A stretch of 63,528 nucleotides of DNA, the filler included, from Pirum gemmata (Eukaryota): the NCBI GenBank assembly GCA_002812295.1. It is 18 parts of 18 records of this genome, joined end to end, with 100 filler letters (N's around TTAATTAATTAA, not from the genome) between each part and the next. Parts side by side here need not be neighbours in the genome. Positions count along the whole stretch, not along the records: positions 54,095 to 57,168 come from PDIN01003570.1; positions 57,269 to 60,336 come from PDIN01003571.1; 16 more parts are not named here. One strand, given 5' to 3'. The notes under the pieces were generated by a model, which was given only the letters and a program-made list of their open reading frames with translations, was not told the origin of the DNA and ran no database searches. How positions within the stretch are numbered: position 1 is the first letter of the stretch; each line of letters opens with the position of its first letter. This document shows, in pieces, positions 1 to 63,528 of the stretch. The position numbers were made by a program, and so were the translations under genes.

Positions 1-597
1 CGGCAGTAGCTATCGATAGTCCTAATCATAATATCATATTATCATAGTCTAAATAATAATAAAAAAAGTTTATTTTATAATATCATCATACTAGTCATTA
101 TTTATTATAACAGAACTATCATATTATTAGTAGTATTCATTATTTAGTTTTATTTAATATCATAATATTATAATAGTGAGTGCTTTCATGGGTTTCATAG
201 AAATCAATAAGAAGGCATACCAATGCACTGAAGTTCCTGGGGATGGTTGTAGTTTAGTATGGTGTTATATTAATTTCTGCTTCACTCGGAGAAGAATCGG
301 GTTAGGGTTAGAGTTAGTCAAGGACTTGAAGTCCTTGGGTTAGTCTACTTGCTCTCAAAAAGTCTAAACTATCCACTGCCTAATAGCACTCTAATAGTGC
401 CTATCTCCAAAATAAAGATAAAAATAAAAATAGTCTAAAAATAAAAATAAAATATTGATAAAAAGAACCAAGTAGCCTCTACGGTCTACCAAGTCGTCTA
501 GTAGAACTCTAGCTAGCTAGTAGACTAGTAGTCTAGTCTACTCGAGGCGATCAGGGTAGGCGATAGCTAGTAGAGATAAATAGTAGTACTATCGATA

Positions 598-782
598 TAG
601 TGCTTTTCAGTTGTTTTGTCGTCATAAAATAAATAATAAATAGTACCAAATTAATACAATATAAATCCATTTAATTTAATTTGGTATATTTTTATATGTA
701 TTTATTGATTTAAAAATGTCAATTTAAATATTATAACCCTCCAAATAAATATTTAGAGTGACAAAATAAATGAAAAGCACGA
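598..782. mobile_element. MITE family A (about 187 bp, TIR T(C/A)GTGCTTTTCA..TTTTGTC, TA TSD)
   Basis: Both TIRs present, TA on both sides; matches the 17088-17274 copy in reverse orientation. Confidence 0.85.
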
Positions 783-854
783 TAGACGGGTCGTAGAACC
801 GAGGGGGTCTACCGCCTACCGCTGAGACTATCGATATTTAGTCTAGAGTTATTA

Positions 855-1061
855 TAGTGCTTTTCACTAGAGGTGCTTTTCAGTAGCTTTTCAGTTGTCT
901 AGATCTTGTCATCATAAAATAGCTCCCAATTAACACAATATAAATCCATTTAATTTAATTTGGTATATTTTATTATCTATGTATTTATTTAAAAATGTCA
1001 ACTTAAATATTATAACCCTCCAAATAAATATTCAGAGTGACAAAATAAATGAAAGGCACGA
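855..1061. mobile_element. MITE family A, copy with scrambled left TIR
   Basis: Body matches 598-782; TIR start repeated three times with CTAG-type joints. Confidence 0.8.
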
Positions 1062-2212
1062 TAGTCTACGATATCTAGCTAGATATTAGTATCGGATACT
1101 AGCTAGGTATCGGATAAGTATCGGATATCAACGTCATACAATACTTACCAGACTTAGATCTACCATTAACCATAGTATTACCATCATCATTCTTGAATAC
1201 CCTCCCTTTTAATGATATTCAATGTTGCGAATAAATACAGTTAAATACCATTAATTATGAGTATGATACTACGATTTTAATTTCATTATGGTTGTACCTA
1301 ATGGTTGTACTGATAGCAAATCCACTAGGTTCTACTAGTAGTGGGTTTTTAGTGTTAATCCCCACCTTTTTTTCAGCCAATTAGATTATGTATATACTGT
1401 TATTTTCCTAGTATTTTCCTGTATTTTATGGTAAAAAGGTAGGAATTAGAAGTGTTCACAACTATTTTGCAGCCTAATAACCCAACAAATGAAAATAAGA
1501 AAAGACATTTGCTCTTAATTAAACAGCTGCGAAAAGCATTAAATTCCTACCATTACCAGTGATTAACCACCACGTTCGATTTGTATTTTGAAGTTGTTTC
1601 TTAGTAAATTCCTATGTTCGAAAGTCGATCAATTAAAATGCCAGAAAGCAAAAATTGGATGCTAACAAGTGTGCAAAAAACAAGGACAAATCTGCTGCAA
1701 AAAATATTGTACTAAATTAATAAAAATACAAGCCATTTTATTCAAACTGGTATGNAAGCCATTTTATTCAAACTGGTATGTTTTTTATATATTTATTAAC
1801 TTTAAAAAGGTCCATTTCAAACTAGTCCATTTCAAATCAAAGACACGGGCAGCACCATTGCGGAACATTGGGAATATAATTCCCAGATATAGATTTAAGG
1901 GTACCGTCTTTCATTTTATCCTCATATTTCCAGGTGTTCCTGTACGAGAGGAACCAAGACGGGTATACAATATTCATCTCTATCTGTCGGAATTTTATTA
2001 TAATACATATCTTTATATATTCCTAATGTATAATAATAATAATAATAATAATAATAAACAAAAAAATAATAAATAAAAAAATAATAAATAAAAAAATAAA
2101 AAATAATAATAATAAAAAATAAAAAATAAAAAATAATAAATAATAATAAATAATAATAAATAATACTAATAAATAATAGATAATAAATAATAATAGATAA
2201 TAAATAATAATA

Positions 2213-2245
<33 letters not shown>

Positions 2246-2979
2246 CTATCAATCGGTGCGCAATTACTGTAAACCGGCGGGTCAAATACCAAAACGGTAG
2301 CTTTTCTACGTTCAAACTCTCCAATAATGGCACAAACTAACGAAAGGGCTGCGATAATTAAACCCGAAACAATTTTTTGCGGAGCCGTAACTTCGGAGCC
2401 TTTAAGTTTTTCAATAGCAGGAAAAATAATAATTTTAAAAATTGGAATAAAAATCAAAATAGCAATACCATCTGCAATACTAAAAAACGAACCGTTTAAT
2501 TGATTATTAGGATTACTTCCAAGTCTAATATCAGACTGACATGCCTAAATTATATAATATGTAGATTAGAATCAATTATAATAGTGGTGGTGGTTGTAAT
2601 GTCGAAGTAGTAGTAGAGGTGGTGGTGGTATGGAAGTAGTGGTGGTGGATGTGTGGAAGTGGTAATAGTAGTGGTGGTGGTGGTGGTGTGGAATGGTGTG
2701 GAAGTGTTAGTAGTAGTAGTAGTAGTGGCGGTGGTGGTGGTAATAGAACTAGTAATAGTGAAAGTAATAGTAATAGTAGTAGTAGTAGTAGTAGTAATAA
2801 TAGTAATAATAGTAATAATAGTAGTAGTAGTAGTAATAATAGTAATTGTAGTAGTGGCAGTAGTAATAGTTGTAGTAGTAGTAATAATAGTAGTAATAAT
2901 AGTAATAGTAATAGTGGTAGTAGTAGTAATAGCAGTAGTATTAATAATAATTAATCTTACCTGACTTTGATAAGGACCG
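2246..2979 (-). CDS. POT/PTR (NRT1/PTR) proton-dependent oligopeptide transporter, partial; exons 2979-2961 and 2544-2246
   Basis: Spliced translation GPYQSQ|ACQSDIRLG...FSIADGIAILIFIPIFKIIIFPAIEKLKGSEVTAPQKIVSGLIIAALSLVCAIIGEFERR matches the POT C-terminal-half helices; canonical GT-AG sites, phase-compatible. Confidence 0.8.
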
Positions 2980-3072
2980 CTGTGATAATGTTTTAATAAA
3001 AAATAAGAAAAAGAAAAATTAATAAAACGATTTATAAACTAAATTTATTTATTTATTTATTTATTTATTTAT

Positions 3073-3172
3073 NNNNNNNNNNNNNNNNNNNNNNNNNNNN
3101 NNNNNNNNNNNNNNNNTTAATTAATTAANNNNNNNNNNNNNNNNNNNNNNNNNNNNNNNNNNNNNNNNNNNN
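3073..3172. other. Artificial scaffold linker N44-TTAATTAATTAA-N44 (first of 17; others start at 6272, 9441, 14727, 17871, 21066, 24267, 27430, 30569, 34664, 38333, 41491, 47653, 50846, 53995, 57169, 60337)
   Basis: Identical 100-nt unit with stops in all six frames, recurring about every 3 kb. Confidence 0.97.
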
Positions 3173-3324
3173 TTTTTTTTTTTATTTTTTTTTTTTTAAC
3201 ATATCAATAGTCTTTCAAGACTCTTTCAAATTTCTTGAAACAGCTGTTTCAGTTTTTTTGGAATGTAGATTTTTTAAACGATAAGATGGAGAAAAAAAAA
3301 AAGAAAAAGAAAAGTAATCCTTAA

Positions 3325-3409
3325 CCATACTTGAATTTGACGTCACAGCTACTAATTAATTTTTTTCGTGGTCAGATTACATCCCACTGGGACCTAAATT
3401 CAAGTATGG
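3325..3409. mobile_element. 85-bp piggyBac-like mini-element
   Basis: TTAA|CCATACTTGAATTT ... AAATTCAAGTATGG|TTAA: perfect 14-bp TIR with CC/GG ends and TTAA flanks. Confidence 0.6.
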
Positions 3410-3431
3410 TTAAGCCCATGAAAATGTTCTT

Positions 3432-3464
<33 letters not shown>

Positions 3465-6400
3465 ACTGCTAGCTTTCACTACTTGTTTTTTCAAAAATCT
3501 GGTTTTATAGATTTTTTTGTATGCAGTCTAACATAGACTGACAGACTACGTGAAAACCACGATACTTTATTGAATTTTTTAATAACCGAGTTTAAGACTG
3601 CCCCCAAAAAAAATTGAATGAGTACTGCCCCCAAAAAAAATTGAATGAGTACAGCTCAAATTTTTTGAACAAGTTGCTCATTTGAAAAATTCGAACAAAC
3701 GAATAATATTTTTTTTTGGTGCAGTTTCTACTCAGTTATAAAAAAATGAGATAAGTAGGTTACCAATTAACTAGCCAGGGCGCTTAAAGGAAAATAATTT
3801 ACCTATAGATTCCTTTTTTACTAACTTTTCATCCAAGTTATTCATATTAAATCTATTATTAATATTATATTATCGATATTTATAGCGGATACACATAGTA
3901 GAAAGGGAATAGAAAAGTAAAGATATAAAATAATAATACAATAAACTAAAAACAAAATATTATATTTATATATTATTATAGCCTAGTTTAAAATATTTAT
4001 AAAATTTAATAATATCTTGAGTTGATATGATAGTATGATACTATAAAAATGAAAAAAAGTGAAGAAAAACTGAAAAAAAAAAGTGAAAAAAACTCACGCT
4101 AAAAAATGAAAAAAAAAACAATTCGAACAGTATTCGAACTATTAATAATTTGGTATAAATACGCATATGTCCTTCTCATTAGTTTTTTAAACAGTGCAAT
4201 AGGGGTGAGGTTTCAGGATCGGCATCTACTCTCCTGGAGCTGTTTTAAGAAGGAACTTTTCAGGGAACCCCATTTTTTTCTTTGACATGTGCTCGCTTTT
4301 CATATGGAACTGATTAAAATTTTAATAATTCTATATCCAATTTAAGTATCTACCACTAGAATAGTCTATAAAAAACATAAAAAAGTACTTTTTGTTTTTT
4401 AGTGTTTTTTTAGAACTTTTTTTAGCTTTTTGTCAACTTTTTTTAGTGTTTTCTTTTTTTTTTTTTTTGTTATTCTTGACTAGGCTTAATAAAAGCATGA
4501 GAACTACACTGGTTGGTAAACTATATCATTATAATACATTAATATTGCTATTGTTATCAGTATAATGATTATACATAAATTGCATGGGGTTTCCTAATTA
4601 ACTAATTATATTATAATACATTTAATATCACGATCAGCTCTTAACCTTAACCGCTACATATGCATTATAGTTATTATTATTATTAAATGAATATATAATA
4701 AAAGATATGGAACAGGACTGGTTATGGTTATGGTTATGGGTTATGGTTATGGTTATGGTTTTTCCTAAATTAATTAATTATATTTCATTATAATACATTA
4801 ATGCTGGTATATTGTTATAATTATATATTATAATTATATGTATTATCATTATCGTTATAAATGATATCATTGTCATGATATTATCATGATCTATTGAATA
4901 TCATTGTCATTATCATTAAATTATAGATCAGTAATGTATCAATTATACTATAATAATATCATATATATAGACTATAACATTATATTGTTTATATCATTAT
5001 AGATATCGTTATCGTTATCATTTATTATTAAAATCAAGATCAATATCATTAATTACATATAATTACCAATATCAGTATTATTGTCAATATCGATTAGCCT
5101 TACAATGAAAATTAAATAAGTATTAACTAACAAGTAAGTTAATACTAAGTTAACAAGTGTTAAGTAACAAGTTGATTAATTGTTAACTTAATAATTATCA
5201 AGTAATTATCATCGATGAGGCCATCATATCAATATTACTAACGTAGTAGATTATCCAAATTTACTAATCACATTTAATTATGGAATTTTGTGGTGGACAA
5301 TTGGTTACTATAAATGTTAATATTTATAAGCAATGAATATCCTCTCAAAAAAGTTCCCAAAATCTGGTCTAAATACGGCAATAGCGAACTTCATTACTTA
5401 TGGAATCTGATTTTTTTTTTTCAAGTCAAGTGCTAAAAATTATTAGTAGTTCCATATGTTTACTCATGGAACTAACAGGGCTCCAGAGAAAAATTTCCGT
5501 AGAATATGCTTGAAAAAAAGTTCCCCACACATCTCACCCCTACTAATAACAATGAAAAAAAAATAACCATAATCATTAATTATAATTCGATAATGGGTTA
5601 TTTAACTGTTCTCGACAAAAAATGTGAGAGGGTAGATCTTTTATTAATCAAAAAATAGCGAAGATGGACATTGAACTCGGTTTCTTCATTGGGGTTAATT
5701 CGTAATAAGTCAAGAGCTTTTTTTTGTTCAAATTATAATAGAATTGATACTATTCGCTTATAGTTTAAAATAATAATTGATATTAACGCTGCAATACATT
5801 AACTAATAATAATCCTATATTTTACAAGGCTTTATCATCCAGTTGTTAACCTTGTCATTGTAATTGTTTTTTTTGACTTTCCAACCGTTGTTAATCCATG
5901 GTTTATTTTAACACGAGACGTATTGAATTGTTCAACAGAATTCGTGCTCAAAGAAGAGGAGGCTACTATCCTTTTTCCTTTCGTTTTCTGTAAGTCACAA
6001 TTACATATATAAATAAATTAAAAATCCATTCATGACAAAATTAAAGTGCTAAACAACCAAACAAATAATAACAATCTTTATTTAAATTAACGGTCAATAT
6101 TCATCTTAACAATGATAAATAATAAATAAAATAATAAAATAAAACTTTTAAAAAAATAACGCCTACAACAACATCATTATCATTATTCGTGGTTAATCAC
6201 AACAATAATAACAATAATAATAATAAATAATAAATAATAAATAAATAAAGAATAAAAAATATATATATAAANNNNNNNNNNNNNNNNNNNNNNNNNNNNN
6301 NNNNNNNNNNNNNNNTTAATTAATTAANNNNNNNNNNNNNNNNNNNNNNNNNNNNNNNNNNNNNNNNNNNNTTATTATTATGTAATTTATAGTTGCGTAT

Positions 6401-6690
6401 CGTAATAATAATAAAAATTCTATTACTTTTTTGGGCCTATATTATAATGGACTAGGAGAGTTTTTGAAGCTGAACTGGAGGCTTATCATAGGATGTGTGA
6501 TGCTTTAGAAGGTTTGAAAGAGAAGTTTGAAATGATATTCTTTTTTTTTTCGGGTTTGAAGTCTTCCTATGAAATTTCTAGGAATTTTTTAAGCATTTTT
6601 TAATGAATTCAAAAGTGAGTCAATACTTAAAATTAGATCGAAAAATTCGAAAAATTCGAACTATTCTCGATTCGATTGTTTTTCCCAATT

Positions 6691-8265
6691 GGTGCCCACC
6701 TCATTTTTTTTTTTAGAAAAAAATAACCCAAAATAATAAACTATTCAACCATATTTTTTAAAAAATTTAACCCGGGATAATAAAACTGGGCTTGGTTCAA
6801 TTTGGACGAGTTTTTGGAACTGACATTTTGTTGTTTATAAGGTGTCTCAATTCATTTCTTTAAAATTTTAACCATAATAAAATTAAACTCAATTTAATCT
6901 GATGTCAGTTATAGTTCTACATTATGTTCCTAAGGCGCCCGCCTCATTTTTTTTTTTTTAAAAAAAAATTAACCCAAAATAATAAACTATTCCACCACAT
7001 TTTTTAAAAAATTTGAAGATGGATAATAAAACTGGGCTTGGTTCAATTTTGACGTCAGTTCCACAACTTTTTGCTGTTTATAAATCCCATTTCATTTTCT
7101 TTAAATTCTTAATTAACTCAAGATAATAAAACTAAACTTGGTTTAATTATTAGTCATAGTTCTAGATTTTGTTACTAAGGCCCCCTCATTAAAAATTAAC
7201 CCAAAATAATAAACTATTCCACCACATTTTCTTAAATTTTTAGCCGGGGATAATAAAACCGAGATTGGTTCAATTTCGACGTCAGTTCCATATTTTTTTT
7301 CTTTAAATTTCTAACCCAGAATAATTAAATATAATTTTCCCACCGAGTTTGAATTAGAAATGGTATATGGTTTTCTGCTCCAACCACTTGAATGTAGTCG
7401 GATTGATTTTCACTTTTTTTTAACCTTCTAACATCGATATCTAATAAAACAAGGAGTAGGATTAGCGTTAGGGTTAGGGGGAAGGGTTAGGGGTGAAGGG
7501 TGAGGGTGAAGGGTGAAGGGTGAAGGGTGAAGGGTGAAGGGTGAGGATGAGGGTAAATGTGCCTCATATATAATATAAATTAACACAATATAATAAACTA
7601 TTCCACCTCAATTTTTTAAAATTTTAACCCAATAAAACTAAACATAGTTTAACTCTGACGTCAGCTATAGTTCTACATTTTTTTCCTAAGGTGCCCGCCT
7701 CATTAAAATAATTAACCCAAATAATCAAACTATTCTACCTCAGTGTTTTAAAATTTTAACCTTGGATAACAAAAACGAGCTTGGTTCAATTTTTGACGTC
7801 AGTTCCACAACATTTTGTTGTTTATAAAGGTACAAGGTGTCCCAATTCATTTCTTTAAAATTTTAACTCGATAATAAAACTAAACTTTGTTTAATTCTGA
7901 TGTCAGTTAAAGTTCTACATTTTGTTCATAAGGTGTCCGCCTCACTAAAAAAATAACCCAAAATAATAAACTATTCCATCACATTTTCTTAAAATTTTAA
8001 CCGGGGACAATAAAACCGAGCTTGGTTCAATTTTGACGTCAGTTCCATATTTTGTTGTTGATAAGGTATCCCATTTCATTTTCTTTAAAATTTTAACCCG
8101 GGATAATTAAATATAATTTGTCCACCGAGTTTGAATTAGAAATAGTACATGGTTTTCTACACCAAGCACTTGAATAAGCAGCATAAATATAGTCGGATTG
8201 ATTTTCACTTTTTTTCAAACTGTCTAACATCGATATCTAATAAAACAAGGAGTGGAATTAGGGCT
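6691..8265. repeat. Degenerate tandem repeat, about 240-250-bp unit, with a higher-order duplication (about 7180-7470 repeated at 7932-8265)
   Basis: Unit-start motif GC(C)CGCCTCAT..AACCCAAAATAATAAACTATTC recurs near 6691, 6935, 7180, 7560, 7691 and 7932. Confidence 0.8.
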
Positions 8266-8787
8266 AGGATGAGGGTGAAGTGTGAGCGTAAAGTGTGAGG
8301 GTGAGGGTGAAGGATGAATATGAAGGATGAGGGTGAAGGGTGAAGGTGAAGGGTAAAGGGTGAGGATGAAGGGTAAATGTGATGGTAATAGTGAGGATGA
8401 GGCTGAGGCTGAGGGTAAGGGTAAGAGTAAGGGTAAGAGTAAGGATGTGAGTTAGGGTTAGGGTTAGGGTTAGGCTTTCGACAGCAGTGGTCTCTTGTCT
8501 GGGCTTCAAAAAAAAAAAAAAGTTAATTTGTCCTAATTTGGGAAAGTATCGAAAAAAAAAGTTAATTTGTCCTAATTTGGCAGAATATCGACACCAACAC
8601 AAAAACACTTCCCACGGCATAAAAAAATTGGTTGATGGTCTCCACCTGGGGTCTTGATTTTTTTTCTGAAGGGAACAAACAAGGGACAAGGCAAAATTTT
8701 TAGGTTCATCGAATTAGTGACAGACCAAAAAAAATTATTTGGTCGGTACCCTGTATTTTGGTCGTTGACCTTTATCCTCCAATTATA

Positions 8788-8819
<32 letters not shown>

Positions 8820-9398
8820 TATATAAGGAAAGTCTAATACCGGTAGCGGCGGTGGGCGGCGGTAGCTACTAGCTACTAACCTAGAAATGACGTAAGAAAT
8901 AATTATTCTGAGGTAATTATGACGTTATTGTTTCATTATTATTATGTTATTATTTGATGCTACCTATAAATGACGTAAGAAATAATTATCATGACGTAAT
9001 TATGACGTTTTTGTTTCATTATTATTATGTTATTATTTGATATTATTTGATATTATTTATTTATTATTATTATTATTAATATTATTATCATTTTATTGCA
9101 ATTATTACTATATAACCATAGCCATAGCCATAACTATAACTATAAGCATAACCATAATTATTGTAATTATTATTATTATTATATAACCATAACTATAACT
9201 ATAACCATAACCAAAACCAAAACCAAAACCGAAACCATAACCATAACCATAACCAAAAGACCACCGACAGAGACAACTGCTGTGGCAAGTTTTTGTCGGT
9301 TGCCTCCAAACAAAAGTCAGTAAAAAAAAAAATTGATGGCACAACATCTTCTATTTTATTGGCCAATTTTTTATCAAAGCCCACAGACAAGAGACAAC

Positions 9399-9440
9399 TT
9401 TAGGGTTATGATTAGGGTTAGGGTTAGGGTTAGGGTTAGG
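9399..9440 (+). repeat. (TTAGGG)n at scaffold end
   Basis: TTAGGG array running into the linker; either a telomere or an assembly break at an interstitial array. Confidence 0.7.
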
Positions 9441-9917
9441 NNNNNNNNNNNNNNNNNNNNNNNNNNNNNNNNNNNNNNNNNNNNTTAATTAATTAANNNN
9501 NNNNNNNNNNNNNNNNNNNNNNNNNNNNNNNNNNNNNNNNATTATTATTATTATTATTATTATTAATGATAATGATAATAAATAATAATAAATTATTATT
9601 ATATTAATAGCTATCAGATATTGTTAGTATCGTAGGAGAGTTAGAACTTCAAAGAACTAGTAGACTATCATATCCGATAATAAAAAAAATAAGAAAAGAG
9701 CTCTAGCTAGCTAGCTAGTACTACAGGTGGGGTTCTTGCCATCTTTTTGGTTAGAAGTCTAGCTAGCTAGGGTTAGAAGTAGTTAGCTACTAGACTATCA
9801 GATAGCTAGTAGCTAATCTCTAGTAGCTAGCTAGAGCTGTAAAGGTGCTACTCAGACTCAGTGGTAGATGGCCAAAAAGCAAAATCATATCCGATACTTC
9901 AAAGTATTAATTAAATA

Positions 9918-9928
9918 CTATATATAAA
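9918..9928 (+). promoter_or_regulatory. Candidate TATA box for the 10060 gene
   Basis: CTATATATAAA about 135 bp upstream of the ATG, followed by an A-rich leader; weak evidence given the AT-rich background. Confidence 0.35.
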
Positions 9929-10059
9929 CAACGAAATTCAACAACAAAAGACAACAAAATAAACTACAAATAAATTTATAACAAATCACAAAAATAAATT
10001 AATAAAAATCCTATCTATTATAATACTCGATAATAACAGCTATAATAACAATAATAATC

Positions 10060-10989
10060 ATGATGTTTTCCGTCGCCACCAGCGTTCTTGTTTTAGCTTC
10101 TGTAGCTTCTGGTTATAATATCAATACTCATTATGAAAAGAAATGGGCTTGTGAAAAGAATTTTCATTACAAAGGTTCTCATTCCAGTAACGGTTACACT
10201 GATAAGTTTTGCTCTAAACAATACTGTCTGAATAAAGACCCTAAGAATTACCCTGCCCAAGGTTGTTTTTACGCTGGTTTAACTGATTATGGTAAAAAGA
10301 ACTACAAACAATGTGAATGTTGGGAAGTAGGAAAGAAACACCATGTTATCAAACCAAAGGAGAGAAAATACAAATCGTATAAAAAGTACAAAACATATCA
10401 AAACTCTGTTGACTACAAACCACACAAACCTGAGCCTAAAGGTGATGACTATGAATGGAAATGTTATTCCAACGACGATTACCGCGGTAGCCATTCCACT
10501 TTGGGTTATGATGATAACTTTTGCACCAACTCTTATTGCTTAAACGGAGAAGGATTTGGTCCTGCCATGAACGGAGCGCCAGGCTGTTGGTATAAAGGTA
10601 TCACCAAACACAAGAAACACTTGAAACAGTGTCTATGTTATAAAGAAGATGGGTACGATGTCGATGAACCTGAGTACAAGGAACCTGAACCCGAGTACAA
10701 GGAACCTGAACCTGAGTACAAGGAACCTGAACCTGATTACGAGGAACCTGAACCTGAGTACAAGGAACCTGAACCTGATTACGAGGAACCTGAACCTGAG
10801 TACAAGGAACCTGAACCTGATTATGAGGAACCTGAACCTGAATATAAGGAACCTGAACCAAAGATTTACAAACATAAACCTACGACTTACAAACATGAAC
10901 CTAAAACTTACAAACACGAGCCTAAACCTGACACTTACGCGCCTGAATATGATGATGATGATGATGGTGAATACGAACTTGACTATTAA
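10060..10989 (+). CDS. Secreted Tyr/Lys-rich protein with two 6-Cys modules and EPEPEYK/EPEPDYE heptad repeats (probable wall/extracellular structural protein)
   Basis: Intact 309-aa ORF with hydrophobic signal peptide (MMFSVATSVLVLASVASG), internally duplicated Cys module, and GC content higher than the flanks. Confidence 0.9.
   Translation: MMFSVATSVLVLASVASGYNINTHYEKKWACEKNFHYKGSHSSNGYTDKFCSKQYCLNKDPKNYPAQGCFYAGLTDYGKKNYKQCECWEVGKKHHVIKPKERKYKSYKKYKTYQNSVDYKPHKPEPKGDDYEWKCYSNDDYRGSHSTLGYDDNFCTNSYCLNGEGFGPAMNGAPGCWYKGITKHKKHLKQCLCYKEDGYDVDEPEYKEPEPEYKEPEPEYKEPEPDYEEPEPEYKEPEPDYEEPEPEYKEPEPDYEEPEPEYKEPEPKIYKHKPTTYKHEPKTYKHEPKPDTYAPEYDDDDDGEYELDY
10666..10860 (+). repeat. 21-bp coding tandem repeat (about 9 units, EPEPEYK/EPEPDYE)
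   Basis: GAACCTGAACCTGAGTACAAG and GAACCTGAACCTGATTACGAG units. Confidence 0.95.
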
Positions 10990-12189
10990 ATTGTGTATGT
11001 AATACGAAAAATTGAAACTTAATTAAAAAATAAAAGTGATTTAAAACCATGCATATATGGCATATATAATATAAATATGTAGTTGTAAAGTTTAAATATA
11101 ATATTTATATATATATAGTTGTAAAGTTTAAATATTTATTCTAAATTTATATTGTAATTCAACAACTTATTGTTGGAGGGGCAATAATTTTTGGCTATAC
11201 TCAGTATACTGTAATAAAAAAGGTTAAAAATTAAAATAAAAGTTCAGGTTCTCGAAAATTAATTATCTTATAAAAGGATATGATTGGTACATATTTTGCT
11301 GATAAACCGTAATGTTATATTATTGGTCATGGACGACTATTTCATATCCCATAAAGCTAGGGTGTACTAGTTATTGTTTTTATATAAGACATTATAATTA
11401 GATTTGCATTATAAATCAATAAAACCTAAGAAACTATTATTGAATTTTACATAAAAGTCTTTTTCTAAATATATAGTTTTTCGCCTTTTTTTTTTTTGCA
11501 CTGTGCATCATTTTGGCGGTTGTTTTATATTATTATTATAACTCACTCCTTTACTGGAGGTCGAATAAGAATCACTAGTCAAATAAGAATCACTAGTAGT
11601 ACTTTATTATATAATATATAATATCTTTACCCCCATTAAAGTTTGTGTGCAATTAAAAGTTATTATTATTAATATTTATATTGGTATTAATTAATAATAT
11701 TAATACAGTATAACTCTTATTACTTAAAAACTCTTATACCATATGCACACACCCAGCTCATCCAGCTGCATACACCTCTACTAGCTAGTATCATAATTTA
11801 TATAATATACATTGTCTTTATATATATGGCTTCCTCATCTTCCTCATCTTCCCCCGACTCAGCGCGTTGCAGTTTTAAATTATATTATTATATATTATAT
11901 ATATTAGTTGATTGAATTTATTGATGTGTTTTATTATTCTGATGCTTAGATAATTTGAATATTCTGGGTGCTTGTTTTCCCCATAAGAGGTATAGTATAC
12001 CGGGGTATTGTTAGTATTTGTCCCGTTGACTCCCTAACCCTAACCCTAACCCTAACCCTACTACTATACGCCACCATGAGGTCAGTCTGACGCCACATGA
12101 TTTTGAAATATTTTTTTAGTCTACTAGTACTCTATCGGTAGTTCAGTCCACTCTCTAGACTATCTGATAGTTGCTGTCATTATTAGCTA

Positions 12190-12300
12190 TCGTGCATTTC
12201 ATCTATTTTGTCACTCTGAATATTTATTTGGAGGGTTATAATCTTAAAATTGACATTTTTAAATCAATATATAGATTGACAAAACAACTGAAAAGCACTA
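12190..12300. mobile_element. MITE family A, internally deleted
   Basis: Both TIRs and TA flanks; centre missing. Confidence 0.75.
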
Positions 12301-12544
12301 TAATTAATTAATTATAAACGTTAGTTAAGGATTTTTTTTACTATTAAACGTAACGCCAATTTCCGGTCAAATACAGTTTCAAGTACCCCTACCTACCTAC
12401 CCCTCGACGTTAATTTCTGGTCAAATACCACCTATCTACCTACCCCTTGACCCCCTAACTGTGGTAATAGTAAAAATGCACGAGTGAACAAAAAAAANNN
12501 NNNNNNNNNNNNNNNNNNNNNNNNNNNNNNNNNNNNNNNTGCTA

Positions 12545-39364: not shown

Positions 39365-41076
39365 ATAAGAGAGGTGGTAGTGGTGGTAGTGGAAGTAGTA
39401 TGAATATCATTATCATTATTGCTTTTGTTATTAATGTTGTAAATTAGGTATATAATAATACAAAATATGTGATTGTGATGATGATGATGGTGGTTGGTAG
39501 TGGTGGTGGTGGTGGCATGAATATCATTATCGTTATTGCTTTTGTTACTAACGTCGTAAATCAGTTATAAATTAATACAAAACATGTGGTGGTGGTAATG
39601 GTGTTGGTGATTATGTTGGCGATGATGATGATAGTAGGGTAGAATAAATAACATTATTATTATTGCTTTTGTTATTAACGTCGTAAATCAGTTATAATAT
39701 ATCAATACAAAATATTTTTTTGGTTTTTAACATACATCTAATAGCACTCTACACTACAATATGTTACTATTTTTTCTAATAACTTGTACAAGTATAATTT
39801 TGTTTAACCTTGGTTAGTTATTTCTTAATATATTTTTATTAATAATTATAAACAAATGATTACTGCTTCAATGACTAGAAGTAATATATATCTATATAAA
39901 CAAACCACGATAATCAAACAAACCGTAACCCTAACTCTAACCTTATTCCTATTCTTACCCCTAACTTTAACCCTACCCTATTCTTAATCCTAACCCTAAC
40001 CCTAACCCTAACCCTATTCTTATTCTTATCCCTAACCCTAACCCTATTATTATTACTACCCCTAACTCTAGCTCTAACCCTAACCCTAACCGTATATTAT
40101 TATTATTGTTATATGAATTATAAAACAATAATTATTGTTATAATGAATAAAAATAAAATATACCAAAAAAAAACAAAGAACACACACACAACGATAAACA
40201 ATGAATATTGTTTAAAATTAATAAAAATAAAATACACAAAAACAAACAAACAAACAACACGTGTTCAACAATAAAAAATAAATATGGATTAAATTACAAG
40301 AACTTGCTTCAATGACTAGAAATAAAATATATATAAAAAAACAAAACACAATAAACAAACAAACCGTAACCCTATTCCTAACCCTATTTCTATTCTTATC
40401 CCTAACTCTATAACCCTAACCGCATATTTTTAGTATTATAATATAAATTATAAAACAATAAAAAAACAAAGACACACACAACAATAAACAATAAATATTG
40501 TTTAAAATTAATAGAAATAAAATATACAAAAACAAACAAACAAACAAACAACACGTATTCAACAAAAAAAAATAAAGATGGATTAAATGATATGAACTTG
40601 CTTCAATGACTAGAAATAAAATATACAAAAAAAACAACCCACGATAACCAAACAAACCGTAACCCTATTCCTGACCCTATTCCTATTCTTATCCCTAATT
40701 CTATAACCCTAACCGCATATTCTTATTATAATATGAATTATAAAACAATAAAAACAAACAAGGAACACACACACAATGATAAAAAATGAATATTGTTTAA
40801 AATTAATAGAAATTAAATATACAAAAACAAACAAACAAACAACACGTGTTCAACAATAAAAAATAAAAACGGATTAAATAACAAGAACTTGCTTCAATGA
40901 CTAGAAATAATATATATTAAAAAAACAAACGACGATAACCAAACAAACCGTAACCCTATTCCTAACCCTAGTCCTATTCTTATCCCTAACTCTATAACCC
41001 TGCCCACATATTTTTATTATTATAATATGAATTATAAAACAATGGTTATTATTTAAATGAATAAAAATAAAATATA

Positions 41077-41129
<53 letters not shown>

Positions 41130-41346
41130 ACACACACAACGATAAACAATGAATATTGTTTAAAATTAATACAAATAAAATATACAAAAAATAACAAACA
41201 AACAACACGTGTTCAACAATATATATATATATATATATATGAATTAAATGACAAAACCAAAAACAAAAAAAGTCACAAAACCTCGCTACTACTTTCTGGT
41301 AACATTAGCAATGGAGGATTGACAGTTTTCGCGAATATAATGGCAC
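38739..41346 (-). CDS. Amidase-signature enzyme (FAAH/acetamidase-like), partial; exons 41346-41282 and 38863-38739
   Basis: [64 protein letters not shown] contains GGSSGG and GSDIGGS; GT-AG, in phase. Confidence 0.92.
39860..41250. repeat. About 290-bp tandem repeat (4 units) in the amidase intron
   Basis: GCTTCAATGACTAGAA recurs near 39865, 40306, 40600 and 40891; each unit holds a CCCTAA-like tract. Confidence 0.85.
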
Positions 41347-43430
41347 CTACATAGGGGCAGAGTTAGTGTTAGCTTAAGTGTTAGGTTTAGCGTTAGTGGT
41401 TGGTGTTACCGTTATCATTACCGTTACCGTTACCGTTATCGTTATCGTTACCGTTATCGTTATCGTTATCGTTATCGTTATCGTTATCGTNNNNNNNNNN
41501 NNNNNNNNNNNNNNNNNNNNNNNNNNNNNNNNNNTTAATTAATTAANNNNNNNNNNNNNNNNNNNNNNNNNNNNNNNNNNNNNNNNNNNNGTTTTTGCCC
41601 CAAATTGGCGTTACGTAATTATTGAACGCTCCCTTTATATTAAATCATACAAAAGCGGAAAAGAAGTGCACTTTTTTAATAGATGGTTAGTAACTAATTA
41701 GGTAATATAACTGTGGTTGAAGAGTGGTTGGGGGCTGGGGCCCTGGGGGTACTCAGGGCCTCAGGCACCTCCTCCAACACTGTGGAGTGGTCACAGCCTC
41801 ACGAGCCTGAAGTTACTCACGCAACCCCGGGTTTACTACTAGCACTACTAGCTAGCTAGAGTAGTCACGCAACCAACCAAGTAAAGAACAGGGTAAAGAA
41901 CTAAGGGGTAAAGAACCTCCACGCCACCCACTATTACTAACTAAAGCTAGCTTGGTACCTAGCTAGACTATCATACACTAGCTAGAGCTAGCACACTGCT
42001 ACTATGATAGCTAGTAGCTAGCACGGTAGCACCCACCCAAAAGAGGCTCAAGAGCAACACTAAAAAAAAACTTTCGACAGTTTACAGTTTACACTATTTT
42101 GTAATCCAGGAATTTATTTTGTACTATTAGTGTTGTGTACTTGTTGTGTGCAGCTGGTTGTGTGTGTGTGTGTGTGTGTCACAGCATGTGTGTGTGGTAC
42201 TAAGTGTGTATTGTGTGTATCTGTGTTTCTTCTACTTCATTACATTATTTTATTTTTTTTTTTTTTTTTTTTTTATAATAAAAAAATAAATTAAAAAAAA
42301 AAAAAAAAAAAATTAGAACAAAAACATGCGTGTTTATTAACTTTCAGCATCAATATCTTCCTCATTTCAATTACAATATCAACTGTTTAAATACACCACT
42401 CAACAGTATTTGAATTTGAAAGTTTGAAGATGTTGTATATGTATATTTGAAAGTTTGAAGATGTTATAGCACTAGAGTTTATTTATTATTAATTTTAATT
42501 AATTAATCCATAATTATTATATTGTATAATACTATGTCAGGATCATTGCCATCGTTAAAAAATAATATATTATTAATTATAATATCATTATTTATATCCT
42601 TATCATTAATATTATATTATTATTTTCGCTATCATTATTAATTAATATTATCATAATCATTATAATCATTAATATTATCGACCATTTTCATTATCAATAT
42701 TAATATTATCATTATCATTATCAATATATATTATATTTATCTTTATCATTATTAATATTGTACATCGTTATCGTTACCGTTACCGTTACCGTTATCATCA
42801 TTATCATTATCATTGTCATTATCGATCATTATCATTATCAATATTAATATTACCATTATCATATGCATTATCAATATATATTATATTTTTCTTTATCATT
42901 ATTAATATTGTATCGTTACCGTTACCGTTACCGTTACCGTTATCATCATTATCATTATCATTATCATTATCGATCATTATCATTATCATTATCGTTATCA
43001 TTATCATTATTAATATTAAAATTAATAATAAAATTATCATTAATTATCATTATCATGCTGTTAACGTAAACGTTATCCTTATAATATCATATTATCTTTA
43101 TCCTTATCATATTATATTTTAAATTATTTAATTTATTAAATTATTATTGTTATATTATTATCATTATAAAAAATTATCATCATTATTATAAAAGATTATC
43201 ATTATTATTATAACCCTCAATTATTATTATTATTTTATATTAATTATTATATTATTATTATTCTTCTTACTAGAAGTAGTATTAATATTGGTATAATTAG
43301 TATTATTGTTTTATTCTATATCGCTTTTCGTAACTAATTCTTGCTATTAATTAAAATGATGTTTATAATAATATTATTATATTGATATATAAATAAATAA
43401 ATATTATGATAGTATTATTTGTATGTCATA

Positions 43431-43605
43431 TTGTGCTTTTCATTTATTTTGTCACTCTAAATATTTATTTTTGGAGGGTTATAATATTTAAATTGACACT
43501 TTATAAATAAATATATAGATAATAAAATACACCAAATTAAATTAAATGGATTTATATTATATTAATTTGGTACTATTTATTGTATATTTTATGATGACAA
43601 AACAA
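43431..43605. mobile_element. MITE family A, right TIR truncated
   Basis: Left TIR and conserved body. Confidence 0.75.
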
Positions 43606-43713
43606 GCTAGAAAAAGACAAAACAAGATAGGTTATCGCGTTACGCGTGTAGGTTATGGATAAGTTATGGATAAGATCGATAAGATCGATATGATCTGTCG
43701 ATATGATAGCTCC

Positions 43714-43944
43714 AGTAGTGAGATATCTACTGGAACGTTTTTCGAACATATGCTTATCGAGCCAACCTTAATTCCGTGTTTCTTACTAATAATAGCAGTT
43801 AAATAGCTTAAAATAGAAAATCTAATTATTGTAGATACCAATTTAAGTAATAATGTTAACATTAATAGTAATAAAAGCCATAAAAATCGGAAAAGTTCCG
43901 GCAGCTGCTCGGTAATAATAAAATGACGTCATCTCACCCCTACT
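43714..43944. mobile_element. MITE family B, left TIR damaged
   Basis: Body matches 14111-14344; TSD not preserved. Confidence 0.8.
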
Positions 43945-44305
43945 GCTAGCTAGTAGCTAGCTAGCTAGAATCTCTACTATCTCTACGATAGCTAGTAGTA
44001 GCTACCTACTACGTCATAGTGTAGGTGATGTCATAAGCACATGATACGTTTACACAAAAAAGAGGCAAAAAAGATATGATACAGAGAATTAATATGATAA
44101 TACTATGATAATAATGATAATAATAAAAAAAAGTATTTTTGTGTATTATCATAATATTATATCAAACGACCTTTAAATTAAATTTATTATCCGATATTAT
44201 TAATTATTATTATCAACTATTATTATTTGCATTATCATTAAAAACAATTATACAAAAGAAAACTATAAGGAAACAAACAAAGAAAACAGAAAATTTAAAA
44301 TAAAA

Positions 44306-44424
44306 ATGATTAGTGAAGTTGAAAATGCCAAGCGGAGCTTTCTCAAAAGTGTGGAAAGTTTGGAAGAAAATCCCCAAGAAGCAGATGAGTTTTGGTTGTG
44401 GGTTACCCAGCAACTTTTGACCAG
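44306..44424 (+). CDS. Putative first exon of an unknown gene
   Basis: MISEVENAKRSFLKSVESLEENPQEADEFWLWVTQQLLT ending at AG|GTATG; coding-like composition only. Confidence 0.35.
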
Positions 44425-44580
44425 GTATGCATGTTAACGTTTTATATACTTTTGATAGTTTATTTTTGATGTTGTGTGAAATTGTGAGTAAGTGTGTTTG
44501 TTTGGGAGTGGAATAATAATAATAATAATAATANNNNNNNNNNNNNNNNNNNNNNNNNNNNNNNNNNNNNNNNNNNNNNN

Positions 44581-44618
<38 letters not shown>

Positions 44619-45030
44619 ATTGTTGTTGTTGATAGTAGTATCAGATAGAAGATTCAATGTTGCATCAACTACTTCGGACTATCGATACTACTTATATGAC
44701 TGTGTAGACTTGTACAACACTACCAGACCTAGCTAGTACCACTAGCAGTCTACCAGTATCACCTACTATCTGATACTACTAGCTAGCTAGCTAACTATCA
44801 ATTCTATCAATATATCATACACCCAGACTATATATACACTACATAATATTATTATGTGTATGAGCGATATTTTTCGATTTCTCCTCAGTCGATTCACTCA
44901 GTCGATTTCTCCAAGGAGTTATAGACTACCAGTAGTCTTGCTGCAGTCTTGCTGCCTACTAGCTAGAGATAAAACTGTAGATGAAGTTGATGAACACCAC
45001 AAGCTAGTTAGATCTAGCTATCAATAGCTA

Positions 45031-45306
45031 GGGAGCGTTCAATAATTACGTAACGCTGGGGGTAGGTAGGTGGTGTGGTGTAGGTGGGGTCGGATTTTTG
45101 TGACAGGCCGTGACGCAGTAGGGGGGTAGGTTTTCGTAATATGACATAACGCAAAAAAATATATATATATATATTTGAGCATTTAGGCCAAATCGTTACG
45201 TCATAAGGGGTAGGTAGTCCTTCTCAAACGTGGATGTTACACGAGGGTAGTAGGGTATGATAGGTTTTTGTTCCAAATCGGCGTTACGTAATTATTGAAC
45301 GCTCCC
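45031..45306. mobile_element. MITE family C2 (Harbinger-like, 276 bp); further ends at 41591-41633 and 47623-47652
   Basis: Perfect 26-bp TIR GGGAGCGTTCAATAATTACGTAACGC, TSD CTA. Confidence 0.9.
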
Positions 45307-45402
45307 CTACTAGAGATGAAGTTGAACCCCTTAGATGAACCTTACAGAGTCAGTTTATATAGAGTCATAGATGATACTTTTGAAACTCTTTTTGGAAGCT
45401 TA

Positions 45403-45582
45403 TCGTGCTTTTCATTTATTTTGTCATTCGGAATATTTATTTGGAGGGTTATAATCTTTAAATTGATATTTTTAAAAATCAATAAATAGATAATAAAATA
45501 TACCTAATTAAATTAAATGGATTTATATTGTATTAATTTGGTGCTATTTATTGTATATTTTATGACAAACTGAAAAGCACTA
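45403..45582. mobile_element. MITE family A
   Basis: TIRs, TA flanks. Confidence 0.85.
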
Positions 45583-47146
45583 TCATGATATAGTCTAGTA
45601 TTTTTAATACTAAGATCATACTAGACTAGCTACTCTAGCTAGGTAGGTAGGGAGGGGTATTTGAAGCTGTACTTGACCGGAAATTGACGTTACGTATTAT
45701 TTGAACGCTCTCAAACTTTGGAGTTTGGAGTCTGGAGTCTGGACTCTGGACGAAGTTCTGAACCTTGCAGGGACCTTGCTACCAGCTACTTGCTAAGTAG
45801 ACTCTACTAGCTAGTATAGTATTACAGAATTTACAGTGTCTATAAGACTATAACTGTGTCTATCTTCAAAATTTTATAAAATAAATAATAGACAACAGTA
45901 CAAGTAGTGAAACTAATGAGATTGACATAATATTATCCATATCTATCTGATTCTGATAATATATTATAGACTATACCACAATGTACGGTAATACGTACCA
46001 CAAGATTTAGATTGTAATACAAAGGTTAGATTTATTATTGATTTATATATATATATATAGTAAAAAAACAGTTAAAAAAAACAGTTATTTTCGCCAAATA
46101 ACTGTTTTTTTACTATATGTCATATATATATAATATGATAATTATCGGAAGCGTTCAGATACTACGTATTTACGTAACGCCAATTTCCAGTCGAATACAG
46201 CTTCAAATACCCCTACCCACTTACCCCTCGACGTTAATTTCCGGTCAAATACCACCTACCTACCTTCCCCTAGCTCTTCCCCTTGACATTACTTTATAGA
46301 ATCGTATAGATATAGTATTTAATTAAAGTCCTCAAAACTATTATTATTAATACTCAAATTCAGTTATAATATATAAACGTAATTATAAACAGTCAATAAT
46401 TATTATATATATAAACGTAATTATAAACAATCAATAATTATTATAAATATCATTATATTTTATAAAAATTAATACATTATTAAATATTTGTTTATGAAGG
46501 ATTTTGACAAGACTCCCTCTATCATATTTTAATTATTATGATATTATGATACATGGATTCTTGAAAAGTGGGTTCGATCTCTTCTTTCTTTAGAAAGAAA
46601 GATTAATTAAAAAGACACCGAGTGTGTGATTGAGTGACTGTTGGACAGTTGGAGTGAGTGTTCTGAGTGAGTGGTACTGTGTTGGATTATGGTAAACTTT
46701 TTTTACCATATGCATAATAATAAAAACTATGATATATATCAGATAGACTGAGATAGCTGAGATAGTACTTTTAAAAATAGACTGGTTTTTTTTCTCAGGA
46801 AGATGAGTAAAATAGGAATAAAAATGGTAAAAACTGTAAAAACTTGTTACAAAAGCAGTGTAAAAAAGTTAAAACCACCCTATATGACTCATAATATGAG
46901 GCTATATCCAGTTCTATATCCCCCCCCCCCTATGATAAAAAGCCTATAAAAAAAAAAAAAAAAAAAAAATAAAAAAAAAAAACAGTAAAAAAACTGATAA
47001 AAAAAAACTGTTTACAAAAAACATTTTTGTAAATCATTTTCGTTTATTCTTATTTTGGTTGGTTCCCCCTACTCTCTAACTTCTGTAATTTTTCTCAGCC
47101 TTAAACCAGAATATTCGAATTTCGAACTAAGAATATTCAAAAATCC

Positions 47147-47345
47147 AAGCCGGATAAAACTGTAGAATGATAACTAGCCAAATTGTTTTTAAAAACTAGC
47201 AATTGGTTCATAATAGAGTTTTTTTATTTTTTTAAAAATAAAAATAATTTCTCAAAATTTGGTAGTACTTTCATCTAGGTACTTTCATTTTGAGATTTTT
47301 TGGATTTTTGAGCTCATATATGGCGGATGTCGCCATTTTTATCCA
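47147..47345. repeat. Interspersed repeat family E (also about 59951-60090; reverse copy about 20740-20830)
   Basis: Shared AAGCCGGATAAAACTGTAGA..AACTAGCCAAATT..TTTGGTAGTACTTT blocks. Confidence 0.6.
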
Positions 47346-48990
47346 ATTTCTCTATCATATCATTTAGACCCGGGTCTACCGTCTATGTAGTCTATGTATG
47401 ATTCACATCGTAGACTAGTCTAGAAAAAAAAAAAGTCCCGACTCCTGCAGCTAGCTTGCTGCAAGCTGCAAGCCTACCTACGAGATTGCAATTTATACTG
47501 CAGTTTATCCTATAGCAAATCAAGGCAGTTTATCTGAACTGGTTTAATTCCTATTTAGCTATTGGGTAATATTGAGTAATATTGAATATTGAACAAACAC
47601 AAAAACATTCATCCAATAATATGGGAGCGTTCAATAATTACGTAACGCTTGGNNNNNNNNNNNNNNNNNNNNNNNNNNNNNNNNNNNNNNNNNNNNTTAA
47701 TTAATTAANNNNNNNNNNNNNNNNNNNNNNNNNNNNNNNNNNNNNNNNNNNNAAAAAAAAAACCAAAAACCTGTTTTTCTCGCTCTTTCTAATTTTTTTT
47801 TGTTTGGTTTATATACATAATCCTAACCTCTCTTTTGTGAATCATGATTGGTTACAAGATAATCGAATGAATCAATGTGGATGGTCAAATGAAACAATAG
47901 AGTGCACAATTTACAAATTAGTGTATATATATTATGATATTATGATATTGAAGCACACGTAAATGATGTCATAGTCCATAGTTTGTTGACATTTTTTAAA
48001 ATATATATATATTTTTTATTATTATTAATAAAAATAAAAGTGGGGTTTCCATTTGATAGTATTTGATTCAAAATCAAAAATACTAATACTTTTTTAAAAT
48101 TATTTTATTTTTATTGGATATAGGGTTTTGTTACTAGGAGGTTAGTTTATGATTCTCTAATGATTCTCTACTAGCTACATTGCTGCTACAAGCGCATAGG
48201 TGGCTAGACTGGTTGGGGATCAGGTCAGGATTAGGCATCTTTGAAACCATAATGATAATAATTCGCCAAATTCGCTGTTGCAATATTAAAAACCACTTAG
48301 GCCACTTAGACCAGTCAATAACTCAATATTCATATGATAGAAATAATTAAGAAGTTATTATTGGCCAAAGGATTGCAAAAAATTAAAAAAAAAAAACCCA
48401 AAGAACTTGTGTAAATAATATGATTGGTCAAAAAAGTTTTATTATTTATTTTTTTATTGGTAGCTTTTTGCCATATATTTTCTGGAAACAAACAAACAAA
48501 GTTATGATATATATATAGCTAAGTACAATTACTCAACTAGCTATGCCATATCTTAGGGACTGTAGAGTGTACTCAGTGTAGTACAACTAACAGGAAACTT
48601 ATCAGCTTGCTGCTAGAATGTTGTTTTTGTTTGCTTTTTGTTTTCGTTTTTTGCTTTCACTTTTTACCACAAACATAGCAAAAAAAAAAAAACGAAACTG
48701 ATCATTAATTACTCCACAACCCTAATATAACCTGGTCTCATAACCTAACCCTAACTCAACCCTGAAACCCTAACCAGCTCCCTAACCCTAATCGGGTCTA
48801 ATATATATATATATCCGTTATTCCGGTATCCGTTTCTAGTTAACACTGGCATTATTAAAGTATTATTAATTAGTTAATGGTATGTATTACTATTAGTGTA
48901 TGGATGTTATAATGTAATTGTTATAATGTTATTGATATGTGTGTGTATTTTTTTTTTTTTTTTTTTTTTTTTGATTTTAACAATAATCAA

Positions 48991-49049
<59 letters not shown>

Positions 49050-49573
49050 ACTATTTCATTTTTATTTGTACAATTTAATAAATATTTTTTATTTAAAATA
49101 GATCAATAATAATTTACTTTGGTATATTTTAATACAATTTTTTGATGTAGAATATATATATAGACAAGAAATACTCATATTAATTAACGTCTATACATAT
49201 TATTTATAAATAATTACAATATGTGGGTCTACCACTGTTCTCTTGTTACTAAGCTAGCTAGCTAGTTGGCTGTTTCTATCTATTTATTTGGTGGCTTACT
49301 TTTACTTTATTGTTAAAAAGCACTTTTGCGAATTTAAATAGGTTGTTTTTTTACCCTTTTACTTTCCCTGCAAATATTAAAATGCAGGGTTTGGCAGTAG
49401 GGGTTTATTTGGTGGCTTACTTTTACTTTATTGTTAAAAAGCGTTTTTGCGAATTTAAATAGGTTGTTTTTTTACCCTTTTACTTTCCCTGTAAATAGTG
49501 GTGCAAGTATTAAAATGCAGGGTTTTACTTTCCCTGTAAATAGTGGTGCAAATATTAAAATGCAGGGTTTGGC

Positions 49574-49765
49574 AGTAGGGGTGAGATGACGTCTTTTTAT
49601 TATTACCGAGCAGCTGCCGGAACTTTTCCAATTTTATGGTTTTTATTACTATTAATATTAATATTATTACTTTAATTGGTATCTACTATAATTAGATTCA
49701 CTAATTTAAGCTATTTAACTGCCATTATTAGTAAGAAAACGGAACTAAGGTCGGCTCGATCTACT
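49574..49765. mobile_element. MITE family B with subterminal deletion
   Basis: Left TIR intact; only CTACT remains of the right TIR; TSD GGTTTGGC preserved. Confidence 0.85.
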
Positions 49766-51118
49766 GGTTTGGCCTAGCTTCCCATAAAATAGTGCCATAA
49801 ATATCAATTTACCCCCCGAAAGTGTTCCCTAGCCCATTTCGAGTTTTTTATAAATAGACCCCACGGGGGTCTATAGGTTTGATTTGCATATTTTTTTACC
49901 GATCTAAAAAAAAAAATTCAAATAAACACACGTTTTAGCCAATGGAGGGTTGTCTTTTGAGCTTGAACTAACTATTGGACTTTCGATCATTATAGCCATT
50001 TTTTAATTCGAAAATTTTTAAAAATATTTTTAAAAAAATAAACGAAATAATGATTGAATAGATTTATAGGGTTTCGGACCATGTTTGTTTCTACAATTTG
50101 CATATTTTGCTTTTTTCTCTATTTTTCCTTTTTTAGCCTTTTTTCCTCTCTAAATGTATCTTGGTTGGTGTCCCACTATCACACGAATGACAGTCGAATG
50201 ACCCTCTTATCTCGAAAAAATTTTAAAAAAAGTATATCTATTTTCAAACCCTGCAAATTAGCCTTTTTTTAATAGCGCTGTTAAAAAATAATAAGTAAAT
50301 TATTTTTTTTAAAAAAAGTATATATATTTTCAAACCCTGAAAATAAGCCCTTTTTTTTTTTTCGTTCCCTTTCTAGAAAATAGCAGTAAAATAGCGCTGT
50401 TAAAAAATAATAAGTAAATAATACAATTATAGTAGAGCATCATAGTTTGACATAGAACTACATAGTGTGCATGTCATTATCTATTAATTATTATTAATTA
50501 TATAATTATAATTTAAAATTTGTTGCTTGTAAACAACGCGGGTTATATTAATCAGATAATATAAGAGTATATAAGGTTAGAAGCTGAATTAGGATTAAGA
50601 ATTTCTAGGATTATGATTAGGGTTAGGATTGAATTATTAAGTAGGGTTATAATTAGTTAGGATAAAGTCATTCATTATGTTACAAAATTATCATACTGTA
50701 AAATGGTTAGGGTGAGGGGTCACTACGTTGCAGTGGCCATTTAATATAATATTGTTATAATATATATACTGTAGTCTACTATTGATAATAATACAATATC
50801 CAATTATATTATGCATTTTATATATTCTACATAATATATAATTATNNNNNNNNNNNNNNNNNNNNNNNNNNNNNNNNNNNNNNNNNNNNTTAATTAATTA
50901 ANNNNNNNNNNNNNNNNNNNNNNNNNNNNNNNNNNNNNNNNNNNNTTTATTTATTTATTTAATCCCCTTGCCTACCCCCTCCTCCTCTATCGTTGTTTGG
51001 TTTTTTCTCGGTTTTATTTTATTTCGATGTTGACATTTACCACCATTTGAAAATGTTTTAACTTTTATTATTATTATTATTATTATTATATCAATTTATA
51101 TATTTATAACTATAAAAG

Positions 51119-53172
51119 ACATTGCATCTTCAGGAGCTTATCAAGAAAACCTAAAGAAACAGCAACAGTTACTGCTTGACAACGTGGCTGCGATCAACCA
51201 CTACCTGGGAAAAAGTGGAAGAGAACATTATGATGAAATTGAAACAGTTAAACAACAAGTTAAAGAATTAGAAAACAAACAAGATTTAATTACAGCAGAG
51301 CATGGTGATTTCTACACGGAAGGAATTCGAGGCAAATTTAGTAAATTCAAAGTTAGAAAATATGACAGCTATTGGAATTGGTCTCGTCAAGATTTTTATA
51401 AGTTTAATAATAAATGCATGAGCTTGATGATGGCTGAGAAAACCAGCGATGGTAAAAATGATGGCGATAATTATCTTCTTTTAAAGTTGGATTGGAATAG
51501 AATTGTCAATCGCTTATCGATCCATGTGAAGGATAGTATTTTGTGTATGTTGGATTCTGAATTAGGTAAATGGGTATGTGATAATATTATTTGTGATGAT
51601 ATTGCTGATGTTCAAGAGAAGTTAATAAACTCTTTTGCTCAGGGTTGTGATTCGGTTTACAAGAAAAAAATTGCTCCACTTCGACCTAAAACTGACATAA
51701 CCGATACTGGAAAGTTGGTGTATTCTGAGGTTATCATTGTTGGTGTCATTGCTCTTGTTGTTTCAATAGCAAATTATTAATTTTATTTTTGTTTTGTTTT
51801 GTTTTTTTGTGTAATTTTTATCAGTGTTTCTGTTCTTGTTCTTGTTTTTATTAATATTACTATCGATATCAACATGGTTGCTAAATAATACCGAATCTAT
51901 CAAAAATTATTATAAATTTATATATAACCACACCACACAATGATTACTATTACACAACCACTACTACCTCCGCGACCACCATAACCAACATAACCACTAT
52001 AACCACTATATTCACAACCACAATCACAATCACAATCACAACCACAACCACAACCACAACCACAACCACAACCACAGCCACAACCACAATCACAACCATA
52101 TCACAACCACAACCATAATCACAACCATATCACAACCACATCATCATCAGCAGCAGCAACCTCTATATCCGCAACCTCTATATCCGCAACAACTACAACC
52201 GCACTTAATAGGTTACAAACATTTTCTTTTATTTATTACCAACCTTTTTGATCATAGGTTGAACGTACTATCAACTACGTAACCGAAATCCAAAGCGTAA
52301 TGGAGTTATGTGCTAAAGAAAAGGACTCTGAGTCACAATTATTTTCAGCATCCTCAGAGGAAGTATTGCGAAAAACTTTGGAAGAGATGTTACAGCTACA
52401 TAATCACGAACAACATGAACAACGCCAAAATGTTGTAGAAAAAATTGATATGTTTATGAAAATGTGCAAAAGTAACAAAAGAAGTGGCATTGGTGATGAT
52501 AATGAAATACCTTTAGTCAATTTGAAAAGACAGGTAAATGTTTATTTCACATGTCGTTATGTTTGTCCCCCCCTTCTCAAATCTCTTATTTTCTTCCAAG
52601 TTTTTTGTTTCTTGTTTTTTCTATTTTTTAGGGGTTTTTTATTATTATTATTTGGATTGGTTTGGTTTAGTTTAGTTTGCTTGTATGTGTGAGTGTTGTG
52701 TGGGTTAATAAATTAAAAGCAAAAGTTTTTTTATTAAAAGTTTTTTATCTATTTATTTCCTTTATTGGTTGTATCCATTTAATTTCCTTCTGATATATAT
52801 ATATATATATACGTGTATTGTTTTATTTTTTAACAACAACTTATAGAATGGTAGTAAATGGGTTTATGATAAAGATATGACCCAGAATCTTTTTAATTCT
52901 ATTAGTAATATCCAAGAAAATGGAATATCTTTGAAAGATAAAATGGTACTCATAACCGGATGTGGTCGTGGATCCATTGGAGAAGCGATTTTGGACGCCC
53001 TTCTTGCTGCAGGTTTTTTTTTTGGTGGTGTTGTTGTTGTTGTTTTAGTTTTAGTTTCGTTTAATTTCTTTTAGTTTAGTTTAGTTTCTTTTAGTTTGGT
53101 TTAGTTTCCTTTAGTTTCGTTTTGCTTCGCGATAGTGATAATGTAATGCTATTAATAATGATAATGATAAGG

Positions 53173-53204
<32 letters not shown>

Positions 53205-53655
53205 GTAGGTGCTCAAGTTGTAGTAACTTCTAGCTCGTTTACAAGTAGCTCTTTGGCAACTTTCCGCAACAAATATGAAACTTTAGGAGGAAAAGGCAGC
53301 TCTTTGACCGTGGTTCCCTTCAACCAAGGCTCCATTCAAGACTGCAAAAATCTTGTTGATTACATTTATGATGACCTAAAAATGGGTAAGCATTTGTATA
53401 CTTTTGTTACTTGGTTTTAGCTCAATTTTATTTTGTTTGGGGTTAGGTTGGGATTGGGATTGGGATTGGGATTGGGATTGAGATTGGGATTGTAAGTTTT
53501 TCTTTTTTAACAATTTTAATACTTACAACAGAACATTATTAACACTCTATTGTATTGTTTTCTTTTTGTTCATTTGGTAGATTTGGACTATATAATTCCT
53601 TTTGCTGCTATTTCTGAAAATGGACGGATGATTAATGGAGTTGATGACCGTTCAG
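51119..53655 (+). CDS. FAS2: Fungal-type fatty acid synthase, alpha-chain helical and ketoreductase region, partial; exons about 51119-51729, 52258-52533, 52847-53012, 53209-53385, 53581-53655
   Basis: AEHGDFYTEGI...YDSYWNWSRQD, DKMVLITGCGRGSIG..G|AQVVVTSS, VVPFNQGS, D|LDYIIPFAAISENG are collinear with yeast Fas2; all introns GT-AG and in phase. Confidence 0.93.
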
Positions 53656-54094
53656 GTAAAACTTAAGTGTTATATTTAACTGTAACAATCAATCCGTAGA
53701 ACCGCCTAATCATTTGTCACACACATACACTAATTTATCTCTTTTCAGAGATTCACTAAATTGACTGTCTTAACTCTTAACGTTACCATTTCCATTACAT
53801 TATCATTACTATTACCATTACCATTGTCATTGCTATTGCTAATACTATTACCATTACGCTGTTACCATTACCATTACCATTACCATTACCATTACCATTA
53901 CCATTACTATTACTATTACTATTACCATTGCTACTATTACTATTACTATTACTATTACTATTTCTATTACTATTACTGTTACTATTACTATTACNNNNNN
54001 NNNNNNNNNNNNNNNNNNNNNNNNNNNNNNNNNNNNNNTTAATTAATTAANNNNNNNNNNNNNNNNNNNNNNNNNNNNNNNNNNNNNNNNNNNN

Positions 54095-54617
54095 AGTTAT
54101 TTTTACTATTTTTACTATTTTTACTATTTTTACTATTTTTACTATTTTTACTATTTTTACTATTTTTACTACTATTCTTACTACTATTCTTACTATTATT
54201 GTTACTATTCTTACTATTCTTACTATTGTTACTATTTTTATTCTTACTAATATGTTTATTTGTAACTTGTAATTTTTTATTTATAACCTTAATATTTCTA
54301 TCGGTTAATTTAATAGAATCTGATAATATTAATGACAGTTCCCCTAAGTCTTTCATATTTTGAGTTTCTATGTTTTTTATTTCATTTTTTAAATCATCAA
54401 ACTTGTAATAAGATGATACAAATAGATATATGATGGCCACTATAAGCAATATAATCGGTATCCAAATTAGAAAATTCGAGGCGACATGTCCAGGTTGTCC
54501 GGTAGACTGTGTAGACGGTGTAGACGGTGTAGACTGTGTAGACTGTGTAGACTGTGTGTGTGTAGACTTTGTAGACTGTGTAAAATTTTCGGGTATAAAG
54601 GAGGAAGTTTCATCCAT
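54095..54617 (-). CDS. Hypothetical viral-type membrane protein (STQ repeat, one TM helix, coiled coil, SKN-repeat tail; 3' truncated)
   Basis: ATG-initiated ORF with TM segment FLIWIPIILLIVAIIYLFV; runs off the scaffold end. Confidence 0.75.
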
Positions 54618-54698
54618 ATTTTTTTAAAAACAACCTTTGTTTTTAAATTAAATGATAATATAAATAATAATATAAAAATTAAAAATTAAAAATCAAAA
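54618..54698. promoter_or_regulatory. Probable bidirectional AT-rich viral promoter
   Basis: 81 bp between divergent ATGs, with tandem AAAATTAA/AAAAT motifs. Confidence 0.45.
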
Positions 54699-55748
54699 AT
54701 GAAACTTAATGAACGACAAAAGAATCATCTTATTAAGATGTGCGAGATCAGGCAATATAAAAATATAGATACGAACCCCGTCTTTGAAAATATTGCACCA
54801 GAGTTTCAGAGTATGGCCAACCTAGTAGAACTTCACTGTGACCATATTATTGTAATTTATACACAACATTACAAAAATAACATTGATTTTATTAAACATT
54901 TGCTTAAATTTGTCAAGTGTTTATCCAATATTAAGCATGTGATTATTATCCATAAAAACAACATTACAGCCAGTGTACGCAAAATTTCAAAGCAATCCAA
55001 CGAATTAGTCATTGAATTATTTAAAATCAACAAATTTGGCTTTTGTCCGTTGGATCACAAACTCGTACCAAAACATACACGAATTAGCAAAGATAGTGAG
55101 GAGTATAAAGAAATTTTCAACTTCGGCATTGACAAGTTACCTTTGTTATACAAATCCGATACCATAGTCCGTTATTATAACTATAAAGTAGGCGATGTAA
55201 TACGTATTGAAAGGAAAGATGGATTAGTAGCTTATCGAAAAGTGACCAATACCGTATCATCTACTATTGGGTTAAATTCGGTACCGGTAAAAAACTATTT
55301 ATCCAAGGACCCATTACTGCAAGAAAAAAACTTGGTTAATATTTTATTTGATTCTATTAGTCTACCTCCATCGCAAAAACAAAAGTTTACTGCCCATATT
55401 AACCGACAATATGATGATGATGATGATGATGATGATGTTGATATGGTATCTCATAAAAACAAACTTGCCTTTGAAATTTTGGGTCTATGTTGCTCATTAA
55501 AAAGTCTACAATTGGTTGATGAAAAGTTAACCCAAAATCCGACTTTGATACATGAATCGTTTGCCAAACAGCTTGATGATGAAGACCAATTCTTTCTTAA
55601 ACCACCCGAAGTCGTTGAAGGGTTGTATACTTGTCATAAATGTAAAAATTCATTAACAATTAGTTCAAGTAAACAAACTAGAAGTGCCGATGAACCTTCT
55701 ACCGTGTTTATCAAATGTGTTACCTGTAAAAATTCATGGATTGAATAA
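54699..55748 (+). CDS. RNA polymerase subunit RPB5 fused to a TFIIS-type transcript cleavage factor
   Basis: About aa 1-183 is RPB5 (HKLVPKH...KLPLLYKSDTIVRYY...GDVIRIERK...YRKV). The C-terminus is a TFIIS zinc ribbon, EGLYTCHKC...QTRSADEPSTVFIKCVTC...W. No stop or gap between them. Confidence 0.9.
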   Translation: MKLNERQKNHLIKMCEIRQYKNIDTNPVFENIAPEFQSMANLVELHCDHIIVIYTQHYKNNIDFIKHLLKFVKCLSNIKHVIIIHKNNITASVRKISKQSNELVIELFKINKFGFCPLDHKLVPKHTRISKDSEEYKEIFNFGIDKLPLLYKSDTIVRYYNYKVGDVIRIERKDGLVAYRKVTNTVSSTIGLNSVPVKNYLSKDPLLQEKNLVNILFDSISLPPSQKQKFTAHINRQYDDDDDDDDVDMVSHKNKLAFEILGLCCSLKSLQLVDEKLTQNPTLIHESFAKQLDDEDQFFLKPPEVVEGLYTCHKCKNSLTISSSKQTRSADEPSTVFIKCVTCKNSWIE

Positions 55749-55757
55749 TTTTGTTGT

Positions 55758-56174
55758 TTAAGGGGTTTGTGTTGATTGTGTTGATTGTGTTGATTGTGTT
55801 GATTGTGTTGATTGTGTTGATTGTGTTGATTGTGTTGATTGTGTTGATTGTGTTGATTGTGCCGATACCGGAGCGTATACCGGAGCCGATACCGGAGCCG
55901 ATAACGGTGAAGAAGTCATCATATCATTTTGGAAGACATGGCTTTGTCGATGTTGTGACTTTATTTGTTGTTTTATAGATTCCATACTGGGATGTATGTA
56001 ATTATTTATATATTGTACTGTTTTTTCAATATTCTCCGTATTGTATTGAATTTTAGGAACGTTATCGTTAATATAGGAAACAATAGTTTCTAGGTCTTTC
56101 CTTAACGTTAACAACTCTTGAAATAATTGAATTTGTTTTTCTTCTTTAGAAGGATAATTGTTAAGTTTTAACAT
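55758..56174 (-). CDS. Hypothetical viral-type protein (helical N-terminus, APVS and STQ repeats)
   Basis: 138-aa ORF with AAAAATG start, packed tail-to-tail with the RPB5-TFIIS gene. Confidence 0.7.
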   Translation of the reverse strand: MLKLNNYPSKEEKQIQLFQELLTLRKDLETIVSYINDNVPKIQYNTENIEKTVQYINNYIHPSMESIKQQIKSQHRQSHVFQNDMMTSSPLSAPVSAPVYAPVSAQSTQSTQSTQSTQSTQSTQSTQSTQSTQSTQTP

Positions 56175-56233
56175 TTTTAGTAGTTATTTAAAGTCATTTA
56201 AAGTAATTTTTTAAATAAAGTTTTTTAAATAAA

Positions 56234-57058
56234 TTAATTTAAATTTGATAAATAATTAAAGGGAATATTAAAGACTTTATTAATAATAAACTTGCAATGT
56301 GCATTTATTAGCAGTATTTTATGAATATTAGAAGCCACAATACTAGCAGTATCATAGCTGTTACGGCTTTTGTTTTCGCTCAGATTTTTATAATGCACTG
56401 GATAAAATGATTTAGGCAGACAACGATGCATTTTCGCTAAACAATCCAAGTTTATCCAAACGTAACCATTGACATCGCTATTTTGTAACGTAACTTTTAA
56501 ACTTGTTTCCACGGGGATTACATAATACAAAACACATTTTTGTATTTTTATTTGCTGTATTGAATTACCTAGTAAAGTCTCCTTGGAAATTTTTATTCCA
56601 GTTTCCTCTTCTAATTCTCGTACAGCACAAGAAGGAAAATCTTCCTTAGCCAAGAACGATCCTTTGGGAAACCCCCAAAGGTCACCATGACTTTGGACTA
56701 GTAATACTTGGTTATTATTTTTATTAAACAAAATTACTCCAGCTTTGTTTTTATGTAACGGGTAAATTTTTTTATCATAGTCTCGGGCAGTTAGGCCATC
56801 GTTCCATTTGATACTAGTAAATTTAATAGCGTCCGTGACCCGAAATACACATTGGTTACATGGACATTCATAGTTCAATGGAAAGATAACGTCGGTCAAT
56901 CGATTATATAGCTCATAATTCAAATGTTTATTAAAGGTATGAGTTCTATATTTGTTAACTAACGAACTAGGGGTCGCATCCGAGTCTTGTGATATACTTT
57001 TCGGTGTAGTATGTGTATGTGTTGAGTATAAAATTGATTTTTTGGATATAGAATTCAT
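56234..57058 (-). CDS. Nudix hydrolase (viral mRNA-decapping type likely)
   Basis: WGFPKG-SFLAK-E-DFPSCAV-RELEEETGI is a complete GX5EX7REUXEEXGU Nudix box. First usable ATG at 57058 (ORF track starts at TTG 57085). Confidence 0.9.
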   Translation of the reverse strand: MNSISKKSILYSTHTHTTPKSISQDSDATPSSLVNKYRTHTFNKHLNYELYNRLTDVIFPLNYECPCNQCVFRVTDAIKFTSIKWNDGLTARDYDKKIYPLHKNKAGVILFNKNNNQVLLVQSHGDLWGFPKGSFLAKEDFPSCAVRELEEETGIKISKETLLGNSIQQIKIQKCVLYYVIPVETSLKVTLQNSDVNGYVWINLDCLAKMHRCLPKSFYPVHYKNLSENKSRNSYDTASIVASNIHKILLINAHCKFIINKVFNIPFNYLSNLN

Positions 57059-58429
57059 GATGATTAATATATTTGTGCATTTCAAATCCTATTTATTTAC
57101 TTTCATATTTTTTTCCTCTAAGCTAAAAAATATATATATAAATGTTTGAAATAAAATAATAAAATAATNNNNNNNNNNNNNNNNNNNNNNNNNNNNNNNN
57201 NNNNNNNNNNNNTTAATTAATTAANNNNNNNNNNNNNNNNNNNNNNNNNNNNNNNNNNNNNNNNNNNNTATTATTATTATTTTAAAAATAGTAATAATAC
57301 TATAATAATGGTAATAAGAATATATTAAAATAAGAATAATAGTATAGTAATGATAACAACAATAATAAAATTCTTCAATTTGTTTTTGTCTTAATTATGA
57401 TAACATGATTTACATCAGTGTTGCATTGTCAATTACGTATAATTTAAGTTATTGAGAAATTATTTTATTGATATAATACTTTTTTTGATTGTATATAATA
57501 TATCAAAATACTTTTTTTAAAAAAAAAATTAATTAGGAAATTAATTGAAAAATGATTATGGCACACTGTTACGCACTCGTACGCGTTGTTACCAATCTTG
57601 CTGTTGCTGTTGTTACTGTACTAGTTGCTATTGCTCTTGCTCTTGTTTTTACATTTGTTGTAAAAGTTATCGTTATATCGCTGTGCTGTTTTGTTGTTAT
57701 TATTAATTGATTATGGTGAAGTTGACGTTGGCGTTGGTAGTATAACCACAACCATGTACAGTATTTTAATGACAATTATAATAATGATAATATTATAATA
57801 TAATATAGTTATAATTATACTGTTATATTATAATATATACATTTGTTGTAACAGTTAGTTTATGTATGATAAACAAATAATAATAGAAATAATAATAATA
57901 TGGGTGTAATAATAATAATACTTAATAATAATAATAATAAAATAATACCTACATTCCTCCAAAAAATACTAGTAGTAGCTCTAGTAGTTTTGATTTTGTA
58001 TATACTTTCTGTACATAATATCGATATACATTAAGCTATGATACCATTGAGGTTATAAAATTTAATAATAAGAACCTGAAAAATATGACATAGACCCAGG
58101 TCTACGACTGCAAACTCTACTGCTGCAGCTAATATTAATTATATAATCATAGTACAGGAGTGTACAGGAAGAACACTGGAAAAACTTGTGTTACTATAAA
58201 AGTAAAAAATATAAAAAAAAAGAAAAGAAAAGGAGAATCAGGATTCAGGAGATTCCATACATAAATTCCAACAACTATGGAAGACATGCAATTGGGCAAT
58301 AGAAAATCTGTTCAACTTAGAATATTCCAAATAAAGAACTTTTGAGTCTTGAATTCTAAAAACAACCAAATATAGTAACTTTTTAAAATGAAAAAAATGT
58401 TTTTCCCTAGACTATCTAGGACTATGGTG

Positions 58430-58582
58430 CAGCGCGCTTAACATTTACCAACTTTCGAAAAGTCACCAAATTTTTTCTGACGGCTTGAACGTTTCGAACT
58501 TAGTAAATTTATATATTCGAAATAGAATATTATTATTACTATGTCCCAAAAAGTTGTGGTTTCTTAAACGCAATGTACCATA
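58430..58582. repeat. Interspersed repeat family F (contiguous copy; split copy at 21722-21759 plus 22398-22500)
   Basis: GCGC(C/T)TAACATTTACCAACTTT..CGGCTTGAAC..ATATTCGAAATAGAATATTATTATTACT..TCCCAAAAAGTTG shared between both sites. Confidence 0.7.
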
Positions 58583-58824
58583 TGTATTAGAAAAAAAGGA
58601 AAAATGTTCACCCAGTGTTTAGACTGTGTTTAGGGAGCATTCAAATAATACGTCACACGTCAAGGGGCAGGTAGGTAGGTGGTATTTGACCGGAAATTAA
58701 CGTCGAGGGGTAGGTAGTTAGGGGTATTTGAAGCTGTATTTCTGTGTTTAAAAAACTCTACCAATAGCAATGAAGCTATTAGACTATTGTCAGAGCTCGC
58801 TACTACTCTAGCTAGTAGTAGCTA

Positions 58825-59002
58825 TCGTGCTTTTCATTTAGTTTGTCACTCTTTTAAAAAAAATATTTATTTGGATGGTTATAATCTTTAAATTGGCATT
58901 TTTAAGTCAATACATAGATAATAAAATATACCAAATTAAATCAAATGGATTTATATAGTAGTAATTTGGTACTATTTATTATATTTTATCATGACAAAAC
59001 AA
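58825..59002. mobile_element. MITE family A, right TIR truncated
   Basis: Left TIR and body. Confidence 0.75.
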
Positions 59003-59073
59003 TCATTAGCTAGAGTAGTATGATGGTGATGGTGATGGTGATGGTGATGGTGTGTGGTGATGGTGATGGTGAT

Positions 59074-59117
<44 letters not shown>

Positions 59118-59284
59118 CGACTGCGGATTCCTATTTACAGTTAAAAATAAACTATTTAAAGTAACTTAAGTTTGCGGAATTAGTGCCAATTTAAGGGGTC
59201 ATTTATTTATAGGACTCTTATAGGTGTCCCCCCTCCTATGAGAATGCTCTTAGCATGAGAACATGTGTATAGTTCTCAATGGTA

Positions 59285-59470
59285 TAGTGTTTTTTAGTTA
59301 TTTTGTCGTCATAAAATATACAATAAATAGCACCAAATTAATACAATATAAATCCATTTAATTTAATTAGGTATATTTTATTATTTATTGATTGATTTAA
59401 AAAATGTCGATTTAAAGATTATAACCCTCCAAATAAATATTCTGCGTGACAAAATAAATGAAAAGCACGA
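59285..59470. mobile_element. MITE family A
   Basis: TIRs, TA flanks. Confidence 0.8.
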
Positions 59471-59569
59471 TACTATGATGCAAACAACGTTTAATTAAAA
59501 GCATCCTACTTGTGGGTTTCACTATAATTTTCAGTTTTCGAACATAATATGTACGTATTGTAATAGGTA

Positions 59570-59734
59570 TCGTGCCTTTCATTTATTTTGTCACTCTGAA
59601 TATTTATTTGGATGGTTATAATCTTTAAATCGACATTTTTAAATCAATAAATAAATAATAAAATAAACCAAATTAAATTAAATAAATCTATATTGTATTA
59701 ATTTGGTACTATTTATTACAACTGAAAAGCACTA
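59570..59734. mobile_element. MITE family A
   Basis: TIRs, TA flanks, small internal deletion. Confidence 0.8.
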
Positions 59735-60906
59735 TATCAAATAGATTTAAAAATATTTTGATAATATATATACATGATATATATTATATTCAAGAACTTC
59801 AAAAAAAAAAAGACTTGAAGTCCTTGATATATTATTTATTTTTGTTAATTAATTAATAGAATTTTTGTTTTTATTTTCATTTTCATTTTCATTTTTATTT
59901 TTATTTTTATTTTTAAAAAAAATTTTATTTTTATTTTTTAATACATACCCAAGCCGGATAAAACTGTAGAAATCATTTTTTTTAGGTTTCTCAACTAGCC
60001 AAATTATTTTTAAAAACTGACCATTGGCTCATAAAAGAGATTTCTTAGTTAGACTATTATATTTTTCTCAATTTTGGTAGTACTTTGAAATTTTTTGTAA
60101 CTTTTAGTTCTCAGTGAATTCATTGAATATACCTGTTTGATATTATTATGAATCATTACTGGACAAACATTATATGAATCAGTACTAGTCATTTTGCAAC
60201 TATTTTGTAAAAAATAATAATAATAATAATAATATTAATATTATATTAATAAAAAATTTATATGAATATATTATTATAAATATAAAAATAAAGAAGATTA
60301 TGATATTGTGCTTTTCATTTATTTTGTCACTCCGAANNNNNNNNNNNNNNNNNNNNNNNNNNNNNNNNNNNNNNNNNNNNTTAATTAATTAANNNNNNNN
60401 NNNNNNNNNNNNNNNNNNNNNNNNNNNNNNNNNNNNCATTTCGACATTTCGTTTAGTCTATTGATTATAATAATAATATATTATATAAATTTGTGAAAAA
60501 ATACATACACAATTAACTACCGCAAAATGGAGTATAAGAGTATTATTACACGGTTTACACCATATAATATTATAATAACCTAAAATGGTTAATTTTACAA
60601 AAAAAAAAAACTTAGGTCTAGTAGCTTTTGACATTTTCTTTTGATATTTTCTTCATATTTTCTTTTTCAAAAGGGCCTCACCTCCATGCTCAATCAAGTT
60701 TAGAGTTCAAGCTCAACACTAAAGCTCCTTATTAGTGACGCGGGCCGGGCTGACGCCGCTACAAATTTATAACTAGTCTAATTTCAACTCCTTGCTAATT
60801 TATACAATATATAATATATTATCTTTTAAAAAAGTTTATTTATATATATAGCGCCCTGGGGTCTATATAGAATTGCTATCGATAGTATAGACTCTACTAG
60901 CTAGAG

Positions 60907-61080
60907 TCGTTGTTTTGGCATCATAATATATACAATAAAAAGTAAGAAATTAATATAATATAATCAATTTTATTTAATTTGGTATATTTTATTATCTATT
61001 TATTCATTTAAAAAATGTCAATTAAAAAGTTATAATCTAACAAATAAATATTCAGATTGACAAATAAACGAAAAGCACAA
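60907..61080. mobile_element. MITE family A, diverged
   Basis: Right TIR GAAAAGCACAA-TA and body. Confidence 0.7.
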
Positions 61081-61541
61081 TATAATATATATTATATTTT
61101 TTAATTAAAAAATTGTATACCGGTATTGATACTGGTATATAGGTCTCCTAAATTTATTTTCTCTTGATATTGGTAGTCTATAAAAAGGTCAACTAGAACA
61201 CTAATAAAAAAGCAAAAAAGCAAAAAAGCAAAAACGCAAAAAGCAAAAAGCAAAAAGCAAACAGCAAAAAGCGAAAAGCAAAAAAACTAAAAAGCAAAAA
61301 CAAAAGAACAACAAAAGAACAACAACAAACAACAACAAATAACAACAAACAACAACAAACAAACAACTACAAACTTAAACAACAACAAACCACCACCACA
61401 AACCACCACCACCACCACCACCACAACAACAACAAAAAGCAACAACAAACAACAACAAACAACAACAACAAACAACAACAACAAACAAACAACAAACAAA
61501 CAACAAACAAACAACAAACAAACAACAAACAAACAACAACA

Positions 61542-63188
61542 ATGAGTTTACAAGTATTTCCCTTTATTATTTGTAGCTATTTCATAGCATACTTGAATTT
61601 ATTTGGGATGTACTCCTATGCCACTTCAAATTCTTTATCCCAATCCTCAACAAACCTTACACCTGATCAACTAATCTCCAAAATGGTAACTAATGGCCCA
61701 ATCAATAACAATTACGATGCTTTTGTAATATACACTCTTGAAGAAATCAATCAAATTTATGCCACAACGTACGCTAACCAACTTATACCCTTACAGCCAT
61801 TTACCATGAATTATAACGTCACTAACGCCACTGACGCCTCGATTCAACCACCTATTTATTGGTACTATTATTCTATTGTAATGAGTTTCACTAATCCAGT
61901 ACTTTCGTTTAACGAAGAAGGTCTGGTTGTTTTGTCTCAAACCATCTCACCTGGAAGTTATTACAATCAAACAACTTGTTATGGACCCCCGCTGATCAAC
62001 ACAACTCAAACTTCAGTGGAAAAAGTTTATTTCAATAACGCCACTTTCACTTTAACCTGCCCATTAGCTAAAATGCAAAGCATAGTTGAAGGAGGACTTA
62101 TAGCTTTAAACTTAACAAACTCTACGCTGGAAATTAACGAACCAAACTTACCTTCACAATTTGCAACAGATTTTGCTGATTACTGGAAGGACGGGAAAGA
62201 TGAAATATATACTTTGGGGAAAATTACAGACGCGGGTAAAGTTTACAATTCACTCGTACCATATGATTTCGACGTTTGCACTATACCAAAACAACTTAAT
62301 GATGAAAATGCTTATGTTGTGATTGTAATCAACACCCAGGCCTCGAACCAAACAGTACAACTAAATGTGAGCTGTTATGAGTTATTCCCTGCATCTTTGT
62401 ATGAAACAATGATTCCACAAGGTTATGGTGTCTCGTTGTATTTATCCACGCGAAATATGGCTTCATTCTTACAAGATACTTTAGCAGATACAGTAAATGT
62501 CAATGAAGTGAAAATAAATGAACAAACTGGGCAAATGTTAAACATGACCGCAAACTCGACTCTGTACAATGTTCAATATATAGATAATTCACAATGTAAA
62601 GTAGACAGCACTTCGACTATGAATGGGGAATATTACAACTGTGGTTATTCATCTAAAAAAACTGTAACAAATGGTGCAAAACCCAGTTTCTTGAAAGATA
62701 ATAGTAAAGAAGGTACACCTTCATATGTGTGGCAGTTACAGGCAGAGCACGATGATGTTGCTTCGTGTGCTCAGTGGGGTAGTAACCCTTTAGCAAACGT
62801 AAAGTGTGGTTGTTGTTATGGCCAAAATGGTCCTCACGACGTATGTGTTAAACCTCAGTATTTTTCAGGTCTTGATTTAGAATTAAATATGAACGCCTTT
62901 GATGCAGATTTGAATATAACTTTGAATTATAATCATACTTATACATCAGCAGTTCAGGCCTGTGATTCTTATTCAGTTACTGCTTCACCTATAAATCGAA
63001 CTGGGGTATTTACTAGTGCTATAACAAATGTAGACCAAGCCTCCCATACCATATCTGAAACCTTATCTGTTTTTCGTCTTTCTAATATTCTCTTTCCTGA
63101 ATGTCATGTAATGAGTTTTAATTATGTAAAACATACTCCAGATTTAGCAATTTTTGGGGAAATGATAAAAGGGGGGTCTGGATGTTGA
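61542..63188 (+). CDS. 548-aa intronless secreted or membrane-anchored protein, possibly P47/TULIP-like, with Cys-rich C-terminal half
   Basis: Intact long ORF with hydrophobic N-terminus and many NxS/T sequons; terminal motifs YDAFVIYTLEEINQIY and FRLSNILFP...PDLAIFG. The ORF is confident; the family is tentative. Confidence 0.85.
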   Translation: MSLQVFPFIICSYFIAYLNLFGMYSYATSNSLSQSSTNLTPDQLISKMVTNGPINNNYDAFVIYTLEEINQIYATTYANQLIPLQPFTMNYNVTNATDASIQPPIYWYYYSIVMSFTNPVLSFNEEGLVVLSQTISPGSYYNQTTCYGPPLINTTQTSVEKVYFNNATFTLTCPLAKMQSIVEGGLIALNLTNSTLEINEPNLPSQFATDFADYWKDGKDEIYTLGKITDAGKVYNSLVPYDFDVCTIPKQLNDENAYVVIVINTQASNQTVQLNVSCYELFPASLYETMIPQGYGVSLYLSTRNMASFLQDTLADTVNVNEVKINEQTGQMLNMTANSTLYNVQYIDNSQCKVDSTSTMNGEYYNCGYSSKKTVTNGAKPSFLKDNSKEGTPSYVWQLQAEHDDVASCAQWGSNPLANVKCGCCYGQNGPHDVCVKPQYFSGLDLELNMNAFDADLNITLNYNHTYTSAVQACDSYSVTASPINRTGVFTSAITNVDQASHTISETLSVFRLSNILFPECHVMSFNYVKHTPDLAIFGEMIKGGSGC

Positions 63189-63214
63189 AATCAAAAGATA
63201 ATTTATTATTTATT

Positions 63215-63528
63215 ATATATCATTTTTATTTATTATATTATTTATTCAACCAAAATAATAAAAAATGGTTACCAATTTAAATATTAAAAATGTGCAATTA
63301 TTAAATTATTTTTCTGTTGATGTTAGTTAGGTCATGAGAACTGCAATAATTATTTATTAGACTATATATCATTTTTATTTCAACCAAAATAATAAAAAAT
63401 GGTTACCAATTTAAATATTAAAAATGTGCAAATACATTATTTTCCTGTTGGTGTTAGGTCACGAGAACTGCAATTATTTATTATATATCATTTTTATTTC
63501 AACCAAAATAATAAAAAAATGGTTATTA
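63215..63528. repeat. About 120-135-bp tandem repeat (2.5 units) downstream of the 548-aa gene
   Basis: TTCAACCAAAATAATAAAAAATGGTTA recurs near 63246, 63379 and 63498. Confidence 0.85.

What the first reader, a model, noticed from the sequence alone, without database searches (positions are those of the whole stretch)
54095..57168. Iridovirus-like giant virus scaffold inside a microbial eukaryote assembly
Seen: roughly 90% coding, intronless, tiny intergenic gaps, AAAAATG/AAAAATATG starts, and none of the MITEs, CTAG patches or telomere hexamers seen on most other scaffolds. Established: RPB5, TFIIS and a Nudix decapping enzyme are recurrent NCLDV genes. Inference: the D-F-x-x-x-P-x-E-V-x-E-G lead-in to the TFIIS ribbon and the VQSxGxLWGFPKG Nudix motif recall iridovirus-like (Pimascovirales) homologs. 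This suggests an undescribed virus, either endogenised or co-sequenced. Integration cannot be shown because both ends are linkers.
Basis: partly seen in the sequence, partly recalled or inferred. Interest (0 to 1): 0.78.

Follow-up and report, generated by a model that had tools for sequence, protein, structure and literature searches.

The report
Giant-virus fragment with RPB5-TFIIS fusion
A 3-kb piece of giant-virus DNA, likely integrated in the genome of a microbial eukaryote, encodes an RNA-polymerase subunit joined to its RNA-proofreading factor in one protein, which would give the viral enzyme a built-in proofreader.

Summary
The scaffold 54095-57168 is viral. Four intronless ORFs cover 92% of it. 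Its RPB5, TFIIS and Nudix domains score about twice as high against giant-virus proteins as against cellular ones, and the best labelled relatives are Pimascovirales family PM_01, not Iridoviridae; the family is unresolved (long branch). Three unnamed metagenomic proteins have the same fusion; the RPB5 tree suggests a separate origin (AU p=0.001; TFIIS 0.083; both halves 0.054). Three paper searches found no such fusion. In the one run holding it, its depth about equals that of a host FAS scaffold (426 vs 409), so integration is likely (about 60-65%) but no junction was seen. The CTAG and telomere-hexamer arguments fail. The host clade is untested; an earlier scan note suggests a relative of animals. 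The scan had not noted this feature elsewhere.

The parts
54095..57168 (.). Whole viral scaffold, 3074 bp, GC 29.6%, bounded by assembly linkers
   Evidence: held whole by run X1 at depth 409-522
54096..54617 (-). ORF A, at least 174 aa, open at the scaffold end: TQS repeat, one strongly hydrophobic stretch (aa 49-67), SKN repeat; likely a single-pass membrane protein, no homologue found
   Evidence: (no hit over cut-off)
54699..55748 (+). RPB5-TFIIS fusion ORF, 349 aa
54699..55244 (+). RPB5 part (aa 1-182); H120, P124, D154, R172 align with yeast H147, P151, D182, R200; R180 nearly invariant in relatives
   Evidence: roles of the yeast residues from PMC1802627 (passages)
55245..55325 (+). Linker of about 27 aa: no stop, no Met, GC 37% like coding DNA (spacers 7-15%)
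   Evidence: crossed by one X1 contig (54125-55401, 1 other letter)
55326..55748 (+). TFIIS part: predicted helical region with a poly-Asp (GAT)n run, then zinc ribbon (C312, C315, C340, C343) with the acidic pair D331-E332
55758..56174 (-). ORF C, 138 aa, TQS repeat tail, no homologue found
56234..57058 (-). Nudix hydrolase, 274 aa, intact Nudix box (aa 133-154), Dcp2-like; longer N-terminus and a 32-aa insert relative to 160-aa relatives; decapping is inferred

Best explanation
The scaffold is a fragment of a Pimascovirales giant virus, likely integrated in the host genome at about one copy, whose RPB5 and TFIIS are a single protein that would tether the transcript-cleavage factor to the viral RNA polymerase. 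Shown: viral affinity, one open frame across both domains, kept key residues, depth equal to a host gene. Inferred: the RPB5 C-terminal globe docks on viral RPB1 as in yeast; the linker and helical region let the zinc ribbon reach the funnel; D331-E332 stimulate cleavage of backtracked RNA, so every polymerase carries its own rescue factor, as vaccinia achieves with Rpo30 as a core subunit. The Nudix enzyme likely decaps mRNA. The virus is PM_01-like or a sister lineage. The fusion likely arose in the virus, before integration, and probably independently of three other fused proteins.
For: Viral: phmmer bits of the RPB5 half 76/71/60/44 to four labelled PM_01 bins, TFIIS half 57 to PM_01 g118, Nudix 96/88/79 to L001, G001 and PM_01 g91 (labels; G001 capsid 69% identical to a PM_01 capsid) against 39, 32, 31 to cellular structures. 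Carriers hold a major capsid gene (10 of 14 records, control 0 of 14). Trees put it on the PM_01 side of a 99/98 (TFIIS) and 100/100 (both halves) split. Fusion real: one contig crosses the junction, linker GC is coding-like with no internal Met, 3 other proteins of 340-353 aa carry both domains. Integration: contig depths 416/522/409 against 360/524/358/510/470 on the host FAS scaffold, weighted ratio 1.04; tandem repeats cover 16%, reached by 6 of 128 windows of viral loci but typical of host scaffolds. Separate origin: RPB5 half groups with stand-alone P0024 and P0038 (99/95), AU p=0.001.
Against: No host-virus junction: both ends break at repeats. Depth rests on one run, which may be the source of the assembly, and one host scaffold, and the tool warns that contig depth is no copy number. 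All four frames are free of stops, CpG is not depleted (o/e 0.85-1.32 against 0.49-0.68 in four host coding pieces) and tetranucleotide likeness to the other scaffolds is the lowest of 18, which fits a free virus as well as a recent insert. No capsid, PolB or other hallmark could be sought in the assembly, and none of the other 17 scaffolds matches the viral loci. The window row is a long branch (2.55) with no starred home; one unlabelled outgroup-type RPB5 scores 44.5 bits, above the weakest PM_01. A single origin of the fusions is not rejected by the TFIIS half (p=0.083) or both halves (p=0.054). The (GAT)n run at 55402-55449 is not bridged by a listed contig. The full-length model is poor (pLDDT 52), and reach from RPB5 to the funnel was not tested.
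Confidence: 0.55

Rival explanations
1. The DNA belongs to a non-integrated virus: a persistent low-copy infection of the sequenced organism, or a virus of a co-cultured organism, assembled alongside the host. The fusion reading is unchanged.
For: No junction; intact frames, no CpG depletion; foreign tetranucleotide profile; in-frame repeats also occur in free PM_01-type loci such as L001 and L002.
Against: Depth within 4-15% of a host gene would be a coincidence for a lytic or bystander virus; the assembly breaks this DNA into short pieces at simple repeats as it does host DNA.
Confidence: 0.3
2. The virus is a true iridovirus (PM_02/PM_03) or their direct sister.
For: TFIIS fold hits rank an invertebrate iridovirus second (35% identity) and erythrocytic necrosis virus fourth; the Nudix AU test does not reject grouping with lymphocystivirus-like rows (p=0.3).
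Against: Nudix scores 45-46 bits to lymphocystivirus-like loci against 79-96 to PM_01-type ones; iridovirus RPB5 fold hits show 16-21% identity against 38-42% for the best metagenomic relatives (different aligners); iridoviruses keep RPB5 and TFIIS as separate genes (PMC8734342, passages).
Confidence: 0.12
3. The fusion is a non-functional accident, such as read-through after loss of a stop in a decaying insert, or a polyprotein that is cut into free RPB5 and TFIIS.
For: The poly-Asp run and other repeat expansions look like slippage; RPB5 and TFIIS are separate in 8 of 8 PM_01-type records where both were located; the window's RPB5 is closest to stand-alone proteins.
Against: The linker is coding-like and there is no TFIIS start codon between aa 39 and 249; the two genes are adjacent in 0 of those 8 records, so simple read-through has no template; three other viruses keep a fusion of the same length; catalytic residues are intact.
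Confidence: 0.15
4. These are cellular host genes (RPB5, TFIIS, DCP2 orthologues).
For: DCP2 is the best solved match of the Nudix profile (59 bits); GC equals the host's.
Against: No Rpb5_N or TFIIS_M Pfam hit; only 39 bits to yeast RPB5; none of the 141 aligned relatives has a strong Rpb5_N match (best E 2.9e-7); no introns, whereas the neighbouring FAS gene has them.
Confidence: 0.02

Closest known systems
Pimascovirales family PM_01 (PMC8575486; passages and supplementary table 1)
   Same: Short RPB5 (about 170 aa), short TFIIS (about 140 aa) with the F..P.EV.EG lead-in, and the 160-aa Nudix subfamily; best labelled scores for all three domains.
   Different: PM_01 bins keep RPB5 and TFIIS as distant separate genes; the window virus is a long branch, perhaps outside the family; PM_01 is known only from metagenomes, with one host group (Opalozoa) named in a preprint (10.64898/2026.10.11.758280, section 6).
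Iridoviridae (ranavirus ADRV 82L RPB5 and 27L TFIIS; PMC8734342, passages)
   Same: Same order; both proteins co-purify with the viral polymerase.
   Different: Separate genes; lower similarity; hosts are animals (recalled).
Vaccinia Rpo30 and the NCLDV RPB3-11 fusion (PMC10881513, passages); ASFV M1249L D5 (PMC11579359, passages)
   Same: A TFIIS-like module held stably on a viral polymerase; subunit fusions occur in these enzymes.
   Different: Rpo30 is its own polypeptide and M1249L is a large separate factor; none is joined to RPB5.
Pol I A12.2 and Pol III C11 (relation to the TFIIS C-end in PMC1802627, passage; built-in cleavage role recalled)
   Same: Cleavage ribbon covalently part of a core subunit.
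   Different: The anchor there is an RPB9-like ribbon, here RPB5.
Giant endogenous viral elements of Amoebidium (PMC11244446, passages and section 19) and Mycodnaviridae in fungi (PMC13533422, abstract and part 1 of Results)
   Same: Gene-dense, intron-poor giant-virus DNA in a microbial eukaryote assembly.
   Different: Those are Pandoravirales and Mycodnaviridae, tens to hundreds of kb, with integration shown; this is 3 kb of Pimascovirales with integration only inferred from depth.
Unnamed fusion proteins P0030, P0055, P0182
   Same: RPB5 then TFIIS in one chain of 340-353 aa, on contigs of 14, 52 and 66 kb.
   Different: 25-31% identical to the window protein; they form their own clade (99-100 support) that the window protein does not join in any of three trees.

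Membership tests
Nucleocytoviricota | Core genes branch or score with viral rather than cellular homologues | tested here: met
   no cellular rows were in the trees, so this rests on scores and domain make-up
Nucleocytoviricota | Major capsid protein, PolB, A32 ATPase, RPB1/2 in the same genome | not testable with these tools
   no whole genome held; none on this scaffold or elsewhere in the window
Nucleocytoviricota | Dense intronless coding | tested here: met
   92% coding
Pimascovirales | Markers group with the order, apart from Imitervirales and Algavirales | tested here: met
   99/98 and 100/100 splits; top fold hits are pithovirus, marseillevirus and iridovirus proteins (labels); these are auxiliary genes, not the standard concatenated markers
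PM_01 | Nested inside the clade of labelled PM_01 genomes | tested here: inconclusive
   best scores are to PM_01 but the row is a long branch with no starred set; a position as sister to all PM_01 rows is not rejected (p=0.45)
Iridoviridae | Monophyly with iridovirus homologues | tested here: inconclusive
   Nudix only: not grouped, AU p=0.3; no iridovirus RPB5 or TFIIS sequence could be placed in the trees
Giant endogenous viral element | Physical junction with host DNA | tested here: inconclusive
   no joints; contigs end at repeats
Giant endogenous viral element | Depth equal to host single-copy DNA | tested here: met
   426 vs 409, one run and one host scaffold
Giant endogenous viral element | Decay, introns, methylation or silencing | tested here: inconclusive
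   frames intact, no introns, raised repeat share; methylation and RNA not testable
TFIIS cleavage factors | Four-Cys zinc ribbon with Asp-Glu hairpin | tested here: met
   C312, C315, C340, C343, D331-E332
TFIIS cleavage factors | Domain II helix bundle that binds the polymerase | tested here: inconclusive
   helices predicted; no TFIIS_M Pfam hit in the rows shown; yeast TFIIS ties for top at Z 5.5 with rmsd 20.5
RPB5 | RPB1-binding residues H147, P151, D182, R200, R212 | tested here: met
   four aligned directly, the fifth inferred from a nearly invariant R180
Dcp2-like decapping Nudix | Nudix box and best match to Dcp2 | tested here: met
   an Ap4A hydrolase scores 53 against 59 bits, so substrate is not settled
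Dcp2-like decapping Nudix | Cap hydrolysis | not testable with these tools
   needs an assay

The most novel reading that the evidence does not exclude
A deep, uncultured Pimascovirales lineage has integrated into the genome of a single-celled relative of animals, giving this group a new host lineage, and giant viruses have at least twice independently welded TFIIS to RPB5, a third route (after A12.2/C11 and Rpo30) to a polymerase with a built-in cleavage factor.
Probability: 0.2. Interest if true: 0.8.

Novelty: new variant of a known kind. Interest (0 to 1): 0.58.

Why it matters
Hosts of PM_01-like viruses are almost unknown, and the endogenous giant viruses I read about belong to other orders; a Pimascovirales insert in a sequenced microbial eukaryote would give a host that can be tested. 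The RPB5-TFIIS fusion is a simple natural design for a constitutively proofreading polymerase, testable in existing recombinant systems, and its recurrence would point to selection for backtrack rescue in cytoplasmic transcription. Against this, endogenous giant viruses are common and the evidence is a 3-kb fragment.

Tried and rejected
No own genome is held, so no search for capsid, PolB or A32. Word-index search with the whole fusion: 0 of 958 candidates. Loci for the fusion proteins: none in viral contigs; 1 TFIIS-only locus in metagenome contigs (scan covered 35 of 64 parts), so the genomic context of P0030, P0055 and P0182 is unseen. No RNA holder listed. Runs X2 and X3 cover only repeats of the scaffold. 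Loose ends at 54249, 54365 and 57022 in X1 are short partial matches, not taken as junctions. CTAG and TTAGGG arguments rejected. The 32-aa Nudix insert as an intron: rejected, frame open and no host-type donor site. ORFs A and C: no hit in Pfam over cut-off, NCBIfam, the Atlas (ORF A) or 18,810 locus ORFs. Atlas on FAS for host clade: only scores under 0.9 to unrelated families. Rfam: 0 hits. One search is circular (shared row) and unused. L010-L016 were provisionally called iridovirus-like in tree labels; that was not confirmed. Structure search of the TFIIS half against solved chains gave no Z of 8 or more. No complex prediction was sent.
Full report
The window is 18 short scaffolds joined by linkers; the finding is exactly one of them, 54095-57168. 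Four ATG ORFs cover 92% of it, against 0-53% in the 17 others and at most 11% in 300 shuffles. Spacers are 81, 9 and 59 bp with 7-15% GC. Three of four starts follow an A-run. The host DNA beside it carries an intron-containing fungal-type fatty acid synthase (PF18314, E 1.8e-30) that scores only 39-49 bits to ascomycete enzymes. The host clade was not determined; an earlier scan note (e1-9893649) calls it a probable single-celled relative of animals, which I could not test.

Gene content. Pfam places Rpb5_C (aa 118-175) and the TFIIS ribbon (aa 311-347) in one 349-aa ORF, and NUDIX in a 274-aa ORF. ORFs A and C have no homologue.

Viral or cellular. The RPB5 half scores 76, 71, 60 and 44 bits to four PM_01 bins, the TFIIS half 57 to PM_01 g118, and the Nudix 96, 88 and 79 to L001, G001 and PM_01 g91. 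Solved cellular proteins give 39, 32 and 31 bits. Labels come from supplementary table 1 of PMC8575486: of 18 bin ids looked up, 10 were found exactly, 4 PM_01, 5 Imitervirales and 1 Algavirales, the PM_01 ones being the higher-scoring loci. G001 is unlabelled but its capsid is 69% identical to a PM_01 capsid and 25% to an IM_01 one. Ten of 14 carrier records hold a capsid gene, 0 of 14 control genomes. Among 141 aligned relatives none has a strong Rpb5_N hit (26 weak, best E 2.9e-7), so no ordinary eukaryotic RPB5 is among them (inference). Fold searches rank a PM_07 pithovirus first for both halves, with marseilleviruses and iridoviruses next; the full model is poor (pLDDT 52), the TFIIS-half model fair (75).

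Which family. TFIIS and joined trees put the window on the PM_01 side (99/98; 100/100), but as a long branch with no starred group, and a place as sister to all PM_01 rows is not rejected (p=0.45). The Nudix tree is unresolved and does not reject grouping with two lymphocystivirus-like loci (p=0.3; L022's record matches LCDV-2 in size and GC; the naming is my inference). No cellular rows and no iridovirus RPB5 or TFIIS rows were in the trees, which used subsets of the hits (62, 30, 42, 37 and 15 rows). Verdict: Pimascovirales, PM_01-like, family open.

The fusion. One X1 contig spans 54125-55401 with 1 differing letter and crosses the end of RPB5; the (GAT)n run at 55402-55449 is not bridged by a listed piece. 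The linker has 37% GC and the protein has no Met between aa 39 and 249. Two of the best 150 hits (of 2414 at E 0.001 or better) cover both halves and a profile search added a third; 3 of the stored proteins carry both domains. In 8 of 8 PM_01-type records where both genes were located they are separate and not adjacent, and no accession is shared between the two top-50 viral fold lists. The three other fusions form one clade; the window's RPB5 joins stand-alone P0024 and P0038 (99/95) and monophyly of all four is rejected (p=0.001, LG+G4), but not by the TFIIS half (p=0.083) or both halves under a mixture model (p=0.054). Two origins are likely, not proved. Three full-text searches for such a fusion listed 3, 0, 6 and 1 papers; the four I checked by passage describe none, the rest were seen as listings only, and subscription journals are largely missing.

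How it likely works. The yeast RPB5 residues that bind RPB1 (PMC1802627, passages) are kept, as are the four zinc cysteines and the Asp-Glu pair, which PMC11579359 describes as critical for cleavage (passage). The simplest reading is a core subunit that carries its cleavage factor. Vaccinia reaches the same end with Rpo30 as a core subunit, and RPB3-11 shows that these polymerases tolerate fusions (PMC10881513, passages); ranavirus RPB5 and TFIIS are separate but co-purify (PMC8734342, passages). Geometry and activity are untested. The Nudix profile matches DCP2 best (59 bits; Ap4A hydrolase 53; ASFV g5R 46), so decapping is likely but not settled.

Integrated or not. Only one run holds the DNA and it may be the source of the assembly. 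Its unique contigs have depths 416, 522 and 409 on the viral scaffold and 360, 524, 358, 510 and 470 on the FAS scaffold: ratio 1.04 weighted, 1.15 for long contigs. Tandem repeats cover 16%, a level reached by 6 of 128 windows from 24 viral loci, and within the host range of 5-66%. Against this, there is no junction, frames are intact, CpG is not depleted and the tetranucleotide profile is the least host-like of 18 scaffolds. I put integration at 60-65%.

Against what is known. PM_01 was described as 64 genomes, all from metagenomes (PMC8575486, passage); a 2026 preprint gives Opalozoa as the first host (section 6; its supplements are closed). The endogenous giant viruses I read about are Pandoravirales in Amoebidium (passages) and Mycodnaviridae in fungi (part of Results). 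That Amoebidium study found no reliable ViralRecall hit in ten other holozoan genomes and notes that the program missed many inserts (section 19; its table S5 not seen). The GVMAG V2 catalogue lists 22 genomes with high-confidence inserts without giving orders in the section read; its insert tables were not found in the supplements I could search, one being cut and two too large, and may hold a Pimascovirales case. The scan's own index had no look-alike by sequence, place or words.

Verdict. A real giant-virus fragment, Pimascovirales, likely endogenous, with an unreported and recurring RPB5-TFIIS fusion: a new variant of a known kind, interest 0.58.

Noticed in passing
window 50946-53994: Intron-containing fragment of a fungal-type fatty acid synthase I (PF18314), only 39-49 bits to ascomycete enzymes; introns are filled with microsatellites. 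A possible marker for the host clade.
   Followed up: partly
window 61542-63188 (+): 549-aa intronless ORF with a hydrophobic start and a Cys-rich end, no Pfam hit and no match to the viral loci; second most coding-dense scaffold.
   Followed up: no
window 10060-10989 (+): 310-aa ORF with a hydrophobic start, two Cys-rich units and an EPEY-type repeat; no Pfam hit.
   Followed up: no
window 21733-22335 (-): Weak Tf2-1-like SH3 hit below cut-off (E 0.0018); likely the end of an LTR retrotransposon pol gene.
   Followed up: no
window 2023-2544 (-): Exon of a POT/PTR2 peptide transporter (E 2.7e-8).
   Followed up: no
window 54096-54617 and 55758-56174: ORFs A and C both carry a TQS repeat built from different 9-bp units; tandem repeats inside the ORFs have periods that keep the frame.
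   Followed up: partly
P0028, P0054: Viral RPB5 proteins with about 100-130 extra N-terminal residues holding repeated Cys-rich units: another RPB5 fusion type in the same clade.
   Followed up: no
L012 7155-10411: An unlabelled virus with RPB5 two genes from its Nudix gene; 11 related loci at 62-100% identity; family not determined.
   Followed up: partly
L203 (G011): A capsid ORF of about 772 aa, some 300 residues longer than its PM_01 relatives, aligning in separate pieces; a possible intein or other insert.
   Followed up: no

What the first reader, a model, noticed from the sequence alone, without database searches (positions are those of the whole stretch)
54699..55748. RPB5-TFIIS fusion: a viral RNA polymerase that may carry its cleavage factor tethered to RPB5
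Seen: one uninterrupted 349-aa ORF. It runs from a complete RPB5 (ending YRKV at about aa 183), through a short Ser/Thr linker and a helical region with a poly-Asp tract, into a TFIIS C-terminal zinc ribbon with all four Cys and the acidic hairpin QTRSADEP intact. Established: TFIIS is a dissociable factor for Pol II, whereas Pol I A12.2, Pol III C11 and poxvirus Rpo30 build TFIIS-like domains into the polymerase; RPB5 and TFIIS are normally separate genes in cells and NCLDVs. Inference: this would be an independent route to a built-in proofreading/anti-arrest domain via RPB5. I do not recall this architecture being described, but cannot search to confirm novelty.
Basis: partly seen in the sequence, partly recalled or inferred. 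Interest (0 to 1): 0.88.

Follow-up and report, generated by a model that had tools for sequence, protein, structure and literature searches.

The report
Giant-virus RPB5 fused to TFIIS
A likely giant-virus gene encodes the RNA polymerase subunit RPB5 and the proofreading factor TFIIS as one protein, the same join turns up in three other environmental proteins and probably arose twice, and it would give these viruses a polymerase with its rescue factor permanently attached.

Summary
Confirmed. 54699-55748 is one stop-free 349-aa frame: RPB5 (aa 1-183), a ~22-aa linker, a predicted helical bundle with a poly-Asp tract, and a TFIIS zinc ribbon with QTRSADEP and four Cys. The window is a string of joined ~3-kb contigs. 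This one is intronless and giant-virus-like; its neighbours are unrelated eukaryotic contigs. A public contig, possibly from the source sample, bridges the RPB5/linker junction but not the GAT repeat. Three other full-length fusions exist (25-28% identical to this one). They form one clade, and most tree tests reject grouping this protein with them, so two origins are likely. Named relatives belong to Pimascovirales family PM_01. None of 114 IMG/VR loci is fused; two have the genes side by side. Best reading (0.6): a stoichiometric, tethered transcript-cleavage factor, functionally like poxvirus Rpo30 or Pol I A12.2 and Pol III C11 but anchored through RPB5. Expression, linker reach and activity are untested, and this copy's docking domain is poorly conserved. 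A new variant of a known kind.

The parts
54699..55748 (+). RPB5-TFIIS fusion ORF, 349 aa
   Evidence: fused homologs P0008, P0033, P0156
54699..55247 (+). RPB5 half (aa 1-183). Keeps H120, P124, D154, R172 (yeast H147, P151, D182, R200) and R180 (likely yeast R212)
   Evidence: alignment; conserved columns; critical yeast positions from PMC1802627 passages
55248..55310 (+). Linker, about 22 aa (28-34 aa in the three other fusions); no Met; coding-like GC
   Evidence: low pLDDT at aa 185-210
55311..55598 (+). Predicted helical bundle and long helix (aa ~205-300), likely a divergent TFIIS domain II plus linker helix
   Evidence: model pLDDT 82.8; Foldseek top 7 are Pol II TFIIS chains aligned over 151-173 columns; weak on its own by sequence
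55411..55442 (+). GAT microsatellite coding the poly-Asp tract; the one place not bridged by a listed public contig; followed by M249 at 55443, the only internal Met after RPB5
55629..55739 (+). TFIIS domain III zinc ribbon with QTRSADEP and four Cys
   Evidence: VIA Z 6.8, rmsd 1.7, 46 aligned, 44% identity to yeast TFIIS 263-308
56234..57058 (-). Nudix hydrolase gene, intronless neighbour
   Evidence: Pfam NUDIX E 4.4e-14; 38-44% identity to Nudix genes in 3 of 5 giant-virus bins
54095..57168 (.). The real contig (3074 bp): membrane-protein ORF (-), the fusion (+), coiled-coil ORF (-), Nudix (-); dense and intronless
   Evidence: flat contig depth 409-522 in run X1

Best explanation
The gene encodes RPB5 and TFIIS in one frame, it likely belongs to a Pimascovirales (PM_01-like) giant virus, and the protein is predicted to assemble into the viral RNA polymerase through its RPB5 half so that TFIIS would be held there permanently, one copy per enzyme. 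Shown: the open frame, the two domains, the intact RPB1-binding residues and QxRxxDE motif, and three other proteins with the same order. Inferred from yeast Pol II: RPB5 docks on the largest subunit. The 22-34 residue linker then lets the helical domain sit near the jaw and funnel, and the ribbon inserts its Asp-Glu hairpin beside the catalytic Mg when the polymerase backtracks, triggering RNA cleavage and restart. Inferred origin: tandem RPB5 and TFIIS genes, a state seen in locus L086, merged at least twice. In this copy the tether may have relaxed selection on the docking domain.
For: Recurrence. 2 of the 150 listed hits span both halves (P0008 340 aa, P0033 353 aa), and a third (P0156, 350 aa, seen on 3 contigs) came from the profile search. 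All three carry both Pfam domains. They are 45-54% identical to P0156 and form a 100/99 clade, so that fusion has been kept through long divergence; their ribbon regions stay 51-53 of 69 identical.

Intact residues. Yeast-critical Rpb5 positions and the QxRxxDE motif are kept in the window protein.

Frame kept. All seven tandem repeats found inside ORFs of the contig have periods of 3, 9, 12 or 18.

Precursor state. L086 has RPB5 then TFIIS on one strand, 19 bp apart and out of frame; L120 has TFIIS-RPB5-RPB2 in a row.

TFIIS is already polymerase-associated in this order. Ranavirus TFIIS co-purified with tagged polymerase along with Rpb5 (PMC8734342 passages). TFIIS is among the 20 most abundant pithovirus virion proteins (PMC12724359 passages).

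Viral affinity. 7 of 7 named relative bins found in the GVDB table are PM_01 (4 of the 11 names looked up were absent). The best BFVD match is a pithovirus-like RPB5.
Against: Reach and expression. No expression data, and the linker's reach was not measured.

Weak docking domain. The window's helical region scores weakly against the stand-alone profile: 5 of 500 shuffles are as high for aa 183-298, and 411 of 1000 for the part before the poly-Asp. That last test is weak for the other fusions too (36-260 of 1000). hhalign of the region gave probability 0.3%.

Rarity. The fused state is found in 0 of 114 IMG/VR loci. In 6 of 9 bins an RPB5 was found and each stands alone. 123 of 123 RPB5-only hits with the end motif stop within 10 residues of it.

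This copy. Its nearest RPB5 is unfused, M249 could start a 101-aa free TFIIS like the 104-aa one of L120, and the GAT repeat is not bridged.
Confidence: 0.6

Rival explanations
1. The fusion is real and expressed but is an expression or packaging device. It delivers RPB5 and TFIIS together, and TFIIS works in trans, after proteolysis in the linker, or from an internal start (M249 here).
For: Linker sequence is not conserved between the window and the other fusions (1-4 of 18 identical). M249 would give a 101-aa protein like the 104-aa stand-alone TFIIS of L120. Earlier scan notes report other partners fused to viral RPB5 (unchecked), which suggests RPB5 tolerates passengers.
Against: No AT-rich, promoter-like stretch lies before M249 (the region is 32-36% GC). 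Linker lengths fall in a narrow range, about 22-34 aa. The partner is one that acts on the same enzyme.
Confidence: 0.2
2. The window's copy is a private, nearly neutral read-through in an endogenised or declining viral sequence. Only the P0008/P0033/P0156 clade is a selected fusion.
For: The contig sits in an assembly of a eukaryote (intron-bearing fungal-type fatty acid synthase next door) and shares its microsatellite-rich style. The nearest RPB5 is unfused. The end branch is long and the helical domain divergent. No second copy of this lineage was found.
Against: All four ORFs of the contig are open as far as it reaches, in-ORF repeats keep frame, catalytic and RPB1-binding residues are intact, and the linker has coding GC with no start codon where stand-alone TFIIS (130-167 aa) would begin. 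A bare stop loss would not give that.
Confidence: 0.13
3. The window's frame is an assembly chimera, joined at the GAT repeat between an extended RPB5 gene and a separate short TFIIS gene.
For: No listed Logan contig bridges 55402-55449; depths on the two sides are 416 and 522. GAT repeats are common in the surrounding assembly. The part before the repeat is not demonstrably TFIIS by sequence.
Against: The repeat is only about 32 bp. The frame runs through it. The total length (349) matches the independent fusions (340-353). The profile alignment runs in register across the repeat (aa 225-348). A chance join of exactly these two genes is unlikely.
Confidence: 0.07

Closest known systems
Vaccinia Rpo30 (TFIIS-like core subunit of poxvirus RNA polymerase)
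   Same: A TFIIS homolog counted among the eight core subunits, beside the RPB5 homolog Rpo22 (PMC10881513 and PMC11711665 passages).
   Different: Rpo30 is a separate polypeptide. Here the attachment would be covalent, through the RPB5 C-terminus.
Pol I A12.2, Pol III C11, archaeal TFS
   Same: They share the C-terminal Zn ribbon with QxRxxDE that triggers transcript cleavage (PMC2919709 passages). The model's ribbon matches them over 40-57 columns.
   Different: They are anchored by an Rpb9-like N-terminal ribbon (recalled). This protein has no such ribbon; it has RPB5 and a helical domain instead.
Pol II TFIIS (domains II-III) and stand-alone Pimascovirales PM_01-type TFIIS (130-167 aa)
   Same: Helical domain, linker helix and ribbon. 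The top 7 Foldseek hits are Pol II TFIIS chains. The window's C-half falls among PM-type TFIIS with 100/95 support.
   Different: Those are free factors with their own start codon. This one is fused, has a poly-Asp insert and has a more divergent helical domain.
Known giant-virus polymerase fusions: RPB3-11, and ASFV RPB7 with a methyltransferase-like domain
   Same: Fusion of polymerase parts into one chain is an established NCLDV habit (PMC10881513 passages).
   Different: The passages read name no RPB5-TFIIS fusion. ASFV RPB5 is separate, and no TFIIS came with purified ASFV polymerase.

Membership tests
RPB5/Rpo5 | C-terminal assembly domain (PF01191) over the curated cut-off | tested here: met
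   46.9 bits vs 23.5
RPB5/Rpo5 | Eukaryote-type N-terminal jaw module | tested here: met
   phmmer aligns aa 21-174 to yeast Rpb5; Foldseek aligns ~200 columns to full Rpb5 chains; PF03871 itself did not hit
RPB5/Rpo5 | RPB1-binding residues H147, P151, D182, R200, R212 | tested here: met
   H120, P124, D154, R172 by the alignment; R180 invariant in 25 rows, its match to R212 inferred from position
RPB5/Rpo5 | Incorporation into the polymerase | not testable with these tools
   needs purification; no cognate RPB1 is on the 3-kb contig
TFIIS | Zn ribbon with four Cys and QxRxxDE | tested here: met
TFIIS | Domain II helical bundle before the linker | tested here: inconclusive
   Foldseek whole-length hits to TFIIS at E 3e-5 to 6e-4 but TM ~0.26; PM-type N-terminus matches TFIIS_M-bearing viral proteins at E 9e-5, 59% probability; the window's own region is weak and PF07500 does not hit
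TFIIS | Stimulates transcript cleavage | not testable with these tools
   needs an in vitro assay
A12.2 / C11 / Rpb9 / TFS subunits | N-terminal zinc ribbon that anchors the subunit | tested here: not met
   the region before the C-ribbon is predicted all-helical and has no second four-Cys ribbon; the feature is recalled
Pimascovirales family PM_01 | Placement in the concatenated marker-gene phylogeny | not testable with these tools
   the contig has no marker genes and no genome is held
Pimascovirales family PM_01 | Single-gene affinity of both halves and the Nudix neighbour to PM_01 bins | tested here: inconclusive
   7 of 7 named relatives found in the table are PM_01; the three-fusion clade nests near them, but P0001 is on a long, unresolved branch

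The most novel reading that the evidence does not exclude
Pimascovirales giant viruses have at least twice, independently, made TFIIS a covalent part of RNA polymerase by hanging it on the RPB5 C-terminus. This is a new route to a built-in proofreading subunit. In the window's lineage the tether has largely replaced docking by domain II, which would explain why that domain has drifted while the catalytic hairpin has not.
Probability: 0.35. Interest if true: 0.8.

Novelty: new variant of a known kind. Interest (0 to 1): 0.64.

Why it matters
Whether a transcript-cleavage factor is free (Pol II TFIIS) or built in (Pol I, Pol III, poxvirus) is a basic design choice of multisubunit polymerases. 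A natural RPB5-TFIIS chain, apparently evolved twice and with an adjacent-gene precursor on record, shows another way to build it in. It gives a direct test of what permanent tethering does to fidelity, pausing and arrest: the same join can be tried in a model polymerase such as yeast Pol II. It also puts a PM_01-like virus in the assembly of a eukaryote with a fungal-type fatty acid synthase, a host lead for a family whose table rows seen here are all cultivation-independent.

Tried and rejected
Homolog searches with single proteins. The word-index search with P0001 found nothing among 958 candidates. Pattern scans of viral contigs with P0001, P0008, P0033, A1 and P0156 confirmed no relative. 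The metagenome scan gave 1 ribbon-only locus and covered 18 of 64 parts. The prokaryote genome scan gave none.

A false fifth fusion. L086 looked like one by tblastn but is two genes with a stop between them.

Reverse-order fusions. P0006 and P0032 have N-terminal extensions without a TFIIS domain.

Alignments and folds. The mixed alignment A7 stacked the halves on each other and was discarded. The full-length model from 4 sequences was poor (pLDDT 56.7, pTM 0.39) and says nothing about inter-domain geometry. VIA found no distinctive match for the helical bundle.

ESM Atlas. No feature hit for P0001 or P0156. Among the rows shown for P0156's model, RPB5 and TFIIS halves matched separate viral clusters and none covered both.

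Sequencing runs. No RNA holder was listed. Host-contig depth could not be obtained, so free virus versus integrated copy stays open.

Complex prediction.

Mycodnaviridae as the virus group. Considered because of the fungal-type host gene, but its abstract places it near Imitervirales and Algavirales, while the relatives here are Pimascovirales.

One origin for all four fusions. Rejected in 6 of 7 AU tests, one of them borderline (p 0.049); not rejected in the 13-row concatenated test (p 0.093).

BFVD lists several long RPB5 proteins (293-454 aa: Pithovirus LCPAC201 and LCPAC202, Orpheovirus, Solumvirus; also a 372-aa uncharacterized Sylvanvirus protein). Their extra regions could not be inspected.

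Full report
Observation. The frame at 54699-55748 is open for 349 codons. Pfam gives Rpb5_C (aa 118-175) and the TFIIS zinc ribbon (311-347), both over cut-off. PDB sequence search aligns aa 21-174 to yeast Rpb5 and 301-347 to TFIIS. That alignment maps yeast H147, P151, D182 and R200 to H120, P124, D154 and R172. These are positions that yeast genetics found critical for binding Rpb1 (PMC1802627, passages). R180 is invariant in 25 rows and is likely yeast R212. The invariant QxRxxDE of cleavage factors (PMC2919709, passages) is present as QTRSADE.

Setting. The window is not one molecule: 17 N-TTAATTAATTAA-N spacers join 18 pieces of about 3-6 kb. The gene lies on a 3074-bp piece (54095-57168) with four intronless ORFs, including a Nudix gene. 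The piece before it holds exons of a fungal-type fatty acid synthase, so the assembly is of a eukaryote, but that gene is not physically linked. No whole genome is held. Free virus versus integrated copy could not be settled.

Is the join real? In run X1 (possibly the source sample; contigs only) one contig covers 54125-55401 with one differing letter and no gap, and another covers 55450-55796 with none. The GAT repeat between them is not bridged by a listed contig. The linker is 32-36% GC against 7-16% in the contig's non-coding stretches. There is no Met between aa 39 and 249. All seven tandem repeats inside ORFs have periods divisible by three. No RNA run is listed.

Relatives. An exhaustive phmmer search of 1.84 billion representatives gave 2414 hits at E <= 0.001. 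Of the 150 listed, 136 match the RPB5 half only, 12 the TFIIS half only and 2 both (P0008, P0033); hits beyond the top 150 were not seen. Profile searches added P0156 (4 hits of 3567 candidates; 4 of 7817). The three are 25-28% identical to the window protein and come from different public collections, on contigs up to 14, 52 and 66 kb whose DNA I could not read. In IMG/VR, 80 + 20 + 14 loci were fetched (the first and last scans covered 16 and 31 of 64 parts) and none is fused. Of 47 loci with a PM-type TFIIS, many of them near-copies, 3 hold RPB5 in the fetched DNA. L086 has RPB5 then TFIIS, 19 bp apart and out of frame; L120 has TFIIS, RPB5, RPB2; in L021 RPB5 is 4.4 kb away. L086 and L120 came from queries containing RPB5, so this is not an unbiased rate. 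RPB5 was found in 6 of 9 giant-virus bins and is stand-alone in all 6. Of 11 bin names looked up in the GVDB table (PMC8575486, supplement rows), 7 were present and all 7 are Pimascovirales PM_01. The best BFVD structural match is Pithovirus LCPAC104 RPB5.

One origin or two? P0008, P0033 and P0156 form a clade at 100/98-100 in both halves. The window protein groups instead with stand-alone P0002 (96/92). AU tests of all four as one clade gave, for RPB5, p 0.013 (48 rows, LG+G4), 0.003 (28 rows, C20), and 0.003 and 0.002 after dropping P0016 and then P0002. For TFIIS they gave 0.049 (46 rows) and 0.004 (30 rows). A 13-row concatenation without the nearest stand-alone relatives did not reject it (0.093). 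Rows were hand-picked subsets of 150 RPB5 and 103 TFIIS rows, the alignments are short, and P0001 is a long branch. I put two origins at about 65%; one origin with later splits remains possible.

The middle region. With 46 sequences the C-half folds at pLDDT 82.8 into a helical bundle, a long helix and a ribbon. Foldseek's seven hits at E <= 0.001 are all Pol II TFIIS chains aligned over 151-173 columns, but with TM about 0.26 and rmsd 16-18. VIA matches only the ribbon (Z 6.8, rmsd 1.7, 46 residues). The stand-alone PM-type N-terminus matches TFIIS_M-bearing viral proteins by hhalign (E 9e-5, probability 59%), so it is probably domain II. The window's own version is faint: 5 of 500 shuffles score as high over aa 183-298, and the part before the poly-Asp is at chance level (411 of 1000), in a test that is also weak for the other fusions. 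Domain II homology for this copy is therefore likely but not shown.

Mechanism. Shown: one chain with intact RPB1-binding and catalytic residues. Inferred: RPB5 assembles on the largest subunit (its C-module binds Rpb1 beta24/25 and alpha44/47), and a 22-34 aa linker holds TFIIS near its site. The step from associated to covalent looks small in this order. Ranavirus TFIIS co-purified with tagged polymerase (PMC8734342, passages) and TFIIS is abundant in pithovirus virions (PMC12724359, passages). Against generality, purified ASFV polymerase carried no known transcription factor (PMC11711665, passages). Odds: tethered factor acting in cis 0.6; co-delivery, processing or internal start 0.2; private neutral read-through 0.13; chimera at the repeat 0.07.

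Novelty. Ten full-text searches (six aimed at the fusion or its geometry) turned up no RPB5-TFIIS fusion. I read passages of PMC10881513, PMC8734342, PMC12724359, PMC8383183, PMC1802627, PMC2919709, PMC13524828, PMC3493329, PMC13175633, PMC11711665 and PMC9732441; the abstract, a zero-hit term search and the supplement list of PMC13533422; and supplement rows of PMC8575486. Other listed papers were seen as listings only. The library lacks most subscription papers, and genome-catalogue supplements I did not open could list the architecture. One database annotation already gives P0008 a compound TFIIS/polymerase name. The scan's index returned nothing by sequence and only notes on other RPB5 fusions by words. 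Built-in TFIIS-like subunits and fused viral polymerase subunits are known, so this is a new variant of a known kind. Interest 0.64: real, recurrent and testable, but rare and functionally unproven.

Noticed in passing
window 1-63528: The window is 18 unrelated ~3-6 kb pieces joined by N44-TTAATTAATTAA-N44 spacers; apparent ORFs and neighbourhoods that cross a spacer are artefacts.
   Followed up: yes
window 50946-53994: Intron-bearing exons of a fungal-type fatty acid synthase (FAS_I_H E 1.8e-30). A PM_01-like viral contig in the same assembly is a possible host lead for that uncultured family.
   Followed up: partly
L122-L125, L127-L129 (bins G001, G002, G006, G007): RPB1 is split into two genes (about 930 aa and 445-550 aa) on different contigs in these bins, while G004 has one 1418-aa frame.
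   Followed up: partly
L120:139-4239: A compact transcription cluster, TFIIS-RPB5-RPB2 on one strand, with a short 104-aa TFIIS lacking the first helices.
   Followed up: partly
proteins P0006, P0032 (and P0087 in the same clade): Viral RPB5 with an N-terminal extension of two Cys/His repeats (C-x-x-x-x-x-RGK-x-KG...C...C-x-H), possibly zinc fingers, with no Pfam match.
   Followed up: no
L117:267-1010, L121:3737-4480: Viral RPB5 proteins of 247 aa with about 60 extra C-terminal residues that are not TFIIS; C-terminal extension of RPB5 is tolerated.
   Followed up: partly
L020:3533-5237: Two Nudix genes related to the window's Nudix lie directly upstream of a stand-alone TFIIS.
   Followed up: no
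window 61542-63188 (+): Intronless 548-aa ORF with a signal-peptide-like start and Cys-rich C-half; no Pfam match and no match in the fetched viral loci.
   Followed up: partly
window 10060-10989 (+): 309-aa secreted-looking protein with two Cys-rich repeats and an EPEPEYK repeat tract; no Pfam match.
   Followed up: no
window 21733-22293 (-) and 2023-2544 (-): Weak Tf2-like SH3 hit (likely retrotransposon remnant, E 0.021) and a POT-family transporter exon (E 1.2e-8).
   Followed up: no
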